Origin: Ionaspis alba
Taxonomy: Eukaryota
Assembly: GCA_964255285.1 (NCBI GenBank)
Contig: CAXUUL010000022.1
Span: 1-63,381 of the forward strand
DNA: 63,381 nucleotides
Direction: 5' to 3'
Shown here: positions 1 to 63,381 of the stretch, one piece after another
Layout: each line of letters starts with the position of its first letter
Position numbering within the stretch: the first letter of the stretch is position 1
The notes under the pieces: model-generated
What the model was told of the DNA's origin: nothing
Databases searched by the model: none
The model's input: the letters and a program-made list of their open reading frames with translations, nothing else
Translations under genes and position numbers: made by a program

Positions 1-3000
1 CCCTTTCTCCATTCCCCCGCCCTCCCTCTTCTTCACCCTTCCAATTCTATCCATCCTCTCCTCCGCCGGCATCCCTAACAAATCCTTCACGCTTCCCACT
101 CCCACCTTCCTACCAGGAACAATTTTCATACCCTCGATCTCCAGCGCGGCCTTTCCCGTATCAGCCACGTCATCGAATTCGACAATCGCACCTTGGTGGT
201 CAGGACGAAGAACCAATTTTTTGATAGTGCCGTAGGATTCTAGTAAGGCGCGGAGGCGCGCGTCATTCAGGGTGTCCGGGAGATTGAGGAGGGCGATGGT
301 ACGTGCTGCAATGTCGGTCGGGGATGGGCCTGGTCGAGAGGCGGGTAGCGTGGGGGGGGCTTCAGCGCGAGGAGACGTTGGGCCGTTCGTGGGGAGGCTG
401 GCGGACGGTTGAGACGAAGCGGAGCTGAGAGTGCGAGAGTGGGTGCTGAGAGGTTGGTGGCGTTTCGAGGAGTCGTTGGTGGAGATGGAGACGTGGAGAA
501 GGCGAGATTTGAATTTTGTGAGGTTGAGTTCTTGGGCCGCGGATGCGTCTTCCTGTGATGTCGTTAGAAGATTTGCATCAGCAGTGGAACGTGGGAACGA
601 AGACCGTACCGGAGTGGAGAAGACAATAAAAGCCATGCCCTTGCTCTTACCCGCCACGTTTTTTGGAATTCGAACCCTTTCAACCTTGCCATATTTCGTG
701 AATATGTTCTTTATTTCGGCTTCTGTGGCGCTCCAATCGACGTTTGAGGCGTACACTTCGCGACCATCGTATAGCGCACCGCTTCGGTTTTTCTTGATAC
801 TGGGGTCTGAGATCTTAGCCACGAGTCTCAGGTTGTCGTCTATGGAATGATTATCGAGCTCGGTAGCGGCCTGAGCTTGTTGTGATGAAGTGAATTGGAC
901 GTAACAAAATCGGCGGTGGGTGTTGTATTTGAGTGACGGAAAGCGGACGTCAATGATATCGCCGTACTATTTGACCGGTCAACGGCAATACGATAATACG
1001 AACAAAGAATGCTTGACAGACCTTGCTAAAGAGTCTTCTGATGTAGCCTTCGTCGGCAATAGAAGGAAAGTTCGTTACGAAAAGGGTGGAGCCCGTGCCG
1101 ACATGAACTTCAACAGTGTTACCCTCGAAAGTTTTCATGTCTTTGGTCTGTGCCGTGAGCACATCTTCCTTGGAGTCGAATTCGATGGTAGCAGTAGTAG
1201 AGATTCCGTTCTCGTCCGGAATGAGCTTCAGAGAGTTGATTGTGCCGCACTATGCAGCATCCGTCAGTATGACATCCATCGTGAACGAAGTCCAGTTTCA
1301 CCCACATCTCTAAAATACTGCCGCACCTTCATCTCGGTGGCTTCCAGCGGCAGATTGTTCACTATGACTGTTGAGTTCTCTCGATCCCGCTTCAGTAGTG
1401 ACTTTGTCGAGGGTACTACGTCTACCATTTCAGCGTTCGCGGTCTCGACAACCTCAGCCTTGGGCTTCTTCGCTGTTGCTTCGTTGATAATATCTTTATC
1501 ACCCTCCCTCTTCCTTTTGCCATTGTAATTGATTTCTTGTGGTTGGTCTCCCAACCCCCGGTATACCTGACTCTTTTCCAATACTAGTGCTGCTTCTTGT
1601 GCCTCCTTCTCACGCCGTTTCTTGACGATTTTCATCGCCTTGCTAATCTGAACCACAGCGGATTGAAGCTCTTCCACACTCTCATGATCTTCACAATGAA
1701 CAGTGAATGACTCCATGATCTTCTCAGGCCAATCCATTTTCGTTCGTTTGAGAGCATCTCGCAGAACTTTCGTGGCTTCCACGGGTGTCTGTGTCGGCAA
1801 AACATTGTTGGCCTGCGCGACTCTACCCCATGTAATCATCTCCCATCCATAATACCTCATCCAAAACTCATAGCCGTTCCCATGACGAGATATCAAGCTT
1901 TTCCAGGTATCTCGAGCAGCCTCCCATTTCTGACTTTGACTGAGGTATTTGATGTAGATCCGCTCAAGTCGGTATTGTGGGTCGCCTCTGTATTCATTAC
2001 CGTACTTCTGGCGTCCTAAGGTCTCCATATCTTCGATAGCAGACCTGATGCCGACTTCCGCAACGTCGACTTCCTCTTCCGTCGAGTCTGGTAGAAAAGC
2101 TCGTCGCCTCAAGAATCCGCACCAAGCGGTATGTACCTTCAAGACTTCTTCCATGCCACCAGCATCCAGGAGCCCGGTACTTGTGGCTTTGTGCTTGATG
2201 TGACCAATATCGGTGAAGAGTTGTTTTTCTCGCTCAGCAGCCTGCAAGAATTGAGACCAAAGCTTGCCGGACCAGGGACAGTGTCGTGTGGCTCGCTCCA
2301 ACACAGGTAGAGGCGACATATCGTGCTTGATATGCTCAGCCTCGTCAACGAGAAAGACCAGGTAATCGTCCCACAAGTCTGTGTCCGTTGGGAAGCGAAT
2401 GATAGCACGTTGATATAGCGCGTTAGCCAGTGGGAAGCTGAATAGTTTCTTCTTCCGATTCTGGGAAGGTTCCCAATCTAGATACTCGTTGAAAATAGAC
2501 CATTCAGTAGTCTTGTTCCCGGTCTCTACCGCCTTTTGGAGCTTTACCTCGAAGAGCTCGCGTACTTCGTACCTGCTCTTGGCATCTGCGCTTTTCCGGG
2601 TTACAGAGACCATCGTTTCCTCGTAATTGATATTGTCATATTTGGTCAAAAACGATGAGAATGCTTGGAACGTTGAATTCCAAGTAGTGTGAGGAGTCAT
2701 TAGTCGCTCGGTGTAGTGGTTTCGCATCAAGGAGATGGCGTCCTTCGATGGACACTGATCCAGGTCATGTAGTAACAAAGCTGTGTATCGATCCCAGATG
2801 ACATCACTGTCATTGATTCGGAACTTGGTCTGTTCAGCACCTTCCTTCCAGATTTCCAGCACTTGTGCGACGCCAAAGACTTCTTCAGCTACTGCTCTGT
2901 CCTCCTCGGACCACTTATCCACCCTCTTCGATTTGACGTCGAAGGGAAAGGGCATCGGATCCGTGGGGTGGGCCATCATGTACAGTGACACCATCCAATC

Positions 3001-3918
3001 ACCATATATGCCCCACAGCTTTGTGCTTCCAGTCTCTTCGCTGACTGCTTTTTGGCATAATTCCATAACACCCAAGCAATCTTCCAAGCTGCTTGCAAGC
3101 AGTTGTTGATCTTGTATTCTGCTCACCCATAGATCTTCACCGAGCGCAAATCGCGCATCCATAGCTTCGGTAGCCTGCTTCAGGTCTTGTAGGAGTTCAT
3201 AGCTGAATGGATCGCCTTCACTAGAAGATGTGGAGGTCTTAGAGACATGCGCGACGAGACCTTGATGAAGAAGAGAAACAAGCTGAACGTGAGATTCGTA
3301 GGCATATGGATTCTCCGCAAGATGGACAACGAGCTGTGCAATTGTTTGCAACTCCGAAGCTGACAAGGATGCAGCGACAAAGATTCGAGGAGATGGTGTT
3401 TGTGCTGGCGCGTCGGTCATGCTGAGATCCAAGGAGCCCCGAGAACCACGAGATCCTGAATGCCTCCCTGCCATTGACTGTAGGCTTGGTCGCATCGGGC
3501 TGGACGTCAAATGGTTTTCTAGCATTTCCGTGTTTCGTAGGCCACCAGCACTTACCCTGGCTGCCTGCTGATGCTGTTGCATCGACGCAAGATCTGCCAG
3601 AGTATCCATTCCTGAAGTTGACGATTGTCGATGCAATTGAGGACCGTCCGTAGGCGGTGTGTTCATCGCACTCTTGCTAGAAACGTGCACGGAGCCACTG
3701 GACGATGAAGAGTGCATGGCTGGTCGACTGATGGTCGTGCCGCCATATAATGGAAACTCTGAGGGTGCAGGGGTTTTCGACAGTGGTGATGCTCCAAGCT
3801 TCTGAGCAGCTGTGGATGCCTTCGTTCTTCGTGGCTTCTTCGCCGGGACCTTGGCAGGCGGCGTTGCCGTCGTCCGAATAGGAGCATTCTGAGGTGAGAG
3901 AAGGGAGTTAATGTCCAT
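1..3918 (-). CDS. PRP24: Prp24/SART3-like U4/U6 recycling factor (HAT repeats + RRMs); 3' end runs off the window start
   Basis: 884-aa ORF with HAT-like helical repeats (LYQRAIIRFP..DLWDDYL, LERATRHCPWSGKLW) then RRMs (TVIVNNLP, TLFVTNFP, FCYVQF); introns inferred at 1250-1305, 967-1021, 553-609; frame open to base 1. Confidence 0.9.
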
Positions 3919-4748
3919 GGCTTCTGTGTGACCTCAAAATTCAATGAAGAATAGAAGTGGGAGCGGCAGCTTGCGGTATTGCCAGATGTGGAGGCTTTTG
4001 TTGCGCAGTCGGCATGAGTACAACACCAGTGGCTAATCTGTATCGAAAGATCATTGGGGAGATCGCCAGAATCGAACTGTAGAGTGAGAGGAGTGGAATA
4101 CTCGTCGAAGTGCTTCCCCTCGCCAGGGATTTGGACTCCATGCACGCGTACTATGCTAATTCGAGGAGTGTGACTTGGAGGAGTGGTAGGGCTGAGTCTT
4201 CGATGGAGATCTGCAATTCCGGTGGAAAAGCAGTGGAACATCCATGCATCCGAGCACACCGGCGGCCCAAGAGTGCCAAAGGCAATTTGACGATACAGGC
4301 AGAGCTCTACAGGACAATTGTACAATAGGGACAGCTAGGGGCTCACCGAGAGTTACTGTAATAGATTTGCAAGCGTAAGGTATCTTTCGTTCCCCATCTC
4401 CAAGGCTTCATCGAAGCAGGAGCGAAATAACCAATGACGCCATTGTTTCAAGATTCGGAGATCGGTAAAGCCAAGTTGCAACCCCCTGTCGGCAATCTGG
4501 TAACGATGTCTCGCATTGTTTACTATCAAAGCCGCATTACTGTTATGCTGTGAGTTGACATGGCCTTAGGACAGCCTTTGGTTGAAAAGAAGGAGTAGTA
4601 CTTCCCCATCAACCGGTGGGGAGGATGCTAAGTCGGCCGAGACGAACATGTCTTCTACAAGATGTGTGATGGAGTTGTCATCTGCAAGATGAAGAACCAC
4701 AAAGTCTCGTCTATCGAGAAATGTAATAAGCTGATGACCTCCAATGCG

Positions 4749-6449
4749 CTATGCCTTGATTGTATCAAATTTGCTCTTCGCTCTAATTTGAGGACCAGAT
4801 CTGTGGAGCACCCATGGTATTGGCAGTAATCCAACTGAAATAAATCCAAGAAGGCTTGTCGCCCAGCCGATGCCAAGTCTCTCATACACTGCATTTCAAT
4901 GTCAGTCCACAGTCATCAATTCCGGGAGGATAGCCAGCGAATCGTCTTACTTGGGATTACAAATAGTGGAAAGGCTGCGGCAGATATGTATCGCAGTAAT
5001 CCATTCGCTGCTAAGGCTGATGCCCCACCCATGGGACCATAGGTGTCGACTAAGTAAAGCGCTGCCGAAGTCTGCCCGTAAACTAGTCAGCTTCGATCCA
5101 ATCAAACGGACAGACTGGGTACTTACAAACACACATAGATTACCCCATGCAAAAGGTATGATCGCCATGACGGGACTGATCCAATGAATATCTTTGCGAG
5201 CGGTCCACGCGAACCAGAATAATCCAACAGGAACACCCAAGCTGCCCAACATGGCGGCATATAAACGATGCTCTGGTGCCACAACTCCACCGCTCCCTGC
5301 CTTACGACTCCTCTCGTGATGTTTGAGGAATGTTAGACGATCAACGGTGATTATTGTTACGATTGAGAGCAAGCAGCCAACGAAAACAGCGAGCCACGTT
5401 AGACCCGCATGTCCGCGATCGAAACCGTAAACACCTTCAAAGACTATGGGAAACGCATCGAAAAAGCCGAACAGAACGGAGAAATTAAATGCGATGTAAA
5501 GACTGAAGAAGCCCACGATAGGATCAGTGAATGTCATTTTCACTGGCCGGAAGAGCGTGACCGTAAGCAGAAACTTCAGGGCTGCCGAGCCTGCTGGACC
5601 TGTCTTCGGTGGCGGAGGAATCCCGAGTCTTTTAGCCCTTTTCTGGAGGATGATCTTTTTGTACGTCTCCTTCATGAACAGGCTGTATATAAAGGTAGCC
5701 ACCGACATGAATAGAAGGGCCCATTGTGTCCACCTCCATCCCTTGACCTGAGCCGCATATCCACCCAATAGCGGGCCGAAGGCAGGGCCAGCGAAGGGGG
5801 CCAGCAAGAAGAGCGAAGTAGCGACGGCACGATGAACAGACGGCCAAATATCTGCGCTTGTGCCAGCACCAACGGCAAGCGTTGGCGAGCCAAAGAAAGC
5901 TGCAAAGAATCGGCAGATGGCTATCGAGGCAAAGGTCTGCGAGAATCCTGCTCCAAGCGTAAACAAAGCCGACAGTGGAAGAGAGGTCAGATAGACTGCT
6001 CTTCGGCCAAGAGTCTCGGAAAGTGGAGCAGCAAGAACTGGACCGAATGCTAGACCAAGCACGTAGAGCGAGAGGCCGAGCAGTGCGACTGTGGATGAGA
6101 CTTGGAACTCTGCCTGTATATTTGGAAGTCCGGGTGTGTATATTGAGGACCCAAGGGTTACGAGGAAGCACATCAAAGCCGGGACTGTGGTGTGATATAT
6201 GCGCCCAGCTCTTGACCAGTTCATAGGATTCTCGGGGTCGTTGGGACCGCTCCAGTCTTGGGCAGTCATGGTCTTGGTAATGTTCTCGATCTTCTCAACC
6301 TGCGCTTGAAAGCCGCCAAGGCTGGGCCCTTTCTCGAGGTCCAACTTATCGAGAGCCAAGCCATTGGAAAGGGTGGAAGCAGCTTTCCCAAGGTTCGTAT
6401 TGGTATTCATTTTATGCACAGATGAGCTGAAAAATGATGTGCTTGGCAT
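4749..6449 (-). CDS. MFS drug:H+ antiporter (DHA1 family, Tpo1/Flr1-like)
   Basis: DW.GP.DPENP.NW N-terminal motif, motif A (PLSETLGRR), multiple hydrophobic TM segments; two introns (5072-5126 and about 4890-4950) give C-terminus ...GIGWATSLLGFI...KFDTIKA*. Confidence 0.92.
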
Positions 6450-8483
6450 AAGGAAGACTTGATTTATTTCGAGTTCTCTGGAAGCGATAGGAGATAGGAA
6501 ACTTAAATCACTGGCTTGTATATCAAAAGCTCATTGATTCGAGCATTGATCGGACATATCAGAAGGCAAAGTAACAGTATACGGTGGTGACTCGAACAAC
6601 ACCGCATCTCGGACAAACATCATGAAGCAGTAATCAACGGTGATTACATTTCTGGATTCCTCGGCCCATATCCCTCGGTTAAAGATGAGTAAACAAGGCC
6701 ACCAGATAAAAGCCGACCATATGCCACCAACTGGACCACTTCAGATCAGCCTGGCTAGATTTAGCTTGGTGATCTGCATTGTCAATGTCCGGCATAACTG
6801 AACTCCCGTTCGAAAAGCTTATTCCAGGAATACAGAGGACATAGGGTTCCATTTGCCAGCTTGAACGCACCGAAACATGGAGAGAGATTACCCAACGATA
6901 ATGAGCAGTAAACCACGATCTACTTGCATGTGGTTCAGAACAAACTAGTCTTGTCAGCTCAGACTGAGGACGTGCAAGATGACAGGGAGCCGGTGCGCAA
7001 GGGTTCACGCTTGTTCAGTCAAGATGCCGAGTGTAATAGAGCAGGCAATGATGAATTGCAGCTGGCCAACTGGAGTCACGGGGAAGTCGGCATACGTTTC
7101 TCGGCCTTGTGTTCATGTTCATGGCTTTGGAAAGGTAACCTAAGAGCAAGGTCAATTACAGGCGGTAAAGACGCAACGATTACGGGCTAATACCGGCGTT
7201 TAGTATCTCCGATCCGGCGGCTATCGGCAAAGCATATTCTGACTGCGGTCGAACAATGTTCCGGGCAGCAGGGATAGAGAGTGATGACGGTATTTGTAAA
7301 AGTTGGCTATTGGGCCTGTATGGTACGTTGCATACATGCTGCACCTAGTGAACCTCATTGTTGCCTCTTCGTTTTTCGTCACGCAACATTAGCTCGCCGC
7401 TTGGAGCCGTATTACTCATTTCGGACGTAATGGATTGCCTACCTATTCCCTTTTTCTGCATCCAATGTGGCACAGATCAGAATCCGTGCCATATCAAGGT
7501 CGTAGGACCAACTCTAGGTAGGATATAAGTCGAAGTGATTGCAGCACGATATTGACCTGCTCATAGGCTTCTTCGCTTCGGTCGCTGCTGCTGTAAGGTC
7601 AACTCAATAGCTGGGGTATTAAATGAAGAAGTCCCCGGCATAGCTTTCTTAGTAGATTGGCTTATATGATGACAGATTATATGCTGGCCGAGTGCTCTTT
7701 TTTGTGGCTGTTGTGCCTCTGAATTGGGAAAAAAGTAAGGAACAGCAATACAAATGATAGAGACCAAGAAGCTAGAAACATGCTAACAAAGCTTGTGAAA
7801 TGAGTAGAATGCTAGGATTCCCAGTGGAAGTGAATGGATCGGTCAGCGATGCCATACCTTTCTGAAGTAAAGACGGGAGCTCGCATTAGAGAGAATGTAA
7901 GATACGGAGCCAATGATTGGGTCTCTACCATCAAATACTGGCTGTATGCACATGATCAGCAGGCTATCCTGGCGAATTGCAAACAATGGAGTCTTCTAGC
8001 TCTCCAATGCATACTTCTAGATGCTTGGTTGATACTTTTCGTGTATGACGGGGGAGTAGTGAGTGTTGTGGAATCTACTATATTCTGAAGCCTAAACGCG
8101 AGTCACCAAATCTTACTATCACCATCGAGATCTTGCATCCTCTACCTCCGCACAGCACGCTGAAACTGCGATTCAAATTCTGATGTATTGCTCCTTACGG
8201 GCTATCGTTGAGTCGTTGCTGCTGCAGAGCGGATCCTTTGTGCTGCAATGGTGTGGGTTGTGCCGGGTGCTGGCTCTCTTCGCCTGGTAGATCTCATATT
8301 CACACGTCTCACTTCACTCCAGTCTGCCTAACCAGCCACGCAAATTACTTCGACCCCTGCCTTTCCAACCACAGAGCTACAACTTCGTCCCACCCACATC
8401 TATGCACTTACAGCTTGACACATCTGTGCTATCCAACAAGCTTCGAGTGCTTCGATCCTTTGATGTATAGATCTCTGTACGAC

Positions 8484-10972
8484 ATGAGCCAAGACGAGAT
8501 GAATAAAAGCGGCTCGCGAGGTGGGTGTTGCGTTGTTCATACCAATCTACATGAATACTGACACTCTAAGCTCCTTATCCTCACTGGTACTTGCAACGGA
8601 TGTCGTTCGACCAGCAACACAACCTAGATATATCCACAGGTACAGCTCGGATCGGTAATGAGATCTAACTCCCTACTCTCACGTTACCTGACTAACCATG
8701 TTATAATCTAGCACCAAGCGTCCCGGTCCAAGAAGCCACCTACAGCATCATGCAGCGCATCGGTATGCCAGGGTCGTCTAACGGTTGTCCTCGTCCGGAC
8801 GTTTCTGCAGCAGTGACTCAGCCACGAGAGAACTTCGGGGCTAGTATCATGAACGCAACAAACCCTGTTGAGATCCAAGAAAAAGCAAAGGGAATGTTGA
8901 ATACCGTGTTCTACTTCGATGTGCTCAAGTACTCCGTCGGTTATGAACATGCCTTCGTGGAGAATCATAGTCTTACGAAGGGCGAACTTGACTATCTTTG
9001 CAAACTCAAGTCTGGCCCTGTTCGACCCAAGCCGAGGAATATCAACTTCACCTACATTGGAAGAACTAGCTCGAACCCGCGTACCGACTTTGCAACAATC
9101 TCCCACCAGGATGGTCTATCTGAGACTGACAATTACTTCGAGACTGACCTAACGAGTCAGTCCACTGACACCACTGCCGTAACAGAGCGCCAGCTTGAAG
9201 CTCACGTGATTCAAAGTCATGGTAGTCATCTCGCGCTCGAGCACTTCCCTCTTCCTACCACTGAGCCTGCAGAGCAGTCGGCTTCATACCGCAAAGACTC
9301 TGGTATCGTCATGGAATCAGATTTTGCAGAGGAAATGGGCAGGAAGTCACCTTTGGCGTCTGCTTCTTTCCACCAAGCGCACTTCCAAGCCGGTGCTGAT
9401 GGAGAGGGACATGCAGGTGATGGTGCTATGCCCATTGAAGACCCGCAGACCACACAGCCGGCCGTCTGCGAAATTCCAGGAACTGAAGCAGCACCACTCA
9501 CCAACAAGAACGGTTTCCTAACCGCAGACGGTGTGGTCCACCACTTCGGACCCGCCGCAGATACAAGATTCGTATATAGCTATGCCTACCATCTCGGTCA
9601 TAACGAAGGGTGGACGGACGGTCTCATCCATGGGTCGCCCTGTATGAGTTGTCCCGAAGCGGCACAATTCGACATCAACGTAGCAGAAACCGCGGTCTCA
9701 TCTGGGGTGCCGCACAGTCAGCTAAAACAGGAAAATCAATACCTCTCCATACCGTACCACGCACCCGCGACGACCTCGTTTGGCGTTTCACAGAATCAGT
9801 CAAACGCCGGAATGGGCCCTGCGAATAGTCAGATGTATGTTCCTAGTTCCGAGGAAGTATCCTTCGTCACAAATGATCCAGGAGCTGCCCATTGTGGTCT
9901 CTATGACTTCAACACCATAGTACCAAGGGAAAGCGATACGGAGAACGATGCTACGACCGCAACGCCAGGCCATATTCTGAATCGTCCGACGCCTTTCGTG
10001 CCATCGGGCAGTGCTTCTATAGCACCGCTGCGTACTATGGACTATGGAGTATCTGCTTCTGCCACTTCTTCATTAGAAGCTGCTTCCGTCGCGCCTTTGC
10101 ATATGATTGATCACGGCGGGACCGTATCTGGTTTACTGGAAGGCGATACAGTGATCAAGCCATACCTTCCTAGCCATTCCAAGCCCGCCGACCACCCGAA
10201 AAGTGATAGCAACGTGTTCAAGAACCCCAGGCCGCGGTGCGCTTCTTCGCGCTGTGCACACATTGCACCTCGTGTTCCCTCGCTTGAGGCCGAAGGAACT
10301 ATCGTGGTGGAAGCTCCTCGCTCTGGGGAGAAACGTAACACTAAGGAAGCTGTCACCAACCGTGGGCAAGAATTTGCAGGTGTCTCAGCAGAGTCGTCCC
10401 GACTTATTGATAATACAGCTACTGAGTCTGCCGAGAAGCTAGCGAAGACTAGGAGACGCCGTGTCGTGGCTGGAAAAACTCCACGGCTGTCTACTAGTAA
10501 TGCTGATCGAGTTTTCACCACTATGCCAGAACTCGACGCTGTCGACTCTGAGATCCTTCAGACCGTCGCGTTTCGACCCAGCATCGACAAAGCTCGAGCA
10601 GAAGGTGCGAGCGAGCCTCAGTCTTGCCTTGACAGAGCCGAGTACACTACCAAGGACGAAGCCAATCTTAGCGGTCAACCTCTGCCTGAGCCTGCCTCGC
10701 CTCTTACGCCCCGTAAGCGTCGTGCTCTCAACGAAATGGAGGGCCACCGCCCCAGCATCAATTCTGGGCATACGACACCTACGAAAGAGGCAAAAACTGC
10801 TTCGAAGTCTGGTCATGTGATATCGGTACCATATGACGACAGTATCAAGGTGCCGGTCCCTAAGCTTAGTGCTCCACCGAGGAAGAAGGTAAAGATGGCC
10901 GCTGCACGGAATGATGACAACCATCTTTGCGCTCCTGGAAGGCTTGTCCGTCGCTCGAAGCGTAACTCGTGA
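8484..10972 (+). CDS. Hypothetical (orphan-like) protein, about 790 aa, low complexity, basic NLS-like C-terminus
   Basis: 740-aa ORF extended upstream by two phase-1 introns (8521-8570, 8640-8711) with CTGAC/CTAAC branch sites that keep the frame; alternative ATG at 8463; no domain recognised. Confidence 0.7.
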
Positions 10973-11421
10973 AACAGCCTCCGAACTGTCTGTGCTCTGG
11001 TGAGAACAACTCTGAGAGGCTTTACAAAGATCCGTATGTTTTGTTCATAGATGCTTTTGAACATTGAAGTCTGCCATGATGTTCTTTTACAGTGGGCAGG
11101 GGATTTGAGATGCTTTGTATGTTGTGGTGAATTGGTAACGAAGACTCAGCAGGGTCAGTTGTCACTAGAACTTCGAGTGAAGGTAAAGCTCTTTGTACAA
11201 TGATGGTTCGTGCTCTCTCGTGCATTTTAGTTTGTTTGACAGACCAGCTCAGTTCACACTCTCTAGAATATGTTGTTTGCACGATAGGTTATTTTAGTTG
11301 TGTTAGATGTTGCCATGAACTTTGATTTGTGACTCGACGGTAGCCTCTCTTATCGATACATTGACTAAGATACACTTTTCGGACTCTTCCCTCAAGCATC
11401 GAGAGAACTCACCCTACCATT

Positions 11422-11823
11422 CTACTCAACCTGCACATCTTTCGAGGTGTCGAGCTCTTCATGGCGGAGGACCTCGATGGGCTTTTCGAGGAGCGGGACT
11501 ACATAGGGATCGAATGTTTTCCAGTACGGATTCTCGAGGTGGTATTTCTGGCTCTACATGATTCTTAGACGAATTGCAGGATGCAGAGAAGCTTCATATC
11601 CCCGGCTCGATGGCAAAGGATATCAATCACTTACCCCTTCATTTTCGAATCTCTCCACAATAGTGAATTTCCTTGGATCATGCACATTTTGCATGACCTC
11701 CCATGCCACTGTTTCCTTGTCCTTGCGGTAGATGCGCGCAGCTTCGATGAGCTTGTTCTTGACCTTCAAGATGCAGGCTTCGTCGTCTTTGCAGTAGAGG
11801 TGGCAGACGAGTGTGTAGACCAT
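11422..11823 (-). CDS. Small ABM (antibiotic biosynthesis monooxygenase / dimeric alpha-beta barrel) domain protein
   Basis: MVYTLVCHLY...YRKDKET..W.VMQ..HDPRKFTIVERFE, intron 11554-11634, then SQKYHLENPYWKTFDPYV...VE*. Confidence 0.8.
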
Positions 11824-12279
11824 GATGACGAGCCAACTGGCAGATATTAGATCTTCGACGGGTCCTTTGAAATTGCTGAAGAGGATTGCATGTATTTGAT
11901 GGACGGATTGGAGAATTTAAGATCGCGGTGCACACGCGGGGCCACTAGGGCTTCGCGGCGGGCCGATTGGCATGGCCAGGCGGCTGCCACCCAGCCTGGG
12001 GCTCCCTTTGTGGCTGCAGGTCTACAGTGTCGTGGAGAGTTGCAGCGTCTCCATTAGTAGTGCCAATGATGCTTCAGTGCCGTAATATTCCATAACGATT
12101 GTGCTGTCATCCGCCTCGAAGGGAGATTAAGGCTAAAAGCTCCGATGACAAAACTCCCACACGCTTTACCTAACGGAGAATAGATGTTTTCTCGAGGTTA
12201 TTGGCCGACTCAGAACACGGACTTGACTTGACCAGATCCACGAACGCCTTCTCCTTGACGCCAGATCGAAAAACAATTG

Positions 12280-14142
12280 ATGCCTAGCGGGCATGTACCT
12301 GCATTCTGTCGATGCTTTAGGCGGGTGTCAATCCAAGCTGCACCTCGCAGCTGTTCCCTCCGATCAGGTCCCGGGTCTCATCTGCACAAGTCTCACCTGA
12401 AGTTGAAGTCCACTAGCTCGATATCAGCGCATCCAGATGGTGACCACGGGAATGTAAACCAGCTTGAGCAGTCGTCGCAATGGAAAACTGACTTGCCACT
12501 GCTCCCCTGGCAGAGAATGCCCAACACCAAGGATATATTCGTCGACGACTTACACGCTACGCTGGAGGCACACCGAGCTACAAACAGGGCGGCCCTGATT
12601 CGGAAGGTAGAAGATCCAACACCGAAAGATATGATACGTCTGAAGCTCGGTAGCTCTCAGAAGACCAAACACGAAATCGAACATCTTGCTGCAGGCGAGC
12701 AACGAACTGCGGAGAAAGGGGATCAGACAAGGGACATGAGATCTGTGCGTGAAAGACTGGCATTGAATACTCAAGATCTTGTGAAGGATCCGGTGCTACC
12801 TGCAAATCCGGAAACCGAAGACTATGTTGGGCTCTCAAAGAGAGCGTGTGGATTCTGGAAAATCGAGCAACACGAAGCCGTTGCGAGGTTGGGCGACAGT
12901 CCTTGGCTAGAATACATCGAGGATTTTGAGGGAGAAGGGATGAATCGGTATATCCAGCATCGAGTACCCATTTAGGAAGGATACCTCAACTGACTTGACG
13001 ATCCTCCTAGCTTGAGCCACGAGATCAAAGCTTTCGAGGCATACATGAGACCAACACCTGGCGAGGCACAATCTGTCGAACAATGCATCCACGAAGTCAC
13101 TCGAATCGTCACCAAAGCACTACCTTCCAACCCGCTGACCATGCACGGTTCTCGATTCACTGGTCTCGCCGCACCCCATTCCGACATTGACTTCCGAATC
13201 TCAATCCCCGAGTACGAAAAAGATCTATCTATACGTGGCCCTAGCGCTTCACGTCCCGAAGCCCGTAAAGCAAGCCGGCGGGTCCTGAGAGTTATTGCTA
13301 GGGCTCTCCAACGCTCTCGACGATATAGCAACATCGAATTCGTCTGGGGCCGCCTTCCACTGATCACGGCAAAAGATAATCTAACTGGGCTGGAGCTACA
13401 ATTCCTAGCTCTGGCACCCGTTCTCCCAGCACGAGAATACTCTGCCAACTATCTCGCTGAATTCTACGCTCTTCGCCCACTTTTCGTTCTCCTCCGGCAC
13501 GCCCTAGACATGAGGAACCTAACCACCGTCTACGAAGGGGGTCTGGGGTCATACCCACTGCTAATGATGATCGTCACAGCACTCAAGCACGCGCCCGGAG
13601 CCTTCGCCCGCAACGACCTAGCTGGACAACTTCTGCACGTACTCAACTTCTATGCGACGGCGGATCTCTACACCTACGGCTTCTCTGCAGACCCGCCACG
13701 TATCTTCCCCAAGAAATTCCCCAGAGCCGGCTCTGAAGAGCGAGAAGGCGAGGTCCAAGACCGCTACACAGCCGGAATCGGTGTATTGCGCAAAGAAAGC
13801 CAGCGCCGAGCCCCCTGGTTGCTTTGCTTACAGGACCCAGCTGATCCGGTGAACGATCTAGGAAAGAAAGCATTCCAGATCAAACACATCCAAGCGACGT
13901 TTGCGAGCGTGAGGGCGAAGATCGTGCACTCGATGGCGTTGTGGGAGGAGTGTAATGTGGCTGTGAGGAAAATGAGGCGATGGGCGCTGCTAGCGCCTTT
14001 GGTGAGAGCTAAGTATCAGATCTTTGCGAAGCAGCGGCGGAGGTTGGCCAGGGCGCACATGCAAGAGGAGGTTGATGTGATCAAGCAGCTGAACGGGGGA
14101 CGAAACCGGGATTTGATTAAGAAGGTTTATGTGAAGAAGTGA
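12280..14142 (+). CDS. Non-canonical poly(A)/nucleotidyltransferase-like protein (Trf4/Cid1 Pol-beta superfamily) with putative mitochondrial presequence
   Basis: HGS..TGLA.PHSDIDF motif, GGLGSY, LCLQDP.DP.NDLG; intron 12948-13010 joins the two ORFs in frame. Confidence 0.85.
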
Positions 14143-14514
14143 GATGCTCAATTTGCGGAAACTGCGCATAGACGCGATAGAGTAAACCCAAAATATCGGT
14201 CAACCACGACTATACTGGACAGCGAACATATACATCAATGCAAGTCACCTTATCCTTATGAGCGGCAACAATCCTCGCAGAATGAGCCCAGAAGATTTTT
14301 GGGGCGCTCCACTAGCTACACCCTAGAAAGAAAGATTATCGACAATGGGATATCGACGACAAAGACCCCTCTTCCAAACTCTTTCCCTCTGTTTCTCCCC
14401 ATGCTTCCCAACCTCAACCCACCAGATTACGCACAAGCCTCCCTTCAAGGAAACAAAATAAACTATTGCCACCCTATAAGACAGAATTCGTATGTCATCG
14501 CACAACAGACCACT

Positions 14515-17116
14515 CTACTTTTTATCCTTGTCACTGAACTTGCTCTTCAACTTCCCAAAAAACCCGCTGACCCTCTTGTTCTTCTTCGCCTCCCCACTAG
14601 CACTGCTCTCACCTGTCTTCGCACTCATCGGACTCGCTTGACTAGCTGGCGCAGCCTTCTTGGGCGTTGAAGTTGTTGCAGCAGGGGACGTCGTGGGCGC
14701 AGTCGAGGAGCCGACTCCCGTTGTGACAGAGGGCTGGGCGGGGGTAGAAGACGATGCCGGACCCTTGGACATAGGCGAGACATCGCGGGAGTCGACGAAG
14801 GGTTTCGCAGCTTGGGTTGTTGCGGGGGTGGCGGCTGGAGCGGCGAGGCCGTCTCTCTGTGAAGTGGAGGTTGAGAGCGGTTCTTCGGTCGATTTTGTGG
14901 CTGGCGGGGCAGCAGCGGTGGTGGTGTATGATGGCTCTGGAAGGGGAGTTTCGGTTGACTTGGTGGCAGGTGGAGCAGCCGGCTGTGAAAGGGGGGTTGC
15001 GGTGGATTTCATGCCAGCGGCTGCGAGGCCTGGCTCGGCGGCCTTGGTCTGGGAGGTGGGCGCCGGCGCGGAGTCGGACATTGTTGCACTGTCCGTAGGT
15101 GCTGGGGTGCCGGAACTTTCATCGCTTTTGACGAGGTTGAGGAGTTGATTCTCCATGGCGCTTTTCTCTTTGACCATCTCCTTGATCGCAGCTGCCTCGG
15201 GAGATACGTGCGCTTTGGTAATGGATTCTTGCACGACATCAGGAACTGCAGGGGCGATAGCAGTACCGGAGCTTTGGTTCATCTGACTGATGGACTCTTG
15301 GACCGATTGCGGGATGCCCCGAGGAGGCATAGATGTAGTGCCTTCAGAGGATTTGTCATTTGACGAGAGACCTAGAGCGGCAGCGCCTGCAGAAAGCGCT
15401 CCCGCACCACCCGCAGCGATACCGGCTGTTTGGCCGCCAGTGAGTCCTGTCCTTTCGGCACCACCACTTGCCGCAGCAGTACTTTCCGAAGTCGGCGGCT
15501 CCTCCGGTACCTTGCTTTCCAGTTCCTGCTCTACTTCGCTCTTCTCCATCACTGCTTCTTGATTCGCACTAGCTTCTGGTGCGAAGCCAGCTTCGTTTCG
15601 GCTTTCCTGCACCATCTCAGGAACACCACGGGGCTCAAGTGAAACTTGACCTGCGAGTTGAGCGGTACTGCTCTCTGGACCAGCAGACTGGATATGGGGA
15701 TCAAGATCCTTCTCCGTGAATGCAGCTGCTCCCATGGGTAGACTCGACTCTGGTATCAGATTTTTCTGGCCCTCAGGAAGACCGAACATGCCAAACCCCT
15801 TTGCTTCACGCTCTTTTTCAGGAGTGACGACATTGGGAAGTTGGGGCGCCGCAGAGCCATTCTCGTAAGTTTCCTTGTCAAGCCGTACTGTAGAGTCAAT
15901 GGTGTTACTGGTAAAGCTGGAGGGATCAGGTACTTTCTCGCCAGGTTTGAGATCCACGGGATTTCCACTACCAGCAGTGGCAGGAATGGGAGCAACGCCA
16001 AACGTTGGTTCTGAATCCTTCAAGTCCTTAGATAAAGATGGGTCGTCATGAACGGTAGATGAGATTGTGTTCGACGTGAGGGTGCTTGGATCAGGAACTT
16101 TCTCGCCAGGTGCCAGGTTGACTGGATTGCCGGTTCCAAAAGTAGCGGGTATAGGCTTCGCGTTAAATTCAGACGTCTCAGCAGCTGGTGTTTCAGGAAA
16201 ACTGCCTGGAAGATCGGACGAGCCGGTCCTTTCTAAGCTCTTATCCGACTCTTTCGGGACAGCGCCCGCGAGACCTGCTGTCGTTGACTGAGGAGTGACT
16301 CCAGAGATCATGGCTGCACCTGCACTAGGAGTTGAAGGGTGTGGTTTTTCAATATCCTCGGGCAAAAGTACGTTGTTCGTGTTGTTTGCGCCGTCGGATT
16401 CTTGAGGAGCCGTGTGATCTGTTGTCCAATTGTCGTCGACAACGAACTGGAAAATTACTGGCAATTAGTTTTTTTTGAGCAATTCCAGTTACTGCAATCA
16501 AGGTTGAGAATCGAAGGAAGGTAAGAGAGGAGGGCAGATTAGGCTGCTGCATGGAAGGAGCTAAGCTGCAAGCTGTGCGAATACCCCAAAGCTTCGGCTT
16601 CTTCCGAAGCACGTTGAGAACCAATCAATCCAGAGGCAAGGCGCTAACAGATGCCTGGAACCGAGAAGCGCAGAAGTGAGCACGTACAACGAGAATTAAT
16701 TCTCGAAGTATTGTCTTCTGAAAAGACTTGTTGGGGCAACAGCTTGAAGGAAAATGAAAAGTTCCACCCGAGAAGTCCTGGCTGACAGAGAGCAATCGTT
16801 CACGCACCTTGTAATATATCTTTCTGCCTGTGTCTGGCAGTTCCACTCTCTTCTCATGAAGGTTTCCGCTCTTCCTCTCCAGCTTCACACTCTTTGCCCA
16901 ATCGTCGAAGGTACCAGTGACATACACCTCGTTGGCGGGATGGTCCCTGGCAAATAACGTGGAAAATCAGCACTGCGCTCTCCATTATTATCGAAGGCAG
17001 CCTTGAACTCGCAAGCGGCTTGATGCCGTTGACGCTGGCTGCCTGGAGAAACTGGTTCGCCAATCGTTTACGAGAAGATGATCTAACGTACCACTTGAAG
17101 ACGAAGCTCCCCATGA
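14515..17116 (-). CDS. Crp1/Mdg1-like protein: N-terminal CBM48 (AMPK-beta-type glycogen-binding) domain + long Ser/Thr/Pro/Ala-rich repeat tail
   Basis: MGSFVFKW|DHPANEVYVTGTFDDW...KIYYK|FVVDDNW; introns about 16947-17092 and 16447-16807. Confidence 0.85.
15876..16158 (-). repeat. Duplicated ~39-aa peptide repeat PIPAT.G.GNPV.L.PGEKVPDPS..TSNTI.STV in the CBM48 protein
   Basis: Two near-identical copies visible in the 649-aa ORF translation. Confidence 0.85.
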
Positions 17117-17798
17117 TGCGCTGACTCGGAGCACTCTCCGACGCAACGGCCCGGTCAAAGGGATCGAAGGGACCTTTGATAGGACTGGCGTCAGGAGGTG
17201 TCTGTGGGTATCCCAAAGCAAACTGATAGATTTGCCTAGTGACGTTGCTTCTCCTGCTCGCCGGGCGCGCGGGTGAAGAGGACGAGGAATCAATGTTGGC
17301 GTGAGGACGTGGCGGAGTCGAGAACTACGAAAGAGATGTCGCGAGTGCAGGTCAGGTACCAACGATGACGAGAAAGATCTGGAGTGCAAAGCAGTGGCCA
17401 GGTTATGGTGTCGTGAAGTTGGGACAAAGCTGGTGGAAGAACGTTATGTTTCTCGGTACTTCAACGGATAACGTCTTCGATGGAGTTCCAGGGGGCTGGT
17501 CGGCTAAGCTGAAGATGGTAATCTGATCGTAATTTAAAAAGTGGCTAAGATAGAAATCGAACGGCCCAGATCGGGCTCTGCCTTGGACATTTCAGCTTCG
17601 TCGTCACCAATTATACTAAGACATCCCACTTGCAGCTTCCTTCCTTCTCCTGATTTACGCATACTGAGGTGGACAGAGACGCTCATGGGGGATCACGCTC
17701 TCGGAAAGCCCAGGATTCGTCACTGTCTGCATCGACAAGATGACTTCACAGCATTGGCTGAAGAGTGGAGCGACTTCAATTTTGCTTGTGAATATTGC

Positions 17799-18487
17799 TC
17801 AGCACTCTCCTCCAGATCTCTCGTTTACCCTCTCATCTAGACAAATGCACATAGCGACCACCAGTGCCATATCGACATTCGGTGCTATCGTGACACAATA
17901 TGTTTGCTTGCTCCCGAACATCTGTCCGATGTTGAAAAGCTTCCGATCTATCCTCGCTACCACTCTCTCCCCGTCCTTGATTTCTGCCGAGACGTTGAAG
18001 AAGTTTCCCTTCATCTTGAGCGTGACTTGTTGCGAGTCGGAGATATTCTGGAATGCGATGGTTGATTTACTACCGCCGACTGATCAAAAAGTGTTAGCAA
18101 CAATTGAACCAATGGAATCTGCGTTTCGATGAACCGGAACGAGGAGGTGTGCTTACAGCTGAAGTGTCCATCCACAGTCAGGAATTCTTGCCCGTTTGGA
18201 TCTTCTGCATAGTAGCTTTTCTGAAACGAAAAATGACGCCTACGGAGGGTGAAGAGATGTCGGCCCTGCATGTCCATGACTTCCTTCCGGCCTGACGCAC
18301 TCAAGAGAGCCCCGTGAACCTTCAAGATGGGCTGCCCGTCCACTGTCTTGACTTCAAAGTCATCTCCAGACCAGGAGAACATTTTCTCACGCAGCATCAG
18401 AGTGGTGCATTGTTGTGCGTAGAAAGCTTTGAACACACCGAGAGTCGTAGGGACTGGTGGTAGCTGAGGCATCTGTGCTGCTGCCAT
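17799..18487 (-). CDS. LURP-one-related / Tubby C-terminal-like (DUF567) protein
   Basis: LMLREKMFSWSGDDFEVK..DG.PILKV.G..LS.SGRK and C-terminal YCVTIAPNVDMALVVAMCICLDE; intron 18080-18156. Confidence 0.85.
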
Positions 18488-18950
18488 TTTTCGAGGTCTG
18501 GTGGAGGCTGCAAATTGGAGGTTGAAGTTTCGGGTAACTGTGTGAGGGAGCTCTTTGTAGAAGATGATATTGAACAAAGGAATGTGGATGATGTTTGAAG
18601 TCAAAGGGGATTATGATCAAATCCACATGAGTATACCATTGCAGTCACCTTTGTGAATTGGGGATCCACACGGGAATGGAGCTCTGAAGGGAGTCAGCAG
18701 GCTCACTGGAGAAACATGACACACAGGCTGTAGCAATTGGGTTGCATTGCAATGGAGCCTATCGCTTGTCCGACCTTCACCCTATACTATAATTGTGAAT
18801 GATCTACTATGAGCCGTTGTGGCGCAGTTGTCCTTGTACCTTGCAGTCGTAGTATATGTCCATCTCTAGGCGTAGATCACTGCTGGTGGTGACTCCAACC
18901 TCTGTCACATCGATCCTCGGCCCAGCAGGCAGCTGGACTCGGGCAACCGA

Positions 18951-21062
18951 ATGGCATTGATATGTATGACCACCCTTTTCACGTGGTGAGCCTGTTTCAG
19001 ACACGTAAACGATTGACTGATAGTCTTAGAAGCGCCCACGATCCTAGCATTACGGAGAGATCCACGCCTTCTCAAAATTCCTCCCTATCTCTCTGCCCTC
19101 TTTGTCCTTGTCGGAGTAATCTGGCTCCTGCTATTGCCTCTCAACGAATACTCAAGGCAAACCTACATTTCCGAGAATGCGTTACTACCAGGTCAGGTAC
19201 ATACGTACTTTGGTGGCAGCGAGCAGAACATTTTCAATGCCTACAAGAACGAGGTCCAGACCTTAGCCGGGAAGCCTCAAGATGAGTACGAGAGTATACT
19301 ACTTTGCTCGTACAAATATATCTGACCCATTGCTTATGGCAGGATCTCAGAGAAGCTTGGGGAGATTCTTCGATCTTCAGGGTTGAAAGTAGCTCGGCAA
19401 AAGTACTACTATCAGGCCGCCGGAACTCGATTTGCTGGAGAAAATGTGTACGCCATCCTTCAGGCACCCCGAGGAGATGCAACAGAAGCAATCGTGCTGG
19501 TTGCAGCGTGGAGAAACATGGATGAACTGCTCAACCAGAGCGGTGTAGCTCTGCTGTTGACACTGGCAAGATACTTCAAGAGTATATCCACTCTTCCCTA
19601 CATTCTTTGTACTCCGCGCACTAACCGACTGCTCAGGATGGTCACTCTGGTCCAAAGACATCATCTTCCTCATAACCGCCGACAGCGTCGCCGGTCCCCA
19701 AGCGTGGATTGACGCCTACCATGACGCCCACTCCCCAACCTCAGTCGCCTCTCTCACTTTGAAGAGCGGAGCCCTCCAAGGCGCCGTTGTAGTCGACAAT
19801 CCTCTGAACCAGCGATTCGAATCCCTCCACATAGCCTACGATGGCATCAATGGGCAGCTCCCCAATCTTGACCTCTTCAACACAGCGGTCTCCATCGCCA
19901 GTGGCCAGATGGGCATAGGTGTCTCGCTGCAACGGATGAGGAAGCACAACGACAGCTATAAGGAAAGGCTGCAGACCATGCTGCGCGGAATGACAAGTCA
20001 AGGGTTAGGTCATGCCTCTGGGCCTCATAGCAGCTTCATACCCTACCACGTTGACGCCATCACATTGCAAGCGGTCGGGCTAGGCTGGCATGATGAAATG
20101 GCCATGGGTAGGGTTGTTGAGAGCCTCTTCCGCAGCCTCAACAACCTGCTGGAGCACTTCCACCAGAGCTTTTTCTTCTACCTCCTCATGCAGGCAAACC
20201 GCTTTGTTAGTATTGGCACTTACCTGCCTAGTGCTATGCTCGTGGCTGTCAACTTCACGATCATGGCTATCTCGCTCTGGGTGCAAAGTGGACGACCACG
20301 GAAGACAAACATCGCTGCGCCGACTAAGGAGGGTGGGACCAAGGAGTCAGATGTCCTGGTCGTCAAGAAAGAAGGCATGACAGCCATTGTACCAAAGCAA
20401 GATCTCGCCGTTGTGGAGCGTGCACTCTTCTTCCCCGCCACTTTTGTGCTGAGCCTGCATCTGCTCGGCGTCATCCCGCTGTACCTCTTCAACAATACCT
20501 CTCAAGCCGTAATGCTCCCGACCTCAAGCCAGTATTTCCACTCGCATAGCCCCACTCGCTAACAATGGCCTATTCACAGAAGCTACCCATCTTTCTCCAA
20601 ACCTTCGCCCTTCTCAATCTCCTCCTCCCGACTCTTCTCACTACAGCCCTCTCACACTACGCACCTCCAACCCAGCAACAATGCCTTCTGACAAAATGCT
20701 TCTCTCTCCTCCTTCTTGGCATGTTCCTTGCCACCCTCTCGACCCTCAATTTCTCTCTTGCCTTCCTCATTGGTCTCCTCGCCACACCTTTATCCTTTAT
20801 CGGTATACCCTATGCAGATGCGACGCGTCCACCTCTCTGGCGGACGGTGGCTGAGAATGTGATGCTGCATGCGCTGGCTCCACCCATCGTGTTTGCAGGT
20901 CTTTGTTTCCTGGCAGGCATTGGAGTTGAGCAGGTGCTGGCGGCAGCGGCGTTTGGTTGGCGGGTTTCGGGTTTGTGGACGCAGGTCGTGGTTTGGTGTG
21001 TTTGGTGGCCGGCGTGGGTTGTCGGTGCTGTGTTTGTGAGTCCAGGGCAAGCAAGGAAGTAG
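18951..21062 (+). CDS. GAA1: GPI transamidase component Gaa1
   Basis: TYISENALLPG, APRGDATEAIVL, NGQLPNLDL, RSLNNLLEHFHQSFFFY, FVSIGTYLPSAML, C-terminal TM bundle; four introns. Confidence 0.95.
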
Positions 21063-21692
21063 ACGTTGTAGCAGCAGCGAAGACATTCAGATAGTTGTCC
21101 GAATTCGGTCGCTCAATCGTGAGAAGCTCCCCATGGTCATTGTCGTGAGAAGCATCACCAGAGCTTGAATGTAGAGCTGTAAGAAATAGTCTACGACATG
21201 CGAAGATATTGTCCGAACGCTATTACGGGGTCATGTCGTTCTGCATCAGAGTGTGCCAGTTTAGAGACCATACGAGCATGTGAGGATGATGACAGAGATT
21301 TCTATTAGCTCTTGTAGGTAAAGCAATCGAATCCAGCTATTTCATCTTCAACAAGTTCAGACTTCCTTGTCCAGCCAGCTATCCAGAGAGCCATTTCGAA
21401 CATGAAGCTCCTCCGCAAATTTCCCTATAGCCAGCATGCAAACAGAAGCCTTCCCAATGTCACACAGAGCAACGCCAATCATTACACTATCCTTCCGATT
21501 AATCTCTCCAAACTCCCATTCATGATCACATCAACATCATAGCAAGTACAAATGCTTACTGCAGAACAACATCAACCACGTAGCATGCTGGCGACACGCC
21601 AACCATCCCATCAAAGGTGCAGAACAGTAAAAACGCGTCAACTTGTTCAACACAGATGCTTACTCAGGTCTGGTGCCATGGCTGCGAGCAGA

Positions 21693-22490
21693 CTAGCGAC
21701 CGAACAAACCCCAGTCCTTAATCTGGAAGGATGAAATGACTTGATCGCGGATCTTCTGGCCTTCGTTGATCAGACCACCGGTGCGGCCATCTTCCATGCT
21801 GATCTCGTGAGGTTCGTACTGACCTTGCACGTGCGGAATGTTGATAGTGATCATCAGGTCAGTACTCTCCTGAGCGAGACGAATGAGAATCATGATGACG
21901 GCCGTGAAGTCAGTGGTAGCCTTTCCGTCCGCTGAAGGATTGCGACCGTCTGGGTGGGTAGTAGCGAACATAGTGTAAGCACTTCCAACGCTAGAGACCA
22001 TTTAATCACAAGCATTGAGGAGGACCAGTTGCAAGAACTTACTGTAGCTTGGGCAAGACAACGCGATCGATACCCCACACACGGATTCCATCTTCTCCAT
22101 TGGCAACGTCCTCAAGATGATATTTGAACGCTTCTTCGTCTGTATCAAATCCCGTGACGCGTTCCAAAATGTCGAAAACGACGCTGGTTGAGCCGTCGCG
22201 CTCGAGGTAGACTTCCTGATGGTCAGGAATCTGGCGGATATTGCTAGAATGAGGTGAGTCATGGCCCATTGGAGTTGTCAACACCAATGCGCATTGTAGA
22301 ATGATTCTTGAACGTTGCAATATGGCAAATGGCAGCGGGACAACGACATGCCTGGACACAAGAACGACAGAGATGGTGGATAATGAGGAACGACGACATT
22401 GATCATTTACCTTGCATCAACGAAGTCAACCGGGACTTCCACACCGAGTGCTCCCCCGTACAGGTCGACATAGGCGTAGTTGCGAGGCAT
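21693..22490 (-). CDS. MOG1: Ran guanine-nucleotide release factor Mog1 (Mog1/PsbP fold)
   Basis: MPRNYAYVDLYGGALGVEVPVDFVDAS|NIRQIPDHQEVY...S.VFDILE...LIRL....TDLMITINIP...IKDWGLFG*; introns 22244-22410 and 21991-22042. Confidence 0.9.
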
Positions 22491-23003
22491 GTTGGAAATC
22501 GACGGGTGGATGTCCTATAGAAGGCCGCGGCAATTTTGCTTGCAGAAGTCCTTGGTGGAAGTTGAAGTATCTTTGGAGTGGATGTATGGAGTAGATGCAG
22601 ATTGAGGTGTGAGATGTGGGAGATGAGGATAACGAGGGAGATGGACGCGAACAGAAATATAAAGATGCCTTGCGTAGCTGCGGGAGCATCCGCCGTAGTG
22701 CAGACTAGTGATATGGCTAGCTGATATTGTCTTGCCCTTCTCGGAAGACGATGAAACCGCTAGTCGCTTCACGCATCGACTGGTGTGGACAGCTAGCCCT
22801 GATATGGGGCCACGTGACGGTTGTCTAGGCACGGTTGGCTCGATAGCGTCGGACACTGTTGCGGCAAGAGAGATGAGAGCTTTTGGGTTCTCAGATGAAG
22901 TGGGAGAGTCAGGAAGTGAGTTTAGCCTGCTTTGGACAATGGCGTGCTTGGTAGGCCTTGAAGAGACAATCAGAAAAGACCTTGACGCCAAGAGAATCCT
23001 CTA

Positions 23004-23497
23004 TCAAGTTGCTGTGCCGTGAGGCTCGACTTCCATTGATGTGTGCTCAGGCACAATACCTTCCACGTCTGCCTGCTTTCTCTGGCCGTTATCTACACCG
23101 AGACCAATTGCAGCGTCTGCTTCCTTCTGAGTGTATGGTTCTTCTCGAAGAGATTTTATTCTTTCAAATGTCAATTGATTGTTGCGAGCACGTGCTGAGA
23201 AATGAAAGAAAACTGACCTCCTCTTATGATTCTTCCCTCTGCGATGCTGAATCAGGCTATTCTCTCCTTCAAACCATTTGGCACACTCCGTACAGTACCA
23301 CTGTCCGAGACCTGGCCTAGCTTCGTTGGGCTCGGTTGCCTTATGCTGGGCAAGATGTTTGGGTGACCGCAAATCAGTATATATCTGGTCGAGGTCTCTG
23401 TATGAGTGGTCAACTGAGGCTTTCTCTGAGAAGTTTCATCATCACAAAGTACTCACCTAGTGCGCCGCTTTGTCTTGCTCCTCCGTATAGAACCCAT
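23004..23497 (-). CDS. BUD20: Bud20/ZNF593 C2H2 zinc-finger pre-60S factor
   Basis: MGSIRRSKTKRRTR|DLDQI...PGLGQWYCTECAKWFE....HRRGKNHKRR|IKSLREEPYTQKEADAA. Confidence 0.93.
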
Positions 23498-24314
23498 GCT
23501 GATTTGTGGTTGGCAGTTGTTGTCGACACAAGGGTGGTGGCTAGCGGCCTTGAAGAAGCACCGGCCCGATATGCTGCCGGTTGGAGAGACTGTTCTTGGC
23601 TCTCGAAACAGATGCTCCGAGGAAGGAGTGCTTGAATCGTTGCCGAAGCATACAGTAATTGCCACGATTGTTGCATTTGTGGGTACCGCCTATGTTTTAA
23701 GGGAGGTGAAATTAGCGAGCAGCCCCGGGGCCATACTTTCGCCAACTATTGTGGTTGTTATGTCTTGGTAACGACTCAAGTACCCCAGCCTCGTCCTCCT
23801 CCTCCCGATTCAAGTTCCCCTCTAGATTCGACAGTGGTGACAACACATCAGCAAAGGGATCTTGAGGGAAGGGCTTGGTCAATTGAATGTTTGATCTGAC
23901 CTATCCTCCAAATAGAGACTCTCCTCAATTGTGAAATGACGCTATGGTGGGGAAGTACCTTGGCATTTGCAGGATTTACGCTTGGTTGGATCTCGGACTA
24001 TTGCTTCGCAGCAGCAGAAACGGGGTGTTTCGACTCACCTGGACGTGGACATATGCATGCTGGACACACTTAGAGCTATGAAAATGTCATATCCAAAAAG
24101 TAGAGCCAGCGAATGAGAAGCGAAGCGTTATAAAGGCCCGGAGTGTCATGTGACCCCCATCCGAGGCTGTCTAGATAACAAGGTCGCTCATACAGCTCGT
24201 CCCAGCACCAACACAGTTTGCAGCCTCTTAACCCCCCTCCACTCTTGCATCCCGCTATTCAAGAACCCGTAGAGCTTCTTCTCCGATTGTCTTCATCATT
24301 GAACGGCTTTCAAG

Positions 24315-27245
24315 ATGATCTCTACCCGGCACTTTGCCCGTGCTTGTAAACTGGTAAGTCTCGTTCCTCTTCTCCGCTTTTGCTTTTCGGATTTGCGGGT
24401 TGCTGTAAATATCACTACGGCGGCGGTAACACCTGTTTTAGCGGTCTATGAAGAATTCATGAGGCAGGCTAATACTAATTCTCATGTTCTCTAGACGTCC
24501 GGGCTTCGAGTTGTACGTTTACCTTGCTATGGCAGATACACCCCTCTATCACTGTTCCACGCTATGGCCCTTCAGGATGCTCACTGCTTCATAGCTCACT
24601 CGGACCCGGACATTAGCAACAGTGACCGATGCTCCTCTTGACAAGAAGGTCGAAATGACCAATTGGGAAAAGGTATAATGCCTCGTCATCGACGTGTCGG
24701 ACAAGCATAACTGACTCCAATCCCAGGGCCACTACATCAACTACAAGTACGTCGAAGTCTTTCCCACATCCTCAAGACCCCTCAAGCTATAAGACTTCCG
24801 TTTTTGAGAAGCCAGAAGTCACGGGGAAATGATTGGCATACTGAGCAAGATCATTAGCAAGTCGTTGACTTTTTGCACAGGAAAATGTCTGAGAATCTCT
24901 CGGTTGTTCGATCACGCTTAAACCGACCCCTGACCTTCAGTGAAAAGATTCTGTACTCACACCTCGACGATCCCCACGGACAAGAGATTGAGCGTGGGAA
25001 GTCCTACTTGAAGCTTAGGCCTGACCGTGTCGCCTGCCAAGATGCAACCGCCCAGATGGCCATTCTCCAATTTATGTCAGCTGGGCTACCTGCTGTCGCT
25101 ACACCCACAACTGTTCATTGCGATCATTTGATAGAGGCACAAATTGGAGGCGAGCAGGATCTTGCAAGGGCCCAAGATATCAACAAAGAGGTATATGACT
25201 TTCTTTCGACTTCATGTGCCAAGTATGATATTGGTTTTTGGAGGCCCGGCTCTGGTATTATTCACCAGATTGTCCTGGAGAATTATGCTTTCCCTGGTGG
25301 TCTTATGATCGGAACCGATTCGCACACACCAAATGCTGGTGGCCTAGGAATGTGTGCCATCGGTGTTGGTGGTGCTGATGCGGTTGATGTGATGGCAAAC
25401 CTGCCATGGGAGTTGAAGGCTCCCAAAGTCATTGGCGTCAAGCTGACTGGAGAGCTATCTGGCTGGACTGCTCCGAAGGGTAATAACCGCAAGCATGGAT
25501 AGCTAGGTTCTCGCTTACGCTTTATTCAGATATCATCCTCAAGGTCGCTGGGATCCTTACCGTCAAGGGAGGTACGGGAGCTATCGTCGAATACCACGGG
25601 CCTGGTGTGAACTCTCTTTCCTCCACGGGTATGGGTACGATCTGCAATATGGGAGCAGAAATTGGTGCTACAACCTCGCTATTCCCCTTCAACGACCGCA
25701 TGTACGACTACCTTGCCGCTACGAAACGTACCCGAATCGGTGACTTTGCCAGATCCTATGCCGCAGAATTGAAGGAAGATGAAGGCGCACAGTACGATCA
25801 GTTAATCGAGATCAACCTGTCTGAGCTCGAACCGCATATCAACGGACCCTTCACTCCCGACTTGGCAACACCTATTTCCAAGTTCAAAGAGGCGGTGGCT
25901 CACAACAACTGGCCTGAGGAGCTCAAGGTCGGTCTTATTGGCTCCTGCACGAACTCATCCTACGAAGACATGTCTCGCGCCGCCTCGATCGCCCGTGATG
26001 CACTCGACCACGGTATCAAAGCCAAATCGCTTTTCACTGTGACTCCGGGTTCGGAACAAATCCGCGCGACCATTGAGCGTGATGGTCAGCTTGAGACTTT
26101 GGAGGAGTTTGGAGGTATGGTGCTCGCAAATGCCTGTGGTCCTTGCATTGGCCAATGGGATCGCCGAGATGTTAAGAAGGGAGAGGCAAACTCTATCATT
26201 TCGTCCTACAACCGCAACTTCACCGGTCGGAACGATGCCAACCCAGCTACGCACTCGTTCGTAACTTCTCCGGACCTTGTTGTTGCAATGACTCTAGCTG
26301 GCACTCTGAACTTTAATCCACTCACGGATCCTTTGAAGGACAAAGACGGCAAGGACTTCATGCTTTCTGCCCCAACCGGGGTCGGACTTCCAGCCAACGG
26401 CTACGACCCAGGCCGTGACACGTACCAAGCTCCCCCCAAGGACCGGGCATCTGTTTCGGTTGCCGTTTCACCCAGCAGTGACAGACTACAAATCCTCGAA
26501 CCTTTCAAGCCTTGGGATGGAAAGGATGCGATTGATATTCCGATCTTGATCAAGGCTCAAGGAAAAACCACGACTGATCACATCTCAAGTAAGAGTAGTA
26601 CATTGGCTTCCGGGGAACTCTACTAATCTTCGCGATAGTGGCTGGACCGTGGCTCAAATACCGTGGCCATCTCGACAACATTTCGAACAATATGTTGATT
26701 GGAGCTATCAATGCTGCCAATGGCGAGGCCAATAAGGTTAAGAACTTCACAACTGGTGAGTTCGACGCTGTGCCAGCTACGGCACGAGATTACAAGAAGA
26801 AGGGCATCCAATGGGTGGTTGTTGGTGATTGGAATTACGGCGAAGGAAGCTCGCGAGAACATGCCGCCCTCGAACCAAGACATCTGGGTGGTCTCGCAAT
26901 TATCACTCGAAGCTTTGCTCGGATCGTAAGAGCTTTCCATTTTGCATTTACCTGGGAAAATACCACTTACAAGATTTCTAGCATGAGACCAACTTGAAGA
27001 AGCAAGGCATGCTGCCACTCACTTTTACCGACCCGGCAGACTACGATAAGATCAATCCCGACGACAAACTCGACCTCATGTGCACCGAGCTCGCCGTAGG
27101 CCATCCAATGACGCTCAAGGTACACCCCAAGAATGGATCTCCGTGGGAAACTAAGCTCGCCCACACTTTCAATGAAGGCCAGATCGAGTGGTTCAAGAAT
27201 GGAAGCGCTCTGAACACGATGGCGAAGAACGCAGGGAAACAGTAG
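24315..27245 (+). CDS. ACO1: Mitochondrial aconitate hydratase
   Basis: [59 protein letters not shown]; 8 exons inferred (24315-24353, 24495-24512, 24595-24672, 24727-24746, 24881-25479, 25530-26588, 26639-26925, 26982-27245). Confidence 0.98.
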
Positions 27246-28341
27246 AGAATATGTGTATATGAAGTGATTCGTGGGTTCGAGTGTATCGAAGTGAGGGGAC
27301 AAGACCTAGTGTCCGTGGGAAGAGAAGAGGACAGTTGTGATGTGTCGGTCAGACCTCCAGGTGGAAGGGCCAAGTATCATCCTGTCGTGGCGCTGCGATC
27401 TCTCGTTCTCCGAGCATGCTGTTGTGCATTTCGTGTATTGTGTCGGAACCATGTATATTGTTAGTCATATCAATCGAGCGACTCTTAGAAAAATGTCTGC
27501 ATCGTGAGAGATTAAACGCATGGCTCTGATATGATCTATGGTGGTCCACCATCGAGTCCGAACGACTTCTTTGACAGCGCATGCACAAACAAAACGACCT
27601 TGCAGATAAAATGGCTAGATCCATTCGCTACGGCCACACTGTGCAGCGGTCAGTGACAGATGCATCCGCCCGTTGGCACCCTTTCAAAGCACTCTGCGCA
27701 GAACAGCCAGAAAAGCCCGAAGGACCTCGTGTCAAACTTAGAGCACAAGCAAATATACAGGAAACAGCACAAATACATCGTGGTTATCTCCCCACGAACA
27801 TTCATAGAACCCAATTTTCAAAATCCTGGAATGTTTCTTTATGTTTCACGTCTTCAAAGCTGTCATTGTAAATCGACTCGAATAGCAGTAGGTAATAAAC
27901 AGCTGCAATATTTAGTAGTCATCATGGTATCCATCTGTCGCAAAGTCTTCACTCGCGCCTTGAGGGAAGGCCTGGGGGAGAAAAATCGTTGCCCAGCATT
28001 ACTTGCACAATACGTGAGGAGAGGCCTTTCTTGAAGGGATGGTCCCATATTATACTACCTCCCCGTCTGCCGTGGCTGGAAGGGTCCTCCGGGATCCTTT
28101 GGCTGCTTGTTATGTTGAATTATCCTCGGCAACAATTTCTGTCCTGGCTCCTCAGGATGTTCTATGTGCCAAGAGATGTTGCCCCTGCCTAACAGCACCC
28201 TTTGAATGCGTACAGCCTGAACAAAAACAATGGCTTAGCCAGCATTCCCACCGTCCCGTCTGCTCTGACACTCACCCTACCAAGTCTGCGAAATTCCAGT
28301 CCCGATTCCTACCTACCAGCCTCGCGTCCCGAAGTGAACGA

Positions 28342-29096
28342 ATGGACCCCCACCACCGCAAAATCGATCTGCAATCCGCACAAGACCTCACCTATCTGCA
28401 CAACAACATCAAGAACGCCGCCGTGCAGAAACTCGATCAAGCGATTCCCCTTTCTGCCGCGCCCAAAGGAGAAGACGACGCATTCAGGCTCAAGGTCGAG
28501 GAGCTAGTGCACCAAGTACTGGCCTCCTCTCCTCTCTTGCCCGCATCCCTACCGTTGCTAGAGCGGCGCTGACGAGAATCATTGTACAACAGTACATCTC
28601 CCAAACCCTAACCCTTTCCCTCCCCTCTCTCAGCATCAACGGCCTCGACGCCTCCGCCTCCATCCTCTCCCCTCCTTCCCCCATCACGAACACGAACCAG
28701 GCCACAGCAACCGGACCGCTCGATCCCAACGATCCAAATTACGAGCCCTATGATCCGCGCCTAGCGCAAAAACTACGGACCCTGTACGCAACCCTTGAAG
28801 CCGAGACGACGCGCGTGGCGGAGTTGAGGCGCGAAGCGCCGGGGAAGGCCGCGAAGGCTCTTGTCGATGGGTTGAGGAAGACTATGGCTGCGGACGGCGA
28901 AGCGTGGGAGGGAGAGATAGAGGAAGCGAGGAGAGTGGAGGGGAAGGGGATAGGTGTGCAGGTTCCTAGGGCGGAGGAGGTGAGGGAAAGGTGGGAGGGG
29001 GCTGCGGGTGGCTTAGAGGCTTTAAGAGGGGTGACCGAGGGCGTGGCGAGGCTGGAGAGAGCAGAGAGGGTGCTTAGGGAAGTTGAGGGCTCGTAG
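28342..29096 (+). CDS. NSL1: Kinetochore MIND-complex subunit Mis14/Nsl1
   Basis: HRKIDLQS..DLTYL..N...AA..KLD..P, YEPYD.RL...L..LY..LE.ET..VAELRR..P; intron 28516-28592. Confidence 0.8.
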
Positions 29097-29357
29097 GGCG
29101 GAATTCGTCGTCATAAGACGTGGATGGTATGAGCTGGGAGGGCGTGGCATTGAATGAAGACCATGAAAGAACGGTTCATGAGCGAATATCAAGATCTCAA
29201 CACTTTTACCTTTGGTCGGCTGCTGTGGAATTAAACATACAACGCTACGGATACTGGATGGAGTCTGTTGGAAATGGCACTCTGCCGTTTGGGATTGGTG
29301 TTCAAGGACTCGAAATCTATGAGATTCAAGAACATGCCCATGTCTAATCGCATGTGT

Positions 29358-30593
29358 CTATGATGGAATTGGTGCCGGAGCACTCCCATTCGCGACCTTC
29401 CCTTCCTGAACTTCAGCTTGTCCTCCGACTGTAGGGGCTCCCTGCGGTTGAGCATGATGTGGAATCGTAGTGGTTGGCTCGTTCTGAATTGTCGTCGCTT
29501 GTTCTCCGTGTCGCTGCTGTCTCCCTTGCTGCTGCTGCGCGTCCTGTCGCTCCCACGCCGGCGGCTTAGCCCATTCTGGCTCTCTCCACGGCCCAAGGTC
29601 ACTCAGCGCGCAACCGCCTTCGCAATTGCAAGTGCCGCCGAGAATCGTGGGTAGGTTTTCTGCCGGTACTTGTGCCAACAACTCCTTCTGATACCCAGCG
29701 CCTAGGACGTGAATCTTCTGCACTGTGACAGGGTCGAGGAAGCCCTTCACCACACTGAAGACGGATGAGAAGCCCCAAGGTGCATTTACAAGGTACAGCT
29801 TGCCGAGTCGCTCTGGATAGTAGTTTTGGGACATAGCGGACGCTTCCTTGACGTAGCTGTAAACTGAGCTGACTTTCGAGAGACCAACACCTTTGAGGTC
29901 CATGATTGAACAGCAGGTCTCGAGCAGTTGGCCGGATTTACGCGAGCATGCAGGCAGACGTGGGTCCGCTAGTTTTTCGTACTCAACCGCGAGGTTCTGG
30001 AGCATGCGTTCAGCCGAGGTGATTTTATACATGGCTGCGAGATCGATCTTGCCGAGTTGCTCGATGTAGACTGGTCGCCCATCCTGTGTCGATACCGGTC
30101 AGCTGCAAGTCTGCTGTAACTCGACCGGAGATCTGTTACCTTGTCCGTTTTGTGGTAGTATTGAGGATAATATTCGAACATTTGTGGTTTCTCCTTGTAA
30201 TCAAAGTTGCGGACCAAATCATCGAGACCGAATTCTTTTCTCCATTTCTCGCAGTTGACGAACCTAGTAAAGTTTAGTCTATAAATCTCAGACATTGCGG
30301 TATGAGACTCACATCAACTTGGTGTGCTCAACATTGAACTTCCGTGCCCGGAGAAATCGTAACTACAGTTCCCAATCAGAAAGGTTGGGCCATCAGATGA
30401 GGGAGCGCACCAAAGTCAAGGTGTCGAGTCTCTCTGTGAATCCTTCTCGTTCGAGCAGAGCTCGTAGTTGGTGGACTTGCGCATCTTGCTCGGGTGTGGT
30501 ATGTCCCGGATGGCCAGATTGGCTTGTAGGAGCGGTTGTGGGGTAGTCGTAGTGATCGTACTTGGGGTCCAGTTTCAGTTCGTGAGCAGCCAT
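29358..30593 (-). CDS. SEC14: Sec14 phosphatidylinositol/phosphatidylcholine transfer protein
   Basis: [60 protein letters not shown]; three introns. Confidence 0.97.
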
Positions 30594-30945
30594 GAAGGGC
30601 AGGAAAGCGCAGCGAGCGGTGTAAAGGAATGGAAATCTGAGATCAAAAGAAAATCTATGGTATTGGACGTCTGAGGGTATGTGTTCTTCTCGAGGGTTTG
30701 TTGTTCTCAAAAGTCAGTGTTGTTCCAAACCCTGGAATTCTAAAAATGGTGGGGCCAAGGCAATTCGCATAAGGATCAACGTCACTTGCACAACACTGGC
30801 GCATACGGTCACGACTACGGTTCAGTTCAGGCGGATGACATCGATGAATGGATTAAACGATTTGCTTAGAGGATCTACATTTATATCAACCCTTCCGTGC
30901 CTTCCTGCTCTCCTACGCCAGAACTCCTGACAATACTTCAGCGAC

Positions 30946-31862
30946 TCAGCCACCTCTCCCACGGGACCCCGACGGTCGCATGAAGTTTGGATTGCCTCCT
31001 CTTCCTCCTCTGCTACCTCTGCCTGAACTGAAGCCACCGCCTCGCCCTCCTCCCCTGCTATCTCCCCAAGAGCCCCGATTTCCGAATCCGCCTCGACCTC
31101 TGGGTGCTCCTTGTCCACCTCCTCTGCCTCCACCACGACCTCCTCGCATTGGTCCTCCTCTGGACACGCCACCGGCCCTCTTGGGTTTAGGTGTACCTGT
31201 ACATATATCAGTATGGTAAGACCGCGTTCACATGCGTGTACTGGCTGACCTGGTGGAGGTTTTGGCTTCGGCAAGAATCTACGCATTTAAGTCAGCTCCA
31301 ATGCTAAAGTCCTCCGCTGCTAGATAGTTACTTCTCCAGTGGTAGTAACTTGTCTCCACCGATGTAGAACTTGTCTCCAGATTTAAAAGATGTAGCGACA
31401 ATCCCCTCTTGGGGTTTTATGGTGAAGTAGACCTGGTTTATGGGACCCAAGATCTCGTCTACCTTGCCAATGGCCGTCTACCAATATGTCAACGTTGAGC
31501 ATAATCCGGATCGTGTGATGTAGGCACTTTGTTCTCGAGATATATTGGCGCATTGAAATAGGGTATCTTTGTACTGGCCGATTCGCAGACGATTTCACCT
31601 TCGCAGGCGTGTATGAAGGAGCCCATCTCTGTGGTTCTGTTAGTGGACTCACAACAGATCGACGGATGGGTGAGCAACCAAGTACAGATGACGGAGGTCC
31701 GTATGATTGTTGGAAGCCACCACGCCCTGCTCAAGAAAGATCAGTCATAGAGCATTGGCGTAATGTTTCGGGGACTGCACCTCCTCGAGAACCAAAACCG
31801 CCTCCACCTCGACCCCCTCCAAAACCTCCGCTCCGACCTCGAGGTGCGCTGCGGAAGGACAT
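30946..31862 (-). CDS. GAR1: H/ACA snoRNP subunit Gar1
   Basis: RGG-rich N and C termini, [41 protein letters not shown]; multiple short introns. Confidence 0.95.
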
Positions 31863-31971
31863 TGTACTGGTGGATTGAGGATTTTGTGAGCCTCAGACCT
31901 GTGCGTGAAAATTAAGTATTTCGATTTCCATTCTTTCAGCCCTATACAGGTACCCGAGAATGCTCCACGTC

Positions 31972-32076
31972 TGAGTCAATATAATTTCGTGTGCAACCCT
32001 CTTATCAAGCCGTCGAGTATATAAGCAGGCTTTCTCCGATTTTATCTTTCCATGGGCTTGAGAGTGGTATGAGTCA
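31972..32076. promoter_or_regulatory. Two TGAGTCA (= TGACTCA) Gcn4/CpcA-type AP-1 sites (31972-31978, 32070-32076) flanking a TATA-like TATATAA in the GAR1/ThrRS divergent promoter
   Basis: Exact 7-mer matches; aminoacyl-tRNA synthetase genes are established cross-pathway-control targets. Confidence 0.55.
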
Positions 32077-32193
32077 GTGACATTAACTTTCCATGCTCTG
32101 AGAGATTCGAATATTTAGAGATCAGCCAAACTCGGCAATATTTGTTGACGAGCTGCCCAATTGAACATTCTAGGACTTCACTCCCCGACCACA

Positions 32194-34823
32194 ATGGATC
32201 AGAAGAATGGCGAGTCAGCAAACGCAATGAAGGCATCCAACGGGCTACCATGTCGCCCAGCCAATGGTACACAAGAATCGTCTTCTGCAGATGTACCCTA
32301 TCTCAAGAGCTCAAAAGCGTCCAAAGGCCACAAATCGTCTAATTCTCAGTCAAACGTCACTCCAGTCTCTCGGGCACAGATGGAATCCAAAAGGGCATCT
32401 TCCAACCCAAAGTCTGGAGGAGGCAAAAATGTCCACAGTTCTGAAGAGGCTGGATCATCTCCAATATCATTACCAGATTTCGTTCTAAAACGCAATGAAC
32501 TATTCGAAGAGCTCAAGAAAAAATCTGACGCCGAATTGTTGCAAAAAGAACGCCCAGAGATCAATGTTGTCCTAGATCTTGGTCTGGACAAGGACGGCAA
32601 GCCACGGCCTCTCCTGCCCGTGGCAGCCAAAGCCTGGGAATCTACCCCTGGCTCGTTCCTGCGGCACGTAGATAAGGATGTCAGTGCTGACGTGGTGATA
32701 GCTAAGGTTGATGGCAAGGTGCTATGGGATCTCGATCGTCCCCTGGAATATGGATGTCGTGTCAGCTATCTTCCATTCACTTCTGCTGAGGGCCGTAATG
32801 TCTTCTGGCATTCGAGTGCACATGTTCTTGGAGAAGCTGCCGAGTGCCATTACAATTGCCTTCTATCACATGGACCTCCGGTGGAGCAAGGGTTCTTCTA
32901 TGATATGGCAATTGCGGATGGGTATGTATTTTCCTAGAAGGCAACACACTTCCTGATTGACGAGTTGCAGGCAAGTTGTCAAAGAAGCCGATTGGCCGCC
33001 TCTCGAAAGCAAAGCCTCAAAAATCATCAAGGAGAAGCAGCAGTTCGAGCGATTGCATATTTCGATTGAAGATTTGAAGCGGATGTTTGGCTACAGCAGA
33101 TACAAAATGTACTACATCGAGAATCTACTGCCACCGGAAGGAAGTACAGTCTATAGATGTGGTACCTTGGTTGATCTGTGTCTCGGGCCTCATATCCAGA
33201 ATACTGGCAAAATAAAGGCTTTCCAGATCATGAAGGTCAGATCACTTGACACATTCTGTGGCAAACGACTTACAATCGAACCAGAACTCGTCGTGCTACT
33301 TCCGTGGAGACAAGGACGATGATACCCTACAGCGAATCTATGGTGTGGCTTTTCCTGACAAGAAACAAATGGTTGAGCATAAGAAGTTCCTTGAGGAAGC
33401 CGCAAAACGAGACCACAGGAAGATTGGCACAGATCAGGAGCTCTTCTTCTTCGATGAAATATCCCCCGGCTGTGCATTTCTGTTACCGCATGGTACTATC
33501 ATCTTCAATGCTCTACAAAAGCTCATCCGGTCCGAGTACCAGAAGAGAGGATACCAAGAGGTCCAATCGCCTAATATGTACGATGTCGACCTTTGGAAGA
33601 AGTCTGGACACTGGCAGCACTATCAGGATGACATGTTCGGGCTCGAGGTAGAGAAACGCAAGTGGGCACTGAAGCCCATGAATTGTCCAGGTCATTGTGT
33701 GATGTTTGGTCATCGGGAGCGGAGCTACAGGGAATTACCCTTGCGCATGGCAGATTTCGGAGTTTTGCACAGAAACGAAGCTTCGGGGGCGTTGAATGGG
33801 TTGACACGAGTACGGAAATTTCAGCAAGACGATACCCACATCTTCTGCACACAGGATCAAGTAAAAGCAAGCCCGATCAGAATCAAACTCCAGACTGATG
33901 ATGATAACACAGATCATACAAGAAATAGAGGGTCTCTTCGACTTCCTGAAATGTGTCTATGGACTATTCGGGTTTCCTTTCAAGCTCAAGCTATCCACAC
34001 GACCAGAGAAATACCTTGGCGACATCGAAACATGGGACGTAGCGGAATCGAAGTTGAAAGAGGCATTGGATGCATTCACAGCTAGAGGAGGTGGCCAATG
34101 GGAGCTCAACGACGGCGACGGTGCTTTCTATGGCCCTAAGATAGACATCACGATATCCGACGCCCTCAAACGAGAACACCAGTGTGCGACAATACAGCTC
34201 GACTTTCAGCTACCACAGAATTTCCAACTCGAATACATGACGGGGGAACATTCTGGGAGAACAGATCCTGGGTCGCAGCACGAGAACAAAAGCGACGACC
34301 CGGCGGCGCTTAGCAAGGCCAAAGTACCCAGCGCAGGACGTGCTAGGCCTGTCATGATACATCGAGCTATCGTTGGTAGCTTCGAGCGCTTCATGGCCAT
34401 TCTGACGGAACACTTTGCTGGAAGATGGCCGTTCTGGCTCAGTCCACGACAGGTGTTGGTGATTCCCGTCATGCCAGCGGTCAACGACTACGTCGAAGAA
34501 GTGCAGAAATTGCTGAGGGCTCAGAAAATGCATGCAGACATTGACATTAGCGGAAACACTATGCAAAAGAAGATTTTGAGAGGACAGCACCAGCTATACA
34601 ACTTCATATTCGGTAAGTTTTACTACATGCCTGGCCGGTCGTGACAGGAGAAGCTCATTGTGTATTAGTTGTTGGAGCTCAGGAACGAGAATCACGCTCT
34701 GTCAACATACGCAACAGAGACGATCGGCAGACACAAGCCAAGGGAGAGTTGGTACCACTGGGCGAGGCATTGCAGAAGCTAAAGGCATTGAAGAAGGAAA
34801 GACGGATCATCAATGCTATCTGA
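32194..34823 (+). CDS. THS1: Threonyl-tRNA synthetase (cytosolic type, divergent TGS domain)
   Basis: FWHSSAH, DLC.GPH editing motifs, [51 protein letters not shown]; four introns. Confidence 0.95.
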
Positions 34824-35538
34824 TTTCTTTTGATTGGAAGAGCCTGGTGGCGCAGAGTAGAATATCCAGCAGTGGCGCGCGTGCTTCCGCTGAAGAGAGT
34901 AATGTACAAAGCTCGTGCTTGGGGAAATGCAACATCTTGGACGATTGGCAGGACGTGTGTCGTTGCTGCCTTTTTCATTGGCCAACTAATAGAAAATATG
35001 CACGGAGGAGTATCCTTTGAATGATGTAAACAGCGCGAGCCTGCAAATCGGTTGATTTACATCCGTAGGAGGAGATCAGTATTCTCCGCAAAAGCCGACG
35101 TTTTCGTGCAGCTGGGGGTGGATGACGTCGGCGGCATCTACAGCTGTCATCCTCGCGATTCCTCCGCCCGACGCCTTGGCACGGTTGAATCCGAACAGCA
35201 TCGATGGTGTACAGCTCTTACAGTCACAATTGTTCGAAACATCTAATTTCCAGGAAGCCAACCATCTGCCTCAATCTCCGCTGTCGAGTTTGGGTCGCTC
35301 TTTGCATGCCACCAAGAGCAGCAGTTAGGGGGCGGGAAACGTCAGGATTTTGCATGACAGCCGCTTAAGCGTTGTCAAAACTCTTGTCTACCTCACGTAG
35401 TACTCCAAAGAACTCTGTCTCGTGCGGTGAACTCCTTCCTCAACTGAATATCACAACTGATTTGCATCCGAGGACAGTTGCGACTTCTGCGCAAGCGACG
35501 TCACAGTTAACAAAGGGAGAAGCAGCGATTGATACACA

Positions 35539-38500
35539 ATGGATCAATCACGACTCCCAGCTAGCACACCGGAAGCCACCGACTTCGCTCATGACGCACC
35601 AACAGACTCCTCCCCACCACCGGACCCGGCAGGACTTGGCCACAGAGGACGACCGAGGGAAGAAGAATATGATCAAAGTCAACCACATCATTCATTAGCA
35701 GATGAAGCGACGGGCCATACTGTCCAACGCTCAGATTCAGTCATGTCGCAGTCCCAGACGTTGACACCTTCGCGAGGGGGTACCCTGAAGAAGAAACAAT
35801 CTCTGAAGAAATCTGGTAGCCTGAAACGCAGCAGTAGTCGGAAAAGCAATCGCCCTGGCAGTGTGAGGAGTCTCACGCTTGGAGAGCGTGAGAGGTATGC
35901 AGACGGTGATCCGGATGAGATGATGAACAGTCCTTTCTACACCCCAGTGCCTACGACAGGGAACCCTACGGAGATACTTGCCAACCGCTTCCAAGGTTAG
36001 TAGGAGACTACAGGCTATTTCTTCACGCTTTCGCCTGCCCATCGAGTATTCCAATGGTTTCCTTACGTAGCCGTCGCTAATCGTTGCTGTTCCGTCTTAG
36101 CATGGCGCAAGGTTCTAAAAGACCTCATCACCTATTACCGGGATATCCAAAAGGCCTACGATGCTCGATCTAAAGCATTATTCGCCATGTCGAACGTGAC
36201 TAGCAGCACCAGCGCACCGCCGGTCTTCCTTCCCTCAGGAGGCATAGGTGATGCGACGCAGATCCTGAATAGATACCATAAGCAAGCGTTAGCAGAGAAC
36301 AATAGGGCACGATCGATCGAAGAGGATGTCATAGTTCAGCTTAGCGGACTCCGCAGCGATCTTCAGCAGAAGATCAAAGAAATCAAACACCTCTCTGGCG
36401 ATTTCAAGAACAGTGTTGACAAGGAGACTGAAGCTACTCGAAGAGCTGTTCAGGGCTTGCAAGAGGTTTTATTGGTTGCGGACACTGAGCCTGCTGCCGC
36501 TTCTGGCAAGGACGATCCTTATATTGTCAGACTCGGCGTCGACAGGCAGGTCGAACGCCAAATTGATGAGGAGAATTATCTACACAGGGTTCGCTACCCC
36601 ATACAAGCCAAAGGCAAAGTCTAACCGCTATACTCTAGGCGTTCTTGAATCTCGAGAATTCTGGTCGTGAACTGGAATCAATTGTGGTCGGCGAGATCCA
36701 GAAATCCTATAACGCGTATGCTGGTATTCTCAAGAGAGAGGCCGATGAGGCATATGAGACTGTTGAAGCCTTGAAAGAAGGACCACTTGCAATGGCCAAA
36801 GATCACGAATGGGACGCTTTCGTGGATAAGAATGAGCATTTCGTTGATCCAAAAATCCCGGTGCGAAATCCAGATCACATCTTCTATCCTGGCAAAGATG
36901 CTCCAGCTGCGGCAGAGATCAGGGCTGGTATGCTGGAGCGCAAAACTAAGTATCTCAAAAGTTACACACCTGGCTGGTACGATTGCGCATCTCACTTACC
37001 TTACTCTTTCCATTACTCACTTTTCTTCAGGTTCGTCCTGTCACCAACTCATCTTCACGAGTTCAAATCGCCTGACCATGTTCAATCACAAACACCTGTC
37101 ATGTCTCTTTATCTTCCGGAGCAGAAACTCGGTTCTCATTCGAACGTGGACTCATCATCCCATAAGTTCATTTTGAAGGGTCGTCAAACAGGAGGCATGC
37201 ACCGAGGCCACTCCTGGGTTCTTCGTGCCGAATCTCGCGATACTATGTTGGCATGGTATGGAGACATCAAAAGCCTAATCGAGAAAAGAGGCGAAGAGCG
37301 TAATGCCTTCGTCCGAAGACACGCCAGAAGTGTCAGTGGCGGCAGCCACAAAGCTGGTTCCGTTAGCAGCGATGGTGCCATGGAAGAGGACGAGGCGGAT
37401 GAGATTCCCTACTCCGGGACAGCTTCTCAATTCGACAAGGCATCGCCTCAAGAGCAAAAGCTCTCGGAGCGCCCTCAGCCAGGTGGGCGCTTCCCGAGTG
37501 AATTAAATGTCAACCGCGACTTACGTGTTCCCCTTTCTCCTTCTAGTGGAACTGGCTCCGATGATCGAGATGTCATAGCTGCAGCAGGTGCACTCCCTGG
37601 CTCTCACGATCCGTTCGAAGGTCCCGCCCGCCACGAGCAAGCCGGCGAGCATACAGCAGAGCCTAGGAGCACAGCTGGTGGTCTTTCTCGCAATCAGTCC
37701 GAGATGTCTCAGAGAGAGTCCAATATCCAAATTGAGCGTATTCACCTTGGCGGCGAGCGTGGGCCGGCTCCTAGATCTACCAGTGGCGATCTAACTAGAA
37801 ACCAGTCGCAATTGACTCAGAAAGAAGTATATGTCCCTGTCGACGCGAGTCAGCAACGAGACGAATACATGACAACGGCCAGGATCCCAGCCACGGGACT
37901 CTCTCGTGGCCAGTCTGAAATCTCTCAAGGAAACACCTACGTGCCCATCGCAGACACTCGGGAGTACAACGACCTTCAAGTACAGCAAGGTTCCAATCCA
38001 GATACTGTAGCGAGGAAGCAGAATTACCAGCCAGAGTACTCTGACCCGCTACCAGCGCGGTGGACAAGGCCAGACAGTCCCCAAGAAACAGCCTATCACC
38101 AGCAACCAGCAATCCAGCAGTTCTCAACTCAGCACGAGACCAGAGACCAACAGCCCAGCCAGGTATCGAGTCCAGCAACCGTGCCCTTCGAACACGGCTC
38201 CGAATACCGCAACGAACCCGTCCAATCGCAAGGCGTCAGTTCCGACGCGCCCGGTGCCGTCGCCTATGCCTCCGCCTCAACGCCCCAACAGGCTGCGAGA
38301 TCCATGCTTTCCGATATTGAACGTCCCAACAGCAACTACGGCGACTGGATGGCGCCCGCCGCCATCGGCGCCCCCGGTGCCGCAGCCGGAAACACCGAAG
38401 CTTCAGCTTACCGCCAACACCAGCAAGCGCAAGAGCCCCCAAGCATCGAACCCGAATCTCCAGCCCCCCCGATCTCAGCATCCACAAAACTGACCGCCGC

Positions 38501-38867
38501 CACATCACTCACCACCGAATCTCCCCCAAATCCCGATGTCGCCGAACGCATGCAGCCCGAAGAACTCTGCGATAGCGTGCCTCAAAACCTGGAACCAGTG
38601 ACATTCGCCCCTACCGAGGCTAGTGCCATGACAGTCACAGCGGAAAACAAGAAGCAGGCGATTCTAGAGACAACGGTCCCCAGTGCTACTACTCAGAGAC
38701 CGTCTGCTACTGTTGAGGTTCAGAGAGCTGGCACTATGGGTGAGCGAGACGAGAGCTTGGAGACTGCGTTGCCGGTGAGGCCGAAGTTGAACAGCGTGGA
38801 AACCATCAGCGATTTGCATGTTCCGGGTGAGTTTCCGAGGTCGAGCGCTGCTAGTGCCGTGTCCTAG
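35539..38867 (+). CDS. SLM1: Slm1/Slm2-like BAR-PH domain protein (eisosome/TORC2 effector)
   Basis: PT.GNPTEILANRF.AWRK, LNLENSGRELE.IVV, GMLERKTKYLKSYTPGW.VLSPTHLHEFKS, HSWVLRAES.DTMLAWY; three introns. Confidence 0.88.
37662..37955 (+). repeat. Three degenerate copies of a ~20-25 aa repeat (G.LSR.QSE.SQ...YVP) in the Slm1 tail
   Basis: PRSTAGGLSRNQSEMSQRE / PRSTSGDLTRNQSQLTQKEVYVP / ATGLSRGQSEISQGNTYVP. Confidence 0.75.
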
Positions 38868-39446
38868 CGAGGAGAAAGTGAGAAGGGAGGATTAGTGGTG
38901 GTACGGATGGGTGTGATGCGTGGCGTAATGTTGTTGTTGTTGCGGGATGGCTTGAGGGTAGGTGGTGGCAGGGGGTTGACGTTAGCTGGAGGAGGGGCTG
39001 GCAGATGCCGAATTGGTGTGTGGTAGAAATTTGCGGTTTCCTGAGCGTTGTGATTCGTCCTTGTTCTTCTTGATTGTATGAGTATGGTTGGATGGTCGAA
39101 ACACGTGTTTTGTTGTTGATCTGCATTTTCAGTTGAAGCTCTCTGTAAGAACAAATAGCTCATCATTAGTCTTCTAGCAGCAACCCTCCTACAGAATGGC
39201 AAATGCGGTTCACTAGTGATGCACGTTATGCTCTGGGAAAGTCGGGCTGTCTAGTCGAGTGGTGGCTTTGCATTGGATCGGAGGTTGTCAAGAGGTCTAT
39301 TGATTCATACCCCTACAGAGGGGCCCGGGTCTTAGAGCAATATCAGACATGAAATTCGCAGTGGAAAAATGCACAGAACGTATTTACACGACGATCTAGC
39401 TAGCTCTTTCTTCTTCCCAATCTCACCTACGCTAGCGAAGAGCCAT

Positions 39447-40989
39447 CTACTGATCATCCAAAACATGCAAATATTTCTTCTCCTCCCTCTTCTCTCTCTC
39501 CGTCGCCGGCGGCAAGTCATAGTACGCCGAGCTCCGGTACCCCTGCAAATAATGGAACGTCAATCCACTTAACTCTGCAGGATCAATTCCCAAATCCTTG
39601 AAGGTCTTTGCCTTGGGATCGATCTCCTGATCAATGAACTCCCGCTCGACTTCATCCGCCGACATGGTCGGCCACCAAATATACTTGTTAAGGAGACCGG
39701 CGACGGGTTTCAAGATCCGCTTGGGGATGTTGACGTGGCGCCGCTTTTTGATAATCTCGCGATCGACAAGCTCGGCGATTTCAGCGGTGGAGTAATTTTT
39801 CGGGCCGTAGAGCTCATAGGTTTGAGAGGCGGTGCTGTCATCCTGGAGCATGACTTCGAGGGCTTGGCCGACGTCGATAGCCTGACTTGGGTCAGACACG
39901 ATCGATTAAGGGAAAGGAGAAACGAAAAGGGGAATTGGTCTCACGTGGACGGGCCAGTAGCGCTCTTGCATGTGGTTTGACGTGAAGAGATTGGTGACGC
40001 CCGCCAATCTGTGGAGAAGGCGGTCTTCGAAGCCGAACATGGGCGCAGGTCGGACTATGGTTGTTTCAGGGAAGATGCTGCGAACGACTTCTTCACCTCG
40101 GGCCTGGGGATTAGATGGTCAGCACATGTGGCGAGGTAGATCACGTTATAACATACTTTTGATCTGAAGAACTCTGATGGTGATTTCTTGTTGACGTTGT
40201 AAGAGGAGACGTGGATAAATCGGTCAATGTCGTACTTGGCAACAGCTTCGGCGATACGCTCAGCTCCTTCCACATGAACATCCTCCAAATCGAAGTTTCT
40301 GCAGTCTCGTCAGTTTCGAATCGGAATGAGGCCTGATAGGTGTCCTCACTTTGTAGGATAATCCCTCCCAACCAGATTGTATACGACGTCTGAATGTCGA
40401 ACAGCCTCTTCGATTGACTGTGTGTTCCGTAGATCGTGTTCCTAGTACATTGATTCAGTGTATGTACAAGAGATTTGGTCAAGCGGAGCGTACAATAAAG
40501 ACGACTCGTCCTAGGTCTCCGGAGACTTTCAGATGTCTCCTTCCCATCTCGTCTCTGAACGGGACAACGACTGTGCATCCTTGCCGGGCTAAGCGATGTC
40601 AGATGTATTGTGACAACTTCCCACCTTATCTGCTGATACGCACCTAGGCGATTGACAATATATCGTCCTAGGAAGCCCGTCGCACCAAAGACCGTAGCAG
40701 TATGTCCTGTCATAATATCAGACACGCATGTATTCGTCGACTATTAATTGATTTACCTCCTAGGGCGGCCCTGCAACGTAGAGATCAGGACAAGGTCATC
40801 CAACGTGGAGCAACACAGAAACGTAGCTGCTTACCGGCCGCCTTGAATTCTTATGATAGGTCTTCCTGTCCGTGTGATCGCAACATCTTGGAGTCCTCTT
40901 CTTGGAATGCCTGCTACCCTCTGGGCTCGGACAATATCTGAAGCAAGGCGAAGGCCATTGCAAGCCTGCGTAGTCCAGCACTTTTGCAT
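39447..40989 (-). CDS. NDUFA9: Complex I 39/40-kDa subunit (NDUFA9/NUEM, SDR fold)
   Basis: Presequence, GHTATVFGATGFLGRYIVNRL, DVVYNLVGR.YPTKNF, RFIHVS, C-terminal YYDLPPATERE; seven introns including a 14-nt exon at 40757-40770. Confidence 0.95.
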
Positions 40990-41257
40990 AATTGGGTGCT
41001 GGACTACCGTTGTGGGTCAAATGAGTCCGTCAACTGCGAAGATCGTGGACGGGAGTACCTTTCCGGGGGGGGACGGGGGGTGCTCCTCGCCGCACTAGAC
41101 CCTTTGTAGCCAAGAGGCTGGCTTCTACCGCTAGGTCTTCGTAGAGCTCATGCTGCAACCAAATATCCAAACTCATTAAAGAGCATCTGTAGCACTGCTC
41201 ATGTCACCCTGAAGCTTTCCGTTCCGACCCAACAATCTAGCACACTTTCGAGCTGTC

Positions 41258-42509
41258 ATGGATCCAGAAGTAATCTCGAACTTCCTGTCTGATCAGCGGG
41301 AGGAGGCTCCTGAGGACCTGCAACAGAGATTCTTAGAGATCGAAGACTTCTGGGACAGGAAGCTATGGCATCAGCTCACGGACGTGCTGCTCAACTATTT
41401 TCAGGATCAACAGAGCGCTCCACAACGATTACCACTCTTTAGAAAATTTATCTTGAGCTTCGCGGACAAGATAAATCAGCTCAAATTTGTCTCCCTTGGT
41501 CTCTCAGCAGCTACACAATGCTCCGGTATTTCTCGTTGAAACCAGTAGGCTTGACAACCAGTATCTTACGAAGTCCCAGATGACCACGAACGCCTTGCCT
41601 TCCTGATACATCTCAGCGAGAAAGTCGACAAACCTTCGTCGCAAGATGCCTACGTCTATTCCCTCGTCGCCGCCTCAGAAGTAAAGTTGCGGCTAGAAGA
41701 CAACGACGGAGCGCGGAAAGGTCTCGACAAGGCAGAATCAATACTAGACACTTTCGACTCGGTCGAGAACGAAGTACATGCAACCTTCTACCGGACCAAC
41801 GCCAGCTACTACCAAGTACGACCTCCCGCCTTCTCGCCTCTACACGTTGTGCTAACACTAGACCAAGGTGAAGCACGACTTCGCCGCCTACTACCGCAAT
41901 GCCCTCCTCTACCTCGCCTGCATAAATCTCAAGTCCCTCACACCCGACGAAGTTCGATCGCGCGCATACGACCTCAGCGTCGCAGCTCTTATCTCCGACT
42001 CCATCTACAACTTTGGCGAGCTCCTCCTACACCCTATCCTCGACTCGCTCAAAGACTCCGAGCACGCCTGGCTGCGGGATCTACTCTTCGCCTTCAACCG
42101 AGGCGATCTTGCCGCTTACAATGTCTTGGAAAACAATTTGTCAAAGTGCGCCCTACTTGAAGAGCACAAAACCTTCTTGTGGCAGAAGATATCCCTGTCG
42201 GCTTTGACTGAGGCCGTTTTCCGTCGTCCGCCGCATGATCGAGCGATGACGTTTGCGACTATCTCGCAAGAAACGCATGTGCAGCCACAAGAGATAGAGA
42301 TCTTGATAATGAAAGCGTTAAGTCTTGGATTGTTAAGAGGCAGTATAGATCAGGTGGCGGAGATTGCAAGGATCAATTGGGTGCAGCCCAAGGTGCTGGA
42401 TATGAAGCAGATTGACAATATGAGAGTCAGGCTTCAGGAATGGGATTCGAGTGTCAATCAATTGGGACACTGGATCGAGGGTGTTGGGAAGGATGTTTGG
42501 GCTGCTTGA
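41258..42509 (+). CDS. RPN9: 26S proteasome lid subunit Rpn9 (PCI domain)
   Basis: EDFWDRKLWHQLT, YYRNALLYLAC, IYNFGELLLHPIL, MKALSLGLLRGSIDQV, WVQPKVL; two introns. Confidence 0.96.
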
Positions 42510-42686
42510 AAGGGTTTCCGACTACTGCTGGTATTCATATTATAGAGCCTCGAATTGGTCTGACAGGCAGGAATACTAATTACTCCGCTGGTAGAAGCCT
42601 TCATAGCCCTGATCGAGAATCATAATCATCAAGTCGACCGTGATCAATATCAAGCGCTACTGGTAATCAACAACATCAACCCCATC

Positions 42687-44902
42687 TCATAAAGTCAAGA
42701 AATCCAACTTCCTAGCCACGGAATCCAATTCGACCGCCTGTCCCTTGAATATCTCGTCCTCATCACTCTCGACCTCCACAACCTCTACACCGATCTTCTT
42801 CTTCTCTTCTGTCTCTACCCCAACCCTACTTCCCTTCGCCCCTTCCGTTGCCTTCATCTCGCGATACCTCCTCCCAACCTCCACCATAATCCCTGCCATG
42901 CTCAAACCCTTACACTCCACCGCAACCCTCCCATAATTCTCCTTCACAAACGCCGCATAACCTCCCGCTCCCTTGCCCGCAGATTTCCTGACCTCGCGCC
43001 GCGCCGGCTGCACCTGTATCAGAAGCCCTTTACAGGACCCGCAAGCATGTCGTGTTGGGTCGATCGAGCGCGAGTGCCGTTTGAATTCTATGCCGCAGGC
43101 AGTGCATGCCCAAATGTACTTATAGTCGATGGTGTATGTGTGTTTGGTCGTGACGTGAACGTTGCGGTGGCGGAAGAGGGAGGTAGCTTTTTGGGCCCTT
43201 GGAAGAGGAGAGGAGTCAGTGGTGAGTGTTCATAGGGGTGGGGAAAAAAGGGATGGGGAGAGGGAGGAGGGGCTTCACCATTCTTTGAACTCTCGGCCGT
43301 GAGGGTTGGTTTTGACGTTACTGATCATGAAATTGGCAAGATGGCAGTATTCGTGGGCGAGGACGTTGATGAGGCGGTCTAGTAATTTAGGTGAGTATAT
43401 CTCAGACGGCAGGGGAGGGAATACTGAGTGGACGGGGAGAGATAGCTATACTAGCTGCTCACCTTCGTCGTCAATAACCTTCTCCGCCAGCTCGATAGAA
43501 GCATGGTGCTTGTAAGTCGTGCTAACAGTGACACCCTCGGCGTTCTTGATCTTCGTCGCTTCTCTTCTCCAGTTCGCCCGTCCGGCAGTAGAGTTGAGCT
43601 TTTTGCTCCAGACGATACGGATGCCACCGGTGGACTCTGCCAGAGCGCAGACTTGGCCGCTAGCGACCGTTTCGTCTAATTCTTTGAGGAACGAAGAAGC
43701 AAGTGTGTTTTTCTTTTGTTCGAATTCCTTTTTCCGCTCGATGGCTGCTCTATCTCTCTTTGGCGGGCTTTTCATCGGGCTCCTGCGAGGCGATTCAGAG
43801 GGTGAGAGGTCGGCTTCATCATTCTCGTCCGGGGAACAAAGTCGCCGGAACTTGGGAATCTTTCTGGGTGAGTATTGGTCGTTCCAGTCATTGATCACTT
43901 CTTGGCTCCAGAAAGCGTCGAGGCTTGGACGATGCGGAGAAGGAGGGACGCGTATTCTGGCCGCTTTGGTGGGAGACTGCAGCCTGGATTTTGAGGGACT
44001 AGGAGGTGGAGTGACGAAACGGACGCCTTGGTCAGATTTCTCTGTTCTTCGTCTTGGAGGAGAACTTGACGAATTTAGTACGGAAAGGCGATACTTCAAT
44101 TAGATCAAACCCACATCTTAATCTTTGCATGTTGCTCTATGTCGCCTGGACCTTTTCCGAAACGCCGTATCTGTGGAGAAGCTCCTCTCCCATGGTTCGG
44201 CCCTGATGATACGGTTTCTTTGACCGGAGAAGTTAAGTCTATTACAGAGTCCTGGATTTCCTGCCCTTCGGCGGATTTGTCAATACTGTTGGAGTTTCCG
44301 TACAAGTCTTTCTTTCGATAAAGCTTCCTCGCTGACCTCCAGCCATCCGGCTTGAAAGACCGAGGGCGTCGAAGCTCTTCTTCACTTGCAGAATCCGCGA
44401 CAATGAAGTCGGACAGATCGTCAAACGACTCATGTCCGTCGATGGAGAGCAACGTATCGTCCAGGTCGGCGGTAAATGCTGAGTATTCAAAACTCTGCTT
44501 GGCGGTTTTTCTGGGGCTGCTTCGAGCTTGAATCCTTCTTGGCAAGTTTCCCAAGTCGGATTGTAGCTTCTTGGGTGATTGAATGGGCTCTCGAACCGGT
44601 GGTAGCAGTAGCGAATTCACGTGAGCGAGGCGAAGGGGCGTTTGTTTTCGAGCCTGTCTCTCATTGGAGGTAGCGGCAACAGTCCTGCTGGGAGAGGCTG
44701 TGACTCTTTTCTTGGAAGGAGAAGATCTTTCATTTCCTTTGGATCTGGCAGCTTCACTCGATTTTGGACATCTTTGCTCTTTCTGCGACTTCAGGGTTTG
44801 AGCAGACTCCCTTGGTTTATCTTCTACTTTGGTCGCACCCGGTATTGTCTCCAGCGTCGGCAGGTCTTCTTCACTGTGGCCTTTCTCACTCAGTTTTGCC
44901 AT
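42687..44902 (-). CDS. SprT-like zinc metalloprotease with C4 zinc ribbon and HMG-box-like C-terminus (GCNA/ACRC-like)
   Basis: Disordered N-terminus, WSKKLNSTAGRA, IELAEKVID, HEYCH at 43341-43355, PHGREFK.W, CTACG..CGSCKG, YAAFVKENY. Confidence 0.85.
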
Positions 44903-45462
44903 AGGACAACTGTGTAAAAACAAGTCAACCGAGCTGAAAAGCTGAATCGGGAACTCGAGATTTCGGATGTGGATGAAGAGAGCAGGAGTTCGGCAAGCAT
45001 CTCAGAAAACTCTGGTTTCCGGAGCAACGTCAAAATTCACAATGCCCTAACACGGGTCTCGCGCCTCAATATTCAATCAATACTTCAGACAATCTATATT
45101 TTGCGGTATGAAGGACACATTTAAGCTTCTGTAAGGTTCTTCTTTGATCAATGCAATTGCTTGACACAGTCGTAGTTTCGAGGATCTGAGCTACAGATGT
45201 TGATTCATATGAAGTCAAGGGCTGCCCGCCGTATGGGCATGCCGAGCCAACCTTTTACGGACACAGTACTACCGTATTCAAGGACTCAACAGTCCACATA
45301 CCTGGCATTGCCTGTTGACTCGAACTCAAAATGATGCCAATGCTCATCTATACAATGTATGATACTACAAAACAAATAATCTCAACCATTACCAATGGCT
45401 GCTCCTCCGCAGTAACCCAAAACACAAACATCCAAAGCCTTTACGGCCTCCTCCATTCTCCT

Positions 45463-47313
45463 CTACCAGAACACAATCCCCGCCCCTGCCACCATCGCAA
45501 CCGTGACATATGCCCCGAGCGTCAGCAACCCAAAATCAAACTTGGGTACGGTGACCGCGCCCGCAATCCCACTGGTCGACGAAGCTGCGGCTCCACCTCC
45601 ACTGCCACTCCCGATCGCGTTCGTATTCGTCGGCTGCGACGTCACGGACCCCGTGCCCGCGGAACCGGCCTGACTGACCAGGGGCGCACAATCTCCTGAT
45701 GGGGTCGAAGGCGTCTGCGTCGTGCCTTGGCCGTTGAAATCGCAGGCATTGGTGTTAGCACTGTTGGTCATTTTCTGCTGTTGGTAGTATGCATCCATGG
45801 CCCACGCCAACCTCTCCGTAGCATTGCAGACCGAGTACGCGCCGTACGTCCCTGTCGTGCCGTTGGGAGTGATGCCGTCGCAGAGGTCCTTGGTGAGGCC
45901 GCAGGCGGTGTCGAAGATGTCCTGGTAGTTTTTTGTGGCCAGGTCCGGTTTCGGGACGCAGGTTAGGTTCTGTATCATGCAGCCGCAGAGCTGCTGGTTC
46001 GGGGTTGGAGGGAGCTTGGTAGCGGCTGCCCAGCTGCTGTCTGTTGTCGGGCAGCTGCGGGCGGCGGTGTTGGAAACTTGGTACGAGGCCATGTTTACTC
46101 CGCTAGGAGTCACGGAGGCGATTTGGGAGGAGAGCGCCGTGAAGTCGGGAAGCTTGCTAACTGTTGTGCCGTCGAGGGTTACCAGGCCTAGTTTGGGAGG
46201 TTAGTTGGGTTGCGGAGAAGGGGGCCAGAGCAAGATGTACCGAACTTGTTTTGTTCTTGGAAGTATTCGTATACGATACCGCCAGACCAAACTGAGGTCA
46301 TGTTCTCGCCATAGAGGGCGAGTGTCTCGTCGAACCTTCGTGGTTCGGGGTCGTTGCAGCCGTACTCGGCGAAGAATGCAGGGACAGAGTAGTTCTTATA
46401 TTCGGATGTTCTGTCGGCATACCCGGATGTCTGATAATCGGATTTTCCGCACCAGGAGTAGATATTATATCCGAAAAAGTCGACACTGCTCTCTGACGGC
46501 CCGCAATTGATGTAGTTGGCCAGTGGGGCTCGAATAGTGGCATCGTCATCCGCGGCATATCCAACACCAATCGTACGATACCCTCTGCGTTTGATGTATG
46601 CCTTCATATCCCGCGCGGCAGCCTTGACAAACGGGATGGCCTCAACATTGGTGGCGTTGTTCGATACCTCGTTTCCTGCAAAGAAGCCGAGCACGTTGTT
46701 GTAGGGAGCCAGAGTATCGATGACGCTGGCGTAGCGAGCATAGAGCTCAGCATCCCATGAGGGCTTGTCTCGATTGATGGAGATGTTGGGGGCAGACAAG
46801 TCGGCGATGAGATAGATGCCGGCATCTTGAAGCATTTGCATGCATTGCTTGTGGTCTTTGGTGGGATCAATGGCGTAGACACGGATGGTGTTTGTTTGGA
46901 GCTGTTGAAGTAATGGTATGTCGCGTTTGCAGCCGTCGACATCGGTCAATGGGTCGACGTAGTTGGTGTTTGCGCTCGAGGTCCCGTTGCCTCCAACATT
47001 CTCTGTAGATCATGAGCTTCTGGTGAGATGCTTGAGGCGTTGGAGCAACGAACGCTGGTACGCAATGCCTTTGATGAAGCTGCGTCAAAGCTGTCAGCAA
47101 TTGTAAGATACCGGAAGTATCATGATGGCTCACAACTCAGTTCCGTTCGTCTTGTAGAAGAACTTGGAGCCCTAGGAAGAATACGAAGGTCAGCCGGATT
47201 CAATGCTGTCTTCTGTGATGGTGCTGACAGACCTTGATGACTATAGGGTCAACGTCTGCGAGGACTGAGGCAGCCAGCGAAGCTGCTGCGACGACGACGG
47301 ATGTGAATCGCAT
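45463..47313 (-). CDS. GPI-anchored 1,3-beta-glucanosyltransferase (GH72 + X8/CBM43; Gas1/Gel-type)
   Basis: Signal peptide [57 protein letters not shown], Cys-rich X8 domain, Ser/Gly spacer and hydrophobic GPI signal. Confidence 0.95.
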
Positions 47314-47860
47314 GCCGACCATGATGAGTTTCCTTGCGGTGTCACCAGGAACGAAGGTGGATAGGAGCAGGTACTACGGACGCGTGCCAAATAGTGGTTG
47401 ACGGTTGTTGATGCCGGTGCAAGTGCTAAGCGTCTGAAAAGTTTCGAGCGCAAGTAACCGGACACGACCCCTGGAATTCGCTGGACGCCCAAGTGATCGA
47501 GGTCAACAATCACAATCCTGTAGTCATTCGGTAGAGAGAAAGTCTCCGAACAACGTTTTGGTGTTGAAAATAAGGTTTCAAGTGGCCACGCTACAAGACA
47601 AGACCGAGATAGAAGGAATGACTGGAAAGGGAGAAATGTACAGAAGAAAGAAGAGCATGATGGCTTTCCATGAGTAAGTATCAGATGTGTTTGGGCAAAA
47701 CTACGTAGGGAGTATGAGGATCACGGAGCGGTGGGGCGATAGCCAGCCTGCCACAGCAAGACATCCGGTGTGGACGCGACAGCCTCGCATGATTCGGCAT
47801 CTTTCGTGTTTAGTTCCATCCATTGTCTCAGCAGCAGTCAGAGCATACTGAATCTATGAC

Positions 47861-47885
47861 AATAATAATAATAATAATAATAATA
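47861..47885. repeat. (AAT)8 microsatellite in the GEL/FKS1 intergenic region
   Basis: aataataataataataataataata read directly. Confidence 0.95.
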
Positions 47886-50080
47886 CTCGAGTCCAACGGC
47901 GGATCGTGTGGCTTACAGTAGTATGCTCCCTCGGGATCATGCAAACATCCGGCGTCACTGGTAGATACCAGATCCCCCGAACAAGTCAGTCTGAAACCAG
48001 AACAGTGGTGGCTCATCACTGACAATAATGGCAAGAAGGTAGTGTACTGTAGGAGGCAAAAGCATCCAGACTTCCTCTATGTCCGGAGCACAGGCCTAGG
48101 ACAGAACTTTCCACAGCTCCCTCGGACGTCAAACCATCATTGTTCTATTAATAAGTATGACCTTGTGCATCATTTCGAACTACAGTGCAACGAATATGGT
48201 ACTACTATGCATATACAGTCCTACTACTACTAGATACACATCCGGGAGAAGATTTGCAGGATTCTTTCCTCCATCCTTGGCCGGTACCCCTTTTCCATAT
48301 CTGCCGCCACTTTGGGGGTGTGGCCCCTGTGGGTCGTTGATGGGGGATCCCTATGATTGGCGCTCCCACCGGAAATTAGCACGCAAAGTCGCCACACCGA
48401 TCAAGCAATGCCCATTTCTTTCCTCCACCCAACGGTCCCTGCCTATTTTGATTCTGGTCTCGAGGTAGAATCACTATCCCGACAAGTTGCACTTCATCAG
48501 AGACAATCAGATGCGTGAAGAATACATCCATACTTCACCTTTCACAGGATCATCAGCAAGCTCAATGGTAGCGGATCAGCGACTGCTATTTTTGAATCCA
48601 CGGATTTGCGAGAGTATGGACGATCTTTCTTCTCTGACTGTAAAACCATTGGCCCCCGGTGCATGGCATGACAGAAGAGGAGGCCGGGCGGCAGATTCAT
48701 GCACAGGTCGCCGTTGACGTCGTCCCTGTTGTAGCTGCTGGGATGGAGGGATGCCATCCCTGGCTCCCGCCCAGGGCGTGAAATGGGCGGATCAGCCATT
48801 CTGTTCATCCGTCAAAAATTACAAGTGCATTACGAGTACCTGTTGCCCGCCAGATTCTGGTATCGTTTTGTCTAAGGCGGTGTTCTGATGCGACAGGATT
48901 TTGAGGTGGATGAGGATCAGTAGACCAATAACGATAGTAGTGGGTGTCTCTGCCATACAGTGGCTCGGCGTATCGCAGTATTGCCTGCAAAGGACTTGCC
49001 AGTAGTGGATGGCACCGTAGTTGCGATGAATGTTGTCTCGATCAACTCTCCACCAGCATGATCAATTGAAAATGGGTGAGACTGATCGTAATTAGTTTTG
49101 ATAGCAGAAATTGTTGCTGGGATACTACTACAAGACTACTCCGTAGTCTGTATTGTACATATGCACCAGCTGGGAAGTACTGCTCAATTATTACATTGGG
49201 AGGAAGGACCTTTTCTTCCCGAAATACGCAAGCTAAACACCAAAATACACTCTGATCGTGGTTTGGGCGAATCAGCGTGAAGCAACTCCATTCCCAAACA
49301 ATCCTGGCTAAAGGCGGTGGTACCGGAAGGGTCAGAGGTACCTGCCTTTGCCTATCCTGCTCGCTTCCTCCCCTATCCGATCCATTATTTCCTCCCTTTC
49401 CCCATCTGCTCTTACTTCGTTCAATCTCTCACCCCATCTGCTTCTTACATCTCCTCCTGCTCCTCCGCCATCTCTTTCGTTGGTAGCAACGAGGTCATCC
49501 ACTCGCTGAGAATTGTGTCTGGATTTTGCAGCACGCGTGGAACTGTGGTGTGGGAATTACCTTTGACCAAGGCACGGCAGGAATAATAGCAAGTTTCTCG
49601 TAGTTCGGAGCAACCGCCACGCAATCGTTATTTCTCCTTCGTTCCTCCTCCACCTTCTTTTCGTGTGCAACAACAATCACTTCGAGTCAAATCTCTCCGC
49701 CGTCGACTTTGACTGTTTATCGCGACACCAGATCATCCGATTCACATACCATTGGGATCTGCTCCGGTCGGGAATCAACTGGGCTTCGCGACGTAACCGC
49801 CTCACGATATACACGTCGCGTGTGCACATATTTTCTCGTTCAGATACTGGAGGCGTTCCCAATCCTGTCTTCCGCACTTAATCTTTCATTGCTGAGACTG
49901 GAAAAGCTCATCGATGGGCAACCACTAAGGTCAGTTCAACCATTCGTTCTCCGCTCGACACCTGGCGACCGACGACCGCCGTTTTACCAACTTGCTTTGG
50001 AATTCATTTCGATCGCAAATCTACGAATTTGATTCTCATATACTACAGTTTCATAGCAATCTCGATTCGTTACCGCAGTC

Positions 50081-53000
50081 ATGTCAGGTCATCCTCAAGG
50101 AGGCCATTATGACGATGGCTACTCCCATCAGGCACATGGAGCCGATTCCTACTACCAAGATGACCACAACCAAAGCTATTACGACAACAACGGTCAGTAT
50201 GCTCAACACCAGGATTATCATCAGGGACAGCACGGCGGAGATGGATATTATGACGAAGCGTGAGTGATTCTTCGGCACTTCTGGTGTCATGATGTCCCTG
50301 CTCTGACCAAATTTCAGTGGCTACTACAACGCCGATGCCAATAACCCATACCAGCAAGACGGAGGGTATTACGATGGTCACCAACAAGGCTACCAGGATG
50401 ACTATGGCGAGCAGTATCATGATCAAGGCCCTGCTGCTGGTCAGCATGGAGGCTATGCACAGAACGGCAATGGGTAGGCACTATGTGTATTGTACAAACC
50501 GCACTCATGGCTGACAAGCATAGCGCAAGGTCCAGGCGTCGAGGCCATGACTCCGAGGAAGATTCTGAGACCTTCAGTGATTTTACAATGAGATCTGATA
50601 TGGCGAGAGCTGCGGACATGGATTACTATGGACGTGGCGATGAGCGATACAACAGCTACAACGAAGGCCAGAACGGTGGGCGGGGATATCGACCACCATC
50701 TTCCCAGATATCGTATGGTGGAAATCGGTCGTCTGGAGCCTCTACACCTGTCTACGGTATGGAGTATGGCAATGCTCTTCCGGCTGGCCAGCGTTCTCGA
50801 GAACCTTATCCAGCTTGGACATCAGATGCTCAGATTCCACTTTCTAAAGAAGAGGTCGAAGATATCTTCTTGGATCTTACTGCAAAATTTGGCTTCCAAC
50901 GCGACAGCATGAGAAATATGTACGACCACTTCATGACTTTGCTGGATTCTCGAGCTTCCCGCATGACTCCAAACCAAGCTCTTCTGTCATTGCACGCGGA
51001 TTACATTGGAGGAGATAATGCCAACTACCGACGATGGTATTTTGCAGCTCATCTAGACTTGGATGACGCAGTTGGCTTCGCCAACATGAAGCTCGGAAAA
51101 GCAAACAGAAGAACCCGCAAGGCTCGCCGAGCAGCCAAGAAGAAGGCCGATCAGGACCCACAGAACGAGGCTCAGACTCTCGAGGGCTTGGAAGGCGATA
51201 ACAGTCTGGAAGCGGCCGAGTATCGCTGGAAATCTCGCATGAACCGTATGTCACAGCACGACCGTGTCCGGCAGATCGCTCTCTACCTGCTCTGCTGGGG
51301 TGAGGCGAATCAGGTCCGTTTCATGCCTGAGTGCCTCTGTTTCATCTTCAAGTGCGCGCTTGATTATCTGAATTCCCCCGAAGGCCAAAATCGTGTCGAA
51401 CCTGTCGAAGAATTCACATATCTGAATCAAGTGATTACACCATTGTACCAGTACTTCCGAGACCAAGGGTTCGAAATCTTCGAGGGTAAATACGTTCGCC
51501 GCGAAAGAGACCACAGCAGCGTCATCGGTTACGACGACATGAACCAACTCTTCTGGTACCCCGAGGGCATCGAGCGTATTGTTATGGAGGACAAAACAAG
51601 AATGGTTGATGTGGCTCCGGGCCAAAGGTATCACAAGCTGAAAGACATCGCCTGGAAGAAGGTGTTCTTTAAGACGTACAAGGAATCACGGTCTTGGTTC
51701 CACATGCTAGTCAACTTCAACCGCATTTGGGTGCTCCATCTTACCATGTTCTGGTTCTACACAGCATACAACTCCGCCCCCATATACACCAAGGACTACC
51801 AGTCTCAGTATGACAATCCACCCACCGCTGCTGCACGGTGGTCCGCCGTCGCTCTTGGTGGCACCGTGGCCTGCTTACTCATGATATTTGCGACTTTGGC
51901 GGAGTGGGCCTATGTTCCTCGTCGGTGGGCTGGCGCTCAACATCTGACGAAACGACTTCTCTTCCTCCTGGTTATCTTTGTCATCAATGTCGGCCCCAGT
52001 GTTTACGTCTTTGGCATCAAGGGCGGTCAAGGACAGATTGGTCAGATCCTTGGAATTGTTCAATTCTTCGTCGCTCTCGCAACGTTTCTTTTCTTCGCCA
52101 TCATGCCTCTAGGTGGGCTTTTCGGTAGTTACTTGACGAAAAATTCGCGCCAGTACGTTGCTAGTCAGACCTTCACTGCTAGCTGGCCACGCCTAAAGGG
52201 TAACGACATGTGGATGTCTTATGGACTATGGTTTCTTGTTTTCCTCGCCAAATTTGCCGAATCATATTTCTTCCTCACTCTCCCCTTCAAGGATCCAATC
52301 CGCATTCTCTCCTCGATGCAAATCAGGAACTGCATTGGCGATGCAATCCTAAAGGAGTATCTGTGTCATTACCAACCGAAAATCTTGCTTGGAGTAATGT
52401 TCTTCACGGATCTGTGTCTCTTCTTCCTCGATACTTATCTCTGGTACATCATCCTGAACACAGTATTCTCTGTTTCTCGCTCGTTCTACCTTGGTGTGTC
52501 CATCTGGACTCCATGGAGGAATATCTTCTCTCGTTTACCCAAACGTATCTACTCGAAGGTCCTTGCAACCACCGACATGGAGATCAAATACAAGCCCAAG
52601 GTCCTAATCTCCCAAATATGGAACGCCATCGTCATCTCGATGTACCGAGAACATCTTCTTGCCATCGATCATGTGCAGAAACTCCTCTACCACCAGGTAC
52701 CATCAGAGCAAGAAGGCAAGAGGACTCTACGCGCGCCGACCTTTTTCGTGTCTCAGGAAGATCATTCGTTCAAGACGGAGTTTTTCCCCGTCCAAAGCGA
52801 AGCGGAGCGACGTATCTCTTTTTTCGCCCAATCGCTTTCGACTCCGCTTCCTGAGCCCCTTCCTGTCGACAACATGCCAACCTTCACCGTTCTGATTCCT
52901 CATTACAGTGAAAAGATTCTTTTGTCTTTGCGAGAGATCATTCGGGAGGATGAACCGTACTCGCGTGTCACCCTTTTGGAATACCTCAAGCAACTTCACC

Positions 53001-56000
53001 CTCATGAGTGGGACTGCTTCGTTAAGGACACTAAGATTCTGGCTGATGAGACCTCTCAATTCAATGGCGATTACGAAAAGACCGAAAAGGATACTGCGAA
53101 GAGTAAGATCGATGATCTTCCGTTCTACTGCATTGGTTTCAAGTCAGCTGCTCCTGAGTATACACTGCGTACCCGAATCTGGGCCTCTCTACGATCTCAG
53201 ACTCTTTATCGAACGATTTCCGGTTTCATGAATTACAGCCGTGCTATCAAACTACTGTACCGAGTCGAAAACCCCGAAGTGGTGCAGATGTTCGGCGGGA
53301 ACTCTGACAAGCTTGAACGTGAACTTGAGCGTATGGCTAGACGGAAGTTCAAGATTGTCGTCTCGATGCAGCGCTACGCGAAATTCAACAAGGAGGAGAG
53401 AGAAAATACGGAGTTTTTGCTTCGTGCCTACCCTGACCTTCAGATTGCTTACCTTGACGAAGAGCCTCCGCTACAGGAAGGTGACGAACCTCGATTGTAT
53501 TCGGCTTTGATCGACGGACACTCCGAACTCATGGAAAACAATATGCGCCGACCTAAGTTCCGTGTTCAACTCTCTGGAAATCCAATTCTTGGTGACGGCA
53601 AATCTGACAATCAAAACCACTCCCTTATCTTCTACCGGGGAGAGTACATTCAGCTTATCGACGCTAACCAAGACAATTATCTCGAGGAATGTCTCAAGAT
53701 CCGTAGCGTTCTAGCAGAATTTGAGGAAATGACAACCGACAATGTCTCGCCGTATACTCCCGGTCTGCCTCCCGCACAAATGAACCCTGTGGCTATTCTT
53801 GGTGCTCGTGAATACATCTTTTCCGAGAATATTGGTATCCTCGGAGATGTCGCAGCCGGAAAGGAACAAACGTTCGGTACACTGTTTGCTAGGACACTCG
53901 CACAGATTGGTGGCAAGCTTCATTACGGTCATCCTGATTTCCTCAACGGCATTTTCATGACTACCCGTGGTGGTGTCTCCAAGGCTCAGAAGGGTTTACA
54001 TCTCAACGAAGATATCTACGCCGGTATGAATGCGCTCCTCCGTGGAGGACGTATAAAGCACTGCGAATACTACCAATGTGGAAAGGGTCGTGATCTTGGC
54101 TTTGGCTCCATTCTCAACTTTACAACCAAGATCGGCACTGGCATGGGCGAGCAAATGCTGTCCCGCGAATACTACTACCTCGGAACACAGCTTCCTCTCG
54201 ATCGCTTCCTGTCCTTCTACTATGCTCATCCCGGATTCCACATCAACAATTTGATTATTATCCTAACGGTGCAACTGTTCATGCTCGCTTTGATCAACTT
54301 GGGAGCTCTCGCCAACCAAAGCATTATCTGCGACTACAATCGCGATTCTCCCATCACAGATCCTTTGAAACCATATGGATGTCAAAACCTCACTCCGATC
54401 CAAGACTGGGTGTTCCGATGCGTTGTCTCAATTGCAGTCGTCTTCTTCATCTCTTTCTTGCCGCTTATCGTTCAGGAGCTCACGGAGCGAGGATTCTGGC
54501 GTGCTGCGACTCGCCTGGCCAAGCACTTTGCGTCTTTCTCGCCACTCTTCGAGGTTTTCGTCTGTCAGATCTACGCCAACTCACTGTCTCAGGATCTATC
54601 TTTCGGTGGTGCTCGATACATTGGCACTGGTCGTGGGTTTGCGACTGCCAGAATTCCTTTCGGTGTCTTGTATTCCCGATTTGCTAGTCCTGCGATCTAC
54701 CTCGGCGCTCGTCTATTGATGATGTTACTCTTCGCAACATTGACGATATGGGGAGTTTGGCTCCTGTACTTCTGGGCTTCTCTCCTCGCGTTCATTGTCT
54801 GTCCATTCCTCTTCAACCCGCATCAGTTTTCGTGGAACGATTTCTTCATCGACTACCGCGACTTCCTCAGGTGGCTGTCTCGAGGCAATTCTCGATCGCA
54901 TGCATCGTCCTGGATTGCGTTCTGTCGATTGTCACGAACTCGAATCACTGGTTACAAGCGCAAGACCATTGGAGAGCCATCAGCGAAGATGTCGGGCGAC
55001 GTACCGCGCGCCAAATTCACCAATCTCTTCTTCGCTGAAATCATCGGGCCCCTCATTCTGGTAGCATTGACTGTCATTCCGTACCTATACATCAACGCAC
55101 AGGCTGGTGTCATCAAGGCGAACAACCCTGGCAAAGATCTTTCACCAACATCATCCTTGATCAGAGTGGCTGCCGTCGCGTTCGGGCCCATTGCAATCAA
55201 CGCACTGATCCTACTGGTGTTCTTTGCGATGGCTTGCTGTATGGGTCCTGTCTTGAGCATGTGCTGCAAGAAATTCGGTAGTGTTCTGGCTGCCATTGCT
55301 CACGGTATCGCGGTCGTCATGCTCCTCGCCTTCTTCGAGGTCATGTTCTTCCTTGAAGGATTCGACTTTGCAAAAGCACTCCTCGGGATGATCGCAGTGG
55401 TTGCCCTACAACGATTCATCTTCAAAGTGATCATCGCACTTGCGCTCACCCGTGAGTTCAAGACAGATTCTGCTAACATTGCTTGGTGGACCGGGAAATG
55501 GTATAACATGGGTTGGCATTCGATGTCTCAACCGGGTCGTGAATTCCTTTGCAAGATCACCGAGCTCGGAATGTTCGCCGGGGACTTCATCCTTGGACAT
55601 TTCATCATGTTCCTCATGCTACCGGTGCTTGTCATACCATATGTCGACAAGTTTCATTCAGTCATGCTCTTCTGGCTTCGACCAAGGTACGTTCTTCCTC
55701 AATGCTTTGATGATATCTATCACTGACATAATCGCAGTCGTCAAATCAGACCGCCAATCTACTCTCTGAAGCAGTCGAAGCTACGCAAACGACGTGTCAT
55801 TCGTTTCGCCATACTCTACTTCGTCATGCTTGTTGTCTTCCTTGCTCTTGTCGTTGGACCTGTTGTGGCGGGCAAATACGTTCCCCTCAAGAAGATTCCC
55901 ATGAGTCTCCTACAGCCCGTTGGATACAACAACAATGATACCTTCTCCACCGTTACCGGCGGTGCAATCAACCCCGGTCTTGGTGCGAAAGGTCCAGGAG

Positions 56001-56023
56001 TACCGCCGGCACCAACGGCGTAA
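50081..56023 (+). CDS. FKS1: 1,3-beta-glucan synthase catalytic subunit (GT48)
   Basis: Tyr/Gln-rich N-terminus, [75 protein letters not shown]; introns about 50260-50317, 50474-50523, 55687-55737. Confidence 0.99.
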
Positions 56024-56652
56024 GCAACAAGTTGAGCAGTAGAGAAAAAAATAACGACACGAGGGGACGTCGCATATATGTACAGCAACGCCAATTACCT
56101 CAGAAACCAGGCCAGCAACTTTCTTTCCGAAAGTTGTCTAATGACCCAATTGTCTGACTGGCCTGATATATTGTATCTCGTCTCTTTTGTGCGACAGGCT
56201 TCATTGGTGGCGTAAGGGATAGAGGGCAGCCATCACGCATGTTTGTTTCTCTGGCGGTGGCTGAGGGACGTCTTGTACGGCTCCTGGGTTGTGTGCTGAA
56301 ATGGATTAATTCTGGCGGTACTCTTCTGAGTTTATTACATTAGCAGTTAGTTCTTTTATTTCCTTTGGCTGGGCAACGTGCAAAAAAAGCCTGCAGCACT
56401 AGTCGATGTACATTATAGATGGGACAAATAGTGCAATTGCAGTCATAATCATGAATTTCATCTCAAGGCACGTGTGTAGTGAAAGTGATTTGGAAGTCGT
56501 ATCCTTGGTTTGTGGTTTCCATAAAATGGTCCTGAATTTAGTACGGAGTTGAACCTCCGAGTGTCCCGCAAGATCCCTACTCGCCTCAAGTTCCTATATC
56601 GGATTTCCAATTCCTTTGTAGAAACGCCCGACTGCATGTACCGCATGGCATA

Positions 56653-58464
56653 ATGGACGCGAACGACCTCCATGGCTGGCTCCTCAAGTTCCTAGACGAA
56701 CTCTCCGACGTCTTTCAAAAATTACCTGGCTCCTCAATCTTTCTTCGGTACATCAAATCGAGCTACCAGAATGACCCTGTCCGATCCGGCATCGAGCTCT
56801 TCTTGTGCCTCTTTGCGGTACGGTACCTGCTTGCGCCGGCCTACTCGACACAGAAGAAGAGCTATGTGAGACTTACTGATGAGGTGTGTATGGGTCTACT
56901 CTGCCTTGGATGGAATTCTACGTAGCTGACAACCGTCTTTCCAGGAAATCGACGAGCTCGTTGAAGACTGGACGCCTGAACCGCTCGTCACGCCACAAAC
57001 CGCCTTCGAAGAAGCAGAAAACGAGAAGAGGCCCGTCATCGTAGGGTGCGAAGCCCCATATCCCTTTCTTCCTCCAGCAAAACCGTCTGGACTGACCTGA
57101 CCCTGCCGTGCTAGACCCACGGGCCCCAAAGTGAAGCTCGCCAACGGCCGCACCGTCACAAATCTCGCGTCCTACAACTTCTACAACTTCGTCGGCAACG
57201 AAACCCTCAAAGAAAAAGCCATTCAAACGCTGCGGACCTACGGCGTTGGTCCTTGCGGTCCTCCCGGCTTCTACGGCACTCAAGACGTGCATGTGAAGAC
57301 CGAAGCGGACATCGCGGCTTTCCTCGGGGCGCCGGCTTGTATCGTGTATGCGCAGGCGTTCTCGACAATCTCGAGTGTGATTCCGGCGTTTAGTAAGAGG
57401 GGCGATGTCATTGTGGCGGACAAGGCGGTGAATTATGCGATCAGGAAGGGGATTCAGATCTCCAGGAGTACGGTCCGGTGGTACGAGCATAATGATGCGG
57501 AGGATATGCGGAGGGTGTTGGAGAGGGTTGTCAAGGAGCAGGCGAAAAAGCCTTTGACGAGACGATTCATCGTTACGGAAGGCCTCTTTGAGGATGTAGG
57601 TGATATGGTCGATTTGCCTAAAATTGTACGTCTACTGCCCCAGTTCATCCACATACACTCCCGATGAATTCCTGGTTGCTAACCGCTTTCCAAAGATCGA
57701 GCTCAAACACCGCTACAAATTCCGCCTCATCCTCGACGAAACCTGGTCCATCGGTGTCCTCGGCCGTCACGGGCGTGGCCTCACCGAGCACCAAAACGTC
57801 GACCCTCTGAGCGTCGACATGATTGTTGGCAGTCTAGCTGGCCCCCTCTGCGCCGGTGGCGGCTTCTGCGCCGGTTCCGACGAAATCGTAGAACATCAGC
57901 GTATCAGCGCCTCGGCCTACACCTACTCGGCAGCGCTGCCGGCCATGTTGGCGACGACGGCGAGTGAAACTCTGGCGATTTTGCAGAGGGAGCCTGAGTT
58001 GCTTGTTGGGTTAAGGGAGAATGTAAAGGCGCTGTGGGCACAGTTGGATCCGAGGAGTGAGTGGGTGAGGGGCCTTAGTGATCTAGGGAATCCGGTTGTG
58101 GTTATGGTGCTTAAGGAGGAGGTGGTGAGGGGGAAGAGATTGGGGGTTGAGGAGCAAGAGGTACTGTTGCAGGATGTGGTTGATGAGGTAAGCCTATCGC
58201 TCTTTCCAATTATGAGGATGATATAGGAGGGTGGTTTTCGAGCTGTGAAGGCTGATGACTCTGGGGATTTAGTGCATGACGAATGGCGTCTTGATTACCA
58301 GACTCAAGAGTATGCCGAGGGGCAACCCGAAGGAGGTCGGATGGGAACTGCAGCCGGCGCTTAAGATCTGCGTCACTACGGGTCTGACGAAGAAGGAGAT
58401 CGAGAGGGCGGGAATTACGATTCGGCATGCTATTACTAAAGTGGTGAATCGGAGGAAGTCGTAG
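56653..58464 (+). CDS. LCB1: Serine palmitoyltransferase subunit 1
   Basis: YIKSSYQNDPVRS, EIDELVEDWTPEPL, YGVGPCGPPGFYGTQDVH, LILDETWS.GVLG, GGFCAG....EHQRI; four introns. Confidence 0.96.
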
Positions 58465-60580
58465 TGGTGGGAAACGGGCTGGGATTTCCTTTCACATGAC
58501 TCTCGGTCTTAGTCATTCCAGTTCCGTCTTTACTTTGGAGGTCTTTCGGCATGTGGATGGATATTCGACATACTAGAACTATATTGTAATATAGGAGACT
58601 ACGGTGTAGACTAAGGCGGCGTTTAATGGTATTGTCGTCTTTCTATCCTCACATGTGGGTTATCATCATTCTAGAACTCTGAGAGATCTGTCGCTCTGCA
58701 TAAATTATACCCATTTTACTTACCACAAATCGTTGCTCTATTGTCTATTCACTAGCCTTCGAGGTATTTACAAGGGCGTTCGGAAGCTACGGGAATCCTC
58801 CTTCCCATTAAGCCAGCTGGACTTGGCTTTGGGAGGAATTGGACTTTGTTGGGAGGCACCTGGGTAAAAAGAGAGCCGCAAGCCCCCGGATGCGCAATCT
58901 AAAACGGACTGTTGTGTTTGTTTCCGGGGATTGAAGCTTGAAAACAGACGCAGTTGCGACGCGTCACAGTCGGTTGGTTGCTAAAGATCCTCGGGAATGA
59001 ACAAACACCGTTCATCCACGACGTTGGATTATTTCTGAGGAACCAAAGCCTCACTGTCTGTTGATGCTTTGAGACTGCAAATTCTTCGTTATGTTTTCTT
59101 TGCGCATCTATTGATTTCCCAGGGACTCGAGCAAGTGGAGTTCGTGCATACCCTAATGGATAGGCTTGGGATAGGCTTGCGACGGGCTGCTCGGCTCTCA
59201 CATCATGTACGATGGGTGTGCGTGCCCGGAGGATTGAAAATATAATACGGGCTTGTTTTAGTGTATGGTAGGATGGGGGTTCCTGGCGGTAATTAAATGA
59301 AATGATGCTCCAGGATGGGATTGGACATGTGTGTCTTCGTGCGGGCGCAGAAGCTTTCGCGATGCATAGCCAAAGCAAGCAGGATACGCCATCATAGTTA
59401 AGATTGCTCTTACCGTACTCGCGAGACTCAGCCTACCGGTCCGAATGGCCGTCGGGTCTCCGTGAAGATTCGATCCTCCAAGCTCGTTGTTGATGTTAGG
59501 TACTCTAGTAGGATAGTGATGCCTGGTCTACTCCGTAGATATCCATTAGTCTTGGTAGATTGTTGTCCATCGGCCCGTTCTTTGAAGTGGAAATGCCGCA
59601 GAAAAAAGGACGTAGGTAGTCGTGGCAGATATTACTGCGAGAAGGGAAACAAAAGAAGACTCTTGTCGTTCCTGCATGGTACCTGATCCACACCGCGTGC
59701 AACGGTTGGGTGTCATCCACTGTCCCCCTGTGCTTCCCCTGGTGGCTCCCCTCTAAACAAGGGACTAATCTGCGGGTTGGTGGTTGGGCTCCACCTGTCG
59801 TCGTAGCTCCCACCGAAATTTGGTGACAAGGGCGAGGAGGCCCGCTTAGCTTGTGTTGATCGTCGTCGCGACCGCAACCGCGAAAAGAACGCTCTCTTTC
59901 TCCAACCTTTCACCATCTTTTCCTTCCCTGTCGCAATAAATCTCTACACTCCTCTTCACCACCACGCTCTTTCACCTTGCTCCCGCTCTTGCTCTTGCTT
60001 CTTGCTCTCCCTCTTTTTGTCCCAAGTCTTCAGACCTAGACTTCACCTTCACTTGTCTCTGGACATCCCACATTCCTTGTCTACAGCATCAACAAGCAGA
60101 ACTACTTCCCTCACTTTGGCGGTACACCAGTAAACCGACCTCCCTTCACTCACAGCTTCACTACCACTGCAAGTCAGCGACTGCAAACCCGAGACCCGAT
60201 TCACTAGTCTAGCACTTGAATAAAAATACAAAAGGCATCAATCAACTCAAGCAGAAACCTGTCGGAGCATCTTCATTGTCGCCGCATTCCGCAACTCAAA
60301 ACAAAGGCATTCCCCTGAAACACCTCACCCTTGTGGCTTGACGCCCGTCCATTGTCAGGTGTATGTCTTCCATTGTTGATTCTCCCCAAAAGACAGCGTC
60401 TACACTTCTTCATCCCTCCTTTGTTGCAATCATTTTTATTCGACGTTTGTTGTCACTTCATTGCGCAAATTCAATTCCGCCATGCTGTTGACTAACTCCG
60501 CTGGACGGTCATAGTCAATTTCCACCTTACAACAGTATCAACACGTGCGTATCGTTTCTTCCAATTACAAGGATATCAAG

Positions 60581-61925
60581 ATGAAGACTGGTATCTTCTC
60601 AATTGCTGTGCTTGCTTTGTTGCAAGTGGCCATTGCTCAACCTCATGGTAAGCCGGTCGCGACGATTACCCCTTTTGAGCGAAATTGATCAGTCGACAGG
60701 CCGAGCCTTGAAGCACCAACATCACCGCAGGCAGGCTGTTGTCACCGAGGTTGACTATGTGACCGTCGAGGCTGCCGAGGTGGTCGTCTACGTCGACGAG
60801 CACGGCAAGCCTGTTTCCACCACGACCATCTATGGCAATGTCCCCGCTCCCACTGATGCTCCTCCCGCACCACCAAGCACTCCCAACGCTCCGGCGTCGT
60901 CTCCCTCCGAGGCTCCTGCACCTGCATCAACAACTCCAGCAGCCGCTCCTCCCCCACCACCAGCGCCCAAGCCAACCACTCTGGTGCCTTCCTACGGACC
61001 ACCACCTCCTAAGCCCTCGGACACTCCCAAGGAGTCGGCACCTGCATCATCCCCTGCTTCGACCCCTCAATCGTCATCACCCGCACCAGCTCCCGCCTCG
61101 TCGAGCACTCCCCAACCTTCAAGCGGCCCATCCTCACCCCAAGGTCCCGGCTTCAACCACGGTATCTCCTACTCCCCTTACAATGCCGACAACAGCTGCA
61201 AAACCAAAGACCAAGTCGCTAAAGACCTAGCATCCATCTCCGGCTACCAAGTCCTGCGCCTCTACGGCACCGACTGCAAACAGGTCGAGAATGTGCTCGC
61301 GGCCATCAAAGGCAAAGGCGTACAGATCTTCGCCGGCCTCTTCGACATCGGCAACGTGGCCCAAGAAGCCCAGACCCTCATCTCGGCCGTCAACGGCGAC
61401 TGGAGCGTCGTCAACACCGTCAACGTCGGCAACGAACTCGTCAACAACGGCAAAGCCTCCGTTGACCAGGTCGTCGGCGCCATCGGCCAGGCCAAGTCCC
61501 TGCTCAAAGGCGCCGGCTACAACGGTCCCGTCGTGACGGTCGACACCATGGTCGCGATGAAGAACAACATCGGACTCTGCAAAGCCTCCGACTACTGCGC
61601 CATCAACTGCCACGCCTTCTTCGACGGCAACGTGGCCGCTGGTGACGCGGGCAAGTTCGTCCTTGGCTGGGTGCAGCAGATTGCCGCCGCGGCTAACAAG
61701 CCCGTCGTCGTGACCGAAAGTGGCTGGCCGTCGGCGGGTGATGCGAATGGCAAGGCGGTACCGTCCGAGCAGAACCAGCAGAAGGCCATCGAATCGTTGA
61801 AGGCTACCTTCTCAGATAATCTGATCCTTTATTCCGCGTACAACAACCAGTGGATGAAGGATAGTGCGTCGACGCACAACGCGGAGAAGTTCTGGGGGAT
61901 CATGGGCAACGCACCGAGCAGTTAG
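60581..61925 (+). CDS. Secreted GH17 cell-wall glucanase/transglucosylase (Scw4/Scw10/Scw11-like) with Pro/Ser-rich linker
   Basis: Signal peptide MKTGIFSIAVLALLQVAIA, intron about 60648-60699, HHRRQ, GISYSPY, LRLYGTDC.QV, VGNELV, NCHAFFD, TESGWPS, EKFWGI. Confidence 0.92.
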
Positions 61926-62930
61926 ATTTTCTTTCGGCTCTACTGCTGCGGTGTTTGTTTCCTACAAGCGATTCGTTGGAAAGAGGGTCAGGGAGAGGTT
62001 CGGTTTGTGTACACCAGTGACAGCCGCGAAGCGAGAGAAAGATTCCATGGATAGCATGCATGCATGATCAGGCCGCAAACAAGGGATTGAAAAATTGTCT
62101 TGACTTTGTGTACGGTATGGCGTGTAACGAATTCCTTGCATATTTGAAACCCGATTTCCCTTTTTTGCTTTCTTTTTTTCTAATGAGCTTTTACTTTCCG
62201 GCATGCTTTCTCATTTGTTCTTCATGGTCATGAATTCTGAATAGTCGCTTGCTTGGTTAGTGCCGGCTGGGACTGGTGTCAGAGGCATTGGGCGTGTGAG
62301 AGCATGACTTCTAGGGTAGATGTTTCTTCTTTCACTACTGTACATAGATACTTGTGTGGTGGTTGACCCACGCCTGTGGTGGCGAGATTTCCGGTGCTTT
62401 GAATGGAATTCTAAATCATGATATTGTTTGACATCTTTGAATGCATTGTGACCCAACTTGCAAATCCCACGTCCCTCCCGTCACAGTTCACATGGCAGGA
62501 CATGCTGCAACGCGACGTCCCGTGACACCAAGAGTGGTACAGACATGCGTCTGAAGTCGACCCACATGCAGTACTCCGCTTTGGTGAAACAAAACGGGAT
62601 AATCAACTGACCGAATGATCAGACGTGAAGCTCCAAACACAGGCGTGCTCGTGCTCCACAGCATCGTGTATTTGGTTCCCTGCTAGATGGAGAAACCTGC
62701 TAATCTACGCTGTTCATATTATGGGTAGTTCTACTCTCCTCTCCCTTTGTGGCTCCCCAATACCATCAGCTCTCTCCCCTCGACCAGCTTACCATTTCCA
62801 TTTTCTGGCAGAAGCTCCTCTGCACTCCTAGGATTGTTTGGTGACGCTAATGCTCTAGACCTCTCCTCCCTATTACTCTCCTGTGCGATTCACATAGATT
62901 GATCCGGGTAAGGATGACTGACGTAACCAG

Positions 62931-63381
62931 CCGCCAAGACACCAAATCCAGTAAGGGTAGGAGACGCAGGAAACGGCGAAGTAATCGTGGCAGCCAAGGC
63001 GGAGCTCAAACCCAAGCCAACAACGAAACTCACGAGCCCAACAATGGTCGTAGCGGCACAGACGGGCCTTGTGGACGCAGTGATCGTATTAGCAGAGGAG
63101 GCAACCCAGGAGGTCATGGCCGGAAGAGAGGGGAGCGAGGTGGTCGAGGCGGTGGATTTGAGCAAGGGAACACCGGCGGATTATTGAACGGGACTTCGTG
63201 GCTCGTGACTGCTGATCAGGAGCCGATTGGGAGTTGGATAAACCAGGGCGAGTACGAGAGTGGAATTAACCATCTTGGAGTTGATTGGTCGAGGATTGGT
63301 AATTGGGCTGATGGAGATGAGGGTGGGGCCAGGAAGAGTAGAGGTGGAGCAGTGGGGAAAGAAAGGGGTAGAGGAGGTGGA
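62931..63381 (+). CDS. Partial exon of a basic, RGG-rich hypothetical protein (runs off window end)
   Basis: CTGAC branch + CAG acceptor at 62930, then 150 stop-free codons (RQDTKSSKGRRRRKRRSNRG...RGERGGRGGG...RGRGGG) to the last base; upstream exons not resolved. Confidence 0.5.

Follow-up and report, generated by a model that had tools for sequence, protein, structure and literature searches.

The closest described counterparts of the allele reported here are S643P of Saccharomyces cerevisiae, S645P of Candida albicans, S678P of Aspergillus fumigatus and S639P of C. auris, among others, which share with it the residue, the motif and the amino acid introduced; published work is cited throughout from excerpts of the papers named. 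In yeast Fks1, S643P raises the caspofungin IC50 from 0.26 to 379 μg/ml; S643 is hydrogen-bonded to R1357, and P643 clashes with the drug (PMC13249079). The S643P structure is available as 9ZTC (PMC13249079). In A. fumigatus, S678P raises the MEC of three echinocandins from 0.25 to above 16 μg/ml (PMC2812698). In yeast, almost every substitution of residue 643 gives resistance at little cost (PMC13147539), and mutations of S645 are tied to resistance in at least 10 species and reduce Vmax (FungAMR preprint). Susceptibility of the organism is not always in line with the hot spots, Cryptococcus being an example (PMC13147539). In the echinocandin producer Pezicula radicicola, an FKS1 gene adjoins the biosynthetic cluster and serves target-based self-resistance (PMC10296638).

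Here we describe an FKS1 gene in a 63-kb window (the whole stretch of DNA analysed, 63,381 nucleotides) in which this best-known acquired echinocandin-resistance substitution is found, probably as the natural wild-type state, in an environmental fungus, unlike the alleles above, which either emerged in the presence of drug or were introduced into susceptible species by engineering. The fungus has no known drug exposure, and its resistance would follow from findings in other species. The allele would resemble P660A of the C. parapsilosis complex and the F-to-Y change of Fusarium, Neurospora and Magnaporthe, which underlie an intrinsically reduced susceptibility, as a wild-type trait of a species that alters hot spot 1 where substitutions lower echinocandin sensitivity. 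Unlike these two, which affect positions 9 and 1, respectively, it affects the Ser at position 5, to which the list of intrinsic hot-spot polymorphisms would thereby be extended. Like the extra FKS1 of P. radicicola, which protects against echinocandins in nature, the gene encodes a fungal glucan synthase, in this case one predicted to be insensitive; the P. radicicola gene is described as lying beside a biosynthetic cluster, whereas the window gene lies in a conserved GH72/FKS1/aminotransferase locus. The direct clinical weight of the finding is small, since the fungus is not a pathogen.

The FKS1 gene and its hot spots

The gene is predicted from sequence to encode Fks1, the catalytic subunit of the GT48 β-1,3-glucan synthase (Table 1). 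Its exon model was obtained by tblastn with Coccidioides and Xylographa Fks1 as queries against the window, and the introns were placed from GT..AG sites and homology. Hot spot 1 is in frame within a 1747-aa ORF (50483-55726), the long exon-3 ORF P0001. This ORF, in which some 14 residues at either end stem from introns, was the query of all protein searches. P0001 matches the Pfam family Glucan_synthase (PF02364) over profile positions 1-818 of 819 with 1388 bits, and it also matches the FKS1 N-terminal domains FKS1_dom1 and FKS1_dom2 (PF14288 and PF23605). The solved S. cerevisiae Fks1 aligns with query residues 56-1739 (E = 0, 2656-2660 bits); yeast Fks1 can be aligned residue by residue at hot spots 1 and 3, and by alignment column at hot spot 2.

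Table 1. Positions of the FKS1 gene, its hot spots and its neighbours in the window
Feature	Positions	Strand	Remarks
GH72 glucanosyltransferase with X8 domain (Gel/Gas type), upstream neighbour	45463..47009	-	Glyco_hydro_72 7e-114, X8 1.5e-24 (Pfam)
FKS1 (predicted GT48 beta-1,3-glucan synthase catalytic subunit)	50081..56023	+	intact, four predicted exons, ~1927 aa
FKS1 predicted exons	50081-50259, 50318-50473, 50524-55686, 55738-56023	+	tblastn and splice-site positions
Hot spot 1, FLTLPFKDP	52271..52297	+	predicted full-length residues 695-703; opposite hot spot 1 of yeast Fks1 in the alignment
Pro codon CCC, fifth of hot spot 1	52283..52285	+	equivalent to yeast S643, C. albicans S645, A. 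fumigatus S678
Conserved LDTYLW of the hot spot 3 region	52427..52444	+	P0001 residue 649
Hot spot 2, DWVFRCVV, Arg kept	54404..54427	+	P0001 residue 1308
Class I/II aminotransferase, downstream neighbour	57600..58226	+	Aminotran_1_2 7.2e-10 (Pfam); part of a larger gene, the ORF being the size of one exon

The initial annotation had read hot spot 1 as FLTLPFKDP with a CCC codon, equated its Pro with that of S643P and S645P, and stated that susceptible Fks1 has Ser at this position. Translation of the plus strand gives exactly this motif, and the Pro sits at the residue homologous to yeast S643, where the aligned S643P mutant chains 7yuy_F and 9ztc_A likewise have Pro. In this comparison 7yuy_F scores 110.4 bits and 9ztc_A 110.3 bits, versus 106.6 bits for the wild type. 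The wild-type A. fumigatus motif is FLTLSFKDP, and the window motif is the A. fumigatus hot spot with S678P. Ser is the usual residue at position 5 of hot spot 1, occurring in 199 of 211 aligned Fks proteins, and the hot-spot 2 Arg and the Trp of LDTYLW, both described as retained, are indeed in place.

Pro at the Ser position and the Ostropomycetidae clade

Pro is rare at this site, being found in 3 of the 211 aligned database Fks proteins; more distant Fks proteins, beyond the best 120 of 1809 matches in one search, may also have it. None of 80 metagenome loci has Pro. A degenerate pattern of the Pro type, in which the hot spot is preceded by ES[Y/F]x and followed by Ile and which is hence blind to other forms, gave no match in JGI metagenome contigs, and narrow-region protein searches around the hot spots of P0001 and P0034 brought up no further Pro-bearing protein. 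A natural hot spot starting with FLTLP is absent from the excerpted natural-homologue table of PMC13147539. In the literature text searched, neither a 27-residue protein string nor FLTLPFRDP occurs, and a literature search on lichen glucan synthase and echinocandins found nothing on lichen Fks1 hot spots among the papers listed.

All three Pro proteins fall into one clade of 19 sequences, of which those with a name belong to Xylographa and Agyrium (Ostropomycetidae), so the window fungus is probably lichen-forming or lichen-associated. Alignment of hot spot 1 across these relatives, a comparison proposed in the initial annotation, returned Thr, Ile or independent Pro, together with His at hot spot 2: within the clade the hot-spot 1 Ser has changed four times (to Pro twice, to Thr and to Ile) and the hot-spot 2 Arg has changed to His three times. 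By parsimony counts, which are rough because they rest on a FastTree topology, the Ser column changed 4 times in the 19 rows versus once in the other 101, the Arg column 3 times versus none, and all other columns 1809 versus 8505 times. Fisher's test of 7:1 versus 1809:8505 gives an odds ratio of 33 (p = 3.5e-5), a post hoc value, the clade and the key columns having been picked after the data were seen. A single origin of Pro in the clade was rejected by an AU test, likewise post hoc, in which the three Pro rows were placed as one clade (lnL difference 228.5, p = 1.3e-26). Branch lengths of the clade are ordinary overall, and the terminal branch of the window FKS1 is 0.033 versus a median of 0.039, in keeping with an intact gene. 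The closest relative, the sister P0002 with 95% identity to P0001, has Thr at position 5, which keeps the hydroxyl, so the Pro of the window gene is recent and seen in a single lineage; P0003 has Ile.

We propose that the window carries a natural, wild-type housekeeping FKS1 whose Pro renders it echinocandin-insensitive by homology to S643P, and that this Pro belongs to a lineage-wide pattern in which the clade has altered the Ser/Arg pair repeatedly; we regard this reading as probable. Whatever the cause of the changes, the clade sequences are natural material for testing the cost and the context dependence of Ser/Arg alleles.

As to that cause, one tentative suggestion is that the Ostropomycetidae, fungi of the lichen type, rebuilt the pair again and again under a natural, undescribed glucan-synthase inhibitor present in lichen communities. 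If the changes were selected, they would suggest that such inhibitors occur in these communities; these lineages would then harbour 'clinical' resistance alleles as a reservoir in nature and would point to where new glucan-synthase inhibitors could be found. It is likewise conceivable, though we hold it doubtful, that the constraint on the Ser/Arg pair was relaxed in slow-growing lichen-type fungi and that the residues drifted almost neutrally, with no inhibitor selecting and with insensitivity as a possible by-product. The yeast deep mutational scan, which in the excerpted text of PMC13147539 finds little or no fitness cost for most substitutions at position 643, indicates that Pro could be nearly neutral and not adaptive. 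The clade variants are also diverse (Pro, Thr and Ile at the Ser site, and Lys, Ser and Glu at other hot-spot positions) and do not repeat one solution, and no producer or inhibitor for the lichen habitat came up in the analysis. Against drift, the retention of Ser in nearly all aligned proteins spans many classes, a sign that its loss carries a real cost in nature, and excerpts of the FungAMR preprint give a lowered Vmax for S645 mutations. Moreover, the branches are of ordinary length, yet the changes are concentrated, as judged by the post hoc odds ratio above, at two residues that are bonded to one another and give the drug site its shape.

Predicted response of the window enzyme to echinocandins

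The window enzyme is strongly predicted to be echinocandin-insensitive, the effect of Pro being extrapolated to its sequence background. With Pro, the Ser hydroxyl and its hydrogen bond to the hot-spot 2 Arg would be lost. Pro would also stiffen the backbone by which the following Lys/Arg and Asp are positioned to contact the drug, and it would clash with the echinocandin itself. An enzyme so altered would still make glucan, but its sensitivity to echinocandin-type lipopeptides would be greatly lowered.

An enzyme in which the surrounding sequence offsets the Pro and sensitivity is kept appears improbable. The measured effects of hot-spot changes come from yeasts and Aspergillus and not from Lecanoromycetes, and the mismatch between susceptibility and hot spots in Cryptococcus, as excerpted from PMC13147539, shows that such a case may be entertained. 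On the other hand, the excerpted literature gives the same substitution as a cause of resistance in many distant species, and the restriction of the backbone and the direct clash described there depend little on context; the rest of the window motif, moreover, is that of the A. fumigatus hot spot.

Genomic neighbourhood and the Pro codon

The gene lies between a GH72 glucanosyltransferase gene, which contains an intron as judged from its two ORFs, and an aminotransferase gene. This arrangement recurs in other fungi. Of the related metagenome loci with enough flank, 33 of 37 have GH72 upstream on the opposite strand, 33 of 43 have the aminotransferase downstream on the same strand, and 21 of 30 have both neighbours. 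In three public gene models, from Aspergillus, Penicillium and Phaeosphaeriaceae, FKS1 is even fused to PF00155. The window has 104 ORFs that are 120 aa or longer. A Pfam scan of 36 of them, including every ORF over 700 aa, yielded housekeeping families only, with no NRPS/PKS or cluster-type domain; among these ORFs no NRPS is found in the 50 kb upstream or the 7 kb downstream of FKS1. Run X1 has no second high-depth contig (at least 85% identity) on the gene and only fragments at depth 2-3.3. The conserved neighbourhood points to the housekeeping orthologue, and the window gene is best assigned, on synteny, as that orthologue of an uncultured Lecanoromycete. Both the adjoining GH72 gene with no NRPS cluster in view and the status of a housekeeping copy, not a self-resistance duplicate, had been put forward in the initial annotation, and the scan and the recurring gene order uphold them. 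A cluster-linked duplicate was ruled out by the synteny and by the lack of an NRPS among the ORFs scanned in the window.

These data also make it highly improbable that the fungus itself produces a glucan-synthase inhibitor, whether an echinocandin-like lipopeptide or a different compound, and is protected through its target. The initial annotation had raised self-protection, or competition with lipopeptide producers, as a possible background to an insensitive enzyme; both are conjectural. Such self-resistance has a precedent in the cluster-linked FKS1 of P. radicicola (excerpts of PMC10296638), and the pneumocandin producer Glarea lozoyensis has Ala at position 1 of hot spot 1 (ALTLSFRDP), where its sister row, Amylocarpus, has Phe. 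In the window, by contrast, the gene occupies the conserved syntenic locus and not a cluster, and the scanned ORFs are free of NRPS/PKS domains. The hot spot is unremarkable in the Coleophoma species that the set includes, which indicates that producers need not change it.

The Pro allele itself is real. A Logan contig of 34,402 bases with a mean word depth of 123 covers positions 50000-56500 with no differing letter and no gap; it comes from another assembler and is thus an independent assembly, though perhaps of the sample from which the window derives. In this one sample, Pro is the consensus residue at depth 123. Run X2, a second sample of the same study at a depth of about 3, contains identical pieces of the gene, those displayed lying outside position 52283, and run X3 contains only fragments from relatives. 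None of the three runs (X1-X3) lists a differing letter at 52283 among its Logan contigs, which as contigs hide minor alleles. A TCC misread as CCC, or a minor allele, would be a one-base difference inside a pyrimidine-rich stretch and the evidence consists of contigs, not raw reads, but the separately assembled depth-123 contig, identical over 6.5 kb, rules out an assembly error for practical purposes and leaves this explanation with a negligible likelihood. The relatives P0002 and P0003 also lack Ser, with Thr and Ile, respectively, which marks variation at this codon as a property of the lineage.

The FKS1 gene and its locus

The FKS1 gene of the window is a typical Fks1 / GT48 family member. 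The translation of its exon-3 ORF (P0001) matches profile positions 1-818 of the 819 in Pfam Glucan_synthase at 1388 bits, matches FKS1_dom1 and FKS1_dom2 as well, and is matched over residues 56-1739 by solved S. cerevisiae Fks1 chains (E = 0). The exon model rests on homology to Coccidioides and Xylographa Fks1 with GT..AG sites, with inferred introns. The initial annotation had read a Pro codon in hot spot 1 and had taken the hot spot 2 Arg and the Trp of LDTYLW (hot spot 3 region) to be retained. All three readings are borne out: TTC CTC ACT CTC CCC TTC AAG GAT CCA translates in frame to FLTLPFKDP, with the Pro at about residue 699 of the predicted full-length protein.

Features of the window discussed in the text
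Feature	Window position	Strand	Basis or remark
FKS1 gene, four predicted exons, about 1927 aa	50081-50259, 50318-50473, 50524-55686, 55738-56023	+	homology and GT..AG sites
ORF of P0001, 1747 aa	50483-55726		contains FLTLPFKDP in frame
Hot spot 1, FLTLPFKDP	52271-52297	+	translation
Pro codon CCC	52283-52285		translation
LDTYLW	52427-52444	+	motif located in P0001
Hot spot 2, DWVFRCVV, Arg present	54404-54427	+	motif located in P0001
ORF, 758 aa	8696-10972	+	no Pfam family at 1e-5
ORF, 649 aa	14515-16464	-	no Pfam family at 1e-5
ORF, 446 aa	60585-61925	+	no Pfam family at 1e-5

Three public sequencing runs, all from one study, contain the FKS1 stretch. X1 yields a 34,402-base Logan contig (mean word depth 123) that is identical to the window throughout 50000-56500, without a differing letter or a gap; X1 is possibly the source sample of the window itself and is taken not as an independent sample but as a second assembly at high depth, which makes a single-base consensus error behind the Pro codon very unlikely. 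X2, a different sample at a depth of about 3, has identical FKS1 pieces with no differing letter listed at 52283; the pieces displayed do not include the one spanning that base, so X2 is not counted as confirming it. Contigs conceal minor alleles, and CCC is a contig consensus rather than evidence of population fixation. X1 also holds fragments on FKS1 (window 50315-53272) at depth 2-3.3 and <90% identity, which belong to other, low-abundance fungi of that sample. Over the gene, X1 shows no other FKS contig that combines high depth with at least 85% identity.

The GH72-adjacent gene had been judged a housekeeping copy rather than a self-resistance duplicate, with no NRPS cluster in view, and the neighbourhood, which is common to related loci, upholds both points. 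The window has 104 ORFs of at least 120 aa; Pfam was run on 36 of them, among which are all those >700 aa. No NRPS or PKS domain occurs in these 36, and those with a family are ordinary genes only (RRM protein, HAT-repeat splicing factor, MFS transporter, Gaa1, aconitase, Mis14, Sec14-type protein, class II aminoacyl-tRNA synthetase, BAR/PH protein, Rpn9, SprT-like protein, GH72 plus X8, and aminotransferase). Among 80 related FKS1 loci from metagenome contigs, GH72 lies upstream on the opposite strand in 33 of the 37 with at least 4.5 kb of room, the aminotransferase lies downstream on the same strand in 33 of the 43 with at least 2.5 kb, and both flank FKS1 in 21 of 30 with enough flank. FKS1-aminotransferase fusion models exist in Aspergillus pseudonomiae, Penicillium brevicompactum and one Phaeosphaeriaceae species (P0167, P0173 and P0181; 2244-2484 aa, FKS1 plus PF00155); they are probably mis-merged neighbours and were used as synteny evidence. 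The gene order is kept, and the window gene therefore occupies the ancestral FKS1 locus. The 446-aa ORF without a Pfam family has a conserved counterpart on the downstream side of the aminotransferase in several related loci.

Predicted effect of the proline

The 100-residue stretch around hot spot 1 aligns unambiguously to yeast Fks1 residues 603-701, and the window Pro lines up with the Pro that chains 7yuy_F and 9ztc_A carry (hot spot FLVLPLRDP); these two chains score 110.4 and 110.3 bits versus 106.6 for wild-type chains; 9ZTC is the S643P structure (PMC13249079). Since the A. fumigatus wild-type hot spot is FLTLSFKDP (PMC13147539, Supplementary Table 3), the window motif is the A. fumigatus hot spot with S678P. 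In yeast, S643 forms a side-chain hydrogen bond with R1357 in hot spot 2; Pro at 643 limits the backbone mobility by which R645 and D646 are positioned, and it clashes with the drug, the caspofungin IC50 of purified Fks1 is 379 ug/ml for S643P versus 0.26 for wild type, and R1357H is likewise resistant in spot assays (PMC13249079). A yeast deep mutational scan found that nearly all changes at 639, 643, 646 and 647 confer anidulafungin and caspofungin resistance at little or no fitness cost (PMC13147539). Mutations at S645 are linked to resistance in at least 10 species, and a lower Vmax is reported for them (FungAMR preprint). From these published effects the window protein is strongly predicted to be echinocandin-insensitive: its wild-type Pro would act through the mechanism worked out for yeast S643P and confer insensitivity to echinocandin-type lipopeptides. 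The allele is of the same class as known hot-spot 1 Ser-to-Pro variants and, as a natural hot-spot polymorphism, is like C. parapsilosis P660A and the Fusarium F-to-Y change.

Rarity and recurrence of hot-spot changes

Hot spot 1 was aligned across relatives, as the initial annotation had advised, using 211 Fks proteins pooled from three protein searches (the best 120 of 1809 matches; the best 120 of 122 matches from 126 candidates; 15 from 16). Among the 211 listed, the Ser column holds Ser in 199, Thr in 7, Pro in 3, Ile in 1 and Asn in 1, the Pro bearers being P0001, P0034 (FLTLPIRDS) and P0068 (FLTLPLRDS). The 80 metagenome loci have Ser in 78, Ala in 1 and Thr in 1, and a degenerate DNA pattern scan of the metagenome contigs gave no match to a Pro-type hot spot. 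In the portions of the PMC13147539 supplement available, all 113 of 113 'FLTLP' occurrences are in the reported-mutant table and none in the natural-homologue table; four Pro-type motif strings do not occur in the literature text searched. Within the searches made, a natural wild-type Pro at the hot-spot 1 Ser is new, as is the repeated alteration of the Ser / Arg pair within a single lichen-type clade.

In a FastTree placement of 120 proteins (the best 120 of 1809), P0002 is the sister of P0001 (support 100, 95% identity), within a clade of 19 rows in which only Xylographa pallens and Agyrium rufum are named; both belong to the Lecanoromycetes, subclass Ostropomycetidae. The best-supported reading is that the window gene is the housekeeping FKS1 of an Ostropomycetidae-type fungus. 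His at the hot-spot 2 Arg occurs in 5 of the 211 proteins listed, 5/5 of them inside this clade. Three states of resistance type come together in P0034 and P0068, the sisters of Agyrium rufum: Pro-5, Ser for Pro-9 and hot-spot 2 His.

Hot-spot states of Fks proteins in the 19-row clade
Protein	Hot spot 1	Hot spot 2 Arg
P0002	FLTLTFKEP	kept
P0003	FLTLIIRDP	His
P0004	YLTLSIRDP	His
P0031	FLTLSIRDP	His
P0034, P0068	Pro at position 5, Ser at position 9	His
P0099 (Agyrium)	FLTLSVSKP	kept
P0013	FLTKSIKDP	kept

Fitch counts gave 4 changes in the clade versus 1 in the other 101 rows at the Ser column, 3 versus 0 at the Arg column, and 1809 versus 8505 at all other well-filled columns (Fisher's test, 7:1 versus 1809:8505, odds ratio 33, p = 3.5e-5); the clade and columns were picked after the data had been seen, and the parsimony counts are rough, from one topology whose rows represent 90% identity clusters. 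A quick IQ-TREE tree of 28 rows agrees in its groupings, and the AU test excludes a single clade made of the three Pro rows (lnL difference 228.5, p = 1.3e-26), so Pro arose at least twice. The clade shows ordinary branch lengths, and hence no decay of the protein as a whole. The natural Pro and the recurrent changes of this clade make a genuine and neat natural experiment.

Origin of the changes and other natural variants

The Ser / Arg changes may have been selected by some natural inhibitor, a reading favoured by repeated change concentrated at two residues that shape the drug site and are hydrogen-bonded together. Nearly neutral drift in slow-growing fungi is a serious rival, as such changes are cheap in yeast and the replacements are varied. 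Producer self-resistance, with a precedent in Pezicula according to a review (PMC10296638), has no support in this window. As for an inhibitor that might have selected the changes, antifungal fernane-type triterpenoids are known from lichens (PMC11371599) and are a lead only, because that paper gives no evidence that they inhibit glucan synthase.

Other unusual natural hot spots were seen. Six metagenome loci (L006, L008, L009, L010, L011 and L013) carry the multi-site variant ALALSFRDS (Ala-1, Ala-3, Ser-9; near locus positions 6973-11585) and show GH72, FKS1 and the aminotransferase in their usual arrangement. The pneumocandin producer Glarea lozoyensis (P0040) has ALTLSFRDP, with Ala at position 1, where its sister row Amylocarpus (P0101) has Phe; nearly all position-1 substitutions are resistant in yeast (PMC13147539). 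In the Coleophoma rows the hot spot is of the ordinary form. Among the proteins and loci P0063, P0075 / L031, L069, P0126, P0198 and P0204, FLTRSFRDS, ALTRSFVDT, YLTKSVREP, FLTLTLKDS (Malbranchea cinnamomea), FLTLNIRDS and FLVRTFKDP occur.
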